A stretch of DNA of 64,000 nt from a virus, in IMG/VR virus record IMGVR_UViG_3300029258_003681; one strand, 5' to 3'. This document shows, piece after piece, positions 1 to 64,000 of the stretch (the stretch's first letter is position 1; every line of letters begins with the position of its first letter). The position numbers were made by a program, and so were the translations under genes. Under the pieces are notes generated by a model that ran no database searches, was not told where the DNA came from, and saw only the letters and a list, made by a program, of their open reading frames with translations.

Positions 1-186
1 ACCGCAAACTTGACGAGGATCGTGCAAAGATGAAGCGCGGAGAGTGCCCTCGTTGTGGTGGCAAATTGACTGTCGTGGTTGATGAGGAGCGGTCGTGCGA
101 GAGATTGGTCAGGTCAGACACGACATGTGATGGGTGCGATTTTAGTTCGCAGGCGTTTACTGATAGGGCGCATTGGGAGAAAAATA

Positions 187-612
187 ATGAGAGGGACGAT
201 AAAGCATAAGAAATTCGGTCGCGTCTGCATGTGCGATTGCCACAAGGATGGCAGTGGCGTCATGCACGTGGTGGGGTGCTGTCGGCTGACTTACCGAAAG
301 TATATTAACGAGGATGGCACTCTTGACGAGGACCGACTGCTTGCGTTGTACCAGAAGTACGGCATCCCGCTGTGGACGTGGTGGGATCATCTCAAGGACT
401 GGTTCAGTGGAACCTGGATCGCAAGAAGGTGGCAGAAGTGGATCTGGTGGAGGCGCCTCAAGCACTTCAAGTTGCCGATGATCAAGAAGACGTACCCAGT
501 GCTGAAGGCAGAGGACATCGTCTCTGTGCAGCCAATGACTGCGCTTGTTCCAGATGGAACATTCAAATATGTACATAAGGGACAAACCGAGGAGAAAGAC
601 CCAAATGGCTGA
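187..612 (+). CDS. Hypothetical protein with C-terminal gp23/Gol-like segment
   Basis: ORF 79..612, start uncertain. C-terminal LPMIKKTYPVLKAEDIVSVQPMTA resembles FPILRRVFPNLIANQLVSVQPMTA in the capsid protein at 42937..43011. Confidence 0.65.
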   Translation: MRGTIKHKKFGRVCMCDCHKDGSGVMHVVGCCRLTYRKYINEDGTLDEDRLLALYQKYGIPLWTWWDHLKDWFSGTWIARRWQKWIWWRRLKHFKLPMIKKTYPVLKAEDIVSVQPMTALVPDGTFKYVHKGQTEEKDPNG

Positions 613-1006
613 AAAAAGAATGACCTGGAAACAGGATGAAGAGGATAGGGTAGAGCTTCTTTCGGATGGTACGATGGTATGCTTCTGGCTTCCTGGAGAG
701 GAGGAACGGGGCATAGCCGTGTGGTACGATGGCGAGGCGATTATTGTAGAGCCACACTGTCCTGATTCTTCGATGCGTGCTGATGTGGTTAATGAAAAGT
801 GTGTGACTATTCGTTACGCGAAGGAAGGCGACAAGCTAAAGCCACTGCCGCCAAAGCCAAAGTTTCCTCCGCTAAGGATGATTCGCGAAGGTTCTTCTGC
901 GCCTCCATGTCCAAAGTGTGGCAGCTCGCAGATGCGAAAATTTCCACTGTTTGGCAAGGTGACTGGATGTATCCAGCCAGAATGTGAGAATTATTATGGG
1001 CGATAA
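605..1006 (+). CDS. Hypothetical protein with C-terminal Zn-ribbon
   Basis: Overlaps upstream stop; CPKC...CIQPEC. Confidence 0.6.
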   Translation: MAEKRMTWKQDEEDRVELLSDGTMVCFWLPGEEERGIAVWYDGEAIIVEPHCPDSSMRADVVNEKCVTIRYAKEGDKLKPLPPKPKFPPLRMIREGSSAPPCPKCGSSQMRKFPLFGKVTGCIQPECENYYGR

Positions 1007-1125
1007 GATGAGCGAAGAGGTTGTCAAGGCATTGACGGGCAGAGCCAGTCCGACTATCGTATTAGCCATGTTGTGGTGACTTTGAACGTAGTGGATAAGT
1101 GATGTGTTGAAAAGGGGAGAGTTGA

Positions 1126-1854
1126 ATGTTGTCTGCTGATATTGAATCGAATCTTGATAGTATTGAGGTTGCTCTTGAGCAGGAACGGGTTGACTTAGAG
1201 AGGAGATTGGCGGCGAACGCTGCTAAAAGAGAGTCATTAAACCAGCTTCGTAGTATGATTGCTGGTGATTCTGTGGATGATCAGGAGGATGGCGAGCCTG
1301 TCTTGGCTGCCTCGGCGTCCCCCCCCGCGCCGAAGTCGAATCGGGTTCGTCGTTCTCCTAATCCTCCACAGGCGCCGAAGAAGAAAGCCAAAAAGAAGAA
1401 GCCCCCAAAGAAGCGTAAGGCCAGCAAGAAGAAGCCCAAGAAAAAGTCCAAAGCTGTTCTCGAAGCTTTGTCGCTCCTTCCTCCTGGCAGTCCGCGCGTC
1501 AGCTCTGTTGCGGACCCTCCTGATGAAGAGTTTGCTGGGGAGCCAATTTCGTGTAGCAATGGTGACAAAGAGATTAGAGAGGGTACGAACTTGGAATTGT
1601 GCGTGGATGCACTGCGCGGTCGATGTGGGCATTGGCTCACTGCGGACGGAATATCCGAGGCCATTGTTGCTCTGGGCCTCAAGCCCAAGGATGCTCTTCC
1701 TGCGGGTATTGTTCCGATCTTATGTGATTGCCTGAAGACGCTTCGCGGCGATGATTACCAGGTGCCTTTTCTTTGGTATCGGTCCAATGGTCGTCGGTTT
1801 GAATATCGAATCACCGTGGATGATCAGGGCGAGAAGGAGGATACGCAGCCTTGA
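1126..1854 (+). CDS. Hypothetical protein (N-terminal coiled coil, Lys-rich linker)
   Basis: 242-aa ORF, SD-like GGGGAG upstream, KKKAKKKK tract. Confidence 0.65.
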   Translation: MLSADIESNLDSIEVALEQERVDLERRLAANAAKRESLNQLRSMIAGDSVDDQEDGEPVLAASASPPAPKSNRVRRSPNPPQAPKKKAKKKKPPKKRKASKKKPKKKSKAVLEALSLLPPGSPRVSSVADPPDEEFAGEPISCSNGDKEIREGTNLELCVDALRGRCGHWLTADGISEAIVALGLKPKDALPAGIVPILCDCLKTLRGDDYQVPFLWYRSNGRRFEYRITVDDQGEKEDTQP

Positions 1855-1875
1855 AAAAGACGTTCCTCGCGCCGT

Positions 1876-2322
1876 GTGCGTGCTGTCCGTGCTTCTACTT
1901 TGCCCATCAAGAAGATGAGCGTAACAAAACGAACGCGCGGATTGTTGTATGCGGAAAAATACTCTCGGCCACGGGTGCGGGGAGAATGTTATGGCTTTCA
2001 CCGCCCGTGTCCATTCGTGGGTTGTCTCTACAACCTTTATCTCGATGTGAACGAGGACACGGGGTCGATCAAATTCAATTTCCCCGATCTGGAGCCATGG
2101 GAGGTGGACGAGAGTTGTGTTTTGGACGTGGCCGCACGAGGCGAGCATACGTTGGAGGAATGCGGAGCCTTGATGAACCTCACGCGGGAGAGGATTCGCC
2201 AATATGAAGAGGCGCTGATTCCATTGTTGGCGGCTCGGGATCGGGTGCAACGGATATACGAAGAGGGTCTTGAGTCGTCGGCGGAAAACTGGGATGGGCC
2301 GCAAATAGTCGGGATTGAATAG
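1876..2322 (+). CDS. Sigma-70 region 4-like HTH protein with Cys-rich N-domain
   Basis: [20 protein letters not shown] (sigma r4.2 HTH) preceded by [30 protein letters not shown]. Start uncertain. Confidence 0.8.
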
Positions 2323-2355
2323 AGGAGTGAAAGGCATGGGTGGAAAATAGGAAAA

Positions 2356-2871
2356 GTGATGGACGTAGCGATTCCTAATGCAAGAATAGACGGAATAGAG
2401 GATGGCAAATATGTGGTTCATATTGTTGATCAGGGTGTCGTTCATGTTCCAGATCATGTTGTTTCCGATGATTCGGAGGTGTGGAAGGTTGGTGACAGTG
2501 GGGTGTTATTGGTGAAGAGATGGTGGGCAAGCGAAAATAAAATTCGATGGAAAAAGATAGAGAAGCACGAGGAAGAATCTGATGGTGCCCCAGTGGAGTT
2601 GTTTCTCAAGCCTGCGAATCTGATTTCTCGTTGGAGAAGGATGCCTGTCGATAGTGGTGGGAAAAAGAAGAGTAAGGCTGCGAAGAGGCGGGAAAGAAAG
2701 GCTTTAAAAAAACGGAAGGCTGGGAGAGAAAAGCAGAAAAAATTTCTTGAGCGTATTCGGAAAAATACTCGGGAGGATGCGAAAAAGAGAGAAGTGAAAG
2801 AGTCTTCGTTTGAGAAGCCTTCTGGGTATGTGGGTTTGACAATACATGGGTTGCTGAAAGACGATGGGTGA
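2356..2871 (+). CDS. Hypothetical protein, basic C-terminus
   Basis: 171-aa ORF in co-directional gene string. Confidence 0.55.
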
Positions 2872-3100
2872 CAAGAACAAAATGGTCGAGGATTTTTCCA
2901 AGGGGGACAAGGTCAGATATGTCCCGCGCCATGCCAGTGGTGATGTAAACCACGAGGACTGCCAGAACGGGGTAGTTTCGTCGACTAACGACGAGTGGGT
3001 GTTCGTGAAGTACGACAACTTGGACTGTGTGATGATCACTGGAGACGAGCCGTACACAGCGCAGGCCACAGATCCGAGCGATCTCGTTCGATGGGGATAG
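2864..3100 (+). CDS. Hypothetical phage protein
   Basis: Overlapping start/stop; KGDKVRYVP...NGVVSS..VFVKY. Confidence 0.6.
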   Translation: MGDKNKMVEDFSKGDKVRYVPRHASGDVNHEDCQNGVVSSTNDEWVFVKYDNLDCVMITGDEPYTAQATDPSDLVRWG

Positions 3101-3102
3101 TT

Positions 3103-3306
3103 ATGGATGACAAGATCAAGGTCGAATGTAATCAGTGCAAGCCACATCGCTGCCCCGTTTGTCACGGCGAGGGGCATGTTCCGTCCACGACACGATCCGC
3201 CGGTAGGAATGGGAGATCGTATCAGAAGAAAGAGATGGTAATCTGCGGGGCTTGTAAAGGAGCTAAGATCGTGTGGCCCCCGTGTAAGGAGGTGCCTTTT
3301 GGGTGA
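3103..3306 (+). CDS. Small DnaJ-type Zn-finger-like protein
   Basis: CPVCHGEG...CGACKGAK repeats. Confidence 0.55.
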   Translation: MDDKIKVECNQCKPHRCPVCHGEGHVPSTTRSAGRNGRSYQKKEMVICGACKGAKIVWPPCKEVPFG

Positions 3307-4081
3307 CAAAAGCAACATTGAATGGACGGATGCTACGTGGAATCCTGTAACAGGCTGTACCAAGACGAGTCCTGGGTGTGACAATTGTTACGCGGAGCGG
3401 ATGTCAAGACGGCTGAAGGCGATGGGGCAGGACGGGTACAAAGAGGGGTTCCGTCCGACAATTCACCCCGAGCGTCTCGATCAGCCGACGCGCTGGAAGA
3501 AGCCAAGGAAGGTGTTTGTGTGTTCGATGGGTGACCTCTTTCACAAGGCGATCCCAGAGAGTTTCATCGAGAATGTTTACCGTCAGATGGTTGCCAACCC
3601 GCGTCACATTTTTCAGGTCCTGACGAAGCGGCCCGATCGGATGCGGGATTTTCTGCGCTCTAACAAGGTCCACGAGCGCGCGTTCCCGCACATCTACCAC
3701 GGTGTGACGGTGGAGAACCAGGAAGCGGCCGACAGGCGGATCCCGATCCTGTTGGACTGCCCATCCGAGGTTCGGTTTTTGAGTTGCGAGCCCCTCCTTG
3801 GCCCGATTGGTATTGGCTTTGGTGGGTGTATACCTGGGCGCTGGAAGTGGCTCGATTCTAACACGCTGCACTGGGTGATTGTAGGTGGCGAGTCTGGGGC
3901 AGGGGCGCGACTCATGGATCCCACTTGGGCACAGAGTATTATCGAGCAGTGCAAAGAGAACGAGGTGCCAGTATTCATGAAGCAGTTTGGGTCCGTCTGG
4001 GCCAAGACGAATGGCGAGAGGGGTAAGGGAAAGAATATGGAGACATGGCCCGAGTGGGCGCGTAGGCAGGAGGTGCCGTGA
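3299..4081 (+). CDS. DUF5131 (phage Gp37/Gp68) family protein
   Basis: IEWTDATWNPVTGCTKTSPGCDNCYA, VFVCSMGDLFH, FQVLTKRP, FLSCEPLLG, WVIVGGESG, PVFMKQ. Confidence 0.92.
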   Translation: MGDKSNIEWTDATWNPVTGCTKTSPGCDNCYAERMSRRLKAMGQDGYKEGFRPTIHPERLDQPTRWKKPRKVFVCSMGDLFHKAIPESFIENVYRQMVANPRHIFQVLTKRPDRMRDFLRSNKVHERAFPHIYHGVTVENQEAADRRIPILLDCPSEVRFLSCEPLLGPIGIGFGGCIPGRWKWLDSNTLHWVIVGGESGAGARLMDPTWAQSIIEQCKENEVPVFMKQFGSVWAKTNGERGKGKNMETWPEWARRQEVP

Positions 4082-4599
4082 TGAAATGGTGGAGAGCAAT
4101 TTTTGATAATGCTAAGACGCACTTTATCCCTGATGAGATCAAGGACGCGATATTGAAGAACCTTGCGGATCGTAAGTGCAGGACGGCTGTTGGTTTTGCA
4201 AAGGAGCTGGGTGGCCCCCTGAGCGAAGCAAAAGAGATCGGGCTTACTCTGGGGATGCCGTGTTCTACGGAAGATTCTCACATGGAATTCGATTTGGAGG
4301 GGACAATGCTTGTCGTGGAGACTCGGGAGGTGGGTTACTTTTTGGATGAGATTCGTGAAGCTCCAGAGCGTCTGGATATTGCGGATCCCTACTATAAGAT
4401 CCATGGTAAATGGCACTGCGTTTGTTTGCTTCCTGAGCACAGGAAGAAGTTGATCAAGCTAATGGAGGCAAAGCTTCCAGAGGCGAATGCTATCACTGAG
4501 CTGGAGAACCAAAGGTTCAATGAGGCTTTGGCGAAGATTCGAAAGAAGACGAAGGTGATGATCACAGAGCGGCCAACTGTTCAGATTGGTGAGGGGTGA
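4078..4599 (+). CDS. Hypothetical protein
   Basis: GTGA overlap with upstream gene, 173 aa. Confidence 0.6.
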   Translation: MMKWWRAIFDNAKTHFIPDEIKDAILKNLADRKCRTAVGFAKELGGPLSEAKEIGLTLGMPCSTEDSHMEFDLEGTMLVVETREVGYFLDEIREAPERLDIADPYYKIHGKWHCVCLLPEHRKKLIKLMEAKLPEANAITELENQRFNEALAKIRKKTKVMITERPTVQIGEG

Positions 4600-4608
4600 G
4601 GTGGATAG

Positions 4609-4848
4609 ATGACTTTGTTGATTTTGATTTTTGTTGGGTTCTTTGTATTTTCAGTGGCTTTAGGGTTCTGGGCGGGGTGGTACGTGCGAAACGGGAAAGT
4701 GAAGGCACTTCAGGAGGATATTGACAATATATTTGTTGCGGCAAAAGATCGGGTAGGTGGCTTGGAAGAGAGTAACAAGACGCATGCTGATGTGATCTGT
4801 TCATTGTTGGACAAGATCCTGGAAAAGGAAGGGTTGAAAGATGTCTAA
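4609..4848 (+). CDS. Small membrane protein
   Basis: N-terminal hydrophobic helix LLILIFVGFFVFSVALGFWAGW. Confidence 0.6.
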   Translation: MTLLILIFVGFFVFSVALGFWAGWYVRNGKVKALQEDIDNIFVAAKDRVGGLEESNKTHADVICSLLDKILEKEGLKDV

Positions 4849-5599
4849 GGACGAAGATCGAAAGGTTGAAGGAAAGGAGTGCCCCTACAAGGCGGAGGGG
4901 TGCTCGGATGCCGATCGGTGTCCATTGTGCAAGATTAATGCTTTTGTGCGCGATGTAGCCAGGTTGGTGTTTGGTAAAGAGGCGCCAGAGGGTATTGGCG
5001 AGTCGATGATATTGTCCGAATTGGAGATGATGATCGCGAAGGCCAAGGAGACGCAGCGTGATAATGTGAATTTGAAGGTCAAGGTGGGCTCGCTTGGTAT
5101 TGAGATTGATCGGCTCAAAGCGGAGGCGATACAGGCCGAGAAAAGGGTTCATGCTGCGGGAGATCACCTTCTTCCAGCGGCGCAGGCGCTCTCCAAGCTC
5201 CAGTCAGTGTATGGGGACGATCTGACATGGGACAACCTTGCGGAGCGCGCTACCGAGGCTGTCAGGCGCCTCCAGACGCAAGCACCGCTGATGCAGGCGG
5301 TTGAGGCTGAAATGAAGGGGATGCGCGAGCGTTTGATTGTTTTGGAGCGTGAGAATGAGGATCTCAAAAGGGCCAGATCTCCCAAGGCGGAGTCGCCTCT
5401 TCCTGATCTGCCCGATTTTGTGGCCCCTCCTCTCCCTTCTCTTCCTCCTCTTCATCCCAAAGTGGCGGATGCCATTTTTGATCTGGAGACGCTTCGTGCT
5501 CGACTTGCGACGATGGAGCAGGATATGACCCCGTTTCGTTTGATCGGACGCGTACTTTCGCGTGTGTTAGATCTGGACTCTTCTCCTCGAAAGGGGTAG
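4841..5599 (+). CDS. Coiled-coil hypothetical protein
   Basis: CPYK..CPLC followed by heptad-rich helices and Pro-rich linker. Confidence 0.6.
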   Translation: MSKDEDRKVEGKECPYKAEGCSDADRCPLCKINAFVRDVARLVFGKEAPEGIGESMILSELEMMIAKAKETQRDNVNLKVKVGSLGIEIDRLKAEAIQAEKRVHAAGDHLLPAAQALSKLQSVYGDDLTWDNLAERATEAVRRLQTQAPLMQAVEAEMKGMRERLIVLERENEDLKRARSPKAESPLPDLPDFVAPPLPSLPPLHPKVADAIFDLETLRARLATMEQDMTPFRLIGRVLSRVLDLDSSPRKG

Positions 5600-5670
5600 A
5601 CTGAGCCATTGTTGGGATTACGATCCCTGTTGATGCGAACTGGAGTTCGCAATGATGAAGGAGTTGAAAG

Positions 5671-6060
5671 ATGTTTCCTTGTACGCGTAATGAAACCCGC
5701 CTCATTATGGAAGACAAAGCATGTGGAGTTGTGAGGCCCTATCCCGACGGGGCGTGCCCTCATCGGGTTGGGAGTGAGCTTGTTTTCACGTCAAAGTTTC
5801 TTCCTTGGATGGGAGACAGCGACCAATCGGTGCCGTTTGCCAAAGCTACGATTGTTAGCGTTCGCCCTGGGACAATTGGGGCTTTTCGCAAAGATGATCA
5901 GCTTGCCGAGCGGGATGGTTTTGCAAATGGGGAGGTCTGGCTGGGGCATCTGAGGCAGATACCTGGCTATGAGGATATCGGAGATGATGTCTCCGCTTAT
6001 CACATCACGTTTCGTTTGATAGAAGTAGATAAGGACGCTGGTCGCCAGAAGGCTGGTTGA
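5671..6060 (+). CDS. ASCH/PUA-like domain protein
   Basis: FAKATIVSV...LAERDGF...YHITF pattern. Confidence 0.5.
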   Translation: MFPCTRNETRLIMEDKACGVVRPYPDGACPHRVGSELVFTSKFLPWMGDSDQSVPFAKATIVSVRPGTIGAFRKDDQLAERDGFANGEVWLGHLRQIPGYEDIGDDVSAYHITFRLIEVDKDAGRQKAG

Positions 6061-6108
6061 CAAACCCTTGCGAGAGGGGATGATGTCGGCAGTGATTGCC
6101 GAAGGAGG

Positions 6109-7212
6109 TTGGTAATGTTGGGTCAGCATGTGCGGCAGCTGAAAGAGTTGCCTGAGATTAGTGTCGCCTCGACAATGGTTACAGAGGCTATTCGTGAGCA
6201 CTGGAAAGAGGAGAGATCGGCCACCGATGTTACCCTCGACAAGAAGGATCCCATCTGGAAGGAGTGGTGGATCGGTGCTTCTGCTATTCATAAGGTGTGC
6301 CCCAGGATGTTTGCGCTGATGGCAGCTCGTGGGGTAGATGGGATAGAGAAGGAAGTGTTGCGATCAGAATTGCTCTGGTTGTTCGATCAGGGGCATGCGT
6401 ACCATGATCTTTTCCAGCAGAAGATTTTGTCTTCATTTCCGACGGGGATGTTGCTTGGACGATGGAAGCGGCAAAAGAAGAACTCTCTGGCTCCATCTGA
6501 GATAGTCGAGGAATACACGCGTTTCGAGAACGAGGTGCCCGAGGGGGTGAGCTTGGAGCGCGGATGGGGGCCGAAGCCAGGTCCCAACGCGGAGAAAGAG
6601 GACGACGGCAAGGGTTGGAAATACGACGAGCCGAAGCTTCGCATCCCTGGACATCGTATTGTAGTGAAGATTGATGCGATCTTGGACTTTGGCGAGAAAG
6701 GGATCTTTGTTGGAGAGATCAAGACCGAGAAGTCCGAGGCGAAGGATGATTTGAATCCGAAGTTGGGTGGGCGCCCACGGCCGCAGCATATCGAGCAGGC
6801 GCATGTTGCTATGTGGGCTACGGGGTTGCAGCGTGCGTTGATCATCTATGTTTTCAAGGGGGAGAAATCTCTGAGTACCAGCATCATTGAGCACATTGTC
6901 GAGCGTGATGAGAAGCTGATCGATGAGATCAAAGCGCGGACGAAAGTTTGTGTTGATGCGGTTGCCCGCATGGATCGGCTTCGTGATTCCGAGGCCGAGT
7001 CGATCGGTAGATGGGAAGAGGGCATGGACAAGGAGGCTCGGGTCTTTGCAGATCTGGAGCCGAGCAAGCAGAAGGAGGTCCGTGTAAAAATGAAGGCGGC
7101 TGCTGAGGAGATGCCGAGACTTCCCGAGTGCCAGATGAAGTCGAAGGGGAAGCCCAAGTATTGTGCTGGGCGGGATCTTTGCTTCGGGGTGAGAAAGAGA
7201 AAGAAGAAATGA
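6109..7212 (+). CDS. Cas4/AddB-like PD-(D/E)XK exonuclease
   Basis: KIDAIL...GEIKT...QHIEQ..AMWATG; one N-terminal Cys (KVCPR) plus three C-terminal Cys, consistent with an Fe-S staple. Confidence 0.75.
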   Translation: MVMLGQHVRQLKELPEISVASTMVTEAIREHWKEERSATDVTLDKKDPIWKEWWIGASAIHKVCPRMFALMAARGVDGIEKEVLRSELLWLFDQGHAYHDLFQQKILSSFPTGMLLGRWKRQKKNSLAPSEIVEEYTRFENEVPEGVSLERGWGPKPGPNAEKEDDGKGWKYDEPKLRIPGHRIVVKIDAILDFGEKGIFVGEIKTEKSEAKDDLNPKLGGRPRPQHIEQAHVAMWATGLQRALIIYVFKGEKSLSTSIIEHIVERDEKLIDEIKARTKVCVDAVARMDRLRDSEAESIGRWEEGMDKEARVFADLEPSKQKEVRVKMKAAAEEMPRLPECQMKSKGKPKYCAGRDLCFGVRKRKKK

Positions 7213-7409
7213 GCGATGCTGAGAAAGCGCTGACGGTTTTTGAGGCTGCGGAGATGTTAAGGATCAAACCGAGGACTATGGCTATGTGGTGTCGAGATGG
7301 GTCATTTCCAGCATTTAAGGCGGGGAAAGAATGGCGGATTGCAGAGTCGACTGTGAACAAAGCTTTGCGTGGGGAATTGGAATTGAAGCGTAAGAAGAAA
7401 GCGATCTAG
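7209..7409 (+). CDS. Excisionase-like HTH (HTH_17) DNA-binding protein
   Basis: LTVFEAAEMLRIKPRTMAMWCRDGSFPAFKAGKEWRI. Confidence 0.85.
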   Translation: MSDAEKALTVFEAAEMLRIKPRTMAMWCRDGSFPAFKAGKEWRIAESTVNKALRGELELKRKKKAI

Positions 7410-7419
7410 GGAGCCTCTG

Positions 7420-7695
7420 ATGTCTGCCAATTCGATATTTGTGTGCCACGATTGCCGCGAGGCTGAAGAGAGCAGTTATCAATATCCTGGCGCATTGGGG
7501 CGCAAGGGTATCTTCAGTCTCACACTGGCCGAATTAAAGGAAGGCGAGTACGCGGATCGGTACAGGGACATGGAGGAGTGGATTGCGGAGCACTTGGGGC
7601 ATGATGCAGAGATGCATTCTGATGCACATGGGTGCTTCAGCGCTGCCATCTATGATTTCGATACGCGGGCGTTTGGCTACGATCCGTATAAGTGA
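7420..7695 (+). CDS. Hypothetical protein
   Basis: 91-aa ORF, CHDC motif. Confidence 0.5.
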   Translation: MSANSIFVCHDCREAEESSYQYPGALGRKGIFSLTLAELKEGEYADRYRDMEEWIAEHLGHDAEMHSDAHGCFSAAIYDFDTRAFGYDPYK

Positions 7696-8297
7696 GGAGC
7701 GAGATGTTACCGACATTTGACACGAGAGAGATGGGGTTCGAGAAGATCTGGCTCACGGCTGACCTGCACTTCGGCCACGAGACGGTGCGAGTCAAGGCTA
7801 ACCGCCCGTGGAAGAACACTGACAAGATGGATGTAGCGTTGATTCGATCGCTGAATGATCATGTTGGCCCGAAGGACTTGCTCATTATTGCGGGCGATCT
7901 CACGCTGTTTGGGCCGATGCGAGATAAGTATGTCGAGAAGATTATTTCGAAACTGCCTGGACAGAAGGTATTGGTCTTCGGGAATCACGATCGGTTTAAG
8001 CCCCAGTGGTATTTGAATCGTGGTTTCATTTTGGCGGCCACGTCCCTTGTTCTTCCAGGGGGTATTTTTGTTACGCATGACCCTGCTGAGGCGCTCGTGT
8101 GGCCCAAGGATAAACCTGTTCTGCATGGGCACATGCACGCGATGTGGCGATCCCTTGACAATATTGTGGACGTGGGCGTGGACGCGTGGGACTACAAGCC
8201 TGTACTTCTTGAGGATGCGCTGGCGATTTGTACGGAGAGCAGAGGAAATCACGACTTGGTTGCGATATCGGCCAGTCGTCACGATGAGGGAGAATAA
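7692..8297 (+). CDS. Calcineurin-like metallophosphoesterase
   Basis: ADLHFGH, AGDL, GNHD, THDP, HGHMH motifs. Confidence 0.9.
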   Translation: MRSEMLPTFDTREMGFEKIWLTADLHFGHETVRVKANRPWKNTDKMDVALIRSLNDHVGPKDLLIIAGDLTLFGPMRDKYVEKIISKLPGQKVLVFGNHDRFKPQWYLNRGFILAATSLVLPGGIFVTHDPAEALVWPKDKPVLHGHMHAMWRSLDNIVDVGVDAWDYKPVLLEDALAICTESRGNHDLVAISASRHDEGE

Positions 8298-8473
8298 TGG
8301 AAGCGAAATGTTTGGATGAAGAACGCGATTTTGGGTGTCCAGAGTGTGGCGAGATCAATATTCATCGCTGCAAGCCAGGGACGCGGATGGCTGTGTGGTG
8401 TCCGAAGTGTAAAAAGACAACCGAATACCACGTTCATGCCGATGGGGGTGTGGAGGTGATCGGAAAGGAATAG
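8297..8473 (+). CDS. Small Zn-ribbon protein (not in ORF track)
   Basis: MEAKCLDEERDFGCPECGE...WCPKCK, TAATG overlap with upstream stop. Confidence 0.55.
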   Translation: MEAKCLDEERDFGCPECGEINIHRCKPGTRMAVWCPKCKKTTEYHVHADGGVEVIGKE

Positions 8474-8512
8474 TTCCTGCGGTAAGACCGTAGGGCCAAT
8501 GAAACGGAGAGG

Positions 8513-9100
8513 ATGATGGAATTGTTGTCAGAGGTTGTGGGCGAAGCAGCTCGAAAGAAGGCTGCGGAAGCGGGAATTGTTGATGCTCCCGAGTGGCTGG
8601 GAGGCGTTCCCAAGGACAAGCAGGATGCGGCATTTTGTCGATGGGTAGATGATCGGGTTGCGTCTGCGAAGCGTGCCGTGGCAGTTATTGGCGCGCGGAA
8701 GGCTCGCAAGGAAGCCCGTGCAAAGGTGAATAGTGATATTCGGAGTGAGGGGTATGAGATCACATACTTGTATTTTGCTCATTACAATGTGGCGATTGCT
8801 TTTTATGCACAGCCCCCAGATATACAGACGGGACAGGTTGAACTGCGCTGTTACTTTGCCATTTGTTCCCCCGAGGACGAGGCAAAGTTTTCTCGTGTCA
8901 AGTCACGGGAGCTGCTTTTGAAGAGGATTCGCGACAACGATCAGGCTCACATGTTCTGTTGCTTCATCCCCAACAGGAAGCGTCGGGTGGATGTTCTTGT
9001 GCGGCGTCGGTTCTTGGAGCATGTGGAAGATCACTCTCAGGGGTTGCCGCATGATTTCGTGCAGATAATCCGTGTTCCGTTCAGGGGGAGTGGAAGGTAG
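8513..9100 (+). CDS. Hypothetical protein
   Basis: 195-aa ORF with SD GAGGA. Confidence 0.6.
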   Translation: MMELLSEVVGEAARKKAAEAGIVDAPEWLGGVPKDKQDAAFCRWVDDRVASAKRAVAVIGARKARKEARAKVNSDIRSEGYEITYLYFAHYNVAIAFYAQPPDIQTGQVELRCYFAICSPEDEAKFSRVKSRELLLKRIRDNDQAHMFCCFIPNRKRRVDVLVRRRFLEHVEDHSQGLPHDFVQIIRVPFRGSGR

Positions 9101-9105
9101 TATTA

Positions 9106-9627
9106 GTGCAGTATTTTATGGGACTTGATCTTTCGGTGAGAGGTGCGGCGGGTGTCGTTGTGGATGAGCATGGCACTCCCGTGGATCAGGGGCTTTGGGG
9201 ATGGGGTTTGTCCCGTAAATCGCCTGTCAAAGAAAAGATTGAACGCCTGATCTATATTGCTGGGAAAGTTGTCGATATGGGCCGTCGCGCATCCAGGAAT
9301 GGCGAGCTGCGAATTGCCATCGAGGACTATGCGTACAGTAGGCGTGGGGCGCAGAATGATCTGGGTGAGATCCAGGGCACGATAAAGACGCAGATATGGC
9401 TTGCGTTGACTCTCATTCCAGTTATTATCGTAGCCTCATCAGCACGCAAAAAAGTCCTGGGTAAGGGGCGTTTTTCCAAGGGTGCGAAGGGCAAAAAGGA
9501 AATAATCAAAGCCGTGTGTGATCGCGGTTTCAAAGTGAGCGATGACAATATTGCTGATGCATACGTGGTCGCTGAATGTTTACGGCTGAGAAGCAAGGAG
9601 ATGAATGATGGCAAAGAAGAAAGTTGA
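9106..9627 (+). CDS. RuvC-like Holliday junction resolvase
   Basis: MGLDLS, IAIEDY, ARKKVLGKG, KKEII, DNIADAY. Confidence 0.8.
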   Translation: MQYFMGLDLSVRGAAGVVVDEHGTPVDQGLWGWGLSRKSPVKEKIERLIYIAGKVVDMGRRASRNGELRIAIEDYAYSRRGAQNDLGEIQGTIKTQIWLALTLIPVIIVASSARKKVLGKGRFSKGAKGKKEIIKAVCDRGFKVSDDNIADAYVVAECLRLRSKEMNDGKEES

Positions 9628-10477
9628 CAAGGCAAAAGAGAAAAAGGCAGCTGAGGCTTCAGCAGAGAGCGCCGAGGATTCTGGCCTGGCTGTAGTGGGT
9701 GCAGATGCCGACGAAGGCAACTACGAGAACAAGGAAATCCGCAAGAAGATCCTGGAGCTTCTTGCCCAGTCCGAGAATATGACGTGGGATCTATCGGTGG
9801 TTCTCCAGGGGGTATATGCCGAAGATCTATATCGAGGATGGGGCTTCGATTCCTTCCGTGAGTATATCGAGAAGGAATTGAACATGCATATGCGCTGGGC
9901 GCAGATCCTTGTGCAGCTCCAAGAGTGGTTTGCCAAGATGCCACCGAACATCCAGAAGTGGATCCGCGAGAACGGCTGGACCAAAGCTCGGATGCTGATG
10001 GGCAAGATGACTGTCGAGAATGCTGCGGAGTGGCGAAACAAGATCGCTGGGAAGTCTGTGGCGGAGATCAAAGAACTCATGAAGGCCGAGCGCGAGGCTG
10101 CTGGTGGTGGCGGAGAGGGAGGCGGAGACGGTGGCGAGGACACAGCTACTTCTAAGAATTTCAAGTTGTTCGGGCCGCAGCGGGAGAATGTGGACCGTGC
10201 TTTGGAGAAGGCTGGTGAAATGTCTGGCAGCGACAAGGATGGTCACAACCTTGATCTGATCTGCACGGACTTTCTTGCCACGAATGCAGGGGTTGATTCG
10301 GTGCAGGATGTGCTTCGCAAGATGGAGAAAACTCTTGGCGTGCGTCTTGTGGCCTACGTTGAGGAGGACGATTCGGTTGTGTATGGCGCTGATCTGATTC
10401 GCGATCTGGAGAGCAAGGATGCGGCCGAGGGCGATCCTGGGAATGCTGAGTATGAAGAAGAGGATGTCGAGGCATAG
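9605..10477 (+). CDS. Hypothetical helical protein, possibly DNA-binding
   Basis: LYRGWGFDSFREYIEKELNM motif, acidic tail. Confidence 0.6.
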   Translation: MMAKKKVDKAKEKKAAEASAESAEDSGLAVVGADADEGNYENKEIRKKILELLAQSENMTWDLSVVLQGVYAEDLYRGWGFDSFREYIEKELNMHMRWAQILVQLQEWFAKMPPNIQKWIRENGWTKARMLMGKMTVENAAEWRNKIAGKSVAEIKELMKAEREAAGGGGEGGGDGGEDTATSKNFKLFGPQRENVDRALEKAGEMSGSDKDGHNLDLICTDFLATNAGVDSVQDVLRKMEKTLGVRLVAYVEEDDSVVYGADLIRDLESKDAAEGDPGNAEYEEEDVEA

Positions 10478-10520
10478 TTTCTTTATTGCTTTTGATCGAC
10501 GAACTCCAGTTCGCTTTTTG

Positions 10521-10549
10521 TTGACAAATGGCCAACTGGATGGTAATGT
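10521..10549 (+). promoter_or_regulatory. Sigma70-type promoter
   Basis: TTGACA-N17-TAATGT with extended TG, intergenic, 6 bp after a palindrome copy. Confidence 0.7.
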
Positions 10550-10630
10550 CCTCTCGGCTGGAGAATGTTGAATGTTGCTTTGTGTTGCCAATTGTCCCAG
10601 ATCCTATCTACTTGTAAACAGGAGAAAAAG

Positions 10631-11992
10631 ATGACTGATCCGTTTGAGAAGCGGGGAGAACGCTTCTACGTCAAGGGGTCCAAGCAGGACATCGAAGTGT
10701 TGCCAGATTTGGTTCCATTGTTGAAGCCGATTGGCGAGGTGAAACCTGATACGGCGAATCCGAGGAAAACCGTTGATTTACCTGTCCTTGTCGCGGGGAT
10801 TCAGCGTTTTGGTATTCGCTGGCCGATCCTGGTGAACAAGAGGACGAATATTATTGAGGCTGGTCATCAGCGATTGTATGCGGCGCAGGAACTTGGGCTG
10901 ACGCATATCCCTGTGATCTGGGCTGACGATGATAATGTGACGGCGGTAGGGTTCAACATCTCTGATAATCGCCTCGGGGAGATTGTCTCCGAGTGGGACG
11001 ACGAAGCCTTGGCGAAGCAATTGAAAGCTCTGCTCGATGAGGAGGAGGACGCGATCAGGGGTATTGGCTTCGAGGAGGAAGAGATCAACTGGATGATGTC
11101 TGAGTACCTGGACGGCCAGGGAGGGGGTGCTGAGGCGCCTGAGCCTCCCGACCCTGACAAGGTCGCTGCTATTACGGAGACAGGCGACGTTTGGCAGCTG
11201 GGGCCGCACAGGTTGATTTGTGGGGACGCCACGGACCGTTCGGTGATTGACAAAGTTCTTGATGGGGATCAGGCTCGTATGATCTTCACGGACCCTCCCT
11301 ACAATGTGGATTACGGCAAGACGATGAAGGACAAATTGCGCGGGAATCATCGGAAGATTGAAAACGATGATCTTGGCGAGGAGTTTCGTCCGTTTTTGCT
11401 CAAAGCGATGCAGGCCATGCTTCCTGTGTGTGATGGGGCGATCTACGTGTGTATGTCCTCTTCGGAGTTGGATACCTTGCAGGGCGTCTTCCGCGAGGCG
11501 GGAGGGCACTGGTCCACGTTTCTCATCTGGGCGAAGAACACGTTCACGATTGGGCGTTCGGATTACCAGAGGCAGTACGAGCCGATCTTGTATGGCTGGC
11601 GCGAGGGGGCTGCGGATCGACACTGGTGTGGAGACAGGGATCAGTCGGACGTTTGGAATTACGACAAACCTCAGAAGAACGAGTTGCACCCCACGATGAA
11701 GCCGATCGAGCTGGTGGAGAGGGCGATCAAGAACAGCTCTTTGCGCGAGGATATTGTGCTGGATCCGTTCATAGGGAGTGGGACGACGATCATTGCTGCT
11801 GAGCGGTTGGGGCGCCGAGGCTTTGGTGTGGAGATGGACACGAGGTATTGTGATGTGATCTGCCAGCGTTATCACGACATGACGAGCGTCTCTGCGACTC
11901 GTGTATCGGATGGGGCTCAGTGGGTGGATCTGGCGCTGGAGCAGGACAAGAAGACGGGCAATCCGAAGAAGAGAAAGCCCGTGAAGAAGTAG
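10631..11992 (+). CDS. ParB-like N-domain + DNA amino-methyltransferase (N6-A/N4-C)
   Basis: PILVNKRTNIIEAGHQRLYAA (ParB-like), IFTDPPY, HPTMKP, VLDPFIGSGTT. Confidence 0.92.
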   Translation: MTDPFEKRGERFYVKGSKQDIEVLPDLVPLLKPIGEVKPDTANPRKTVDLPVLVAGIQRFGIRWPILVNKRTNIIEAGHQRLYAAQELGLTHIPVIWADDDNVTAVGFNISDNRLGEIVSEWDDEALAKQLKALLDEEEDAIRGIGFEEEEINWMMSEYLDGQGGGAEAPEPPDPDKVAAITETGDVWQLGPHRLICGDATDRSVIDKVLDGDQARMIFTDPPYNVDYGKTMKDKLRGNHRKIENDDLGEEFRPFLLKAMQAMLPVCDGAIYVCMSSSELDTLQGVFREAGGHWSTFLIWAKNTFTIGRSDYQRQYEPILYGWREGAADRHWCGDRDQSDVWNYDKPQKNELHPTMKPIELVERAIKNSSLREDIVLDPFIGSGTTIIAAERLGRRGFGVEMDTRYCDVICQRYHDMTSVSATRVSDGAQWVDLALEQDKKTGNPKKRKPVKK

Positions 11993-12003
11993 GGGAGAAG
12001 AGG

Positions 12004-12219
12004 ATGCCAAAAGCTAGGGTTCAGCCTGGGAAAAAGAGGCTTCAGTTTGACTTCACTACTGCCATGGTAGAGCGGATTGATCGCTGCCAGGAGAGGCTTG
12101 GAGCGGCATCGAAAAATGAGGTGATACGACGGGCACTTTCTCTCCTCGACCGTTGTTTGGACGATGAATTGTATATCCAGAATGATTCTGGAGAGATGCA
12201 GCAGTTGAAAGTTATCTGA
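12004..12219 (+). CDS. Ribbon-helix-helix (CopG-like) regulator
   Basis: RLQFDFT...IDRCQERLGAASKNEVIRRALSLL. Confidence 0.75.
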   Translation: MPKARVQPGKKRLQFDFTTAMVERIDRCQERLGAASKNEVIRRALSLLDRCLDDELYIQNDSGEMQQLKVI

Positions 12220-12262
12220 TTCGCGGTTGACAAACGTCGCCGCAGATGGTGGCAGGACCAAA

Positions 12263-12712
12263 ATGACAGAAGAAGAAGTTACCGATCGTAATTCCTCCAA
12301 GGAAAAAAATGATCAGGCCGATCTGGAGGTGCTACAGAGGGAGAGCGAGGCTCATTTCAGGGAGGCTATTGCGAGGCTCAAGAGTGAGCATCCTGGTTCA
12401 TTGATGCTGGTGAATCTGATGACGGATCCAGCGGTGACTCGGGCGGTATCCGCGTGGCCCTCTGTGCCGCGAACAGTTCGCTTGGACGCCAACGAACAAT
12501 CAGATCCCTGGGACATGATCTGGTTTGCCCCAGGAGAATGGATGGACGCGGCCCGAGTCCCTCTAGAACTGGAGAACAGCGTCATGCTTACTATCAAACA
12601 AAACAACCTCGTGTACCCAGATGGATCCATGCCCGATCAGATCAGAGCCTACCTGATCCAAAGAGGTAGAGATCTCCTCGGACTCCCCACACCCACCAGA
12701 GACGGAGGCTAA
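12263..12712 (+). CDS. Hypothetical protein
   Basis: About 150-aa ORF downstream of a TTGACA hexamer at 12227. Confidence 0.55.
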   Translation: MTEEEVTDRNSSKEKNDQADLEVLQRESEAHFREAIARLKSEHPGSLMLVNLMTDPAVTRAVSAWPSVPRTVRLDANEQSDPWDMIWFAPGEWMDAARVPLELENSVMLTIKQNNLVYPDGSMPDQIRAYLIQRGRDLLGLPTPTRDGG

Positions 12713-12830
12713 ACCCGATGTATCCCCGTTATAACTTCCACCAGAAGGGGGTAGGCGGGCTGAAAAATAAAACGTGGTTGACGAACGCTCTTAAGATGGA
12801 GCGATGTTGTTGGTGTTGAAGGAGGACAGA

Positions 12831-13400
12831 ATGCCAAAGTTGGATCAGGAGAAGTTTTGCGCTGTTGCAGAAGACGCGAAAGATGTGATTCGAGTTATTC
12901 GTGTTTTTGTTGAGTATCCAGACGATGTTCGGATGGAGGTTCGCCCTGGTCCATTTCGGGTAACTGTTGAGTTGTATACGCATCCTGACGATGTTGGTTC
13001 GGTTGTGGGGAAAAATGGAACTGGGATGGCGTCGATCCGTGGGCTTCTTAAGGGCGTTGCAGAGAAGCACAAGATTAAGATTGATATTTATTATGTGACT
13101 GATGAAGACAAGGTGAGAGGGGCAAAAAAATACACTGAACCGAGGGGTGAACGAGTGTTGATCGATAAGAAGGAGGTTGCAATGTTGGGTCACAAGGTGA
13201 AGATGGAGGAGGCGAGACGATCTCGGTTTGATTCTTTTACTACACTTTTTGTAGTGGTTGTTATCGTTATCGTGTTGTTGCTCGGTGGTACAGTCGGGTT
13301 GACGTGCATGATTATGTCCGAGATCGATGATTGCGGTGGGGTCTCCAAGTGCTTGGGCAAGTCCGTGCGGCAGTTTGATGAGGCTCGCAAGGGGGAGTGA
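12831..13400 (+). CDS. KhpA/UPF0109-like KH RNA-binding protein in frame with a membrane segment
   Basis: FVEYPDDVRME...VELYTHPDDVGSVVGKNG (GxxG), SD GGAGG. Internal SD AAGGAGG + ATG at 13182 precedes the TM helix. Confidence 0.75.
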   Translation: MPKLDQEKFCAVAEDAKDVIRVIRVFVEYPDDVRMEVRPGPFRVTVELYTHPDDVGSVVGKNGTGMASIRGLLKGVAEKHKIKIDIYYVTDEDKVRGAKKYTEPRGERVLIDKKEVAMLGHKVKMEEARRSRFDSFTTLFVVVVIVIVLLLGGTVGLTCMIMSEIDDCGGVSKCLGKSVRQFDEARKGE

Positions 13401-13828
13401 TGGGCACTTGCCTGGGGTGTGATGTGCGAGACGGGACGACGATGCGGCTCTGTGACTCGTGCCGGGGGATCCTGGAGTCGCAGCGGTTGCCTATAGGGGG
13501 ATCGATGTGGGGCCTCCTGATGCGGGTGCTCCGCGAGTATCGACGTCGGTGGCAGCAGGATATGGAGGCGCTGTTGGTGCATAATTCCGACGTGAAGAAG
13601 CAGGCCCACAACAATCGCATGGACGGGGAGTTGGCCGTGGGGGTTTGCCACCGTCTGGATGCCAAGAGCGCCAAGGCGTTCGTAAAGTGGCTCGGGCTGT
13701 CGGCTAGTACAGCGAGAGTCCATGTGAGTGGTGTGGAGGGTGGAAATATGTACAGTCGGACGGTGTCGATATCTGATGCGCTGACTGATTTCCTGGCGCA
13801 TATCGAGGAGCATGAAAGCGAGGGGTGA
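13397..13828 (+). CDS. Hypothetical protein (array ORF, ends ESEG)
   Basis: CLGC...CDSC; ends in junction repeat. Confidence 0.6.
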   Translation: MMGTCLGCDVRDGTTMRLCDSCRGILESQRLPIGGSMWGLLMRVLREYRRRWQQDMEALLVHNSDVKKQAHNNRMDGELAVGVCHRLDAKSAKAFVKWLGLSASTARVHVSGVEGGNMYSRTVSISDALTDFLAHIEEHESEG

Positions 13829-14028
13829 TGAGCAGACCAAACGAAAAATTGACGCGAGTGGTCGGTTGGAGTCTGATTGGATGGCCTTTGGTCGCATTGA
13901 TGCTTTGGGCTGGCGGAAAAATCGGTTACGGACAGGCGTTGATGTGGGGAGCGTGCGGCGCTTTAGTACTCATATCAATCCTGATAGGAGTAGCGTTATT
14001 GTATCGAGATAATGGGAGCGAGGGGTGA
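13825..14028 (+). CDS. Small two-TM membrane protein (array ORF)
   Basis: Two hydrophobic helices; flanked by junction repeats. Confidence 0.6.
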   Translation: MMSRPNEKLTRVVGWSLIGWPLVALMLWAGGKIGYGQALMWGACGALVLISILIGVALLYRDNGSEG

Positions 14029-14261
14029 TGGATGCGAACAATAAAACAGCCAATTTAAGGGTTTGCGCGAGTTGCGAGTGGATTTTTAAGCGCTCTGAGA
14101 GCGAGATGTGTCCGAAGTGTAAATTTGCTCATTACGGGGCACGGTATGTTTATGGGGCCAGGTGTTATCGCTATGCCAAGACGCAGAAGCCGTGGCTCGA
14201 TAAGAAGATGTATGCCTATGAATTGAAGTTATTGAAGGAGATTCAGGGGCTGCCCAGATAG
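14025..14261 (+). CDS. Small Cys-rich protein (array ORF)
   Basis: CASC...CPKC. Confidence 0.6.
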   Translation: MMDANNKTANLRVCASCEWIFKRSESEMCPKCKFAHYGARYVYGARCYRYAKTQKPWLDKKMYAYELKLLKEIQGLPR

Positions 14262-14271
14262 AAAGCGAGGG

Positions 14272-14544
14272 GTGATGACTGAAAAAGTTTTTACTCATAA
14301 GACAGAAGACCTTCGGTATAAAATATGTGAATGTTCTGGATGTGGGGTGATTGCGCGCTGTACTCCCAGCATGGATTTCTATGGTGAGATGGGAGATCCT
14401 CTCTTGTGCGAATCTTGTTTATTGAAGGATATGGGGGTGAAGAAGGAGATGATGCATGTGATTCCTGATGGGGACGGTTTGCAGCAGGTCTCCAAGGAAG
14501 AGTTTGTTGACTATGTGACGAAGCACGAGGAGGGTAAGCAGTGA
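14272..14544 (+). CDS. Small Cys-rich protein (array ORF)
   Basis: CECSGC...CESC. Confidence 0.55.
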   Translation: MMTEKVFTHKTEDLRYKICECSGCGVIARCTPSMDFYGEMGDPLLCESCLLKDMGVKKEMMHVIPDGDGLQQVSKEEFVDYVTKHEEGKQ

Positions 14545-14930
14545 AAATTGTATATATTTGTGGGCCTTTTAGGGCGCCGACGCCGTGGGCTGTGGAGCAG
14601 AATGTTCGCCGTGCAGAGGCTATAGCGCTTGAGGTCGCGGAGCGCGGTGCGATGCCCCTGTGTCCTCACACGAACACGCGTTTCTTCAACGGCCTTCTGT
14701 CTGACCAATTTTGGATAGAGGGGACGGCCGAACTTCTTCGAAGGTGTGATGCGATCTTTCGTTTGCAGGGGTGGTTCAGGTCGGAGGGATCCAAGGGGGA
14801 GACGCTGCTTGCTGCCGAGCTTGGCATTCCTATTTTTGACTATTTAGAAGACCTTGAAGCTTGGATTGTGGCGTGTGAGAAGGAAGAAAAACGAACTGGA
14901 GTTCGCGATGGGGGTGGTGATGACTCGTAG
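14541..14930 (+). CDS. DUF4406/nucleoside 2-deoxyribosyltransferase-like protein
   Basis: VYICGPF...PLCPH...LLRRCDAIFRLQGWFRSEGSKGE..LAAELGIPI. Confidence 0.8.
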   Translation: MKIVYICGPFRAPTPWAVEQNVRRAEAIALEVAERGAMPLCPHTNTRFFNGLLSDQFWIEGTAELLRRCDAIFRLQGWFRSEGSKGETLLAAELGIPIFDYLEDLEAWIVACEKEEKRTGVRDGGGDDS

Positions 14931-15192
14931 TGTTCTGAGCTGGATCAAAAGGGTCGTCAAGCGGTCGGAGGAGAGGGGTGTCAAGCTCCATCGGGTGAAG
15001 CTGACGCAGAGGGACTATCTCATTCTTTGGAAGGCGATCGAGCTGGTGAAGTCGGGCGAACTCAAGTTCGTGGAAGAGGAGGACACCACGAGCATGGAGG
15101 TGTTCGGACTTCCTATCACGTACAGCAATACTGATGAGAACTTGATCGAGTGTGCTCCGATCGTGCTCTCGGAGGAGGATGAGAATGGGTAA
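14920..15192 (+). CDS. Hypothetical protein
   Basis: Overlapping start, SD GGGGGTGG. Confidence 0.5.
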   Translation: MTRSVLSWIKRVVKRSEERGVKLHRVKLTQRDYLILWKAIELVKSGELKFVEEEDTTSMEVFGLPITYSNTDENLIECAPIVLSEEDENG

Positions 15193-15436
15193 ATGTAAGA
15201 CGTGTGGACTTCCGACCAAGGGGCTAGAGGGACTGCCTGGTCAGTGTTACGTTTGTGCTATTGGAGATCTTCTCGCGCAGAATGTTGAGCTGACCAATGC
15301 TAACAAGGATCTTAGGACGGAGATTCGGAGGATGAAGGCTCCTCACGTTCGGGACTACATTGGGTTGCCTGTTACGGTGGATGGGAAGGCGGAGGACGAT
15401 GAGCGAACTCCAGTTCGTGGTAATGAGGCATTATGA
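15185..15436 (+). CDS. Hypothetical protein (CxxC + coiled coil)
   Basis: CKTC...CYVC. Confidence 0.5.
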   Translation: MGKCKTCGLPTKGLEGLPGQCYVCAIGDLLAQNVELTNANKDLRTEIRRMKAPHVRDYIGLPVTVDGKAEDDERTPVRGNEAL

Positions 15437-15651
15437 AACTCAAAGAATTAAAGAAGCATTTGGATGGATTGGAAATGCTTTACAGGGAGAAGAGGGATGC
15501 GGAGCACTGCATTGGTGATCCTCCCCTGTGGGCACCTCCTGGTTATAAAACCGTGGGGACATACGTTGGCGTTCACAAGAGAAAATTGGGACTGATTAAA
15601 AAGAAGATTAAAAAGATAGAAAATATTACAATTCGCATTGGCAAGAGGTGA
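15433..15651 (+). CDS. Hypothetical protein
   Basis: ATGA overlap, SD GAGG. Confidence 0.5.
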   Translation: MKLKELKKHLDGLEMLYREKRDAEHCIGDPPLWAPPGYKTVGTYVGVHKRKLGLIKKKIKKIENITIRIGKR

Positions 15652-15654
15652 AAG

Positions 15655-16029
15655 ATGAAAGTCGACAGGGTGGGTGGCCGCGAGTACTACACGGTTCAAT
15701 CTCGGGATGATTTCAGTGGCTGGGATGTACTTTTGATTGAGCGGTACAAATCTGGGGTGTGCCGAGTGCATCTGAAGACGCCTGTGTGGATGAAGCAGCA
15801 GCAGTCGAAGGTTGTCTATGCCGAGGATGGGCTATTGCCCGAGCACTGGGTGCGGCCAGCAGCATCGTTGGGTAGTCGTTCGGTGATTTTGCCTGCATTC
15901 ATTCTTCTCTCGGATCACAATGCTATACTGGAGCGGATACGGGTGATGATTGCTCGGTATGCGGATGAGGTCCCTGAGGCTCATGTCAAGGATGCGCTGG
16001 CTGTTATTCTGGCGAAGATGTATGATTGA
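15655..16029 (+). CDS. Hypothetical protein
   Basis: 124-aa ORF, SD GAGG. Confidence 0.5.
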   Translation: MKVDRVGGREYYTVQSRDDFSGWDVLLIERYKSGVCRVHLKTPVWMKQQQSKVVYAEDGLLPEHWVRPAASLGSRSVILPAFILLSDHNAILERIRVMIARYADEVPEAHVKDALAVILAKMYD

Positions 16030-16060
16030 CAATTAGGGGCTTGATTGTTCGGCCCAGCAG

Positions 16061-16089
16061 TTGACAAACGCGGAGTAAGGCTTTAATGT
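16061..16089 (+). promoter_or_regulatory. Sigma70-type promoter
   Basis: TTGACA-N17-TAATGT in intergenic gap; same -35 and -10 hexamers as at 10521. Confidence 0.72.
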
Positions 16090-16138
16090 AGCTAATGATT
16101 GTCGCTGAGATGGCGGCAGGGGCGCGGAGGATCGAGGA

Positions 16139-16339
16139 ATGAAGCTCACGAATAAACAGGCGATGATGTTGTTGGATATTGTGAAGGATTCGGTTTCAAT
16201 CATGGGTACCATGGGTGGGTTTAGCGTGGAGAATCGACTCAGGCTGGTGAATGCCATTTTGAGCCAGCAGAGTGATGAGTTGGTAGATTTGGAAAAGGTA
16301 CCGAGCGGAGTGGATGATGATAACATTAGAACAGATTAA
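16139..16339 (+). CDS. Hypothetical protein
   Basis: First ORF after promoter, SD GAGG. Confidence 0.55.
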   Translation: MKLTNKQAMMLLDIVKDSVSIMGTMGGFSVENRLRLVNAILSQQSDELVDLEKVPSGVDDDNIRTD

Positions 16340-16706
16340 AGAATTTCGTGAGAGGGCCAGTGGGTGTCGCGGATTGAATATGAGTGATTCTTTTATTATT
16401 CTCGATGAAATAGAACAACTAAAATTAGATATTACTGGGGTGGTAGCTGCAATAGCTGATGCAGGAGATCAAAGAATTCCACACGAGCCTGATAGATATG
16501 GTCGAGTAGTATCACGAATAGTGACGCAACGTGATGAAGCCAAAGCCGAGATTAAACAATTAAAAGAAAACCAAGATGCACGACGATTGGCTATTACTCA
16601 GGAAATTTGTGAAGGATTGAAACAACGTGGACATTGGGTGCCTAAGGACTGGGCTTCTGCCGATGTTATCACAGCAGTTTTCAAGGCGGTTGATGAAGAG
16701 GGGTGA
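16314..16706 (+). CDS. Hypothetical coiled-coil protein (array ORF)
   Basis: ILDEIEQLK and AKAEIKQLK modules. Confidence 0.55.
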   Translation: MMITLEQIKEFRERASGCRGLNMSDSFIILDEIEQLKLDITGVVAAIADAGDQRIPHEPDRYGRVVSRIVTQRDEAKAEIKQLKENQDARRLAITQEICEGLKQRGHWVPKDWASADVITAVFKAVDEEG

Positions 16707-16940
16707 GTGATGTCTCTTGAAATGACAAAACGAGAAAAGAATTTATTGGACCTGCTTAAAGACCTCAATTATTTTGAGCGTCGGTGCCAATATCTGGATA
16801 CAGATGGAGGTCCAGCGATACCTCCCGAGGTGTACGCAGACCTAAAGAGTCTTCGGGATAAAATTGCGAAGTGGGGAACAGATGCTGTAGACGAAGAGAA
16901 AAGAAGTGGCGATAATCAGATAGGGGCGTCATCAAGATAA
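16707..16940 (+). CDS. Hypothetical protein (array ORF)
   Basis: 77-aa ORF. Confidence 0.5.
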   Translation: MMSLEMTKREKNLLDLLKDLNYFERRCQYLDTDGGPAIPPEVYADLKSLRDKIAKWGTDAVDEEKRSGDNQIGASSR

Positions 16941-16958
16941 ATAGAGAAGGACCGAAAA

Positions 16959-17195
16959 ATGAGTAACAAGACCATGGGGGAGATGTTCGAGGACGGAACA
17001 CTGGATAAGATCGTGTTATCGCTTGAGAGATTGGCTTTTGATTCGAAGATTTCTAAGCAACTCGGAGAGCACCTCCTCATTGTTACGGCTGCGGTGAAGC
17101 ATTATCGGAAAGTTCTGGCCGATAAAGATGAAGAGATCGATGCGTTGAAATCATGGATTGAAGAGGAAACTGGTGTACCTTGGGACGATGACTGA
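16959..17195 (+). CDS. Hypothetical protein (array ORF)
   Basis: 78-aa ORF followed by junction repeat. Confidence 0.5.
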   Translation: MSNKTMGEMFEDGTLDKIVLSLERLAFDSKISKQLGEHLLIVTAAVKHYRKVLADKDEEIDALKSWIEEETGVPWDDD

Positions 17196-17204
17196 AAGCG
17201 AAGG

Positions 17205-17618
17205 GTGATGAGTGACAAACAGAAACTTGGGATAGAAGGACCAGCGGCTATTGCACGGCGATTGTGCAGCGTAAACAAATGCCGTCGATATGGTGACAGA
17301 CGTTGTCCTGAGCTAGGCAAGGACGTACATGAGTATTCAACGTGTTGGCCATTTTATCGTGAAGGATACGAGGAACTTAAAGCCGAGATAGCCGAACTTG
17401 GCCAGGGTAAACATCCTGACTACGTACCACGACACATATACGACATGGTTAGAGGCGAGCGCGACAAATTCAAGGCGAAACTGGAGGGTATCAGGACCGA
17501 CATTGACGGGTTGCACAAGTGGGCGGCAGAGGGCGTTGAGGATTGTTTCGACATTGATTCACAAGAGCTTCTTGAGTTTGCCTTGGATTTAAGCGCAATT
17601 TTAGAAGGCGAGGGATGA
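17205..17618 (+). CDS. Hypothetical protein (array ORF)
   Basis: Cys cluster plus ELKAEIAEL; ends EGEG. Confidence 0.55.
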   Translation: MMSDKQKLGIEGPAAIARRLCSVNKCRRYGDRRCPELGKDVHEYSTCWPFYREGYEELKAEIAELGQGKHPDYVPRHIYDMVRGERDKFKAKLEGIRTDIDGLHKWAAEGVEDCFDIDSQELLEFALDLSAILEGEG

Positions 17619-17914
17619 TGAACGACGATACTAAAAGGTATATAGAGTACCTGCGCACATGGGTCACATTTGGAAGGTCCGTAGAAGGGAATATGGCGTT
17701 GGCGCTTTGTGACGAAACAGAGAAACTCGATAACGAGAACAAGCGGTTGCGTAAAGGAATTTCCAAGTTGGCCTTGGCTTCTATCAAGGAGCTAGGAGAC
17801 TCTCCGAAATTGTTCATGGACAATAAAGTATTTACTCCAGCAGAGATAATCCAGTGGGCATCTGAACTGATTGACATACAAGTCGGTGATGCCACTGAGG
17901 AAAGTGAGGGGTGA
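17615..17914 (+). CDS. Hypothetical protein (array ORF)
   Basis: Ends EESEG in junction repeat. Confidence 0.55.
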   Translation: MMNDDTKRYIEYLRTWVTFGRSVEGNMALALCDETEKLDNENKRLRKGISKLALASIKELGDSPKLFMDNKVFTPAEIIQWASELIDIQVGDATEESEG

Positions 17915-18375
17915 TGGTTGACTACAAAGATCTACGAGAGATGGCGGAGGGGATGATTCAGGGCGATCCAACACTAGAGGGACCTCCAGTGGTGATCGAA
18001 TTGCTCGATGAAATCGAGCGGTTGAAAAGATCGACGCGTTGTGCGTATTGTGGCGAGGAGTTTCCTTTAGATACGGTCACGGCTGACCAGGTAGGTGCTC
18101 ACATAAGCAAATGCGACAAGCATCCGATGAGAAAAATGGAAGATGAGATCTTGAGATTGGATACTTTGTGTTGTGGGCAACGAGAGGAAAATGAAAAGCT
18201 CAAGGCCGAGATCGAACGATTGCGTGGGATAGTGGAAGTGATTAAGAAAGCCAGAAAACTTCATATTGAAAGAAGAGCCCCGCTTCCATATCGAAATGCC
18301 ATCGATCAAGATTTTTTAGAAGAGCTGCGCGTTTTGCTTGATCAAGAAGGTGAGGGGTGTCTGGTATGTTTTTGA
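17911..18375 (+). CDS. Ead/Ea22-like protein (array ORF)
   Basis: MVDYKDLREMAE...VVIELLDEIERLK pattern, CAYC insert. Confidence 0.45.
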   Translation: MMVDYKDLREMAEGMIQGDPTLEGPPVVIELLDEIERLKRSTRCAYCGEEFPLDTVTADQVGAHISKCDKHPMRKMEDEILRLDTLCCGQREENEKLKAEIERLRGIVEVIKKARKLHIERRAPLPYRNAIDQDFLEELRVLLDQEGEGCLVCF

Positions 18376-18393
18376 GCAACAGGAAAGTGAGGG

Positions 18394-18639
18394 GTGATGA
18401 CGCCTGAGAGAAAAGAAACATTGCGCGAATGGGCAGGGTTGAAAAATATTGTCATTTCTATAGAAGAAGCAATTGACTTGCTTGATGAGATAGACCAATT
18501 GCGTGGGGTTTTAGAAGCAGTGAAAGACAATTGTGACGGGCTTGAAAGCCAGGGGCTTGAGTCGATTCCGATCTTTGTGGTTCGTGCTCTCCTGCCGGAT
18601 ATTGAGGGCGAGTCCAAGCAACAGGAAAGCGAGGGTTGA
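18394..18639 (+). CDS. Hypothetical protein (array ORF)
   Basis: Flanked by 24-bp direct repeats; DLLDEIDQLRG. Confidence 0.55.
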   Translation: MMTPERKETLREWAGLKNIVISIEEAIDLLDEIDQLRGVLEAVKDNCDGLESQGLESIPIFVVRALLPDIEGESKQQESEG

Positions 18640-18911
18640 TGGGTTGCAAGGGATTCGGGAACAAGGATGCAGTGATATTTGTGTGCGATCGTACGCCGAA
18701 GCGAACGGAGGCATGTCAATCTTGTGGCTGGAGTACTACGAAGTCCTGTGACTTCCCTTTGAAGGGCGCGAAGGAGGGGCAGACGTGCGATCGTTGGGTC
18801 TGTGACAACTGCTCGACCGAGATGGAAGTGGAGGGCGAGACGGTGTTGCTGTGCCCTGTTCACGCGAGGATCGTGAAGAAAAGGCAGGAGAGCAATGAGG
18901 AATCTACCTGA
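18636..18911 (+). CDS. Cys-rich Zn-binding protein
   Basis: Multiple CxxC plus LCPVH. Confidence 0.6.
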   Translation: MMGCKGFGNKDAVIFVCDRTPKRTEACQSCGWSTTKSCDFPLKGAKEGQTCDRWVCDNCSTEMEVEGETVLLCPVHARIVKKRQESNEEST

Positions 18912-19527
18912 TTTTATTACATTTACTGGTGCAGATGACAAAACCGACATCGGGGGGATGCTGGATCTGTCTCGGCATTATCCTATTGAGTGGGGGATCC
19001 TATTCAGCCCGAAGCGGCAGGGGGAGGATCCGCGCTATCCAGGCGAGGATACCGTAAGGCGGATCGTGAGTGCTGCGGTGCCTGTGGCAGCTCATCTTTG
19101 CGGGAGGCACAGCGGGGACGTGATGAAGGGCAATGTTCCGTTGCTTTCGCAGCCCCTGGAGATGTTTGGGCGTATTCAGGTCAATTCGCGGAAGCCAAGA
19201 GCTGAACGGATTGCTGTGTTCCAGCGCAAGATGGGCATCCCGTGCATCGCGCAGGCGCGCGGGGAAGCGTTCCCAGAGGAGAGGAACATCAACTGGCTCT
19301 TTGACACGTCAGGGGGGCGTGGGGAGGCTCCGTTCGTGTGGCCAGCGTATCCAGGGCGCATGGTTGGGTATGCTGGAGGGCTCGGCCCTGAGACGGTCCT
19401 GGGGGCTCTGGAGGCGATCGACGCGCAGGGTTCGTACTGGATTGATATGGAGAGTGGCGTCAGGACGGACGATTGGTTTGACTTGGATCTGTGCGAGAAG
19501 GTGTGCCGCAGTGTTTTTGGAGGATGA
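18895..19527 (+). CDS. Phosphoribosylanthranilate isomerase (TrpF)-like TIM barrel
   Basis: LFDTSGGRG, GYAGGLGPETV, WIDMESGVRT. Confidence 0.7.
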   Translation: MRNLPDFITFTGADDKTDIGGMLDLSRHYPIEWGILFSPKRQGEDPRYPGEDTVRRIVSAAVPVAAHLCGRHSGDVMKGNVPLLSQPLEMFGRIQVNSRKPRAERIAVFQRKMGIPCIAQARGEAFPEERNINWLFDTSGGRGEAPFVWPAYPGRMVGYAGGLGPETVLGALEAIDAQGSYWIDMESGVRTDDWFDLDLCEKVCRSVFGG

Positions 19528-19531
19528 GTAC

Positions 19532-19651
19532 GTGATCGATGATGATGGTTGGACTGTCGTCGGTCATTCTTGGGTGAATCTGATCACTGGGAAGATCATT
19601 ATGATGCCCGATGAGGAAGAGTCGGTTGACGAACCCTGTTTAAGTGAGTAA
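19532..19651 (+). CDS. Very small hypothetical protein
   Basis: SD GGAGG then GTG; fills the gap between genes. Confidence 0.3.
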   Translation: MIDDDGWTVVGHSWVNLITGKIIMMPDEEESVDEPCLSE

Positions 19652-19694
19652 TATGACCCTTTGAAACGTGGCAAGATGTCATGGGAGGTTGAAA

Positions 19695-20648
19695 ATGGCG
19701 TTCAAGAAATATCCAAGTATCGACAATTCTTATCAGGAAAAGGAAATGCAGTGGTGGCTACGGTCTCACCCCGAGTTGACACTCGTCGACTACATTATCG
19801 AGGAGAAGATCCACGGTGCGAATTTCAGTCTGGAATTCACGCCCGACGGTGAGCATTTCATTGGTCGGCGTAAGGCGCGTGTTCCTGATGGGGTCAACTT
19901 CAATAATGCACATGAGATTTTGGAGGGCGAGGACTACCAGAAATTGATCGCAGCGTGGACCAAGCAGGCGGTTGATGCGGGCGCTACTTATCATTTGTAC
20001 GGTGAGATATTTGGCGGCAAGATCTCCAAGGGAGTCAACTACGGCCCAGAGAGGCGAATCCTATTCTTCGACGTTGCCAAGGATGAGGTGATGTTTTCTC
20101 CCTCGGTGTTCATGGCGACGATGACGGCTCATGAGCTTCTCCACTTTCATGTACCAGTCCTCGGGACGGTGAAGGGGTTGAGTGAGGCGCTCGCTTTTTC
20201 TGTTGAATTCAACACCAGGGAGGGGCCAGAGGATATCCCCGAGGGGGAGAATGTGGCCGAGGGAGTAGTGATCAAGCCTTTGTTCATGTCCTTTGCCACT
20301 CCGCAGGGATCTGTGTTCATGCTCAAGAAGAAGAACCCGAAATTCGAAGAGAAGAAACAGGCCAAGGCAAAAAAAGCGCCGCTGGAAGTGAGCGATGAGG
20401 CGCAGCGTCTGCGGGATGAGTTCGAGTCGTACTTGACCGAGACGCGACTTGAAAACCTCTTTTCGAAGGAGGGAGAGATCGAGAAGCTGTCTCAGATGGG
20501 ACAGTACATCCAGATGTTCATTGGTGATGCTCGCGAGGACTTCCTCAAGGATCAAGGGGACGCGCTCAAGGCGATCGACAAGAAAGAGAAAAAGTACGTC
20601 TTTAGCGTGGCGAAGATCGTCGTGGAGATGTTGAAAAAGCATCTTTAA
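19695..20648 (+). CDS. rnl2: RNA ligase, Rnl2 family
   Basis: KKYPSIDN, EKIHGANF (motif I), LYGEIFG, FFDV, EGVVIKP, LKKKNPKFEE and Rnl2-type C-domain. Confidence 0.9.
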   Translation: MAFKKYPSIDNSYQEKEMQWWLRSHPELTLVDYIIEEKIHGANFSLEFTPDGEHFIGRRKARVPDGVNFNNAHEILEGEDYQKLIAAWTKQAVDAGATYHLYGEIFGGKISKGVNYGPERRILFFDVAKDEVMFSPSVFMATMTAHELLHFHVPVLGTVKGLSEALAFSVEFNTREGPEDIPEGENVAEGVVIKPLFMSFATPQGSVFMLKKKNPKFEEKKQAKAKKAPLEVSDEAQRLRDEFESYLTETRLENLFSKEGEIEKLSQMGQYIQMFIGDAREDFLKDQGDALKAIDKKEKKYVFSVAKIVVEMLKKHL

Positions 20649-20669
20649 GGGAAGGAAGGAGGAACGCTG

Positions 20670-20924
20670 ATGGATACTAAGTGCATCGGATGTACCTTAG
20701 AGAGCAAGAAGTGTGATGGTCCAACGGATAAGGAGTACACATGCTACAGAGGTGTAGTTGGAGCCCGTGGTGCTGGTAAGTGCTTCAAATGTGGTTCGAC
20801 TGATGTGAAATATCAAGACGAGATCACCGTCGCTGAATTGTGTGCGCTGTGCGAGGTGGATGGCGATTCCGAGGAGATCTTTACGCAGGAAGAATTGGAG
20901 GAGGGTCTTGAGGATGCGAATTAA
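20670..20924 (+). CDS. Small Cys-rich protein
   Basis: CIGC, CFKC, CALC. Confidence 0.55.
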   Translation: MDTKCIGCTLESKKCDGPTDKEYTCYRGVVGARGAGKCFKCGSTDVKYQDEITVAELCALCEVDGDSEEIFTQEELEEGLEDAN

Positions 20925-21354
20925 TATTGAAAATGCGATCCGTCACACGGAGATGCCCAAGGAGGGACGCTTCGTTATGGAGGAGCTGATCAAGCACATG
21001 AAGCAGTTTAGGGATCGGGCACTGGAAGGCGATCCTGTTGTCCTTGCCGAGTTTTTCAACCTGTACCGATTTGATGATGATCAGTGCGGGCTCAAAGATG
21101 TTGAATTCCCCGAGCCTGATCGATTTGTAAAGCGATTTGCGGAGGTCCTGGAGGAGCTGGAACTGATGCGGGAGCGTCGTGCGGAAGCGCTGAATGTCGC
21201 GGAGGAACGACGGGGTGAGATTTTGGAACTGAAGAAAAAGCTGGCGACGACTCAGTATTGGCTCGATCGGTTTCAGGAGGAGTTTGGCGATCTGGCGATC
21301 AAGAAGATCCAGGAGGAGCATTCTGCGAACTCCAGTTCGCAAGAGGAGGGTTGA
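20914..21354 (+). CDS. Hypothetical coiled-coil protein
   Basis: SD GAGG, overlap with upstream ORF. Confidence 0.55.
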   Translation: MRINIENAIRHTEMPKEGRFVMEELIKHMKQFRDRALEGDPVVLAEFFNLYRFDDDQCGLKDVEFPEPDRFVKRFAEVLEELELMRERRAEALNVAEERRGEILELKKKLATTQYWLDRFQEEFGDLAIKKIQEEHSANSSSQEEG

Positions 21355-21579
21355 GTGGGATTCGTGCATGAGCGGAAATGTTGGTGTGTAGAAGTTCGTG
21401 AGGGGTCAGATGGTCTGATTGCTTGTGTGGATAAATATCCAGAGGCTGTGGTGCCAGAGGGGGAGGTTGTAAGATATGATGGGGAGCGGTTTCATTGTTT
21501 TGTATTTGCCGATTTTCGTATGTATGCGGGCGCTCGGGCGAAGGAGCTTGTCCGAAAGAGAATAGGAGAGTTGAGATAG
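21355..21579 (+). CDS. Hypothetical protein
   Basis: SD GAGGAGG, GTG start. Confidence 0.45.
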   Translation: MGFVHERKCWCVEVREGSDGLIACVDKYPEAVVPEGEVVRYDGERFHCFVFADFRMYAGARAKELVRKRIGELR

Positions 21580-21649
21580 CCCGTTAGAGTATGCTAATCT
21601 GCTCGGTGATAATGCTGGTGGTCAGTGTTGTGTTGACGGAGGACTGTTC

Positions 21650-22249
21650 ATGAGGTGGCATAATGTGGCTGTTTATGGTGCTTTGGCGATCGTCTGTTTC
21701 TTTTTGGGCATCTCTTTTTCTCGCATAGTTCGATCTGATGAGGGGCGCTGGGTTGGCAAACGAGTGCTGATCCTGGGTGATTCTCTCGTGGGAGAGGGGT
21801 CGGGGTTGGAGATGGGCCTTCGCAAGCGTCTCAAGGATCAAGGGGCCTACGTTGACACGATGGCTTCGATCGGTGGGCGAGCAAGCTCCTGGGCCAAGGA
21901 TGAGAAGCTCTCCGAGCAGCTTTCTGGATGGCTCCCACATGCCGTCGTGGTGGCCTTGGGCATGAACTCGTGCAGGACGCCACCCCAGACTTACGGGCGC
22001 CACGTGAAGGCGCTTGCGAGGCGACTGAAGGGTAAGGAGTGCTACTGGATTGGTCCGCCGTTGCTGGTGGAGGGGACGGCCCCGTTTTTGATTGCATTGC
22101 CGAAAGCTGTGAAGGAGAACTCGTCGTGTCGATTTTTCGATACGGTGGAGCGTGTGACGTTCCCTGTGGGGAGCGTGAGCGGGTTTCATATTCGTCGTTG
22201 GAAGGGAAAGGGCTGGGCCAAGCAGGTCTGGGGGTGGATGAACGAGTAG
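21650..22249 (+). CDS. SGNH/GDSL-like protein with N-terminal membrane anchor
   Basis: ILGDSL (block I), LGMNS (block III), WIGPP, SGFH (block V variant), N-terminal TM helix. Confidence 0.75.
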   Translation: MRWHNVAVYGALAIVCFFLGISFSRIVRSDEGRWVGKRVLILGDSLVGEGSGLEMGLRKRLKDQGAYVDTMASIGGRASSWAKDEKLSEQLSGWLPHAVVVALGMNSCRTPPQTYGRHVKALARRLKGKECYWIGPPLLVEGTAPFLIALPKAVKENSSCRFFDTVERVTFPVGSVSGFHIRRWKGKGWAKQVWGWMNE

Positions 22250-22257
22250 GAGGTAGC

Positions 22258-22488
22258 ATGGTCGATGTTGACAGGATGCTCAGGGCTGGACGGTGGAGAA
22301 GAAAGGCGCTTTATGATGGCCTTTGTCCGAAGTGCGACACCGAATTGGAGCTTTGTGAGCCAGCCGAGGCCCACGAGAACTACGCCAAGGTGCCCAAGGG
22401 GGATGCCTGGGCGAAGAGGTGTCCCAATGAGAGTTGTGACTTTGTGTTCGTGCAGCATGGGCCAGGCTTCAAGATGACGATGCCATGA
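22258..22488 (+). CDS. Zn-ribbon protein
   Basis: CPKC...CPNESC. Confidence 0.55.
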   Translation: MVDVDRMLRAGRWRRKALYDGLCPKCDTELELCEPAEAHENYAKVPKGDAWAKRCPNESCDFVFVQHGPGFKMTMP

Positions 22489-22712
22489 AGTGTAAATGCG
22501 GCAGAGAGATGACGAAGACGGACAGCGACGTGAAGTGCCTCGATAGCGCCGGTCAAGTCTTGCCGATCCCTGCTACCTACATCTTGTGGGAGTGCTTTCA
22601 GTGCGATCGGAAGTGTGTGGAGCGTGGTGGGTTCTACGTGAATCGCGGGGACGATCCGAAGGAAGAGTGGTCGGATGGCGAGACGGTGATGAAGGAGAGG
22701 GGCAATGGATGA
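22485..22712 (+). CDS. Zn-ribbon protein
   Basis: CKCG...CFQC. Confidence 0.55.
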   Translation: MKCKCGREMTKTDSDVKCLDSAGQVLPIPATYILWECFQCDRKCVERGGFYVNRGDDPKEEWSDGETVMKERGNG

Positions 22713-23256
22713 GTTTTACTGGACGATGATGGCGATCCTGGGAGGCATCTTTCTGCTGGCTGTCGTGGCCCTGTTTGTCTATGCGATCAAGAAGAAGAAA
22801 AAGGTGGTCTTTGATTTCGATCTATTTCAAACCATCATCATTGCCAGGGAAGATGGGAGGGGGGAGACTCGTCGTTTTAGGGTGCGAGTAGGTGAGCGAT
22901 CAATGCCAGAGGCTCCTTCGCGCATGTTACCTTATGGTGCGTTCGGTGAGTACCAGGTGGCATTTGAATGTGCTTTCGATCGGGAAGATATGGATGAGAC
23001 GGTACGGTTTCTCATGGGTTTTTCAGCGGGGAATCGCGCCATTGTTCGGTTTGAAGATACAGTATTGAGGGGGCATATTCGGGATTTCCAAATACGCAAT
23101 GATGATATTGAGTGGCTATCTAGGCAGCAGAAATGGGTGTTTGCTGAGTTTGTGTTGCTGTGCCCAGTTCCTGATGTGGAGATGTCGACATTTTACGATT
23201 CAGAGCTGGACGATCTGATGATTCGGTTGCCTGATGGAGAGACAGCGGATGGCTAA
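22705..23256 (+). CDS. Hypothetical membrane-anchored protein
   Basis: N-terminal TM helix followed by KKKKK. Confidence 0.55.
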   Translation: MDEFYWTMMAILGGIFLLAVVALFVYAIKKKKKVVFDFDLFQTIIIAREDGRGETRRFRVRVGERSMPEAPSRMLPYGAFGEYQVAFECAFDREDMDETVRFLMGFSAGNRAIVRFEDTVLRGHIRDFQIRNDDIEWLSRQQKWVFAEFVLLCPVPDVEMSTFYDSELDDLMIRLPDGETADG

Positions 23257-23911
23257 AATGGCTAGAAATATTGTTGTGTGGTCAGGGGGGGCTGACTCGA
23301 CGTGGCTCCTTCATCATTGGGCTGGTGCGTCATCCGAAGATCATCGCGTGGTGGCTCTCACGGTGCGGCATCATCGGTTTCTCAGTAAGCCATTTTTGAA
23401 GGCGCAGCGAAAGGCGCAGGAGGCATACTTGAAGCTGGCAAAGAAGCGAGGCTATCATATCGATCACCAGATGATTCGTGTGGACGGCCACTTTTCCTGG
23501 GGTGTGGATGTCAATAGTGGTCCGAGGGGGCGTGGCTGTCCGACCGCGCAGGCGATCATGTGGCTGTACGCGATCATGCAGGTCGTTGGCGATGGAGACA
23601 AGGTGCTGGTTGGGTACATCAAGGGTGATTCGTTTTGGCACTACCGCGACGAGTTCGCACGGACGTTCGACGCTATGTGCAAGCTGAAGGGAGTGAGGGC
23701 TACGCTGGTCTACGATCTGGAGTGGCAATCGAAGCCAGACATCTTGCGGCTTCTCAAGAAGGCCAGGATCCCTCAGCGGTGTTGGTTCTCGTGTGAGAGC
23801 GTGGGCGAGGATGGGAAGGCATGTGGCAATTGTTCAAAGTGTGATGAGATTGCCTATGCCAAGAAGCACTGGCAGTACAAGACGGACGAGCGTCCGAAGG
23901 AGATGAGGTGA
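23249..23911 (+). CDS. QueC-like (7-cyano-7-deazaguanine synthase family) PP-loop protein
   Basis: VVWSGGADST PP-loop; C-terminal SCE...ACGNCSKC Zn site. Confidence 0.8.
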   Translation: MAKMARNIVVWSGGADSTWLLHHWAGASSEDHRVVALTVRHHRFLSKPFLKAQRKAQEAYLKLAKKRGYHIDHQMIRVDGHFSWGVDVNSGPRGRGCPTAQAIMWLYAIMQVVGDGDKVLVGYIKGDSFWHYRDEFARTFDAMCKLKGVRATLVYDLEWQSKPDILRLLKKARIPQRCWFSCESVGEDGKACGNCSKCDEIAYAKKHWQYKTDERPKEMR

Positions 23912-24183
23912 TGGGATGTACAAGAAGGTCGCCTAAGAGTCCGCGCCCCGTCTTGAAGGGGGAATTTGGGCATATCGATTCGTGTACTGGTGGTAGGTTT
24001 TACGGCGCGTGGGAGTGCGAATACTGCCATCTGTACAACCTGACGAAGGAGAAGAAATGCCACCATTGCGGTGCGTCGAGGGTGCGGCCTGCGGTGGCGA
24101 AACCAGTCTTTGTGGAGCCTCCCGCAGGGGTGTACGCGCCGTACATTCCGATCCAGTTGCTTGATCCTGGGAAGGTGAAGTAA
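23908..24183 (+). CDS. RanBP2-like Zn-finger protein
   Basis: WECEYC.LYN...KCHHCG. Confidence 0.5.
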   Translation: MMGCTRRSPKSPRPVLKGEFGHIDSCTGGRFYGAWECEYCHLYNLTKEKKCHHCGASRVRPAVAKPVFVEPPAGVYAPYIPIQLLDPGKVK

Positions 24184-24398
24184 TGGCACTTAATGATGCA
24201 GCGATCTTGGTTCCTGAGTGTCCCGTCTGTTGGACGATCAGTGTGGAGATTACACATTGGGCTGGGGCGTTTCGGAAGAAGCCTGATGGCTCATGGGCGA
24301 AGGTTTGGCTCAAGATAGGCGAGACCAAAACGATCCAGTGCAAGTGCAATAACTGCGGGAATGAGTGGGAAGAGTATGTGAAGGGAGTTGAAAGATGA
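24183..24398 (+). CDS. Zn-ribbon protein
   Basis: CPVC...CNNCGNEW. Confidence 0.55.
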   Translation: MALNDAAILVPECPVCWTISVEITHWAGAFRKKPDGSWAKVWLKIGETKTIQCKCNNCGNEWEEYVKGVER

Positions 24399-24679
24399 CA
24401 GCGAGGGTGAAGGGTCAGTACTGGAAGAGCGGTGAACTTTGGCTCATCGAAGTACCTGAATTGGATGTGATGACACAGGGGTACACCGAGCAGGAGGCCC
24501 TGGAGATGATCGTTGATGCGATCGAGGAACTCGTGAACGTGGAGGGCTTTGGGATTGTTCTGACACAGTCCGAGGAGCAGAAGGCGGAGCACACCTTTTC
24601 GATGGAGGTGATTATCCCCGAGATGCGTCCTGTTTTCGTGAAGTGGCGCGAGGAGCGAAAGAAAAATGGTCGGAGCTAA
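24395..24679 (+). CDS. HicB-like antitoxin domain protein (orphan)
   Basis: WLIEVPELDVMTQGYTEQEALEMIVDAIEE. Confidence 0.75.
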   Translation: MTARVKGQYWKSGELWLIEVPELDVMTQGYTEQEALEMIVDAIEELVNVEGFGIVLTQSEEQKAEHTFSMEVIIPEMRPVFVKWREERKKNGRS

Positions 24680-24947
24680 GTACAAGATCGGGAAGGACGA
24701 GTCTCCCGTGGTGTCGAAGGAGAGGGGTGGTCGCAATTCGTCTGCGATCCGTGCGGCGTTGGCGATATTGTACGACCTCAAGCAGCTCGGCTATCTCAAC
24801 TACCACGCGGCGGCCCTCTCGAATTCGGACGGTGACGATGTGATTCACCGAGAGATGATTGAGATTGTGTATCGGGTGAAGCCGGACGATTTGCCCAAGA
24901 AACCAGGGAGAACGGAGGTGAAGCAGTGGAGTTTGGTCTGTATGTAG
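24666..24947 (+). CDS. Hypothetical protein
   Basis: 93-aa ORF. Confidence 0.45.
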   Translation: MVGAKYKIGKDESPVVSKERGGRNSSAIRAALAILYDLKQLGYLNYHAAALSNSDGDDVIHREMIEIVYRVKPDDLPKKPGRTEVKQWSLVCM

Positions 24948-25270
24948 CCTATGCCGTTGTCGTTGTTGTCATTTTCGTTGCGTGGTTTCTTGCTGGACGC
25001 GTTACACGGAAGGACTGCCCTGTGTGTGGCAGAAAGCGATCTGTTCGATTTGAGAAAGTCCATGTCTACCACCCAGAGGAACCACCCATGTTCGGTCAGT
25101 GGGTGTGCTGTGCTTGCGATGCATACACGCCGATTGTTCCTACTGGTCTGACGATCGATGTTGCCAAGAAGTTCGTCCGTGAGGGCAGGGCGAACGATGT
25201 GGTTAGGTCGATTGCGGAGAGTGGCGAGGCAAGCAATGAGGCCGATCAGTGGCCAATTGTAAAGGAATAA
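24926..25270 (+). CDS. Membrane-anchored Zn-ribbon protein
   Basis: TM helix plus CPVC...CCAC. Confidence 0.5.
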   Translation: MEFGLYVAYAVVVVVIFVAWFLAGRVTRKDCPVCGRKRSVRFEKVHVYHPEEPPMFGQWVCCACDAYTPIVPTGLTIDVAKKFVREGRANDVVRSIAESGEASNEADQWPIVKE

Positions 25271-25273
25271 ACG

Positions 25274-25501
25274 ATGATACCGAAGATTTTGAAGGTTGAC
25301 GACTGCATCACGGTCAAGCAGCTCAAGGAGTGGGTTGAGGGGCTGGCCGAGGTCAACGGCATGGGCGCTGACACAGAGGTCTGGCTTGATAACGGAGACG
25401 GCACGTCGAGCGAGTGCAGAGAGCTGTGTCCTTTGAACGTGCGGGACAAGGGTTGGCCCGAGGAGTCGTGCGATATCATCATCGGGAAGGGGAGACCATG
25501 A
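25274..25501 (+). CDS. Hypothetical protein
   Basis: ITVKQLKEWV...TEVWL, a pattern common in small phage ORFs. Confidence 0.55.
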   Translation: MIPKILKVDDCITVKQLKEWVEGLAEVNGMGADTEVWLDNGDGTSSECRELCPLNVRDKGWPEESCDIIIGKGRP

Positions 25502-26091
25502 GCAATCCGTTAACCGAAGGGAAGATCCGCAAGGGTGGTCGAAACGATCCGCCAACGAGCGAGCGACCTGCCGTGAGGCCGCAGCGGGAACCGTTGCCGA
25601 AGGTGGCGCGTCCTGCTCCGTGGCCTTATCCGAAGGCGCCCCCACAGGCAGATCCGAGGGGCAATTACCCTGACGCCATCGAGATGGCGCGTGAGCGTGG
25701 GGCCGAGGCCCTGCGTGTGGCTTTTGAGCTGCTGGCGGACAAGGACGACATCAGTGGGGAGGACATCATGGATGTTCTTGAGCGCATCGACGCTGGACAA
25801 GCCTTGGCCTATTTGGAGGGACGTGACAGGGAGAAGGCGCAGCTCAAGAACCGTCTTCGCAGGACGGCCCAGGTTCTCATCGAGGAGGTGGGGGCAGACG
25901 GGCCGATGAACGCGGAGGAGGCAGCGGAGAAAGCTGTGGAGAAGATTCGGGGAATGAGGAAAGCGATCCGTTGTATGATCCTTGCTATCGAGGATGGTAC
26001 TGAGGAAGAGCCGCGTAATGGAAAGAAGTGTTATCGCCAGGAGTTCGGCGAAGCCTTCGTCGAGATGCTGAAGGGACTACTGACTGGATGA
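25498..26091 (+). CDS. Hypothetical protein
   Basis: Pro-rich N-terminus, helical remainder. Confidence 0.55.
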   Translation: MSNPLTEGKIRKGGRNDPPTSERPAVRPQREPLPKVARPAPWPYPKAPPQADPRGNYPDAIEMARERGAEALRVAFELLADKDDISGEDIMDVLERIDAGQALAYLEGRDREKAQLKNRLRRTAQVLIEEVGADGPMNAEEAAEKAVEKIRGMRKAIRCMILAIEDGTEEEPRNGKKCYRQEFGEAFVEMLKGLLTG

Positions 26092-26138
26092 ATCAGCACA
26101 AGTGATGATAGCGAACTGGAGTTCGTGGGAGGGTTGAG

Positions 26139-26438
26139 ATGAGATATGCAACATTGGGCGAGAGGGATGCGCGCAAAACATATCGTTTAAAGAAGGGTGC
26201 TTGGCCTCCTGTTTTTGAGCCAGTTTTGTTTACTGATTTGAGGAAAGAGGATAGGTTTGTTCTTATAGAAGAAGATGGTTGTCCTGTGGCACTGGATGAT
26301 GGGGGTGTTGTTGAGATTGCATTGGGAGATCCTTTTGTTCATGACGGTATTCATGTGATTGAGGTTGAATCGCTTATCGTCTATTTATTGAGATTTTCAA
26401 GCAATTGTAAACGTGTAGCAGTAAATCAGGGAGGTTGA
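26139..26438 (+). CDS. Hypothetical protein
   Basis: SD GGAGGG after palindrome copy. Confidence 0.5.
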   Translation: MRYATLGERDARKTYRLKKGAWPPVFEPVLFTDLRKEDRFVLIEEDGCPVALDDGGVVEIALGDPFVHDGIHVIEVESLIVYLLRFSSNCKRVAVNQGG

Positions 26439-27046
26439 AGATGAAAGATGAAGAGTTGAGAGGGCTGAAAACTGGTGATCGTCTATGGGCCATAAACAGG
26501 ATGGATGATGTTCCAGAGACTCATTTCTGGGCTGGGGAGCATGGTCCTGTAGAGGTGGTCTTTTTGCGTCTGCAAATGACTAGGGAGGGGGAATCTCAGA
26601 GGGCTTTTGTGGTTCCGATATTTGACGGACACGAAGTTGCTTCAAATGCAGAGGCGCTTCATTTCACCAGAAAGGACGCGATCAATTGGTTCATTAGTGA
26701 ACTGACGACACATTCAGAGAGGGTCGGAGCCAAGGTAGAGAAAATGAGAGCGATGCTAGAGGGCGTAGGCACCGAGCCTTCTCCATCTACAGCGGTTGAA
26801 AGATTGCTTGATGATGGTGGTTGTACTTTTGCGGGGCCAGGGCGTGGCGATTGTGAGCACGCTGTTGGTCTTCCTGGCATAAGCATTCCAGGGCGGCATG
26901 ATGGAGATGATGACACTGTGGATTTTGCTGGCAAGCCGAATGGTTGGTGTTGGTCATGCTGGAGGTCGAAGCGGATAGCGGATCTTGAGGCTGAATTAGG
27001 ACATTTGCAATCGATTCAGGCCGCTGGGAAGCAGCTGAAGGAGTGA
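26435..27046 (+). CDS. Hypothetical protein
   Basis: 203-aa ORF, C-terminal CWSCW. Confidence 0.55.
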   Translation: MKMKDEELRGLKTGDRLWAINRMDDVPETHFWAGEHGPVEVVFLRLQMTREGESQRAFVVPIFDGHEVASNAEALHFTRKDAINWFISELTTHSERVGAKVEKMRAMLEGVGTEPSPSTAVERLLDDGGCTFAGPGRGDCEHAVGLPGISIPGRHDGDDDTVDFAGKPNGWCWSCWRSKRIADLEAELGHLQSIQAAGKQLKE

Positions 27047-27050
27047 ATAG

Positions 27051-27572
27051 ATGCAAATGCCTCTTTTAGATATTGCGGGGTCTGGTGCGGAATTCAGCCT
27101 GGACCGAATGTACCGTTACAAGCTGTGGCGCGAGTGGGACAGCACCAAGGGCTGTGTTGCTTTTGTTGGTCTTAACCCCTCGACCGCTGATGAGAGGGTC
27201 GATGACCCTACTGTGAGACGTTGTATTAATTATGCAAAGGCGTGGGGATTTGGGCGTTTGGTCATGCTCAATATTTTCGCATTTCGTGCTACGGATCCGA
27301 AGATGATGATGGCGAACATGAATCCAGTTGGCCCAGGGAATATAGAGACGATTGTCGAAGTTGCTCGGTCTTCCAGCATGGTCGTAGCGTGTTGGGGTGC
27401 TCACGGAGCATATAGGGGCCAGGGGCGGCAGGTCATGGAATTGCTTGATAGGGCACGCGTTCCATTGCATTGTCTTGGCGTGACCAAGGGAGGGCATCCG
27501 AAACATCCTCTCTATTTGAAGAAGGATTTGAAGCCTGAGCTTCTGGAGGGATCTCTGTATGGGAGACGGTGA
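27051..27572 (+). CDS. DUF1643 family protein
   Basis: YRYKLWREW, GLNPSTAD...DDPTVRRC, NIFAFRATDP, PKHPLY. Confidence 0.9.
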   Translation: MQMPLLDIAGSGAEFSLDRMYRYKLWREWDSTKGCVAFVGLNPSTADERVDDPTVRRCINYAKAWGFGRLVMLNIFAFRATDPKMMMANMNPVGPGNIETIVEVARSSSMVVACWGAHGAYRGQGRQVMELLDRARVPLHCLGVTKGGHPKHPLYLKKDLKPELLEGSLYGRR

Positions 27573-27879
27573 GAATCTGGGCGATGTAGTGACGCCTGAC
27601 TTTGGATCTGCGCGATTGGATGTGAAGCGGCGCCGACCGGGTGACTGCAAGCATACTCGTGTGATTGTTGATCCAGTCTTGCGGCGTGTGGAATGTCGTG
27701 ATTGTGAATCTGTGGTGGACCCCATACAGGTGCTTGTCCAGTATGCGGAAGGGGAGAGAAATTTCCAATATCGGCAGGAATCTATAGATAGGTTAGCAAA
27801 ACGTGTTAAAGAGTTGGCTGCTGAGGAGAAGCGCATCAAGGCGAGGATCTATCGCGCCAAGAAAAAGATTAGAAGATGA
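27559..27879 (+). CDS. Hypothetical protein (CxxC + coiled coil)
   Basis: CKH...VECRDC...VDPIQVL. Confidence 0.6.
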   Translation: MGDGENLGDVVTPDFGSARLDVKRRRPGDCKHTRVIVDPVLRRVECRDCESVVDPIQVLVQYAEGERNFQYRQESIDRLAKRVKELAAEEKRIKARIYRAKKKIRR

Positions 27880-28565
27880 CTGAACAAGAGCAATTGATTA
27901 TTGGAATCTACGAACATGCGTTGAGTACTGTTGTTGGTGCTGGGTTCGAGTGGGAAGTTGACCACGTTCGAAGTCTCAGTTTTGAGGCTTTGGATGAGTC
28001 GAGGTTTCTGAGCGAGTTCACGTGGGTGGTGTTCAATTCGGGCATGCGCGAGTCTGTGATCAGTGCGAAGTGGAGAGATCTGACCGTGGCGTTCTCGGGG
28101 TTTTTGAGCGCTCAGTTGATGCTGGATGATGAGGCATTTGGGCGTGAGATGATGACGCGGATCTTCAACAACAAGCGGAAGATCGACGCGGTTTATTCGA
28201 TGGCGAGGCGCGTGAAGAATGAAGGGTGGGAAGCGATCCATCAACGTATTGAGACGAAGGGGGTTGGCTATCTTCGGTGTTTCCCGATGATTGGTCCAGT
28301 TACGTGTTTTCATTTGGCTCGCAATTTGGGGATGGATGCTGTGAAACCTGATCGTCATCTTGTGCGAATGAGTGGGACATTGGGCTGTCGGGATCCCTTG
28401 GAGATGTGCAGTGTCGTTGCGGAGCATACAGGCGAGAGGATCGGTGTTGTCGATGTTGTTTTGTGGAGATGGGCCACGGTGGCCCCTAATTATATTGAAT
28501 TGATGACAGGAGGAAAAGATGGAAGAAGCAGTGGTTGTGAAGTTGCCTGTGACGGTGCTGGCTGA
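27876..28565 (+). CDS. Helix-hairpin-helix DNA glycosylase-like protein
   Basis: NNKRKIDAV, LRCFPMIGPVTCFHLARNLG, VKPDRHLVR. Confidence 0.6.
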   Translation: MTEQEQLIIGIYEHALSTVVGAGFEWEVDHVRSLSFEALDESRFLSEFTWVVFNSGMRESVISAKWRDLTVAFSGFLSAQLMLDDEAFGREMMTRIFNNKRKIDAVYSMARRVKNEGWEAIHQRIETKGVGYLRCFPMIGPVTCFHLARNLGMDAVKPDRHLVRMSGTLGCRDPLEMCSVVAEHTGERIGVVDVVLWRWATVAPNYIELMTGGKDGRSSGCEVACDGAG

Positions 28566-28836
28566 ACTCGTAGCAAGCGCAGACAATCTGGCCGAGGGAG
28601 TACAAGCTCTCGAAAATCTAAACAGACAGTGGGCTGTTGTTTTTCGGACGCGGGCTGCTGCGATTTCCGATCCTCCCGAGGGGTTGAAGACGCAGGTTGC
28701 GCCTTTCGAGGACCGCGAGGAGATGGTGGCTTTTTTGGAGAAGGCCCATACCGATCCGTATCTCGACGTGGTTGCGGCGCTGAAGAACGGTGTCCCGCGC
28801 AATGTGAAGATCAAGGTCCAGGTGCAATTCAGATAG
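28519..28836 (+). CDS. Hypothetical protein
   Basis: 105-aa ORF. Confidence 0.5.
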   Translation: MEEAVVVKLPVTVLAELVASADNLAEGVQALENLNRQWAVVFRTRAAAISDPPEGLKTQVAPFEDREEMVAFLEKAHTDPYLDVVAALKNGVPRNVKIKVQVQFR

Positions 28837-28849
28837 GAGAGAGGATTTT

Positions 28850-29074
28850 ATGTCAAAGTCGACTGGGGACAGGGAGCATCTTCGGCACCCACATGATGTG
28901 ATAAAGGTCGGTGGTCATTGCTACAACGAGATGGGGTATACCACTTGTCACTTTTGGCGTGCTAATCCAGGGCGATGCGATTTGTTCGGTGAGCATGGCG
29001 TGAAGAAGAGCGACAGTCGTGCCTTGGTAATTTGTGACAAGGTGTACGGGAAAGACTACAAAGGGAGGCCGTGA
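28850..29074 (+). CDS. Small Cys-rich protein
   Basis: SD GAGAGG, several Cys. Confidence 0.5.
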   Translation: MSKSTGDREHLRHPHDVIKVGGHCYNEMGYTTCHFWRANPGRCDLFGEHGVKKSDSRALVICDKVYGKDYKGRP

Positions 29075-29586
29075 TGGATGATAAGAAGCCTGACATTGAT
29101 CAGCGCGAGGAGTTTTTTTTCGAGAAAGAGACACGCAAACACCAGCAGGAGGTGGCGAAGATTATGATAATGTTCGCCCAGGAACTGCTGCGTCGTGCGA
29201 TGGTTCACGATGCTTCGAAGCTGGAGGATCCTGAGCGAGAGGGATTCAAGAAGGCTACGCCTGGTCTTCGCGATCTGACCTATGGGTCGGCTGAGTACTC
29301 GGAGGTGCTGAAGGAAATGGGGCCGACGCTGAGACATCATTACGCGCACAATGATCACCATCCCGAGTACTTCGACACGGACCCGAGTTGTAATGGCGTG
29401 GACGAGATGAGTTTGTTCCAGGTTGTGGAGATGATTTGTGACTGGATGGCGGCGGTTAAGCGTCATGCGGACGGGGACATATTCGATAGTCTACGGAAGA
29501 ATAAAGTGCGGTTTGGGATGGGTCCTCAGTTGCACAAGATCCTTATCAATACGGCCCACCAGATCAAGGAGATGGACGATGACTGA
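29071..29586 (+). CDS. DUF5662-like HD-domain protein
   Basis: HDASKL...HHYAHNDHHPEYF...EMICDW. Confidence 0.8.
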   Translation: MMDDKKPDIDQREEFFFEKETRKHQQEVAKIMIMFAQELLRRAMVHDASKLEDPEREGFKKATPGLRDLTYGSAEYSEVLKEMGPTLRHHYAHNDHHPEYFDTDPSCNGVDEMSLFQVVEMICDWMAAVKRHADGDIFDSLRKNKVRFGMGPQLHKILINTAHQIKEMDDD

Positions 29587-30091
29587 TGAAAAAAAAGTAG
29601 TCGAAAATGTAGAAGATGAGCCAGAAGACGATGTTGTTCGGGGTTTGCTGCAAGAGAGACTGGAGAGGCGCCGTGATAATGAGCGTCTTGAGATGCAGAT
29701 CAAAGAGCTGATGACGCAGCTGGAAGATGAGCGCCATGAGTTTAAGCGCAAGCAGCTCGGGATGTCGACTCTCGTAACGGTCCTGATGGATGCGCGATTT
29801 GGAGAGGGTGGGGACGTCTATATTGGGCGCGAACAGTTTGTGCGCTGGGCGACCGAGGGAGCAGCTGCCAAAGAAGATAATGCAATGCTTCGCAAGGAGC
29901 TGGAGAAAGTGCGCGATGAGTTGCGGATGTTGCAGTCCAGCACTATTACGCACAGGATGGCTCTTCAGGAATCGACTGGGATCAGGCTTGCCGAGTTAAT
30001 TGCAGAGCGTGATGAGCTAATAAAATTGGTCAACGAAACTGTTGTTAGGGAGGATCCAGATGCCGATCCAGAAGAAAGTAAAGATAGCTGA
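29579..30091 (+). CDS. Coiled-coil hypothetical protein
   Basis: Heptad-rich ORF. Confidence 0.55.
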   Translation: MTDEKKVVENVEDEPEDDVVRGLLQERLERRRDNERLEMQIKELMTQLEDERHEFKRKQLGMSTLVTVLMDARFGEGGDVYIGREQFVRWATEGAAAKEDNAMLRKELEKVRDELRMLQSSTITHRMALQESTGIRLAELIAERDELIKLVNETVVREDPDADPEESKDS

Positions 30092-30521
30092 TGCGCTAGA
30101 GGTTCTGAATCGAGCGGTTGAGGCCGATCGTGAGGCGATGGCTGCGTTGCGTGGTGCCAAGGTGCCGTGCAATGAGAAGCTGGCGAAGGATCCGACGATT
30201 CAGTGCGGGATGGAGAGAGTCCCTGGTTCTGTTCACGATGTGTGGGAAGAGGATGACCCTGTGGAGGTTGGTGGTAGGGATGTCTACAATGTGGGTTTTC
30301 TTGGTATTTTGAACGGTATCTTTGGTGTGGATGATCGCACTGGGTATGGACCTATCGCTGCGGTATTTGAGGTGTTGTGTGCGAATTGCAAGCTGGATCC
30401 CCAAAAGGACAAAGTGCGTGTGGGCGATCCCTGTCCTCATTGCGGGGTTGCGTTGAAGCTCGGACCGCTACGTAAGTTTATAGCGGTCGATCAGAGCAAA
30501 TTGCCAACGTTGGAACGGTAG
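30060..30521 (+). CDS. Hypothetical protein
   Basis: LNRAVEAD..A...VGFLGILNGIFG; Zn-ribbon insert. Confidence 0.6.
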   Translation: MPIQKKVKIADALEVLNRAVEADREAMAALRGAKVPCNEKLAKDPTIQCGMERVPGSVHDVWEEDDPVEVGGRDVYNVGFLGILNGIFGVDDRTGYGPIAAVFEVLCANCKLDPQKDKVRVGDPCPHCGVALKLGPLRKFIAVDQSKLPTLER

Positions 30522-30552
30522 CGCGAACTCCAGTTCGTGGTTGGAGGAGCTG

Positions 30553-30942
30553 ATGAGTCGAGAAGCCGAACTCTCTTTACTTGAATCGGTGGTGGGGATA
30601 GCGCGGGGTATCCGTCTCCCTCCTGTGCGTTTAGAGGCGGAAGTGGTGCAGGCGCTCGGGGAGGCTCTCACGGCTGTTGGCATTGCCTACGAGCGCGAGG
30701 TGACGGTTGCTCCTCGGTGCCGTGTGGACTTTCTTGTTGAGGGTGGCGTTGCGATCGAAGTCAAAAAGGGGAAGCCCAACACGAAGAGTGTGGCGGCACA
30801 GGTTCGACGCTATGCGGCTGGCGAGGATGTAACGGCCGTTGTGTTGGTGAGCGAACGCGGCTTGGTTTATCATATTGACGAGGCGCATGGTAAGCCGATC
30901 AGGTACGTAGCGCTCTCGAAAAACTGGGGTTTAACGATATGA
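30553..30942 (+). CDS. PD-(D/E)XK endonuclease-like protein
   Basis: YEREV...RVDFLVEGGVAIEVK...QVRRY. Confidence 0.7.
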   Translation: MSREAELSLLESVVGIARGIRLPPVRLEAEVVQALGEALTAVGIAYEREVTVAPRCRVDFLVEGGVAIEVKKGKPNTKSVAAQVRRYAAGEDVTAVVLVSERGLVYHIDEAHGKPIRYVALSKNWGLTI

Positions 30943-31271
30943 GCAACAAAACGGGTGACACATATTCTACGGTGAGTTCCTGGGATGAGAGCGTTTTGAG
31001 TTTTGAGGAGCTGAGGGGAATGGTAGAAAAAGCGGCAAATAGCAGGGCGGAGTACATTTCGGAGGTGAGGAAGTACGTGGGTACTCTTAGGCTTTGCCCT
31101 TTGATTATCAAGATGTACGGTGGGATGGCCGAGGTGTTTGGGGTGGATTCCTTTGACAAAGAAGATATTTATTCTCCTCGGATGAAGATTGAGATGCCGA
31201 AGGCGTCGAAGGTTGATCCCCATTATTATTTTATCCTTTGTGGCGGAGGTGCCAGATATGATGGTCCCTGA
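30939..31271 (+). CDS. Hypothetical protein
   Basis: 110-aa ORF. Confidence 0.45.
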   Translation: MSNKTGDTYSTVSSWDESVLSFEELRGMVEKAANSRAEYISEVRKYVGTLRLCPLIIKMYGGMAEVFGVDSFDKEDIYSPRMKIEMPKASKVDPHYYFILCGGGARYDGP

Positions 31272-33171
31272 TTATCTGAAGGAGCCTACGCTGGAGGGGC
31301 ACAAGTACGGGAAGTTGGTTTTCTCGGAGAAGGATAATCTGTTTCGTCTCACGGGCGAGGCGTTGTTGTTGCAGTATGCAAAGCGGATCTTCCCAGGCGC
31401 GCGCGTGACGCGTGGTGGTGGTGGTTTTTTGGAGTTCCATCGAACGCGACGTGAGGTGGCTGATCTGAATTGGCTGTTGATGCGTTTCCCTGTGGATGTG
31501 AGCCAGTGCAAAGGAGTGCTGGAGCAGGCACGGGGGGAAGCAATTGATCAGATCAATCGTCGGATATCGGGTGCGGATCGGCGCCGAACAACTCCTCCTG
31601 CTGACTTCCTTGGAGATCTTTATCCGTTCCAGGAGACGGCTGTTACTTTCATGGCCACCAACCGACGTTGTGTGCTCGGGGATGGGATGGGGCTCGGGAA
31701 GACGTGGAGTGGTCTTGCGGCTGCGGCGACGGCGAATGAGTACCCGACTTTGATAGTGTGCCAGACGCACGTGCAGAAGCAGTGGCAGCGAATGATCGGG
31801 ATGCTGTTTGATCTTCCTGGTCTGAAGGGCGCACGGGACATGGATCCCTTTGATCTGGCGACGAAGCGTGGGCAGGCGCTGGCTCCGATCCTCAAGACAC
31901 AGACTCCGTACAGGCTTCCCAATACGCCATTCGCTATCATCCACTATGGTTTGATTTCGTGGTGGAGTAAGGCGCTTCTGGCGCGTCGTTTCAAGTCGGT
32001 CATTTTTGACGAGGTGCAGGAGTTGCGGCATACGGGGACTGCGAAGTACTCGGCGGCATCGAGGATGTCTGAATCTGCGGAGAACGTATGGGGTCTCTCG
32101 GGGACGCCAGTCTACGGGTATGGGCAGGAGATCTGGTCGGTGATGAATGCGATTGATTTTCATTCGTTGGGGTCTCACGAGGCGTTCACGCGGGAGTGGT
32201 GCACGGGGTACGGGGAGAAGATCGTGTCCGATCCGAAGGCGTTGAACGGCCATTTGGCGCGCGAGGGTTTGCTCTTGCGGAGGAGGGCGACCGACGAGGA
32301 GGTAGCGATCGACTTGCCCAAGGTGATGCGGAAGGTGGAGGACCTAAACCACGATGAACGGCTGTACGATAAGCTGATCAGCAAAGTTCGGCAGCAAGTG
32401 CGTTCTTACGATTCGGCAAGATTCCACATTAAAGGGCAGTTGGCGCGATCGATTGAGCGTGAGTCGCGTCGTGCCACGGGGGTGGCGAAGGCTGCATATG
32501 TCGCTGAGTTTATTGCGAGCCTGATCGAGAGCGGAGAGCGTCCTCTCGTCTATGCGTGGCACCATGATGTCCACGATATTTATCAAGGACGGTTGAAAGA
32601 ATATAATCCTGCAATTTTCACGGGAAAACAGTCGGTGGCCCAGAAGGACGCGAGCCTAAAAAAATACATGAACGGGGATACTCCATTGGCGCTCTTGAGT
32701 CTTCGTTCGGCTGCTGGGCTGGATGGCTTGCAGTACCGTGCGTCGATGTGTGTTTTTGGTGAGTTGGACTGGTCGCCTGCGATACATTCCCAGTGTGAGA
32801 CGCGGATTGCTCGAATCGGTGTGGACAAGACGCTGGTTGATGTTCCGAGTTATTATTGCGTGACCAGTGTGGGTCATGACGAGATGATGCTTGACGTTTT
32901 GGGGGTGAAGACTGGACAGTTCGTTGGGCTGATGGGGGACGAGCCTGAGAGTTACGAGGAGAAGAAGGCTGCGGAGGAGCGTGCAGTTCGCAGAATTGAT
33001 CTGTTGGTGGAAAAACTTGCTGACGAAGAAAAGGATCAGTGGAAAAAACCTCCCAAACAGAATAAGATAAAAAAGAAGCGGTTGAGTGTGTTGCCTCAAA
33101 AGACGAGGAATCGCAGACAGTTGTTAGGTGTTTTCAGTGGGAAGTTGAGAGATGGCAGAGCGAGCGATTGA
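31258..33171 (+). CDS. SNF2-family helicase/translocase
   Basis: LGDGMGLGKT, IFDEVQ, LSGTP, AAGLDGLQ, ELDWSPAIHSQCETRIARIG. Confidence 0.92.
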   Translation: MMVPDYLKEPTLEGHKYGKLVFSEKDNLFRLTGEALLLQYAKRIFPGARVTRGGGGFLEFHRTRREVADLNWLLMRFPVDVSQCKGVLEQARGEAIDQINRRISGADRRRTTPPADFLGDLYPFQETAVTFMATNRRCVLGDGMGLGKTWSGLAAAATANEYPTLIVCQTHVQKQWQRMIGMLFDLPGLKGARDMDPFDLATKRGQALAPILKTQTPYRLPNTPFAIIHYGLISWWSKALLARRFKSVIFDEVQELRHTGTAKYSAASRMSESAENVWGLSGTPVYGYGQEIWSVMNAIDFHSLGSHEAFTREWCTGYGEKIVSDPKALNGHLAREGLLLRRRATDEEVAIDLPKVMRKVEDLNHDERLYDKLISKVRQQVRSYDSARFHIKGQLARSIERESRRATGVAKAAYVAEFIASLIESGERPLVYAWHHDVHDIYQGRLKEYNPAIFTGKQSVAQKDASLKKYMNGDTPLALLSLRSAAGLDGLQYRASMCVFGELDWSPAIHSQCETRIARIGVDKTLVDVPSYYCVTSVGHDEMMLDVLGVKTGQFVGLMGDEPESYEEKKAAEERAVRRIDLLVEKLADEEKDQWKKPPKQNKIKKKRLSVLPQKTRNRRQLLGVFSGKLRDGRASD

Positions 33172-34189
33172 CAAATTCAAACGGATCAAAGCTCTGAAAT
33201 GCTTTAACCAGGTGGAGGAGATGCTGTACGCGGGATTCCCCGTGGCAGCAGTAGCAAGCTACATCCAAGTCAGGATGAACGAATACAAAGATGTGAAGCG
33301 CGGCTCCCTGATTGTTATGTTGAAGATGTTCAGGAAGACGTTGAGCGTGGATGGGTTGGTGCGTTCAAGCCTTCCTCGTGTATTCGTGGATGCGGAGAAG
33401 AAATTCGCGAACAAAATGAATGAGCTGGAGCGCTTGGAAGATCAGTATTTGCTGGACCAGTATCGGATGGATGTCCTTCATGGGGAGGAGCGCATGACGG
33501 GGGCGATTAATCCTCAAGTGGATAAGATCGGCAAGTCGATGCGTGATACTGTTGTAAAGATGCACAATATCAAGATGGATCTGGGGCTTGTTGGCTCTCG
33601 GGATCTGGGGACGATTACTGTGTCGGCGGAGCGTATTGAGTACATCAAAAATAAATATGGCGAGGGCGCTGCGAAGGCGTTTGCCGATCCTGTTTCTAGG
33701 GGCCGTGTGTTGGCTGCACTTAACGCTATCAGGCGTGCGGGTAATTTGCGCGATAAAGATGGGCAACCGTTGGAGCTTACACAGCACATGAAATTGTCTG
33801 ATGAGGAGCGTGAAAAAATAGTAGATGTCGAATATGAGGTTACGGATGGCGATGATGTGCCCGACGATGATGGGGAGGGTGAAGGGTCAGCGGGTGACGG
33901 AGGGCCACCCGAGCCGCCTTTTGTGCCGCGTGGTGACGATTTGAATGAAGCCGAAGGCGAGGAGGATTATGACGAACGTGTAGAAGCTTTGTCGCCAGAT
34001 CTTGAGCCAGGGGACGATGCTGTTCCTCCTCCAGTGAAGGATCCGCGTGTTGAGCCTGTGGAGATGGCTCCTGATCATGGGCGGATTGCGCCGAACTTGC
34101 CTCCTGGTCCAATGAAGCCAGGGATTCGTGCCAATGTTGAGAGTCGTATGACTACGAAGGTTCCGCCTAAGAAGGACAGTAAAGAGTGA
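33152..34189 (+). CDS. Probable terminase small subunit
   Basis: Directly upstream of and overlapping TerL; helical with acidic/Pro-rich tail. Positional inference only. Confidence 0.5.
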   Translation: MAERAIDKFKRIKALKCFNQVEEMLYAGFPVAAVASYIQVRMNEYKDVKRGSLIVMLKMFRKTLSVDGLVRSSLPRVFVDAEKKFANKMNELERLEDQYLLDQYRMDVLHGEERMTGAINPQVDKIGKSMRDTVVKMHNIKMDLGLVGSRDLGTITVSAERIEYIKNKYGEGAAKAFADPVSRGRVLAALNAIRRAGNLRDKDGQPLELTQHMKLSDEEREKIVDVEYEVTDGDDVPDDDGEGEGSAGDGGPPEPPFVPRGDDLNEAEGEEDYDERVEALSPDLEPGDDAVPPPVKDPRVEPVEMAPDHGRIAPNLPPGPMKPGIRANVESRMTTKVPPKKDSKE

Positions 34190-36237
34190 TTATCACCAAC
34201 AAGCACGGGCGTAAAAAATCCATTGTTACGCCTGACGAGATTGATATGCGTGCTGGTGAGATTGTCTCTACTTTATCTGAAGCAGAACAGGAATTGTTTT
34301 TCGGGATGATTGACGGCGATGCTGAGGAGCAGATGTCAGTTACCGAGACGATGATGGAGCATCGCTATCACACGCAGCCTGTGTCGATGGAGCAATTCTT
34401 GGAGGATCCCTACTACCTTGGGGAGTCGTGCTCGACGTTGTATCCAGAGTTGCGGAAGGATCTGATTGATCTTTTTGACTATCCATATCGCGAGGTGGTG
34501 TTGACAGGCGGCATTGGCGTGGGCAAGACCTTCGTTCTTTCGATTGCCTTGTGCCGCGTGTTGTACGAGTTGTCATGCCTTGTGGATCCGCAGCGGACGT
34601 TTGGTCTGTCGTCGGGCACCGAGATGGTGATTCCGCTCATTTCGAAAAACTTGATTCTTGCACGTGAGGTGATGAAGACGGCGGTGGATGACAAGATCCG
34701 CGAGTCGGTTTATTTTATGGAGAAATTCGCTCCGAAGATCTCAAAAGAGAACACGGTTTTTCCTAACAATATTCGTGTAATTATAGGGTCGTACGGGTCG
34801 GAGCGTATATTGGGATCGAATGTGTTTGCGGTGGGGTTGGATGAGACGAACTTTCCGCCTACGCGTAAGTCTCAGCAGATCACTACAGCGATTGGGCAAC
34901 GCAAGACGGTTGCGCATTTCGATCCCGTTGAGAAGGTGTATCGAAGCCTGTTGCGTCGTATCAAATCCAGATTTCAGAAGGCTGGAGGGGATTTCCCTGG
35001 GATGGTGATCTTGGCGTCGTCGGCTGCGACGCTGGAGAGTTTTACTGAGCGCAAGATGAAGGAGAGCGCGAACGATCCCGAGGTGTTTGTGCGTGATCAT
35101 ACGCCGTGGACTGCCAAGCCTGAGACGGAGTTTTGCGGTGAGAAGTTCTGGGTTATCTGTTCAACATCGTCTATCCGTGCGCGAATCTTGGATGAAGACG
35201 AGTATGACATGGTCACCGATGATTACTTGCTGGAGAATGATGCATGGCTTATTGACGTTCCAATTGAATTTTTGAACGATTTTGAAACGGATCTGGAGAA
35301 TGCTCTTCGAGATATTGCGGGTATTTCTACACAAGCAATTTCCGCGTTTATCCAGCGTGTTGACATGGTGGATAATTGTGCGGATGACAACTTGCCGCAT
35401 GCGTTTTCGCTGGGGGAATGGACGGCAGGCGGCCCTGGATCATTCAAGTGGAGGCAGCTGTGTAAGGAGTTCGAGCGCAAGCTTCCTGGGGGATTCACAG
35501 AGACGGCGTTCAGTCCTCGCATCAACCCGAAGACATTACGTTGGTGCCATGTGGATACATCAGTCTCGGGCGACTGCACGGGATTTGCTGTGGGGCATAT
35601 TGATCGTTGGGTGGAAGTTGTGCGTAGGGAGGGGGGCAACGAGCGGTACTTGGATGACGCGCCGTTTTACCATATGGACATTATTCTGCGGATCAATCCG
35701 CCGCCAGGCGAGCAGATATATTTGCCTGATATTCGGCGCCTTGTGTACGAACTCCAGGCACATGGTTACAACTTTATGGGGTTCAGTACGGATAAATATC
35801 AGTACGTGGAAATGCATCAACAGGTGAGGCGGAGGGGCATCCATTGTGAATTAATTTCGATGGACGAAAAAACTGATCCGTATGACGAATTGAAGCGTGC
35901 GGTGTACGAGGAACGCATACGCTATCATAGGTATGAGCCTTTTATTGAGGAGTTGAAGCTTCTGGAATATGATCGTCTTGTGGGTAAAATTGACCATCCC
36001 CAGGCTGGGTCAAAAGATGTTAGTGACGCCGTCGCTGGGGTAGTGTATGGTTTATTACAGGGTTCAGCGCGCTTGCCAATTGGCGTCGGAGCTGATACTC
36101 ATAAGAGGAAGAGGCATGAACATGCGTGGGTGAGTCCTATGATTCCTGCATCGACGGTTGACATTGAAGAAGTTAGAGCGATGGCCGATGCGGCAACGGA
36201 TGATTCGGATTTCATGCCTATTTTGTTTGGAGACTAA
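34186..36237 (+). CDS. terL: Terminase large subunit
   Basis: VVLTGGIGVGKT (Walker A), VGLDE (Walker B), ILASS, HVDTS..GD..G and KDVSDAVAG (nuclease). Confidence 0.9.
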   Translation: MIITNKHGRKKSIVTPDEIDMRAGEIVSTLSEAEQELFFGMIDGDAEEQMSVTETMMEHRYHTQPVSMEQFLEDPYYLGESCSTLYPELRKDLIDLFDYPYREVVLTGGIGVGKTFVLSIALCRVLYELSCLVDPQRTFGLSSGTEMVIPLISKNLILAREVMKTAVDDKIRESVYFMEKFAPKISKENTVFPNNIRVIIGSYGSERILGSNVFAVGLDETNFPPTRKSQQITTAIGQRKTVAHFDPVEKVYRSLLRRIKSRFQKAGGDFPGMVILASSAATLESFTERKMKESANDPEVFVRDHTPWTAKPETEFCGEKFWVICSTSSIRARILDEDEYDMVTDDYLLENDAWLIDVPIEFLNDFETDLENALRDIAGISTQAISAFIQRVDMVDNCADDNLPHAFSLGEWTAGGPGSFKWRQLCKEFERKLPGGFTETAFSPRINPKTLRWCHVDTSVSGDCTGFAVGHIDRWVEVVRREGGNERYLDDAPFYHMDIILRINPPPGEQIYLPDIRRLVYELQAHGYNFMGFSTDKYQYVEMHQQVRRRGIHCELISMDEKTDPYDELKRAVYEERIRYHRYEPFIEELKLLEYDRLVGKIDHPQAGSKDVSDAVAGVVYGLLQGSARLPIGVGADTHKRKRHEHAWVSPMIPASTVDIEEVRAMADAATDDSDFMPILFGD

Positions 36238-36240
36238 CGC

Positions 36241-38934
36241 ATGGCATGGCGTGACTGGATAAAGACATATCTGAAACGCGACAAAGAGACCAAGGTCGCG
36301 GATGAATCTCGTGGCGTCTCTATCGGTACCCCACCGACGACGGCGGCGGGTGCCTCGATGGAGACGCATGGGAGCGGCTCTTCGATCCTGGGCGAGATGC
36401 TCGCGGTCGACACCGATCTTATGCGGCGGTACGCGGATTACGAAAACATGGACGACTACGCGGAGACGTGCCTCGGTGCGGATTCGCTTGTTTTCACTGT
36501 TGAGCGTGGGTGGGTGCGGATTCAAGAGTTGGCTGAATCGCGGGAAGATTTCCATGTTTTGGCCTACGATCGAGAACTCAGATCTTTGGTGCCTGCCAGG
36601 GGGTGTGACGCGAGGATGACGGGGAGACGTGGGCATTCTAAGCCCATGGTGCGTGTAGTTCTTGATGATGGCAGGGAAGTGCGTTGCACAGCAGACCATC
36701 TTTTCATGAGGAAGGATGGGTCCTGGGTGAAAGCTGCTGACTTATTGTGTGGGGATCGCTTGATGCCAGGGGTTGTGCGGATGCGGAGTTTAAATTCTGC
36801 TGAGAATCAACCGTACTGGCAAGTGCATCAGCCTCATTCGGATTCTCAGATTGAGGGGAGGCGCCAGGATCGCCAGCAGAGGTGGGTGTGGGTACATCGT
36901 CTTGTGGTCGAGTATATTAATGGGGATATTGACGCTCCTCATGTTCATCACAAAGATGGAAACCCGCTCAACAATGCGCCAGGTAATCTTGAGGGCTTGA
37001 GTTTGTCGGAGCATGCCCATCGTCATATTGCGGGGATTGACAACAGTGAGCATTTTCCTGAGTGGACTGATGATCGTAGGGCAGAAATGGCTCTCCGTAT
37101 GCAGGGGAATGCGTATAGGCGTGGGGCTGTAATGAGCGACCATGCTCGCCGCAAAATATCAGATGCACATACTGGGCGGTCCAAGAGCGAGGAGTGGAAA
37201 AAGAGGATCGGTTTGGCGCAACCGAACCGTATCGATTTGAGACAAAAAGATGTAGAGGCCGCTCTTGAGTCTGGTGGAAGCGTGGCTGGTGCTGCGAGGA
37301 TTCTTGGGGTTTCTTGGAGCAAGGCGAAGCGCGCAGCTGTCGAATATGATTTGCTGGCTGATGGGGGGAATCATCGTGTGATGTCGGTGGAGCGTGTTGC
37401 TGGTGGCGAGCCGGTTTATGATCTTACCGTTCCAGGTTATTCGAATTTCGTGTGTAATGGAGTCGTGGTCCACAATTCGGCGGCTCTGGATATTTACGCG
37501 GACGACGCCACGATTCCCGACAGTGTTCATGGTAAGACGATCTGGGGGACATCTCGTGATCGTGTGATTCGTGACATCATCGACGATTGCCTCCATCGGC
37601 GTTTGCGTCTTGAGGAAGATATCTGGGTTGCGGTGCGTACGCTGTGCAAGTACGGCAACTGCTTCGCTGAGATTCTTGTTAATGAGATTGGTGTAGTTGG
37701 TCTGAATTGGCTCCCTGTTCCTACGATGCGTCGTATTGTGGACGAGAAGGGGGCTTTGATTGGTTTTGTGCAGGATACCACGGGCACATTTGGGTTTGAT
37801 TATAAAGCCGTGGTTGCCGCGATGAAGAAGAGCCGCCTCCCTGACGTTGAGGAAGAGGGTGGCAAGAATAAGCTCATCTTTTTCCGATCCTGGGAGGTTG
37901 TGCATTGGCGCCTCCGTTCGAAGATGATGCGGGCGCAGTATGGCTACAGCGTGTTGGATTCAGCGCGGTGGGTTTGGAAGCGCTTGCAGATGATGGAAGA
38001 CACTGCGTTGGTTCAGAAGCTTACGCGGGCGCCTGGGCGATACGCATTTTATGTTGACACAGGAGATCTTCCGCCGAGGGAAGCGATGGCGCTGGTCAAG
38101 AAGGTGAAGCGCGCCTACAAGAAGAAGAAATTCGTTGATCCTGCGACGGGTCAGCTTGATTTCAAATACAATCCGCTGTCGCCCCACGAGGATTTCTTTA
38201 TTCCTACGCGGGGTGGCAAAGAGAGCACGCGGATTGATGTTGTGTCTGGGCCTGATGTCCAGATGATGGACGATGTCGAGTACTTCCTGCGTAAATTGAT
38301 TGCGGCCATCAAGATTCCTCGGAGCTATCTGGGGCTGGGTGAGGCAGCCGAGGAGACTTCGAAGTCATTGGCCGAGGCTGACGTTCGATTCGCGCGCGCG
38401 TGCATGCGTATTCAGCGCGAATTCATCATGGGCGTACGGAAGATAATCCGTCTGCATATGGCGGCGCTGAACATTGATCCCGACTCGGTTGATTGGAAGA
38501 TCAAGATGTCTGTGCCGAGTGCGATCTTTGAGATGCAGCAGGTTGAGCTGATGAATGCTCAGGCTGCGCTGGCGTCGTCCATGGCCGAATGGGCGAGCAA
38601 GCCGTGGATCTTGCAGCACATCTTCCATTTCACCGAGGACGACTCGGCATTTATATGGCGTGAGAAGACTGAAGAAAACGACGAGACGGCGAAGAAGGAT
38701 GCGGGTACCCAGGCGGACATTATGCGGATGTATCCTGAATTGCAGGAGTTGCCTCCTGTGGGTGATGAGGGTGCTGTTGCCGAGTCGCAGATGGGTGCTG
38801 AGTTGATTGGTTTGAAGAAGGTGCTTCAAGAAACTAGTCAAACGTCTTCCGAAGTGGTAAAAAGATTCGAGAAGCTTGAGTCCCGAATGGTTAAATTGGA
38901 AAAAACCGCAAGGAGACGAGCTGTCTCGGGATAG
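36241..38934 (+). CDS. Portal protein (T4 gp20-like) containing an intein
   Basis: AALDIYADDAT, YGYSVLDSARWVWK.LQMMEDTALVQKLTRAPGRYAFYVDTG, EDFFIP.RGG, DDVEYFLRKL. Confidence 0.9.
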   Translation: MAWRDWIKTYLKRDKETKVADESRGVSIGTPPTTAAGASMETHGSGSSILGEMLAVDTDLMRRYADYENMDDYAETCLGADSLVFTVERGWVRIQELAESREDFHVLAYDRELRSLVPARGCDARMTGRRGHSKPMVRVVLDDGREVRCTADHLFMRKDGSWVKAADLLCGDRLMPGVVRMRSLNSAENQPYWQVHQPHSDSQIEGRRQDRQQRWVWVHRLVVEYINGDIDAPHVHHKDGNPLNNAPGNLEGLSLSEHAHRHIAGIDNSEHFPEWTDDRRAEMALRMQGNAYRRGAVMSDHARRKISDAHTGRSKSEEWKKRIGLAQPNRIDLRQKDVEAALESGGSVAGAARILGVSWSKAKRAAVEYDLLADGGNHRVMSVERVAGGEPVYDLTVPGYSNFVCNGVVVHNSAALDIYADDATIPDSVHGKTIWGTSRDRVIRDIIDDCLHRRLRLEEDIWVAVRTLCKYGNCFAEILVNEIGVVGLNWLPVPTMRRIVDEKGALIGFVQDTTGTFGFDYKAVVAAMKKSRLPDVEEEGGKNKLIFFRSWEVVHWRLRSKMMRAQYGYSVLDSARWVWKRLQMMEDTALVQKLTRAPGRYAFYVDTGDLPPREAMALVKKVKRAYKKKKFVDPATGQLDFKYNPLSPHEDFFIPTRGGKESTRIDVVSGPDVQMMDDVEYFLRKLIAAIKIPRSYLGLGEAAEETSKSLAEADVRFARACMRIQREFIMGVRKIIRLHMAALNIDPDSVDWKIKMSVPSAIFEMQQVELMNAQAALASSMAEWASKPWILQHIFHFTEDDSAFIWREKTEENDETAKKDAGTQADIMRMYPELQELPPVGDEGAVAESQMGAELIGLKKVLQETSQTSSEVVKRFEKLESRMVKLEKTARRRAVSG
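36469..37476 (+). mobile_element. Class 1 intein (336 aa) with HNH homing endonuclease
   Basis: T|CLGADS...CTADHLF (TxxH)...VYDLTV..YSNFVCNGVVVHN|S; central VHRLV...VHHKDGNPLNN..GNL. Confidence 0.92.
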
Positions 38935-38943
38935 GGGTCGATT

Positions 38944-39801
38944 ATGTATGTCCAGGGTTCTGTGATTGACAAAAAGTTCAAAGGCAGTCTGGAGCATCAG
39001 GCGCTTTTGGTAAAAGAGGCGATCCTTGAGCATTTTGGCGATTCGCCTGTGCGGATTCTCGCTACTCATCCCAAGCATGCGTACGCGGTGGACGCGGACG
39101 GTCAGATGCTGAAGGTGACCTACAAGACTGAGAAGGGTGTTGTTGGCGAGGTCAAGGCCAAACCGACGAAGGAAATCCCTGTCATTGAAGATGAGGATAT
39201 TCCTCGTTTTGTTGCAGGGCAGTTGCATGCGATGACCGAGGCTGCTCTCAAAGGCAAGGATGTGCCGCGAACTCAAGTTCGCGAGGTGACCCAGCTCTTG
39301 ACCAGGGACGAGGACTATTGGACGTCGGATATTCTGGAAAAGATCAACGAGGCTGTGGATGCGGCCGAGTGGTTTGGGATGTACGAGGCTAACCAGGAGC
39401 AGATTCGTACCACGTTGTACGGAAAAATCCGCGAGATTGAGAGCCCTTTCCCCACCACTAAATTTGCGAAAATTGCACCATCTAAGCTGTCGAAATTCGA
39501 AGATGAGTTGCGTGAAGCGTTGAATCTCGTTGCCAACTTGGTAACAGAGATGGTTGACGAATGCTCTCAGATGGTGTTTGATCAGGATCAGGATGAATTT
39601 TTCTGTGCTATCTGTGAATCGTTGAAAGTTGAAGCGCAAGCCATAGGTGGTTTGCTCGGCAAGGCCGAAAAGTTGATGCGACCCATGGATATTGGGCGCA
39701 TGGCGGAAGCACATGATAGGCTTGCTGAACGAGCAAAAACCATGGCTGTTGTGACCGCGTACATGAGAACCCGATCGCAACCCAACGACAACGAGGAGTA
39801 G
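38944..39801 (+). CDS. Head-module hypothetical protein
   Basis: Lies between portal and protease; helical and acidic. Confidence 0.7.
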   Translation: MYVQGSVIDKKFKGSLEHQALLVKEAILEHFGDSPVRILATHPKHAYAVDADGQMLKVTYKTEKGVVGEVKAKPTKEIPVIEDEDIPRFVAGQLHAMTEAALKGKDVPRTQVREVTQLLTRDEDYWTSDILEKINEAVDAAEWFGMYEANQEQIRTTLYGKIREIESPFPTTKFAKIAPSKLSKFEDELREALNLVANLVTEMVDECSQMVFDQDQDEFFCAICESLKVEAQAIGGLLGKAEKLMRPMDIGRMAEAHDRLAERAKTMAVVTAYMRTRSQPNDNEE

Positions 39802-39805
39802 AAAA

Positions 39806-40819
39806 ATGGGAAAACGAGCAATCCACACTTCTCTCGAAGAGGATCTTCAGAATCTTGGACTGCCAAGTTTCAACATGGCCGAGCAGGCTGCGTTGGGTGG
39901 CGTTCCTCTGACCGAGGAGAAGGACAAAGATGGTAGTGTCGCCGAGGGTGACGACGATCCCACATGCCCGAAGTGCAAAGCCAAGATGGAAGAGGGCAAA
40001 TGCACGAAGTGCGATCATGTAATGGAGTCCAAGGACGAAGATGTCGATAGCACCAATGCCGAGGATTCCGAAGGTGATGATCCCCTGGAGGGCGAGGTCG
40101 TCAACGAGGAGTTGTTCTCTGCGATTATGGAGCTGCCGTTCGAGGGGCTTCAGGCCGAGGATATCGAGGAGATTCTAGAGAAGCTTGCGGAGAAAAAGCT
40201 TCCCGAGGATTCCTCTGAAGAACTCAAAGAGCGTGCCAATGAGGTCGTGGACTTCCTGCTGGCCGAGGTTGCCGCGAAAGTCACGCGCCGACACAAGGCA
40301 GGCAAGATGAGCGCGAAGAAGTCCTTCCAGTGTCCTCCTGGAACACGGCGTGTTGGTAAGACCCGCAAGTGTGAAAAAGCTGCGAAGGTTGCCGGTGGCA
40401 AAGGCAAGCTTATGAAGGAGAAGCGCAAGAAAGTCAGATGGGGCAAGAGTGGCCTGGGTGCGAAATCCCAGCGCAAGTCTGCCCGCATAGCGAAGCGTCG
40501 AGAAGATGTCGATTCTCCATTCGCGATGGAGCTGGCTGGGTTGCTGGAAGACAACCAGACGGAGGCGATCACGGTACGTGACGATCTCCTTGATCGTGTC
40601 GGCAACATCATGGAAATGCTCGCTGAGGAATTCGCAGATGAGGCTGTGACGCGGGTTCTGGAAGAGGCTTACGAGCCGATCGCGGCATCCTGGGATGCGG
40701 GGCGTCTGGACGAGGACGTCATGGACGAGGACGAGTTTATTGCTGAAATCAAGCCGGTTCTTACCCTGATCCACAAGTCGCTGGAAAAAATCGGGGCTGA
40801 GGAAGAACTGGGAAACTGA
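39806..40819 (+). CDS. Probable prohead core/scaffold protein
   Basis: Acidic with an internal highly basic block; ends CTG GGA AAC TGA. Confidence 0.65.
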   Translation: MGKRAIHTSLEEDLQNLGLPSFNMAEQAALGGVPLTEEKDKDGSVAEGDDDPTCPKCKAKMEEGKCTKCDHVMESKDEDVDSTNAEDSEGDDPLEGEVVNEELFSAIMELPFEGLQAEDIEEILEKLAEKKLPEDSSEELKERANEVVDFLLAEVAAKVTRRHKAGKMSAKKSFQCPPGTRRVGKTRKCEKAAKVAGGKGKLMKEKRKKVRWGKSGLGAKSQRKSARIAKRREDVDSPFAMELAGLLEDNQTEAITVRDDLLDRVGNIMEMLAEEFADEAVTRVLEEAYEPIAASWDAGRLDEDVMDEDEFIAEIKPVLTLIHKSLEKIGAEEELGN

Positions 40820-41037
40820 CGAGCCGCCTCGGCGAGGCGAAATGGCGACGCCGTTTAGGGACATCGTCGGGGCGCAAGGAGCTGGTAGGGTTTGAGTCGC
40901 TCAAAAAAGCTGCTCGGGGTGATGGGAAAAAGACGGATAGACGAGTCTCCCCTGAAGCCAAGAGGAAACTCGACAGGAACCCACTTGCACGAACATCGTT
41001 CCGGCGGTGGCGTGGAAAAACTGGCAAGAGAGGGTGA
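40810..41037 (+). other. Candidate -1 frameshift site and extension frame
   Basis: G_GGA_AAC heptamer at 40810..40816, hairpin CGCCTC-GGC-GAGGCG 8 nt downstream, -1 frame open to TGA at 41035 with no ATG/GTG. Confidence 0.7.
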
Positions 41038-41041
41038 TGAA

Positions 41042-42661
41042 ATGCCGAATTTGCTGATTGAATCAAGTCCCGTCCATCTTACGCTGACAGAAGGCGCGGG
41101 TGGAAAAACGATAGCTCGTGGCGAGTTCGGGCGTGTTGGCGTGCCGACTCAGAATGGGCGTATTTATCCCGAAGAGTTGATGATGCGCGAGATCAAGAGG
41201 CTCTCGGAAGATATTAGCAAGCGCAGAATCCTGGGGGAGCTGGACCATCCGACCGATGGTAAGACTTCTCTGAAGCGCGTCTCCCATGTGATCACTGGGC
41301 TCAAAATCAAGGACGGTATTGTCGTTGGGGAGGCTGAGATTCTCAACACGCCCGAGGGTAAAACCTTGAAGGCGCTGATCGAGGCGAACGTACAGATCGG
41401 AATCTCCTCACGGGGATTTGGGTCTACGCGGCCATCGGAGGATCCGAAGATTGAGGGCGAAGTCGTACAGGGTGATTTCGTCTTGAAGACCTGGGACTTT
41501 GTTGCGGACCCCGCGATGAAGACTGCGGTGCCTGGCATTTTCACTGAGGATGTCGATGAGAATCAGCCCGACGTGGCCCAGCTGTTCCTGGACGAGTTTC
41601 CTGAGATTGCTGCTTCCTTGCAGGAAGATGCGGTTACCAAGGCGAAGCTCAAGGTCAACAAGGGTGTCGATGAGGCGGTTGCCGAGGCCGAGTCCCGCGT
41701 GCGCGAGGAGATGACTGAGGCGTTTGAGAAGAAGTTCGCTGGTGCTTTGCTAGAGACGAAGGAGACGATTGCCGAGGAGCTGCGCGAGGAGTTTGCGGCT
41801 GATCCTGACATTGGGGGTGCGAAGGCGGTGCTGGCTGCTGTGTGGGATATGGTTGCACCGTTTCAGGCGACGCCAGATGAGAAGGCAGCGTCTGACGCGG
41901 TCAAGGCCAGGGAGCTGGAGGTTTCCGAGGCCAAAGAGTCGGCCAGGGAGAGCGAGGAGCGTGCGGTCCGTGCTGAGTGTATGGAGTACATTGAGCGCGA
42001 GATCGGTGGTCATCCGATGGCTGAGTCGATTCGTAAATTGGTGTCAAAGCAGCAGTTTGCTGGCCTGGATGATGCCAAAGAGAAGCTCGCTGCGATTCTT
42101 GCGGATCTCCCCGAGCGGACGGACGAAGGAATGGTCTCCGAGGAGGAGGCCGAACTGAGAGAAGAAAACGCAGCAATGCGTGAAAAGGTGTCCCTCCTTA
42201 CGGAGAGGGTAGAAAAGCTGGATGCGAAACTGAAGAAAGCTGTAGAGGTAGGAATGGAGGCAGATTCTCAGCGACAGGATGCTGAGAGCCGCGTGGAAGA
42301 GGCCGAAAAAGAGAGAGACAACGCCCTGGAAGAAGCGACAAATGCAGAGGCGAAGCTCGAACTTGAGGTCTACAAACACGATAAGGTTGTGGGATTGTCA
42401 AATGGTAGAGAGTTGCTTGGTCTCATGGAGGATATAACTTCACGGGCCGCAGTTGACAGGTTGGTGACGAAGGATGGAGTCAAGGATGTCTCTGAGCGGC
42501 GACTCGCGGATGCGCGTAAGAGTTTACAGCGTGGCGTGGGCGAGCGGCAGGAGAAAGAACAGCTGAATGAGGGTGTCAGAGCTTCGAGGAGTCCCAAAAA
42601 GGATGATCTCGGGAATGACATGGGTCTCATGAAGCGATTGGCGGGTGTCTCATTAGAGTAG
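41042..42661 (+). CDS. Prohead protease (T4 gp21-like) fused to coiled-coil scaffold region
   Basis: NGRIYP, LGELDHP, VSHVIT, LNTPEGK, GISSRGFGS, WDFVADP. Confidence 0.9.
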   Translation: MPNLLIESSPVHLTLTEGAGGKTIARGEFGRVGVPTQNGRIYPEELMMREIKRLSEDISKRRILGELDHPTDGKTSLKRVSHVITGLKIKDGIVVGEAEILNTPEGKTLKALIEANVQIGISSRGFGSTRPSEDPKIEGEVVQGDFVLKTWDFVADPAMKTAVPGIFTEDVDENQPDVAQLFLDEFPEIAASLQEDAVTKAKLKVNKGVDEAVAEAESRVREEMTEAFEKKFAGALLETKETIAEELREEFAADPDIGGAKAVLAAVWDMVAPFQATPDEKAASDAVKARELEVSEAKESARESEERAVRAECMEYIEREIGGHPMAESIRKLVSKQQFAGLDDAKEKLAAILADLPERTDEGMVSEEEAELREENAAMREKVSLLTERVEKLDAKLKKAVEVGMEADSQRQDAESRVEEAEKERDNALEEATNAEAKLELEVYKHDKVVGLSNGRELLGLMEDITSRAAVDRLVTKDGVKDVSERRLADARKSLQRGVGERQEKEQLNEGVRASRSPKKDDLGNDMGLMKRLAGVSLE

Positions 42662-42690
42662 GCCGTCACAACCACGACTGAGGAGAAAAA

Positions 42691-44325
42691 ATGGGCAACG
42701 AAAGTACAGAAGCCAGGGCTCTCTTGGAGCAAGCTGGTCCGAAGACAATCCACGACAATAGCTATGCCAGCGCTTGTGTGAGCAAGTGGGGCGAGTTACT
42801 GGAAGGTATTCCTGTAGAGCATGATCGTGGCTACACCAAAAAAGCAACGGCGATTCTTCTGGAAAACGAGATGGAGCACATCAAGTCTTTCCATGAGGAT
42901 ACTCTGAGCACCAATGCGGGTTCGTTCACGAAGTACATCTTCCCGATCCTGCGGAGGGTGTTCCCGAACCTGATCGCCAACCAACTCGTCTCGGTTCAGC
43001 CGATGACGGCGCCGGTAGGAGGCATCTTCTACTACGAGAAAAAGTACGATGATCGCAAGGGTACGAAACTACCCCAGTCCGCGATCACCAACACCCCGAC
43101 AGACGCGAACTACGACGGTGAGCTGGACGCTGGTGACAACATCAACCAGAACTTCGCCAAGTACTACAGCTCGGAGTTCATCGACTACGACGCGATCTGC
43201 ACGGACACGGGTGTAGCGACTTCTGGTGCGATCACGAACGCGTCGGCCAATTCTCGCGTTCCCGAGTGGAGCCCAATTCGCGCGCCTGCGACTGCTGGTC
43301 AGCGCACTTTCTACGTGCGTGTGTACTACCGCATGTTGGACGCTGACGCTGCGAGCGCCCCGACCGAGGTCATGGCCGAGCTGGACCCGACTGGTGCCAC
43401 TACCAACCTGGTCGACAACACGGCGAACACCAACACCGTCGGGACCTTCAACGTGACCACAGGTGCATGGTCGGTTAATGCGGCTGGTTCCGCTGGTACC
43501 AACAGCCCCTTCGCCAACAACACAGTCATCTATGTCCAGTACTTCGTGAACTGGGAGCTGGTGGGTTACACCACGGGTGCCGAGATCCCGAGCATCAGCC
43601 TGGACATCGCCCTTCACACCGTGCAGGCCGAGAGCCGCAAGCTCAAGGCTCGCTGGACGGTAGAAGCGGTCGATGATCTCCGTGCGCTCCATGGCATGGA
43701 TGCCGAGGCCGAGCTGGTCAGCACCTTCTCGAACGAGGTGATGCTGGAAGTGGATCGTGAGATTATCGGTGATCTCATCAACGGTGCGGGGCATTCGATT
43801 CCTTACGCCTACGCCCCAGGCATCCCTGGTGAGCTGGAGAGCATCCGTCGGCTGATCACCCAGATCAGCGCGATGTCGGCTGAGATTCACAGGACTTCTG
43901 GCAGGGCTCCTGCCAACTTCCTGGTTGTGCCTCCAGGCATCGGTGGGCTCCTCGACCAGCTGTCGACTCACGGCGACTACGCCTCGATCGAGCAGAACGT
44001 CCAGGCGACGAGCTACGGCCCTGTGACTGCCAACTACGGCATCGCAAGGATCGGTACGCTGCTCCGCAAGTACGCGGTCTACCAAGATCCGTACATGCCC
44101 TCCACGCAGATTCTGGTGGGCCTCAAGGGGAACAGCTTCATCGATGCGGGCTATGTGTATGCGCCATATGTGCCGCTGCAAGTCACCCCGACTTTCCTCG
44201 ATCCCAACGACTTCACGTTCCGCAAGGGCGTGAGGACTCGGTACGCGACACGCATGCTGCGTCCCGAGTACTATGGCGTTATCAACGTCACTGGTCTGCC
44301 CGTAGTCACTACGTCCTTGCCATAG
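42691..44325 (+). CDS. Major capsid protein (T4 gp23-like)
   Basis: RRVFPNLIANQLVSVQPMTAP, SRKLKARWT.EA..DLRALHG.DAEAEL, EVDREII, AGYVYAPYVPL, TRYA; strong C-ending codon bias. Confidence 0.95.
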   Translation: MGNESTEARALLEQAGPKTIHDNSYASACVSKWGELLEGIPVEHDRGYTKKATAILLENEMEHIKSFHEDTLSTNAGSFTKYIFPILRRVFPNLIANQLVSVQPMTAPVGGIFYYEKKYDDRKGTKLPQSAITNTPTDANYDGELDAGDNINQNFAKYYSSEFIDYDAICTDTGVATSGAITNASANSRVPEWSPIRAPATAGQRTFYVRVYYRMLDADAASAPTEVMAELDPTGATTNLVDNTANTNTVGTFNVTTGAWSVNAAGSAGTNSPFANNTVIYVQYFVNWELVGYTTGAEIPSISLDIALHTVQAESRKLKARWTVEAVDDLRALHGMDAEAELVSTFSNEVMLEVDREIIGDLINGAGHSIPYAYAPGIPGELESIRRLITQISAMSAEIHRTSGRAPANFLVVPPGIGGLLDQLSTHGDYASIEQNVQATSYGPVTANYGIARIGTLLRKYAVYQDPYMPSTQILVGLKGNSFIDAGYVYAPYVPLQVTPTFLDPNDFTFRKGVRTRYATRMLRPEYYGVINVTGLPVVTTSLP

Positions 44326-44364
44326 GCAGGGTCTGAGCTACGGCGCAAATAGCGCGTGAACCCT

Positions 44365-44403
44365 GGGGCCGGGTCGGTATCCACCGGCTCGGCCCCTTTT
44401 TTT
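44365..44403 (+). terminator. Rho-independent terminator after capsid gene
   Basis: GGGGCCGGGTCGGT-ATCC-ACCGGCTCGGCCCC followed by T7. Confidence 0.85.
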
Positions 44404-44418
44404 GAAGGAGAATTTTTC

Positions 44419-44913
44419 ATGCCGAAGAAGCGATATATGTTGACAGGGCACCATGCTAAGCCTTGTACGCACAGTGGTTTTCGTGTTCTTGAGCGCCCTG
44501 GCAATCAGCCGAATGGGATAGAGGCTGTGCAGGTTCCGTTTGTTCCTGGCAAGATTACCTCTGTTGAAACCGACATAGACATGACGGTGTCCGTCGAGGC
44601 TGGTTTCATAGTCGAGATCAGAGAGGTGGCGCCAGAGGCCCCTGATGCCCCTACAGGCCCCGAAGAGACAGAGGCGACCAAGGATGCCCCTGACCCTCCC
44701 AAGGAGGACGACGCGCCCCCTGCGGACGACCAGAACTCGGAACCAGAGGGTGACGACGAACCCGAGGAAGAGGAAGAGGAAGAGGAGGAAGAAGCCTCAT
44801 ACGAAGAGTTGCCTGACGGTCGTTTCCAATGCTTGATTTGCAAGCTGAATGTTGAGGAGAAGATCCTCAAGACAGAGAAGGGGATGATCGATCATATCCA
44901 GGACAAGCATTAA
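44419..44913 (+). CDS. Acidic protein with C2H2-like Zn finger
   Basis: SD GAAGGAG; poly-Glu tract; CLIC...HIQDKH. Confidence 0.65.
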   Translation: MPKKRYMLTGHHAKPCTHSGFRVLERPGNQPNGIEAVQVPFVPGKITSVETDIDMTVSVEAGFIVEIREVAPEAPDAPTGPEETEATKDAPDPPKEDDAPPADDQNSEPEGDDEPEEEEEEEEEEASYEELPDGRFQCLICKLNVEEKILKTEKGMIDHIQDKH

Positions 44914-44934
44914 GTTGAAAATGTAGGAGGCATC

Positions 44935-45651
44935 ATGAGCCTGGAGTACGAGAAGAGATTGGACGATACGATCCCGCATGGGAAGTTTGGTGATGAGGAG
45001 GCTGTTGAGGTGCGTACCAAGATGGGCTCTGTTGTTACCACTGGGCGGGTGATGTCGGTCATGCCGTTCGGTCTGATCGTGCGCGACACGATTGGCGAGA
45101 CCAAGTTTTTCGCCGAGGGCTTGTATTTGTTTGCGTCCTTGGAGAGAGATCCCCCCACTGTTGTCAAGGATCAGCTGCATGACGTATCTTTGGATGCGAG
45201 AGTGCAGCGTAAGCTCTCTACGATGGGAGAGGCGGGGGATCCAACTCCATCTGAGACGGGTGCAAAGCCGATCGATCCGAAAGCTAAGGACGACGAGTAC
45301 AAGGACAAAGACGGCGAGAAGGACAAAAAAGGCGACGACTCTGACAAGAAAAAGAAGGACGAGAAGCCTGAGAAAAAGGATGACAAGAAGAAAAAGGATG
45401 CTGTTGCTGATCCTGAGTCGGCTATTGATACGGAGAAGCTGCCCGATGACATCAAGCAGGCGATCATTTCGACGAACGAGATGGACGAGGGGCAGCTGAA
45501 CGGGGTGTTGAGTGACATTTCTGATGCGGCTCTCAAGGCTTTGAAGCGGACTGGGATTGCTGAAGGTGAGATTTTTGGGCTGATACAGAAGATCAACGAT
45601 GCTTCTTTTGAGGTGCTCACGGGTAAGAAGCCCCAGAAGAAAGAGGGGTAG
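44935..45651 (+). CDS. Hypothetical protein with K/D/E-rich linker
   Basis: SD AGGAGG; DKDGEKDKKGDDSDKKKKDEK. Confidence 0.65.
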   Translation: MSLEYEKRLDDTIPHGKFGDEEAVEVRTKMGSVVTTGRVMSVMPFGLIVRDTIGETKFFAEGLYLFASLERDPPTVVKDQLHDVSLDARVQRKLSTMGEAGDPTPSETGAKPIDPKAKDDEYKDKDGEKDKKGDDSDKKKKDEKPEKKDDKKKKDAVADPESAIDTEKLPDDIKQAIISTNEMDEGQLNGVLSDISDAALKALKRTGIAEGEIFGLIQKINDASFEVLTGKKPQKKEG

Positions 45652-45654
45652 CGT

Positions 45655-46371
45655 GTGAGATTTACTGAGGCTCAAGTCAAGGAGTGGGTTTGCAGGCGCC
45701 TTGGTAAGGGCGTCGTAAAGGTGGAGTTGACCGATGATCAGGTTGACGATGCGATCAATGATGCCAAGGAATGGTGGCAGATGTGGGTGGGACAATGCAA
45801 GTCGGTGTTGTTCACGCTCACGGGTGGAACAGAATATCCAGAGGCGTTGATTGCTTCTGATATTGATTCCATTGTGGATGTTGTTTTCGAGATAGAATCA
45901 GCGAGTTTTGCGAACTTATTTAGCTGGGCGGATGTGGAAGTAAACCCCTACACCTGGATCTATGGGGGTGAGGGTGATTACTCCACGTTGGTGCAGTATA
46001 TGCAGTATCGGGAGATGGCGAAGCAGATCACGTCTTCAGACAAGGACTGGGATTGGGATCGTGCGAAGCGGTCGTTGATCATTACGCCGACCCCTGACGC
46101 GGGCGCGCGTGTACTGGTCACTTACATTTCAACCACGATGGTGGTGGATTACATGACCAATTATGAGATGCGGATATTCCGCAATTATGCGCTGGCCCAA
46201 GCCATGCGAACGTTGGGTATGATTCGGATGAAGTACGCGGAGAAGCCTTCGGCGATGGGTGGTTTCTCGATGGATGGTGATGCGGTCTGGGCGAATGCCG
46301 AGGCTATGGAGGCTGACGCGGAAGAGAAGGCGCGCCAGTTGCAGGCTCCAACTGGATTCTTTGCAGAATAG
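45655..46371 (+). CDS. Neck protein (T4 gp13-like)
   Basis: VKEWVCRRLG..VVKVELTDDQVDDAINDA; YALAQA...LG..R.KY...GG...DG. Confidence 0.8.
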   Translation: MRFTEAQVKEWVCRRLGKGVVKVELTDDQVDDAINDAKEWWQMWVGQCKSVLFTLTGGTEYPEALIASDIDSIVDVVFEIESASFANLFSWADVEVNPYTWIYGGEGDYSTLVQYMQYREMAKQITSSDKDWDWDRAKRSLIITPTPDAGARVLVTYISTTMVVDYMTNYEMRIFRNYALAQAMRTLGMIRMKYAEKPSAMGGFSMDGDAVWANAEAMEADAEEKARQLQAPTGFFAE

Positions 46372-46398
46372 CGAACTGGAGTTCGCGGGAGGATATTG

Positions 46399-47496
46399 AT
46401 GGATAACGAACTCAAAAGGCTGGCTGATATTGTCGATGGGATCATCTCTCCCGAAGAGCGTGTGGCCATGGGCATTGATCCCGAGGATGATAGCGACTTG
46501 CGTACGCGCGCGAAGCAGTTAGTGGAGGCTGACATTGCTCGGTCCATGACTTTGGAACCGCTGGTCAAGATGGTGAGCAAAAAGACGCTCTATCCTTGGC
46601 AGGGCAAGGAGGCGGACTCGGAGATCGCGTTCAATTTCGAGAGCGTAATGGATGCACAGCAGCTCTATGATTTCGTGGTCAACACGGGATTGCTGGAGCC
46701 TGGCGAGATCAAGCTGAACGTCACTGAGCATCAGACATCCGTCCATTTCATGTCGCATGTCATGGTGACGAAGCCCGAGGTTCTTCAGGCTGCCTTGCTT
46801 GCCTACTACGATTATGTAGAGGATGGGGAGCAAAACGACGAAACGTTCGAGTCGTTGGTACAGGATCTGGACGAGATCCTCACCGAGCGTGTCAAGGTCT
46901 CGGGGGCGCCGAAGGGTAAGAAGGGCAACCCGTTTCACAATAAGGAGACGGGAAAGTTTTCTGGTGGTGAGGCAATCGCATCGGATGACGGGGGCTCTTT
47001 TGCGGTCGGCAAGACGAAGCTCAAGTTTGCGAAATCCAAAAAGTCAAAGGGTGGCGACACGGTGGTCCACTTCGCGTCGACCAAGCACCCTTGTGGGCGT
47101 GCGGCGAGGAAGGAAGGCAAGGATATTCGTTGCTGGGACGGCAAGAAGGGGATGGGCATCCGTCTGGCAAAGGTGATGGGCAAACGGATCAAAGGTGAGG
47201 AGATCACTGACGATGATCTGAGAGGGATGCTGGCGGCCGTGGACTACATCAACGGGATGGCGGCGCTGGTCGAGGAGGAGTTGTTCGAGGCCAGGCTAGA
47301 TATTTCTCCATATGTGAATAATCACGGTGCGAAGCCTCGCGGCAAGGGATCGGCTCTCTGGATGTTCGGGTTTGATGACAAGACTCCGACGAATGATAAG
47401 GTTTTCCAGTTCAATGGCAAGCTGGCTGACGCTAAGAAGGCAGCGCTGAAGGCTGGCAAGTCGGCTGGTGCTCGTGTTGTCTACCTGCTTCCGTGA
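46399..47496 (+). CDS. Multi-domain virion/internal head protein candidate
   Basis: GNPFHNKETGKFSGG motif and C-terminal HGAKPRGKG..W.F domain. Confidence 0.55.
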   Translation: MDNELKRLADIVDGIISPEERVAMGIDPEDDSDLRTRAKQLVEADIARSMTLEPLVKMVSKKTLYPWQGKEADSEIAFNFESVMDAQQLYDFVVNTGLLEPGEIKLNVTEHQTSVHFMSHVMVTKPEVLQAALLAYYDYVEDGEQNDETFESLVQDLDEILTERVKVSGAPKGKKGNPFHNKETGKFSGGEAIASDDGGSFAVGKTKLKFAKSKKSKGGDTVVHFASTKHPCGRAARKEGKDIRCWDGKKGMGIRLAKVMGKRIKGEEITDDDLRGMLAAVDYINGMAALVEEELFEARLDISPYVNNHGAKPRGKGSALWMFGFDDKTPTNDKVFQFNGKLADAKKAALKAGKSAGARVVYLLP

Positions 47497-47514
47497 CGGG
47501 AGTGAAGGAGCAGG

Positions 47515-48063
47515 ATGCCACGGGTTTATTACGATGAGGACGCAACTTACCTGAGATCGCTCGCTGAGGAACGGATCGAGCTGGTCGGACCTCTCTGTGA
47601 ATATTATTCACTGAACCGAGGTGAAAACGTCGATGCTCTGTATGGAGAGCCGACGAATGATCCGCTGTACGGAGGATCCTCTCCTCGTGGGGCGCCATCT
47701 GAATCTGATAAAGCGTGGAACTTTTTCCCTGATATTGATGGCGGGGATGAGCCTGTCTCCTTTCCTTGTGCGATTGAATACCAAGAGTCTGACAATCGTA
47801 CTCCGATGGCGAGGACCGAGGGGTTCGTCTACGAGTATGATGCGATCGTGGAAATTTCTCGTAACCATTGGGAGTGTGCGTGGGAGGATACCGTGATCGA
47901 GGGGAGATTGCCGAAGGAGGGTGATGTGATGTACCTTTTCGGCGAATGGTGGGATGTTGTGAAAGCTGGGAGGGCTGGGTATGTGCTTGACTCTCCTGAG
48001 TATGTTTCATTCAAGCTGGAGCTGCGGAAACGTACGCAGTTCACGCCAGACAGGAAAATCTAA
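47515..48063 (+). CDS. Head-completion/neck protein (T4 gp14-like)
   Basis: EERIELVGPLCEYY...DALYGE...LPKEGDVMY; located after the gp13-like gene. Confidence 0.6.
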   Translation: MPRVYYDEDATYLRSLAEERIELVGPLCEYYSLNRGENVDALYGEPTNDPLYGGSSPRGAPSESDKAWNFFPDIDGGDEPVSFPCAIEYQESDNRTPMARTEGFVYEYDAIVEISRNHWECAWEDTVIEGRLPKEGDVMYLFGEWWDVVKAGRAGYVLDSPEYVSFKLELRKRTQFTPDRKI

Positions 48064-48428
48064 TGTTGGATAAGATGAAAGTTGAGCCAGCGATTCGTAG
48101 CGGTCTTGCTGCGATTTGCGCGTGGTGTGAGCATTATTGGGTGGCGAGTGATCAGATGCCCGAGGATCATTCTGGGTGTGTCAAGCCTCAATGTGGTGGT
48201 CCAGCAAGTCACAGGGCATTTCCTTTGTACAAGGGGCCGTGGCGTCCAAAGGAAAAATTCTGTTTCTTGTGCGGGAAAGGCGCGGATGCGATGGTGGACA
48301 TACAAAATAGTGGGAGCATTGGAGTGTGCGAGGAGCATGTGTCGAAACTGAAGGAGCTTCTAACTGCGGGAAATGGGAAAGTGGTCGTCCGCGAGGAAGT
48401 TGTTCCTGTGTTGGATGGGCGGAATTAG
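48063..48428 (+). CDS. Cys-rich hypothetical protein
   Basis: CAWCEHY, CGGP, CFLCG, VCEEH. Confidence 0.55.
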   Translation: MLDKMKVEPAIRSGLAAICAWCEHYWVASDQMPEDHSGCVKPQCGGPASHRAFPLYKGPWRPKEKFCFLCGKGADAMVDIQNSGSIGVCEEHVSKLKELLTAGNGKVVVREEVVPVLDGRN

Positions 48429-48438
48429 GACGAACTCA

Positions 48439-58933
<10,495 letters not shown>

Positions 58934-58934
58934 T

Positions 58935-59417
58935 ATGGCGAAGTATAAAAAGGGTTGTATTTTTGGAGATTTTGACAGAATTCATGCTGGACACAAGGCA
59001 GCAATGACCACGTTATTAGATCAGTGCAAAACGGTGCTCATAGTACTGACTCGCTCTCCAGAAAAGAAGAGTCCTCCTGGTAAATCCTGGGGTATCAATG
59101 ATGAGTTGAAACGCAAAAATGAGCTGTTGGATTTTGTCGACTCGCTGGGTGCTACGGATAGAGTATCGTATGTAGCATATGAAAATCTTGAGGAGGCTGT
59201 GGCTGATGGGCACAATCTAGAAATTGATGCGATTATCAATCCAGTGAAGGATATTGGTCCATGCTTAGACACGAATTATGCAATAGTTGAGGCCAATTGT
59301 ATAAAGGCAGGTATAAAACCTCCTGCATTGGTCTGGGTGGATACTGTGATGGAACCTGGTGGAGTAAAAACGCTGTCATCATCGAGGCTTCGAAAACGAG
59401 CAAAAGATGAGGTCTAA
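58935..59417 (+). CDS. HxGH nucleotidyltransferase (cytidylyl/adenylyl-transferase family)
   Basis: FGDFDRIHAGH and LSSSRLR motifs. Confidence 0.85.
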   Translation: MAKYKKGCIFGDFDRIHAGHKAAMTTLLDQCKTVLIVLTRSPEKKSPPGKSWGINDELKRKNELLDFVDSLGATDRVSYVAYENLEEAVADGHNLEIDAIINPVKDIGPCLDTNYAIVEANCIKAGIKPPALVWVDTVMEPGGVKTLSSSRLRKRAKDEV

Positions 59418-60818
<1,401 letters not shown>

Positions 60819-60829
60819 AGGAGAATAAA

Positions 60830-62272
60830 ATGGCGGCTACAAAGTACACGTATTCAATTAGTGGTGATTTTCCAAATGAGAAAGTGGATGATGACAAATT
60901 GCAAATCCAGATTGGAGACAGCGCAATTGCGACAGCGATAAGCTACATAATCACGCATGGCGATGACTGCGACATATGGTTTGCGGATGCGCTGTCTAGC
61001 GGCGATGAAACGATTCTTGACGGTCTTGTTGCAGCTCATGATGGTGAGCCAATACCGATGGAGTCAAACGATGTCAAGAATTTCCTTGATTCCAATGCGA
61101 AGGTAACAGATCCTGATACAGATCTTTTTGGTCCGTTCTTAGTCATGCAGGTTTTAACGAATAGAAGAGAGCTATTTAATGATGTAGAAAATCCGATTTA
61201 CGATTCTAGTATCACGCCATTACTAGGTTCTGGGGGTTCGGTAACGAATCTGAACAATATTCATGGAAAGCTTGGTTGGCATAACCAGGAAGTACAGCAA
61301 GCCATGTGGCAAAGGCCGACCGATCTGTTAATTTACTATGGCTATCCAAATAGTTTCAATTCCGCCGTCAATAGTTGGAATAATGAGAAAGTCGCACAGG
61401 ATATGGCCAAGTACGGCATCGTTGTACTTGGTAATGGAGTGGCGAATCCATCGCACCCAGATTACTCCAATACTGAGGTAATTGTCCCAAGGATCAAGGC
61501 ACTGAATCCAGGTTGTAAGATTTTCGGTTATGTGACCGTGAACCAGTCAACTGGTGACTTCGAGGATGAAGTTGATGAATGGGAGGTGCTTGAGGTTGAC
61601 GGCATCTTCATGGACGAGGCTGGGTACGACTATGGTAGTGTGGCTACGAACGGGCGTGTCGCTTTCAATACAAAAGTGGACTACGTTCACGATCAAACTT
61701 ATGCCAAGCTCTGTTTTGTGAATGCTTGGAATATGGATCATATCATCGGGACAGCGAATGATCCAAGTTACCCGAACAGCACGTGGAATTCTGGAGCAGT
61801 GGCGTCTGATTTGACTGCAAATGATTGGTATCTGCTGGAGTCGTATCCAATCAATACGACGGCATACACGGCCAGCACTCCTGATGGGTACGAGCCGAAG
61901 GCAGACTGGGCGTCCCGTGGAGTAAAAGCGCAGGGACATCGAGCGACCTACGGGATCAATCTTGCTGGGAGCGGAATTATAAATAATAGTAATGTTGACG
62001 GACAGGGGCTTTTCGATTTTCTATTTGTGTCTGCTATGATATTTTCGTTGGATGCTGTTGGGTCGAGTGATACTAGCTATGGTGCGTCGAGTGCTGCTGT
62101 AGATTGGTGGACTAGGCCAGACGTGAGCAAGATGGGGCCGTTGTACTCGTTGAATGCATCGGTTCAGGTTGATGTTGGTGATTCTGATGTATATGGGCGT
62201 TACGTGGACTTTGGGCGTTTTGCACTTGATTTTTCTGATAGTGCTCAAGCTGCCGCTGTAACAAAATGGTAG
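60830..62272 (+). CDS. Virion protein with spherulin-4/GH114/GH135-like TIM-barrel domain
   Basis: LLIYYGYP, KIFGYV, VDGIFMDE, NDWYLLES. Confidence 0.6.
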   Translation: MAATKYTYSISGDFPNEKVDDDKLQIQIGDSAIATAISYIITHGDDCDIWFADALSSGDETILDGLVAAHDGEPIPMESNDVKNFLDSNAKVTDPDTDLFGPFLVMQVLTNRRELFNDVENPIYDSSITPLLGSGGSVTNLNNIHGKLGWHNQEVQQAMWQRPTDLLIYYGYPNSFNSAVNSWNNEKVAQDMAKYGIVVLGNGVANPSHPDYSNTEVIVPRIKALNPGCKIFGYVTVNQSTGDFEDEVDEWEVLEVDGIFMDEAGYDYGSVATNGRVAFNTKVDYVHDQTYAKLCFVNAWNMDHIIGTANDPSYPNSTWNSGAVASDLTANDWYLLESYPINTTAYTASTPDGYEPKADWASRGVKAQGHRATYGINLAGSGIINNSNVDGQGLFDFLFVSAMIFSLDAVGSSDTSYGASSAAVDWWTRPDVSKMGPLYSLNASVQVDVGDSDVYGRYVDFGRFALDFSDSAQAAAVTKW

Positions 62273-62288
62273 AGGAAAGGATGTTGAA

Positions 62289-63428
62289 ATGTTGTCACTG
62301 TCGATGGTTGTTAAAAATGAGATACAGACGATCGAGCGCACAATTCAGTCTGTCAACGATTATGTGGATGAGATTGTAGTAGGGCTCGATACTCATTCAA
62401 GTGATGGAACGAGGGAAATTGTAGAGAAGCTTGCTGACAAGGTGATCGATATCCATCTGACTGATGAGCTGGCGAAAAAAGGGTCAATTGACGACGATCC
62501 TGACTGGGGCTTTTCAAAGGCTAGAAACGCTGTCTTCGATGCCTGTGAGCCTGAAAATTGGCGATTGGTGCTGGACGGGCACGAGACGATTTTGAATCCC
62601 AATGCAATGGATCGTGAGATCGAAAAAGCCATCAAGGCGGGATGCGACGGAATAGAAATCTGGATGCATTTTGAGCCTCCTGTCGATGGAGGTATACCAG
62701 TACAAATGTTCGCGACTTCGCGTTTTATGGCACCGTCTGTTAGATATCAGAATGCAATTCATAATGTGCCTTATATAGCGAAAACCCATGTGGCGCATAA
62801 CATACAGGTTGAGCATCGAAAGGCTGACCAGGCGACAAAGGATCGCGTTGAGCGCGATCAGCAGAGATCTGACTCTAATATTAAAGGCTTGCAAGAGCGG
62901 CTCAGGATTAATTCTGGAGAGGCACGAAGTTGGTTCTACCTGGCCACTGCTTATAAAGAGAATGGAAGGTATGAGGAGGCTGTGAAAGCATTTGCTGAGT
63001 GCTTGAAGTTCAGCGTGTGGAATGAGGAGCGTTGGCATTCTCGACATAATAGTGGTGTCTGCTATACTTATCTTGGAGAGAATGAGAAAGCTAGAGAGCA
63101 ATTTACCTTGGCGTTGGAGGAGTTTCCTGTGATGGCCGAGGCATATTATTGTTTGGCCAATCTTGCATACAAGCAGGAGAGATTCAGAGAGGCCGAGGTG
63201 TGGATTGATAAGTGTTTGCAGCTTGAACTTCCACATTGTAAGCTGTTCGTGAATCCTCGCACATACATGGTTGACAGGTATGACTTGGCGTCGATGATTT
63301 ACGACCATATCGGGCAATATGACAAGGCTGTCGAACAGGCTGAGAAGGCTTTGAGTGCAGAGGAAAATGAGCGAATCGCAAAGAATGTTCGCATCTGGAA
63401 GGAGCATCTAAATGGACGGCCCGATTGA
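62289..63428 (+). CDS. Glycosyltransferase family 2 with TPR repeats
   Basis: LSLSMVVKNE...DEIVVGLDTHSSDGTREI...FSKARN...LVLDGHE; TPRs WFYLATAY, AYYCLANL. Confidence 0.9.
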   Translation: MLSLSMVVKNEIQTIERTIQSVNDYVDEIVVGLDTHSSDGTREIVEKLADKVIDIHLTDELAKKGSIDDDPDWGFSKARNAVFDACEPENWRLVLDGHETILNPNAMDREIEKAIKAGCDGIEIWMHFEPPVDGGIPVQMFATSRFMAPSVRYQNAIHNVPYIAKTHVAHNIQVEHRKADQATKDRVERDQQRSDSNIKGLQERLRINSGEARSWFYLATAYKENGRYEEAVKAFAECLKFSVWNEERWHSRHNSGVCYTYLGENEKAREQFTLALEEFPVMAEAYYCLANLAYKQERFREAEVWIDKCLQLELPHCKLFVNPRTYMVDRYDLASMIYDHIGQYDKAVEQAEKALSAEENERIAKNVRIWKEHLNGRPD

Positions 63429-64000
63429 TATTTGTTCGCATAAGAGAAGCGGAACACATCTGTTGGCTGCGTCGATCTGGAAGAACTTTGAGTTGCCAGA
63501 CTTGACTGTCCGCGCAGTTGTGCATTCTGGTAAGAAGTTTGTGATGGGTTCGAAAATGTGGACTACGGGAGATCGTGTGGACATACCGTGGGGAGGGTTG
63601 TGGCGCAGCCATAATTTCTTCAATCCTCCGTGGTTCAAGGATCCGAAAAGAGTTTTATATATCATCAGAAATCCTGTGGATACGCTGGTGTCATTTTGGA
63701 GGTTCTTGGATCCGTTGTGCAAGGACGATCTTGAGGTTCACTTCGGAAAGGGCCGCGTTGCTTTTTGGTTGAAACATGTAAGGGGGTACACGGATAATTG
63801 TCGCTGGGTACGATACGAGGATCTTGTTGGCGATAAGCATGATGAAGTTCTTGATCAAATTGCTGAGTGGTTTGATCTAACTGCGAGGGTGGACACGTAC
63901 CAGAGGGTGGTTGGTCGCGTTGGTTGGTATTCGTCTGAGTCTCCCGTGAAATCGAAGCGTCCCACTAAGACGATCCTCAGAATGATTGAGAAGAATTTCC
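63412..64000 (+). CDS. Sulfotransferase (truncated by window end; not in ORF track)
   Basis: Manual translation MDGPIDICSHKRSGTHLL (5'-PSB loop)...RSH...YIIRNPVDTLVSFW (3'-PB)...VRYEDL; frame open to 64000. Confidence 0.85.
   Translation, partial: MDGPIDICSHKRSGTHLLAASIWKNFELPDLTVRAVVHSGKKFVMGSKMWTTGDRVDIPWGGLWRSHNFFNPPWFKDPKRVLYIIRNPVDTLVSFWRFLDPLCKDDLEVHFGKGRVAFWLKHVRGYTDNCRWVRYEDLVGDKHDEVLDQIAEWFDLTARVDTYQRVVGRVGWYSSESPVKSKRPTKTILRMIEKNF

Follow-up and report, generated by a model that had tools for sequence, protein, structure and literature searches.

The textbook form of −1 ribosomal frameshifting, which is also the mechanism that we propose for the locus described here, consists of a slippery heptamer, a spacer and a stem-loop. 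In gene 10A/10B of phages T7 and T3, a −1 shift near the end of a head gene leads to a minor C-terminally extended form, which co-assembles with the major form. In tail chaperone genes (G/GT in lambda), the X_XXY_YYZ heptamer on which the −1 shift takes place is located close to the 3′ end of a gene from a structural module, and the shift gives two forms with a shared N-terminus in a fixed ratio. GGGAAAC and AAAAAAC interchange as −1 sites in the tail chaperone genes of phiCbK-like phages (gp93/94, PMC3556154), GGGAAAC stands directly 5′ of a TGA codon in gp18/19 of Burkholderia phage KL1 (PMC3483164), and both G_GGA_AAC and A_AAA_AAC are −1 sites in haloarchaeal viruses (PMC5009743). Frameshift-derived capsid extensions have been reviewed in the same source, according to which A_AAC slips less readily in the A site than A_AAG does in E. 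coli (PMC5009743).

As regards the prohead core, the proteins to be compared are the core and internal proteins of T4 (gp67, gp68, IPI-III, Alt). The T4 protease gp21 prefers the motif L/I-x-E. We know of no frameshift in the T4 core genes and, to our knowledge, no recoding site is known in the head-core module genes of T4-type heads. Our literature search for frameshifting in prohead-core genes returned nothing relevant, and neither a paper describing the present site nor an earlier recoding site in head-core module genes was found in it. Cleavage by proteases of the S77 family follows the Glu of x-X-E motifs (PMC5694885); the core proteins of T4 are cleaved by gp21, and its internal proteins bear short N-terminal targeting/cleavage peptides (PMC9958956).

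The site studied lies in the T4-type head module of an uncultured phage, on the + strand of the window, by which we mean the whole 64,000-nucleotide stretch of viral DNA that was analysed. The features of the module and of the site are collected in Table 1. We conclude that a programmed −1 ribosomal frameshift very probably occurs at G_GGA_AAC near the end of the 337-aa gene, hereafter the body gene, and adds to its product a very basic C-terminal tail encoded in what gene callers leave as a gap. The initial annotation had read the site in this way, and the reading held up against the homologues: the heptamer is kept, the −1 frame is open and coding, and no homologue carries the tail in frame.

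Table 1. Features of the T4-type head module and of the proposed frameshift site (window coordinates)
Feature	Position	Strand	Remark
Large terminase	34186-36237	+	
gp20-like portal, split by an HNH-endonuclease intein	36241-38934	+	Pfam: Intein_splicing and HNH_3 within Portal_T4
285-aa ORF	38944-39801	+	
0-frame body gene, 337 aa (P0001)	39806-40819	+	between the 285-aa ORF and the prohead protease
Slippery heptamer G_GGA_AAC	40810-40816	+	X_XXY_YYZ phase; GGA would be the P site, AAC the A site
−1 extension, 73 codons + TGA	40816-41037	+	open frame, coding selection; tail very basic
0-frame stop TGA	40817-40819	+	directly 3′ of the heptamer; terminates the 337-aa product
Spacer, 8 nt	40817-40824	+	heptamer to stem
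Stem-loop, ~21 bp	40825-40874	+	RNAalifold on 12 close relatives
Gap without called gene, 222 nt	between the 337-aa ORF and the protease ATG	+	
S77 (T4 gp21-like) prohead protease	41042-42661	+	C-terminal part long, acidic, coiled-coil
gp23-like major capsid protein	42691-44325	+	

The relatives have the same gene order, with the body gene in the head module, the portal on one side and the prohead protease on the other; in the window the ATG of the protease is located 4 nt past the stop codon of the tail. Several neighbouring genes have features of their own. Inteins are found in the portal or in a neighbouring gene of relatives, some with LAGLIDADG in place of HNH. The protease is a fusion in which an S77 domain (approximately the first 140–180 residues) is followed by about 350 acidic, coiled-coil-like residues, as though T4 gp21 and a gp22-type scaffold had been joined in a single gene, and this layout is common to all relatives (540–590 aa). 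The N-terminal ~60 residues of the gp23-like capsid protein (42691–42870) contain three L-L-E motifs, which are compatible with cleavage of a propeptide by a gp21-type protease. No tRNA genes were found in the window.

The locus resembles the described systems only in part. With lambda G/GT it shares a −1 site of the X_XXY_YYZ type near the end of a structural-module gene and, by prediction, two forms with a shared N-terminus in a fixed ratio, and its heptamers are the same as those of the phiCbK-like and KL1 tail chaperones. Unlike the G/GT pair, which precedes the tape measure gene, the body gene stands between portal and protease within the head module, has no sequence similarity to G/GT, and would be extended by a polybasic peptide of 61–82 aa rather than by a folded T domain. 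Since the module is wrong and similarity is absent, we do not regard it as a member of the G/GT family. The proposed minor extended form of a head protein recalls 10A/10B of T7 and T3; there, however, the major capsid protein is extended, at another slippery sequence, whereas here an accessory gene in the head module of a T4-type head would give a very basic product. As in the E. coli dnaX gene (gamma/tau), the heptamer is accompanied by a downstream stem-loop and possibly by an upstream Shine–Dalgarno (SD)-like element, but the shift in dnaX shortens the protein and its heptamer is A_AAA_AAG. Finally, the charged helical body protein, encoded between portal and protease, resembles the T4 core and internal proteins in its position and make-up, although no sequence or fold similarity to them could be detected.

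To compare junctions, we assembled 75 loci, which after de-duplication gave 43 distinct related junctions with body identity down to 31%. Environmental collections supplied 8 viral contigs found via the body, 7 places for the most distant homologues, 1 genome-bin contig, and 69 loci found with a tail-only profile in viral and metagenome contigs; 25 body homologues had an identity of 32–64%. Queried with the DNA, with the body or with the tail, the GenBank phages gave no match, no cultured phage carrying this frameshift was found, and the nearest cultured phages have only 31–37% identity in the capsid protein.

The body gene ends with CTG GGA AAC TGA, as had been noted, and the heptamer is in the correct phase because its first G is the third base of the CTG codon. 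The in-phase G_GGA_AAC is present in 40/43 distinct junctions, and each of the other three has a variant of its own: A_AAA_AAC (1), G_GGA_AAT (1) and G_GAA_AAG (1). The last of these, beside the stop codon of a short 1.7-kb contig (L013), is not a canonical heptamer, so that a canonical in-phase slippery heptamer is kept in 42/43 junctions. The codon immediately 5′ may specify any of eight residues (L, S, E, M, P, R, Q, G), yet its third base is the one that the heptamer requires in 42/42 canonical junctions (G, or A for A_AAA_AAC). The P-site codon is GGA in 41/43 junctions, compared with 18% of Gly codons in these genes, and the A-site codon is AAC in 41/43, compared with a usage of 54%; the two codons farther upstream vary freely. 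Because synonymous sites between clades are nearly saturated (dS up to 1.6), the frozen bases of the heptamer indicate that selection acts at the nucleotide level rather than for a Gly-Asn dipeptide.

The position of the 0-frame stop varies, with 0 nt past the heptamer in 18 junctions, 3 nt in 23 and 12 nt in 2. At many loci the −1 frame opens just 3–12 nt 5′ of the heptamer, and the shortest overlap of the two frames is 13 nt. The frame change must therefore occur at the heptamer, given the short −1 opening upstream of it and the stop codon directly after it in 18 junctions. An SD-like purine stretch 5–7 nt upstream is enriched, with an anti-SD pairing energy of the upstream 16 nt of −5.8 kcal/mol against −3.7 kcal/mol in controls (p = 7e-8). 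It should be noted that, in contrast to dnaX, the distance is only 5–7 nt, and that coding rich in Gly, Glu and Asp may by itself account for the signal.

The stem-loop, which we take to be the stimulator of the shift, consists of a lower helix (40825–40837 with 40862–40874) and an upper helix (40838–40846 with 40850–40858). According to RNAalifold, 92.9% of cells are paired in the window's clade (12 sequences), and six pairs have compensatory changes; none of 500 shuffles (0/500) equalled the observed pairing, and sliding the partner strand reduced it to 37–50%. Three double changes are the window's own, AAA...UUU in place of GUG...CAC in the relatives. The window sequence alone also folds into this stem-loop (−27.1 kcal/mol, z = −2.5). 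The initial annotation had described here a 15-nt hairpin, CGCCTC-GGC-GAGGCG (40825–40839), 8 nt past the heptamer; this hairpin exists, but it makes up only the 5′ arm of the larger stem-loop. An alternative pairing or pseudoknot of 40830–40834 with 40849, suggested at the same time, was not borne out, as the conserved fold pairs 40830–40834 with 40865–40869.

The tendency to form a stem at this distance is common to the family. Over the 55 nt past the heptamer, the 43 junctions have a mean folding energy of −19.7 kcal/mol, compared with −12.6 kcal/mol for 860 segments placed at random in these loci (p = 8.5e-15). Positions +8 to +14 belong to the 5′ arm of a stem with a probability of 0.93, against 0.52 at control positions of the same genes (p = 2.5e-24), while positions +1 to +5 are mostly unpaired family-wide (0.29 against 0.42 in controls). 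In every clade the stem begins 7–8 nt past the heptamer. The stems of different clades are unrelated in sequence, for example CCCCCT/AGGGGG, GGCCACC/GGTGGCC, CCGCTTATC/GGTAAGCGG and GCCCTC/GAGGGC, and they encode differing parts of the tail; their distance is fixed to the heptamer and not to the shifting stop. The stem arms also code for the conserved R-L-x-E and S-G-R, and pairing within the close clade could in part be a by-product of coding. Comparative sequence analysis shows the slippery site, the spacer with its stem, selection on the coding content of the −1 frame, and no other entry into that frame.

In the window, the −1 frame has a TGA at 40798–40800, after which no stop interrupts it from 40801 up to the TGA at 41035–41037, and it fills the gap before the protease as had been described; past its stop, the 0 frame meets two more, at 40856 and at 40886, and the +1 frame has one at 40893. 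The predicted trans-frame product has 337 + 73 = 410 aa with the junction ...EELGN-LTSR..., and its predicted tryptic junction peptide is IGAEEELGNLTSR. The tail of the window has a pI of 12 and contains 25 K+R; its residues 5–7, L-G-E, match a conserved L-x-E. Across the family the tails are 61–82 aa long with a pI of 10.5–12, and L-x-E or V-x-E occurs at tail residues 5–8 in 39/43 junctions; this motif partly coincides with the RNA stem.

Besides frameshifting, the tail could in principle be produced as a separate small gene, from a non-canonical start or by termination–reinitiation at the stop codon of the 337-aa gene. We consider this improbable, even though the CTG of the window (40816–40818) overlaps the TGA stop and gene callers at times call ORFs of 39–77 aa within the tail frame. 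The absence of ATG and GTG from the tail frame, reported earlier for the window, was confirmed and extends to TTG; all three codons are also absent in two relatives (L039 and L010), and elsewhere they are scattered over internal positions, with no start codon conserved, where initiation would remove conserved residues. In loci with a TAA stop the CTG becomes CTA, and nothing resembling a start codon lies near the stops located 3 or 12 nt farther, so termination–reinitiation does not fit. Moreover, reinitiation leaves unexplained both the frozen synonymous bases of the heptamer and a stem that tracks the heptamer rather than the stop.

Slippage of RNA polymerase, by which a share of the mRNAs would gain or lose one base and place the tail in frame, has the same outcome for the protein, and the single A_AAA_AAC variant does offer a run of six A. 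Transcriptional slippage needs homopolymers far longer than three G or three A, and 40/43 sites have just three G and three A in a row, which makes it unlikely; the conserved stem at a spacing of 7–8 nt is a hallmark of ribosomal shifting. We rate this explanation lower still than a separate gene. Slippage-prone homopolymers are reviewed in PMC5009743.

In a single contig, one base missing near 40816 through a sequencing or assembly error would look the same as a frameshift site, splitting an ordinary 410-aa gene. The identical frame change occurs, however, at the same heptamer in 43 distinct junctions, which were obtained from numerous independent samples with various assemblers. An in-frame tail in homologues, which according to the initial annotation would point to an indel, was absent: among 1.84 billion representative proteins there was no protein with body and tail in one frame. 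Our HMMER profile of the tail returned from this set 7 ORF calls of 43–77 aa, all starting inside the tail, and 1 weak match in a 795-aa protein (E 6e-4, 8 short stretches) that looks spurious, and a word search limited to longer proteins did not find the tail. Since the tail is never in frame with the body, an assembly indel is excluded for practical purposes, its residual probability being minimal, and the same result counts against a free-standing gene. That the gap is instead non-coding (a regulatory leader of the protease or a terminator) and open by chance is just as hard to credit, as a 222-nt stretch with a strong stem-loop and no called gene might suggest it but the substitution pattern already contradicts it, the frame is open throughout the family, and neither a terminator-like or promoter-like site nor an Rfam match was found in the gap.

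The pattern of substitutions favours translation of exactly one frame, the one that the frameshift would open. It is open in 41/41 complete tails, compared with 0–19 of 41 for the other five frames. The dN/dS ratio is 0.08–0.18 in the −1 frame (dS 0.6–1.6) and exceeds 1 in the other two forward frames. In six sequences of the window's clade, 55/73 third codon positions are variable, against 21 first and 14 second positions. Both homologue comparisons that the initial annotation had proposed for this frame thus came out in favour of coding. The tail is also the better conserved part of the predicted product, with an identity of 84–92% where that of the body is 51–64%; even the most distant members can be aligned over it, and certain Ser, Arg, Thr and Ala residues are invariant. 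The fact that the basic tail is more conserved than the body to which it is attached suggests that it is probably important inside the head.

Regarding the proteins themselves, the body is acidic and helical in its N- and C-terminal parts and contains a zinc ribbon (CxxC..CxxC) that varies, a central basic block and a conserved (L/I)-x-E at residues 10–12, which reads L-E-E in the window. Its N-terminal part is modular (alignment A5), the zinc ribbon being present in some members and absent in others, and an acidic helical module (DPLD..VN.ELFDAIM..) is doubled in two homologues (P0007 and P0008). No Pfam or PHROG family and no ESM Atlas match was found for the body. Its AlphaFold model is mostly helical (pLDDT 72, pTM 0.28), and Foldseek comparisons of it with BFVD and PDB yielded no hit with E < 0.2; homology of sequence or fold to gp67, gp68, gp22 or internal proteins was not found. 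The earlier label of "prohead core protein" is consistent with the portal–protease position and the composition but has no Pfam, PHROG or fold match behind it. From the position of the gene, the charged helical make-up and the (L/I)-x-E at residues 10–12, we infer that the body belongs to the prohead core or is an internal protein of the head. The N-terminal motif recalls the targeting/cleavage peptides of the T4 internal proteins (PMC9958956), and (L/I)-x-E occurs near the N-terminus of the body and again just past the junction.

For the tail, no Pfam or PHROGs match and no ESM Atlas neighbour was found, and its AlphaFold model is of low confidence and contains short helices only (pLDDT 64). 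The tail had been said to mirror the internal basic block of the body, but the likeness is one of composition only, and an origin by duplication of this block was rejected (hhalign probability 0.2%). The idea that the tail is a divergent form of bS21, a small basic ribosomal protein encoded in the head module of phage Mel-JY01, was likewise rejected (hhalign probability 0.2%, no Pfam match).

We propose the following sequence of events. With a ribosome at 40810–40816, tRNA-Gly would occupy the P site and tRNA-Asn the A site, while the stem-loop, 8 nt downstream of the heptamer, would stand at the mRNA entrance. Some ribosomes would slip in tandem by −1, from GGA AAC to GGG AAA, and resume decoding at CTG 40816; this fraction would yield the 410-aa protein, whose last 73 residues form the conserved, very basic tail. 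Unslipped ribosomes would stop at TGA 40817 and give the 337-aa form. If the body is indeed a prohead-core or internal head protein, the frameshift would set a fixed ratio of tailed to untailed protein in the prohead. The S77 protease may then cut after the L-x-E just past the junction, releasing a basic peptide of ~66 aa that could stay with the DNA or bind the acidic core.

As to the function of the tail, our best guess is that the protease frees it as a basic peptide inside the head; the core role and the release of the tail are so far unproven proposals, drawn from gene position and short motifs. A more specific and rather doubtful possibility is that the frameshift meters cargo: the acidic body would bring the tail into the prohead, the protease would free the ~66-aa peptide at L-x-E, and the peptide would either remain in the capsid, where it would neutralise or organise the packaged DNA, or be injected together with it. 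If this were true, the slip rate would set the number of basic peptides per head, and recoding would have a new use in phage head assembly.

The predicted frameshift adds a well-supported recoding site to the head-core module genes of T4-type heads. Gene callers leave a "gap" of ~200 nt at this place and miss the 410-aa product across a lineage of large environmental phages. With its interchangeable heptamers, re-invented stems and fixed spacing, the family forms a natural series for the study of frameshift stimulators. The textbook nature of the mechanism limits the surprise, and the lack of a cultured member limits the ease of testing.

Several further observations concern the relatives and the tail region. 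The Microcystis phage Mel-JY01 is organised differently, with tight packing and no analogue; in the head module of this cultured T4-type phage a bS21 gene (L086, 3119–3346) is annotated, flanked by the prohead protease and capsid genes. One AT-rich family member (L087, CAYUTF010000008.1, a 65-kb contig with a GC content of 37%) has the same G_GGA_AAC, stem and tail; its contig is binned in a MAG titled "uncultured archaeon", which could be a mis-binning or a clue to the host. Within the coding sequence of the tail, the 17 bases at 40936–40952 (GATAGACGAGTCTCCCC) are invariant in six sequences, third codon positions included, whereas outside this segment 40–65% of synonymous sites are changed in the same six sequences. 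This hints at an additional constraint at the nucleotide level, for example an RNA element or a signal that serves the protease gene.
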